Shown one piece after another: positions 1 through 6,181 of a stretch of DNA of 6,181 bases; position 1 is the stretch's first letter; the number at the start of each line of letters is the position of its first letter. This DNA comes from Candidatus Odinarchaeia archaeon (GTDB taxonomy: Archaea; Asgardarchaeota; Odinarchaeia; Odinarchaeales; Odinarchaeaceae): NCBI GenBank assembly GCA_029856525.1, contig JAHQXC010000074.1, positions 1-6,181 of the forward strand. The letters are read 5' to 3'. The notes below the pieces were generated by a model, which did not search any database, had not been told where the DNA came from, and was given only the letters and a program-made list of their open reading frames with translations. Made by a program: the position numbers and the translations under genes.

Positions 1-39
1 TTTTTTAAACACCGCGCGGATATTTAAGTTTTTGCCCAT
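1..39 (-). CDS. Possible 5' end of a divergent gene running off the window (MGKNLNIRAVFKK...), product unknown
   Basis: The minus strand reads TTAGGGGGTGA-ATG, followed by 13 open codons to the window edge. There is an SD-like GGGGGTG at 47-41 and a TATA-like TTTATAAA at 89-82. Too short to verify. Confidence 0.35.
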   Translation of the reverse strand, partial: MGKNLNIRAVFKK

Positions 40-185
40 TCACCCCCTAACTGAAGTTAAGGGATTCTCTGGGCACCCTTTTTTATAAAATTTTAGCTGT
101 TATTTACAGTAGCGCTTAACATATAGAGTGATTTTTTAATTTATGTAGGAAATATTTATATTATCTTGGTTATTTTAAATATGCC

Positions 186-204
186 CGTAAATAATATATT
201 AAAA
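186..204 (+). promoter_or_regulatory. Putative BRE/TATA promoter of the tRNA pair
   Basis: GTAAATAATATATTAAAA ends 27 nt upstream of the mature tRNA-Asp 5' end (232). The region is very AT-rich, so the exact box is uncertain. Confidence 0.4.
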
Positions 205-231
205 CTCGGTGCTAGGTGTTTAAGCTAATGC

Positions 232-335
232 GCCTCGGTGGTGTAGTCCGGCCTATCATTTGGGACTGTCACTCCCAAGACCCGGGTGATAAACTTTAAG
301 TTTATCCGGGATTTCAAATCCCGGCCGAGGCGCCA
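232..335 (+). tRNA. tRNA-Asp(GTC) with a 26-nt intron at 53/54 and encoded CCA
   Basis: Acceptor stem GCCTCGG(232-238)/CCGAGGC(325-331). Anticodon stem TGGGA/TCCCA with loop CTGTCAC (GTC at 268-270). After removing 287-312 the T arm is CCGGG-TTCAAAT-CCCGG. Discriminator G332, CCA 333-335. Confidence 0.95.
287..312 (+). other. Non-canonical tRNA intron (53/54) with a bulge-helix-bulge motif
   Basis: Central helix CCCG(281-284)/CGGG(307-310); bulges GG|T(285-287) and AT|T(311-313); intron helix GATAAACT(288-295)/AGTTTATC(299-306); short outer helix GA(279-280)/TC(314-315). Confidence 0.9.
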
Positions 336-379
336 CAATCCGGGCCCGTAGCTCAGCCAGGTAGAGCACCGGGCTTTTA

Positions 380-409
380 AAGCACTTGGGCTTTCCACTA
401 GCTGAGGTC
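380..409 (+). other. Canonical 37/38 intron (30 nt) of tRNA-Lys
   Basis: BHB geometry: central helix CTTT(374-377)/GAGG(404-407) with two G-U pairs; bulges TA|A(378-380) and TC|A(408-410); intron helix AGC(381-383)/GCT(401-403); outer helix is the anticodon stem. Confidence 0.85.
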
Positions 410-418
410 ACTCGGTGG

Positions 419-447
419 ACCCCTATTTTAAACAACGGGGGGCCGAA
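419..447 (+). other. Non-canonical 46/47 variable-loop intron (29 nt) of tRNA-Lys, relaxed helix-bulge-helix motif
   Basis: Central helix CGGT(413-416)/GCCG(442-445); bulge GG|A(417-419); intron helix CCCCT(420-424)/GGGGG(437-441); 3' cut AA|T(446-448); no outer helix. Removal restores the standard TGGTC variable loop. Confidence 0.82.
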
Positions 448-512
448 TCAAGGGTTCGATTCCCTTCGGGCCCGCCATATTTTATAGACTGATTCAAGTT
501 AGCTTTCAACTA

Positions 513-519
513 TTTTTTT
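513..519 (+). terminator. Oligo-T tract, probable terminator of the tRNA transcript
   Basis: T7 run 35 nt downstream of the tRNA-Lys CCA. Archaeal intrinsic terminators are T tracts. Confidence 0.5.
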
Positions 520-526
520 AACTTTA

Positions 527-694
527 TCGGCTAGTAGTCCTCCTGCGAAAGCTGGGAAAGCCGACAGTATTTATAGTTTCCAATCTTCAAAAAGGATAAA
601 GATGAGGGGCTGAGACTGGGCCTTTACCGGTCGAAAATACCAGTAAACTCCATCATTGAAGCAGGAAGCCCCATCAGATAGGAGGGGTGTTCAC
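527..694 (+). mobile_element. Putative non-autonomous IS200/IS605-family remnant or orphan omega-RNA-like locus
   Basis: Ends in GAAGCAGGAAG-CCCC-ATCAGATAGGA-GGGG-TGTTCAC (658-694), matching the GAAG-hairpin-TTCAC pattern I recognise from tnpB right ends. It also has an internal hairpin at 623-647, a GAAA-capped hairpin at 527-564 and TTTATA at 570-575. No ORF is present, and the left boundary is uncertain. Confidence 0.55.
528..540. repeat. Pseudo-palindrome copy A, CGGCTAGTAGTCC
   Basis: Matches the consensus NGRCTANTAGTCC shared with 824-836 and 1187-1199. Confidence 0.55.
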
Positions 695-775
695 TAGAGC
701 CTGTTAATTACTAGAATATATTTCATGGAAAACCTTTTGTAAGATGCACGGAAGTCGAGGAAGCTTGCTAGGAAT

Positions 776-789
776 GAAAAAATTTATAA
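776..789 (+). promoter_or_regulatory. Putative BRE-TATA promoter of rpo5
   Basis: Purine-rich GAAAAAA(776-782) followed by TTTATAA(783-789), 68 nt upstream of the rpo5 ATG. An alternative TTTAAAA lies at 795-801. Confidence 0.55.
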
Positions 790-823
790 GCGGATTTAAA
801 ATTTCTTTTAATACTAAGCGGGT

Positions 824-836
824 GGGCTAATAGTCC
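824..836. repeat. Pseudo-palindrome copy B, GGGCTAATAGTCC, in the rpo5 leader
   Basis: One mismatch from the perfect palindrome GGACTA-N-TAGTCC. Confidence 0.65.
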
Positions 837-846
837 GGGTTTTAAC

Positions 847-852
847 GGTGAG
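847..852 (+). promoter_or_regulatory. Shine-Dalgarno site of rpo5
   Basis: GGTGAG lies 5 nt before the ATG at 858. Confidence 0.7.
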
Positions 853-857
853 ATTTT

Positions 858-1097
858 ATGGCTGATAGTATACTAGATAATATCTTAGTTCCTAAACATA
901 TTATTTTAAGTGAAGCTGAAGCTAAAGAGGTTTTAGAGAAGCTTAAGGTTAAGCCCTATCAACTGCCTAAAATATTTATATCAGACCCTGCTATTAAAGC
1001 ATTAAACCAGAAGGTTAAAGTCGGCGACATAGTTAAAATAATTAGAAGCAGCCCCACGGCAGGTGAATCTATAGCTTACAGGGTTGTTGTCGAATAA
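858..1097 (+). CDS. rpo5: DNA-directed RNA polymerase subunit Rpo5 (H)
   Basis: 79 aa with the LVPKHIIL, QLPKI..SDPAI, GDIVKIIRSSPTAG and YRVV motifs of Rpo5/RPB5 C-terminal domain. It sits in the canonical position before rpo2. Confidence 0.97.
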   Translation: MADSILDNILVPKHIILSEAEAKEVLEKLKVKPYQLPKIFISDPAIKALNQKVKVGDIVKIIRSSPTAGESIAYRVVVE

Positions 1098-1112
1098 AAA
1101 TTACACGGGGTG

Positions 1113-1126
1113 CGATAAATTTATAT
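1113..1126 (+). promoter_or_regulatory. Putative internal BRE-TATA promoter upstream of rpo2
   Basis: CGATAAA(1113-1119) followed by TTTATAT(1120-1126), inside the 158-bp rpo5–rpo2 spacer. Confidence 0.5.
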
Positions 1127-1186
1127 TAGATAAGTATACATTTAGAGCGGGTTTAACTTCAGATTTTTAGGTAGGCGTCATAACCG

Positions 1187-1199
1187 TGACTATTAGTCC
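1187..1199. repeat. Pseudo-palindrome copy C, TGACTATTAGTCC, in the rpo2 leader
   Basis: One mismatch from GGACTA-N-TAGTCC. The reverse complement of 1188-1201 matches 822-835 at 13 of 14 positions. Confidence 0.65.
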
Positions 1200-1244
1200 A
1201 CGTAATGGGTTAAGCTGTAATATGAAGGTTGTTTATTAAAAATA

Positions 1245-1250
1245 GGGGTG
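1245..1250 (+). promoter_or_regulatory. Shine-Dalgarno site of rpo2
   Basis: GGGGTG lies 5 nt before the ATG at 1256. Confidence 0.7.
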
Positions 1251-1255
1251 GAATA

Positions 1256-4200
1256 ATGGAGGTCTCCTCTAATAGTTTGTGGAAGCTTATGCTCGCTTTT
1301 TTCGATGAGAAAGGATTGGTTAGACAACATTTAGATTCGTATAATACATTTATAGAGAAAGATTTACAGGCTATAATCGACGAGCAGGGGATTATTGAAA
1401 CCGACATCGAAAACTTTTATGTTAAACTGGGTAGAATAGAGGTTGGTGAGCCTAGTATAACTGAAGCCGACGGCTCAACTAAAATGATAGATCCGACTGA
1501 AGCGCGCCTTCGCAATCTCACGTATGCTGCGCCTATGTTTCTTGAGTTAACCCCTGTTTGGAAGGTGCCTGGGACTGATATAGAGACTCAAGGGGAAACT
1601 GTGAAAGTCTATATTGGTAAAATGCCGATAATGCTCAAATCTAACCGCTGTGTTTTATCAAAAATTAAAGATGAAGCGCTTCTTGAAATAAACGAGGATC
1701 CTAGGGATCCTGGAGGCTACTTTATTATAAACGGTTCTGAGAGAGTTATCGTAACCCAAGAGGATTTAGCTCCAAACCGGATATTAATAGAGAAAAGCAG
1801 TCCGACAAGTCCTTCAACACATGTAGCTAAGGTTTTTTCAACCGCGAGAGGGTTTAGAGCGCCTGTTTTATTGGAGAGGGGTAGAGACGGCGCGTTTAAA
1901 CTATCTTTTCCATCTGTTCCAGGTAAAATTCCTTTAGCTATCATGTTAAGAGCGCTTGGTTTAGTGACAGATAAACAGATAATGGACGCGATATCTGATG
2001 ACCCTGAAGTGAGACGTGAGCTTATCCCCACATTAGAGGAAGCGGCTCCTATATATGTGCCGAAAGACCCTCAGCAAACAGTTAACAATGTACTAGACTA
2101 TATAGGGAAAAGAGTCGCCATCGGCCAGACGTTAGAGTATCGTTTGAAGAAAGCCGAGCAGGTTATCGATAAATATCTTCTACCACATCTAGGTGTGACT
2201 CCAAGTGATAGATTAAATAAAGCATATTACCTGTGTCAGATGGCTTTAAGAATAATAGAGCTTGTTTTAGGTAGAAGACCTGAAGATGATAAAGATCACT
2301 ATTCTAATAAGCGGCTTAAACTCGCCGGTGAACTTTTAGCAAGTCTTTTCAGAAACGCGTTTCTAAATTTAGTAAGAGATATAAAATATCAGCTTGAGCG
2401 TACAGCGGTTAGAGGCAGGAAGCCTAATATTCGAACAGCTGTTAGAGCTGACGTTATCACCGAGCGTTTAAAACATGCGTTGGCTACAGGTAACTGGGTT
2501 GGCGGTAAAGCAGGAGTCAGTCAGCTTTTAGATAGAACCAACTATATGTCATCTTTAAGCCATCTTCGTAGAATAGTCTCCCCGCTGAGTAGAAGTCAAC
2601 CCCACTATGAGGCTAGAGATTTACATCCAACTCACTGGGGTAGAATCTGCCCTAATGAGACGCCGGAGGGTCCTAATTGCGGTCTCGTTAAAAACTTAGC
2701 TTTAATGTGTCATATTTCAGTCGGTGTTGATGAAAAAGAAGTTGAAAGAATGCTATTTAATCTCGGTGTTTATAGTATACCTGAAAGAGCTAAGTGCGGT
2801 TCAAACCCTGTAAGTGTTTTTCTAAACGGAACGCTTATCGGTTACGTCTCTGATCCTGTTTGGTTTGTTAATGAAATTAGGCGTAAGAGAAGAAATAATG
2901 AAATAAGCGATGAAATAAATATCGCCTACTACCCTGATGTGAAAGAAATACAGGTTAACTGTGATGCTGGGAGGGCGCGTCGTCCACTTATCATAGTGGA
3001 GAACGGTGTAGCGGCTCTTAAACCAGAGCATTTAGAGAAACTTGAAAGAGGAGAGTGGTCTTTCACAGATTTTGTGAGAAATGGGATAATAGAATACCTT
3101 GATGCTGAAGAAGAGGAGAACGCTTTCATAGCTTTAACCCCTGAGAGCTTAACACCGGAGCATACTCATCTGGAAATCTCACCTAGCAGTATATTAGGTA
3201 TAACCGCGTCAACGATACCATTCGCGGAGCATAATCAATCTCCTAGAAACGTCTACCAATCCGGTATGTGTAAGCAAGCTTTAGGAGTGTACGCGGCAAA
3301 CTTTAAACATAGACTTGATACAAGAACCCATCTTCTCCATTATCCTCAAACTCCTATTGTTAAAACTAAAGTAATGGATGCAATAGGCTTCGATGAGCGC
3401 GCAGCCGGTCAAAACTTTATTGTAGCCGTTCTATCATATGAAGGATATAATATAGAAGACGCGCTTGTTATGAATAAATCTTCTATAGATAGAGGTCTCG
3501 GTCGAAGCAGTTTCTTCCGCTCTTATGAAGCTGAAGAGCGAAAGTACCCGGGCGGACAGGAGGATAAATTTGAGATACCTGACCGCGATGTGAGAGGATA
3601 CCGTGTTCCAGAATCTTACCGGCATCTCGGCGAAGACGGTTTAATATCTAGTGAAATCTACGTTGAAGGAGGGGATGTTTTAATCGGTAGAACTAGCCCC
3701 CCAAGATTTTTAGAGGAATACACTGAGCTAGGCGCTGCAACACAAGTTAGACGCGACACTTCTGTGAATATGAGACATGGGGAAAGCGGCATTGTAGATA
3801 CAGTTGTTTTAACCGAAACCGTTGACGGTAATAGACTGGTTAAAGTGAAGGTTAGAGATCTAAGAATCCCTGAGTTAGGTGATAAATTCGCTTCCAGACA
3901 CGGTCAGAAAGGTGTTTTAGGTTTGATTGTTCCTCGAGAAGATATGCCTTTCACCGATTCAGGTATCGTCCCAGATCTGATAATCAACCCTCACGCTATA
4001 CCATCCCGTATGACTTTAGGCCAAGTATTAGAGTCTATGGCTGGTAAAGCCGCTTCAGTTTCCGCTAGAAGAGTCGACGGATCGATTTTCACAGGGCTTT
4101 CAAATGAAGAAATATATAATATGTTAAAGGAAGCGGGTTTCCATTATACAGGTAGAGAAGTCATGTACGACGGTGTCAGCGGTGAGAAACTTGAAGCAGA

Positions 4201-4615
4201 TATATTCATAGGAGTAGTATACTATCAGAAACTCCACCATATGGTAGCTGATAAAATGCATGCTAGAGCTAGAGGACCTGTTCAAATACTCACCAGACAG
4301 CCGACTGAGGGTAGAGCGCGTGAAGGCGGTTTAAGATTCGGTGAAATGGAAAGGGACTGTCTGATCGGCCACGGCGCGGCGCTTTTACTTAAAGAAAGAT
4401 TGTTAGATGAATCTGATAAATATGTAGTCTACGTATGTGAAGGCTGCGGGGCTCTCGCAACTTATGATAGAAACAGGGATAGATATTATTGCCCGCTTTG
4501 CGGTGATACGACTACGATTTCCAGGGTCTCCATGTCGTATGCTTTTAAACTGTTAATACAGGAGATGATGGCTTTAGGAATATTTCCTAAAATAATATTA
4601 AAGGAAAAAGCTTAG
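1256..4615 (+). CDS. rpo2: DNA-directed RNA polymerase subunit Rpo2 (B), unsplit, 1119 aa
   Basis: Contains [60 protein letters not shown] and the C-terminal Zn ribbon CEGC..CPLC. The start is moved from TTG1229 to ATG1256 on SD evidence. No intein or frameshift seen. Confidence 0.99.
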
Positions 4616-4619
4616 GTGG
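4614..4619 (+). promoter_or_regulatory. Shine-Dalgarno site of rpo1N overlapping the rpo2 stop codon
   Basis: AGGTGG overlaps the TAG at 4613-4615 and lies 6 nt before the ATG at 4626. Confidence 0.7.
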
Positions 4620-4625
4620 TTTATA

Positions 4626-6181
4626 ATGTCTCAGATTGATAAAATGATTGGTGGTTTAAAATTAGGTTTTCTATCACCTGAGGCTATAAGAAAACTTTCA
4701 GTTACAAGGATTATAACAGCTGATACATATGATGAGGATGGATTACCGATTGATTCAGGGCTAATGGACAGTAGACTTGGTACAATAGAGCCGGGTCAGA
4801 AGTGTAAAACTTGCGGGAACCGTGTCGGAGAATGCCCCGGCCACTTCGGCCACATAGAATTAGCGCGGCCTGTAATACATGTAGGCTATGCTAATATCAT
4901 CCGTGATATTTTGCGAAGCACCTGCAAATCCTGTAATAGAATTCTGTTAACAGACGAGGAGATTAAATTTTACACTGAGAAGATGAGAGAATCTATTAAA
5001 GCATCTAATGAAATTGACATGGAGATCGTTGAAGACGTTTATAAGAAGACTCAGAAAAACAGGGTGTGCCCTCACTGCGGTGAGAAGCAAATTAAAATAA
5101 AACTAGAGAAACCAACATCCTTTTATGAGGTTAGAGAGGAGGGCACTGTTAGATTAACTCCAATAGATATAAGAGACTGGTTTGAAAAAATACCAAACGA
5201 GGATTGTCTACTTCTCGGAATAAACCCTGAAGTAGCTAGACCGGAATGGCTTATTCTCACAGTTCTCCCTGTGCCTCCTGTATGCGTAAGACCATCAATT
5301 ACATTAGAGTCAGGGGTTAGATCCGAAGATGATCTAACTCATAAACTAGTCGATATTATAAGAATAAATCAACGCCTCCGCGAGAATATAGACGCAGGCG
5401 CTCCTCAATTAATAGTTGAAGATTTATGGGAACTTTTACAATACCATATAACAACATACTTTGATAACGATGTCAGCGGCATACCTCCAGCTCGACATAG
5501 ATCAGGTAGAGTTCTCAGAACTCTCTCTCAAAGGCTTAAAGGTAAAGAAGGCCGGTTTAGATCAAACCTCTCAGGTAAGCGAGTCGACTTCTCAGCTAGA
5601 ACCGTTATCTCCCCTGACCCTAATATCTCTATAAACGAGGTTGGTGTTCCAGAGGAGATCGCTAAAATACTCACAATTCCTGAAAGAGTAACTGAGTGGA
5701 ATATTGAAGAGCTTAAAAAACTTGTAATAAGCGGCCCTGACAACGTGGAAGGAGCAAACTATATTATCCGTTCAGACGGGCGTCGCATCGACTTAAGGTT
5801 TGTTAAAGATAGATCAGCGATCGCGCAGGCGTTGGAACCAGGTTTTATAGTGGAAAGACACATTCGGAACGGTGACATAGTGTTATTCAACAGGCAGCCT
5901 TCTCTTCACAGAATGTCGATTATGGCTCATGAAGTTAGAGTTATGCCTTATCGTACTTTCCGACTTAACCTTTGCGTCTGCCCCCCTTACAACGCGGATT
6001 TTGACGGAGATGAAATGAATCTTCATGTCCCCCAAAGCGAGGAGGCTAGAGCTGAAGCTCGAATACTTATGAGAGTTCAGGAGCAGATACTCTCCCCAAG
6101 ATATGGCGGTCCAATTATAGGGGGGATTCAGGATTTCATCTCTTTAGCTTATCTTTTAACTAATAAGAACACTTTACTAAC
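4626..6181 (+). CDS. rpo1N: DNA-directed RNA polymerase subunit Rpo1N (A'), 3'-truncated by the window (518 full codons seen)
   Basis: Translated by hand: [25 protein letters not shown]..., Zn-binding [40 protein letters not shown] and the catalytic NADFDGD at 5991-6011. The frame is open to the window end, so the ORF track omits it. Confidence 0.98.

Follow-up and report, generated by a model that had tools for sequence, protein, structure and literature searches.

Omega-RNAs of the TnpBs of IS200/IS605 and IS607 elements, also termed reRNAs, are known from ISDra2 (PMC8612924) and SisTnpB1 (bioRxiv 10.1101/2023.03.06.531077). In Sulfolobus islandicus, tnpA-tnpB elements have 5'-TTTAA next to their left ends, and this motif is used as the TAM (bioRxiv 10.1101/2023.03.06.531077). 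RAGATH-18 (RF03064) is the source of the guide RNAs of IS607-type TnpBs (PMC11061315). Gene-less, palindrome-associated (PATE-like) elements of the IS200/IS605 type, noted for Geobacillus stearothermophilus, ‘often encode omega-RNAs’ that would need a TnpB in trans (Meers et al., PMC10055086). The archaeal DNA described here carries, at positions 517-694, a multi-copy insertion whose scaffold is homologous to tnpB right ends. It very probably represents a non-autonomous IS200/IS605-type mini-element (PATE- or MITE-like) with a promoter and an omega-RNA scaffold, most likely inactive at this site. A sequence-only reading of the same DNA, according to which an omega-RNA-like cassette here has a TATA box of its own and lacks a TnpB, was essentially right.

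The window, which is the whole stretch of 6,181 nucleotides analyzed, is the start of contig C5 of an archaeal genome (G000; 1.32 Mb, 127 contigs, 38.5% G+C) from a sediment metagenome assembly with a completeness of 93%. Two intron-bearing tRNA genes (232-332 and 342-474) lie upstream of the element, which sits in the tRNA-rpoH spacer of 295 bp. On the other side of this spacer are rpoH (858-1097, with its ATG at 858), rpoB in unsplit form (1229-4615) and the beginning of rpoA. Both tRNA genes have long inserts at unusual positions, one with about 32 nt in the T-arm region and the other with about 31 nt located 3' of the anticodon loop plus about 30 nt in the variable region; both are detected by the Rfam tRNA model and neither by ARAGORN. 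The element has the orientation of rpoH; from its right end it is 164 nt to the rpoH ATG and 88 nt to a conserved rpoH TATA box (783-788). No open reading frame of 40 or more amino acids was found to overlap 517-694.

All parts of the element lie on the plus strand. It begins with TTTAA (517-521), a putative target motif or TAM that equals the left-end motif of S. islandicus. The left-end module follows (522-563), with a TCGGC/GCCGA outer stem and an inner CCCC..GGGG hairpin; the module is conserved in all full copies of the element, and its inner hairpin is degenerate in the window copy. A BRE/TATA-like promoter at 564-577 consists of a purine-rich stretch and TTTATA (570-575), and transcription is predicted to start near 598-604. 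After a spacer of about 25 nt comes an omega-RNA-like scaffold (605-694) in a short, decayed variant. It contains a remnant of helix P1 (GCAGG only, 661-665), helices P2 (614-621/647-654), P3 (626-631/639-644) and P4 (669-676/681-687), and the tail TGTTCAC (688-694). The 3' flank at 695-714 would be the guide of a read-through transcript. The sequence-only reading had placed the cassette at 570-714: every motif it listed is found where it had been located, TTTATA included, and the TTCAC end it gave at 694 is exact, but the element begins some 50 bp further upstream, where the extension adds the TTTAA motif and the left-end module ahead of the TATA box.

The element belongs to a repeat family, here called family A, with approximately 19-22 copies of a gene-less unit of about 175 bp in this genome. 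A BLAST search of the flagged stretch against its own genome returned 21 matches, and an nhmmer profile of the aligned copies recovered about 22 full or near-full matches, plus fragments and variants. The copies are intergenic; 20 of the 21 do not overlap any open reading frame of at least 90 amino acids, and the remaining one overlaps a 92-amino-acid frame of the other strand. Pairwise identity averages 76%, and the range of 52-89% implies that no two copies are young. The family alignment comprises 17 full copies, in which TTTAA stands directly at the left end in 14, with a variable preceding base. Similarity sets in at TTTAA(C), positions 517-522 in the window, and stops right after TTCAC at 694; both flanks are unrelated between copies from the first base. 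The TTCAC proposed from the letters alone as the end of the cassette is therefore the exact family boundary. The structured block of the family is G+C-rich, 90-115 nt long, and closes with a terminal hairpin and the tail TAGTTCAC, which forms the family right end and reads TGTTCAC in the window.

Copy number, sharp ends and the left TTTAA motif, together with insertions missing from same-genus genomes, bear out the suggestion of a non-autonomous element. No target duplication was seen in the flanks of the copies. There are no terminal inverted repeats; the family has subterminal hairpins at both ends instead, and its consensus shows a CCCC..GGGG hairpin in the left as well as the right end. 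The copy search proposed earlier thus yields genome copies with differing 3' flanks, and tnpB-linked relatives in other genomes. Similarity among paralogous copies is by itself no proof of selection on either promoter or RNA. Several cassette variants (G000 C18:1814-2049, C91:3121-3362, C125:9360-9551 and C93:3500-3730) combine the same left-end module and a TAGTTCAC-type end with other interiors, and the left-end module occurs alone at several places in the genome (contigs C10, C3, C82, C84, C71 and C91).

Comparison with three genomes of the same genus (G001, G002 and G003) shows that the insertions are missing there. These genomes keep the tRNA and the rpoH promoter region, with a tRNA-rpoH spacer of only 46-88 bp against 295 bp in the window, and a sequence search gave no match to the element anywhere in them. 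At two further family A loci, C29:13021-13198 and C29:9022-9203, G001 and G002 lack about 176 bp while the flanking genes are conserved. The presence/absence difference to same-genus genomes extends over three family A loci and one locus of a second repeat family, family B. A covariance model of the scaffold (R1, described below) has no match in G002 and G003 and a single marginal match of 45 nt in G001. No base-precise empty site could be aligned at the window locus or at the two C29 loci since the adjoining spacers have diverged, and the exact cleavage points and the TAM of family A are accordingly putative.

The origin of the structured block is indicated by tnpB genes in other genomes. Short matches to the element ends in other genomes of the phylum lead to tnpB right ends. 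In G006, a genome of the same order, the stop codon of a gene for a 383-amino-acid TnpB falls within a right end almost matching the last 38 nt of the element (657-694 in the window). A TnpB search over 301 genomes of the phylum returned many loci, and the whole TnpB clade carries CCUG followed by UGAAGCAGGAAGC, a hairpin and UAGUUCAC at or right after the tnpB stop. Homologous tnpB 3' ends or right ends are found in G006, G005, G004, G014, G007, G018 and G032, and homologous right ends also on contigs of Hadesarchaea, Micrarchaeota, Aenigmatarchaeota and methanogens. Those of G007, G018 and G032 match the family HMM over approximately 90-140 positions (E 5e-13 to 1e-9), spanning the whole structured block. 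The C-terminal 32 amino acids of the G018 TnpB align to translated family A copies with 59% identity, which identifies the block as a relic of a tnpB 3' end. The similarity to tnpB right ends anticipated by the sequence-only reading, whose lack it had named as a point against itself, thus exists in homologous sequences and in the match of an independent covariance model to 605-694.

The right-end motif extends far beyond these archaea. GAAGCAGGAAnC, followed by a hairpin of 12-26 nt and TAGTTCAC, is present on no fewer than 119 bacterial and archaeal contigs (loci L097-L176 and further loci), including Lachnospiraceae, Aquificota, Hades-, Micr-, Aenigmat-, Bathy- and Asgard archaea and methanogens, and the hairpin sequence covaries widely across them. 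Sufficient upstream DNA was available for 38 motif matches in named genomes, and in 20 of these a tnpB on the same strand ends 11-190 nt before the end of the motif. The complete layout of left end, promoter and scaffold recurs as well. G018 has cassettes of about 205 bp in which the same left-end module and a TATA box are joined to the right end of its own tnpB, and the layout is also present on contigs of Aenigmatarchaeota, Bathyarchaeota and Methanothermococcus, the left-end module being shared by all of these. In G018, the left-end hairpin is nearly equal to the right-end hairpin. The TATA-like box lies about 25 nt ahead of the structured block in the G000 copies and variant cassettes and is likewise placed in the cassettes of G018, Aenigmatarchaeota and Methanothermococcus, despite differing spacer sequence. 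A cassette of this type in G018 lies just 3' of a tRNA gene (L053:38-109 and 133-337), like the window copy, which may be coincidence.

The fold of the single sequence is no better than chance, and the significance of the structure stems from comparison. The minimum free energy of 596-716 is -31.2 kcal/mol (z = -0.50), 57 of 200 shuffled sequences fold equally well, and z is 0.03 for the minus strand. For the 17 paralogous copies, RNAalifold returned only a weak consensus (-2.45 kcal/mol) and was abandoned; the paralogues are too similar and too decayed, so the structure was taken from tnpB-linked homologues. The structural alignment uses ten tnpB-linked right ends, all from other genomes: two genomes of the Asgard phylum, G032, Nitrososphaeria, Aenigmatarchaeota, Methanogenium, a Methanobacteriota MAG, two Micrarchaeota and Hadesarchaea. 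Four helices are supported, namely the long-range P1 (CCUGY with RCAGG), P2, the variable hairpin P3 and the terminal hairpin P4. Across this set 92.6% of cells are paired, a value inflated because the same and related sequences served to derive the structure, and both bases are changed in 17 of the 28 pairs. Even so, P2, P3 and P4 show numerous such double changes, which are independent of one another. Covariation scores 0.545; sliding the partners gives no more than 0.117, and none of 500 shuffles gets as high as 0.545. Once the G000 copies are included, pairing falls to 77.6% of cells, as expected for copies in decay, and both bases are changed in 11 pairs.

Two of the helices had been anticipated from the window alone. 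The hairpin of TTTACCGGT (623-631) and ACCAGTAAA (639-647), with 8 of 9 pairs, corresponds to P3, and CCCC (669-672) with GGGG (684-687) corresponds to P4; homologues show compensatory changes in both. The pairing proposed between GATG (601-604) and CATC (651-654) is not supported, as the GATG side varies (GACG, GCTG, GAAG, GATA) in an uncompensated manner. TGAA (657-660) and TTCA (690-693), proposed as a possible pair, are present within invariant sequence, which makes covariation uninformative.

R1 was built from the ten tnpB-linked right ends and includes no G000 sequence. Against the whole genome, it recovers family A with scores from 75.7 bits (the best copy, on contig C32) down to about 24 bits. 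It matches the window over its full length at 605-694 with 33.6 bits (E 7.7e-5 genome-wide, 3.6e-7 in the window). The end of this match coincides with position 694, the transposon boundary, beyond which lies variable flank. R1 also scores about 22 bits on right ends of family B. An Rfam search of the window found no family at threshold. RAGATH-18 gives full-length matches of 24.7-28.9 bits in the P1-P3 region of the tnpB-linked G032, G018 and G007 sequences, below the RF03064 gathering score of 44.9 bits, and has no match to the window or the other G000 copies even at E 10.

The window copy itself is most likely an inactive relic. It is of a short subtype from which the segment with the P1 5' strand has been deleted, while copies on contigs C11, C109, C24 and C32 retain CCUGCU paired with AGCAGG. 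P2 keeps five of eight pairs, P3 has one C-A mismatch, P4 contains mismatches, and cmsearch reports non-standard pairs in all four helices. The tail TAGTTCAC, otherwise invariant, has lost one nucleotide. By R1 score the copy ranks fifteenth in the family. The sequence-only reading had allowed for a decayed insertion scar, and the loss of conserved scaffold pairs agrees with that alternative.

The genome still encodes proteins of this transposon type. The only Y1 TnpA is at C44:8252-8602 (PF01797, E 1.1e-39) and adjoins a TnpB (C44:8559-9902, locus L033); a second, intact TnpB is at C93:26009-27289. Two full-length TnpBs are present, a point on which the sequence-only reading had made its interpretation depend. 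The left end of the C44 insertion sequence aligns to variant members of family A. The C44 tnpA-tnpB element was considered as the parent of family A and rejected, as its right end has no match although its left end aligns to variants. Directly before this tnpA, the segment C44:8001-8200 (L033) begins with TTTAAC, contains TATA boxes and a block resembling the scaffold, and may be a diverged family A cassette; it would be either the true left end of this insertion sequence or a neighboring mini-element. The C44 TnpB has a G at the position of the RuvC-II glutamate (KIVVGNL, against IVFENL, IAVEKL or IIVMENL in five other TnpBs) and keeps the other two catalytic positions, a pattern suggesting that it may be nuclease-dead.

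Neither protein belongs to the TnpB clade whose right ends match family A. In tblastn searches with four TnpBs of this cognate clade, the C93 and C44 genes were the only matches, at 24-28% identity to the queries over their long alignments. A G006-type TnpB query had no match in G000 at E 1e-20 or better, and no fragments of cognate-clade TnpBs were found there. Two right-end fragments lie at contig ends (C17:16995-17049 and C31:14810-14844); with these and an assembly 93% complete, a cognate tnpB could be unassembled, and its status in G000 is ‘not found’ rather than ‘absent’. The family consensus was also aligned to the 3' ends of tnpB genes on C93, C44 and C121, and the scores of 30-47 are not significant: shuffled controls average 27.7 and reach 45.

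Family B is a second gene-less repeat, of about 280 bp, made up of 105 bp of the left end and 173 bp of the right end of the tnpB insertion sequence at C93:25961-27305. It is absent from the relatives at C29:3820-4100. Its relation to family A is visible only as the 22-bit R1 matches. Window positions 2-88 (minus strand) are part of the left end of a family B mini-element, and the end of contig C71 overlaps the window start, which places the contig break inside the family B repeat. Logan contigs aligned with the window break inside the repeats.

From these parts, a life cycle can be proposed for family A. In this reading the element combines a subterminal stem-loop at its left end with an archaeal BRE/TATA promoter and, from a TnpB omega-RNA scaffold, the 3' 90-115 nt; the final base of the scaffold is the transposon right end. 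A Y1 TnpA acting in trans would peel the element out and paste it 3' of TTTAA. Transcription would start about 25 nt past the TATA box, at the scaffold, and read across the right end, giving an RNA whose 3' part would be a guide for the flanking DNA. A cognate TnpB with this RNA would cut the emptied site (TTTAA plus flank), and the element would be restored by recombination. The guides agree with such a cycle. For 16 copies, the 24 nt located 3' of the right end were searched against the genome; alignments of at least 20 nt are self matches only, and no other exact match is longer than 15 nt, a length expected by chance. The guide proposed earlier for the window copy likewise matched its own flank and no other target. 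This is the pattern of a transposon-end guide aimed at its own emptied site, unlike that of a domesticated regulator, and a TldR-like guide of a domesticated nuclease-dead TnpB was rejected since none of the 16 guides has a distant genomic target.

An unlikely alternative is that the window copy is an active stand-alone guide-RNA gene, whose RNA would load the C93 or C44 TnpB and would guard or regulate the RNA polymerase operon locus. The trans use of PATE-encoded omega-RNAs has been proposed (PMC10055086), the distance between promoter box and scaffold is kept in cassettes of several archaeal phyla, and the C44 TnpB has glycine at the RuvC-II position. The C93 tnpB right end, like that of family B, even shares the terminal hairpin and a TAGCTCAC tail, and scores 22.3 bits with R1. 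The distance of 24-28% identity between the resident TnpBs and the clade with matching right ends argues against this role, as do a score of 33.6 bits against 75.7 for the best copy, the missing P1 5' strand, the deletion in the invariant tail and a guide that matches its own flank only. It is quite improbable, too, that the cassettes as a class are cross-phylum archaeal mobile guide-RNA genes equipped with promoters, functional without a linked nuclease and used in trans. If they were, about 20 chromosomal sites, the neighbor of the RNA polymerase operon among them, would be guarded or regulated by RNA-guided binding, and the trans user would be a distantly related resident TnpB or possibly the C44 TnpB with its putatively dead RuvC site.

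Very improbable is the proposal that the element matters mainly as a mobile promoter, whose outward TATA box would alter or add to rpoH-rpoB-rpoA transcription while the RNA structure would be irrelevant. The box is co-oriented with rpoH and lies 288 nt upstream of its start codon, and for about 9 of the 21 copies an open reading frame on the same strand follows within 250 nt. Many copies, however, face the ends of convergent genes; at the window locus, rpoH has kept its own promoter, conserved in the three relatives without the insert, and a T-run (744-747) intervenes between element and rpoH. The promoter of the window copy may fire towards the rpoH-rpoB-rpoA operon; as an ordinary insertion near the rpoH promoter, the element would have at most a modest regulatory effect. 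That the copies are ordinary small RNA genes or chance hairpins with no relation to transposons has next to no probability: a promoter-like box precedes a structured block in each copy and the single-sequence fold is not above chance, but sharp ends, a conserved target motif, insertions missing from relatives and homology of the block to tnpB right ends, relic tnpB codons included, already contradict it.

The mini-element reading leaves a very small archaeal genome with about 20 remnants of an RNA-guided transposon system, the nuclease of which is no longer to be found there, in a layout that recurs on Asgard, Bathyarchaeota, Aenigmatarchaeota and Methanothermococcus contigs. It offers a naturally occurring case of a minimal TnpB guide-RNA unit with a separate promoter, and its best copies, such as C32:7312-7498, could serve as a guide when compact omega-RNA scaffolds are designed for archaeal TnpBs. 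R1 also annotates repeats that otherwise break assemblies and resemble unexplained small RNA genes.

Among known systems, family A shares several traits with TnpB reRNAs: in its homologues the scaffold overlaps the tnpB 3' end, stops at the right end and has the flank as guide, and TTTAA stands at the left boundary as in Sulfolobus. In contrast to these, the tnpB frame is gone from family A except for relic codons, the scaffold is only about 90 nt long, and the window copy lacks one strand of the long-range stem. RAGATH-18 matches the tnpB-linked relatives below threshold and has no match in the window. Family B is equally gene-less, multi-copy and missing from relatives, but is an internal-deletion derivative that keeps the last 51 tnpB codons and whose full-length tnpB parent is present, whereas family A differs in its left end, has a promoter module of its own and lacks a parent in the assembly. 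The PATE-like elements resemble family A in having no protein gene, subterminal hairpins at the left and right ends and many copies, with TnpA presumably acting in trans and a right-end scaffold that would need a TnpB encoded elsewhere. Unlike them, family A is archaeal, has a BRE/TATA box about 25 nt before the scaffold, shows its layout in several archaeal phyla, and has no cognate TnpB found in its genome. Elements of this kind are thus already known in bacteria; new are the archaeal lineage, the built-in BRE/TATA box and the cross-phylum layout.
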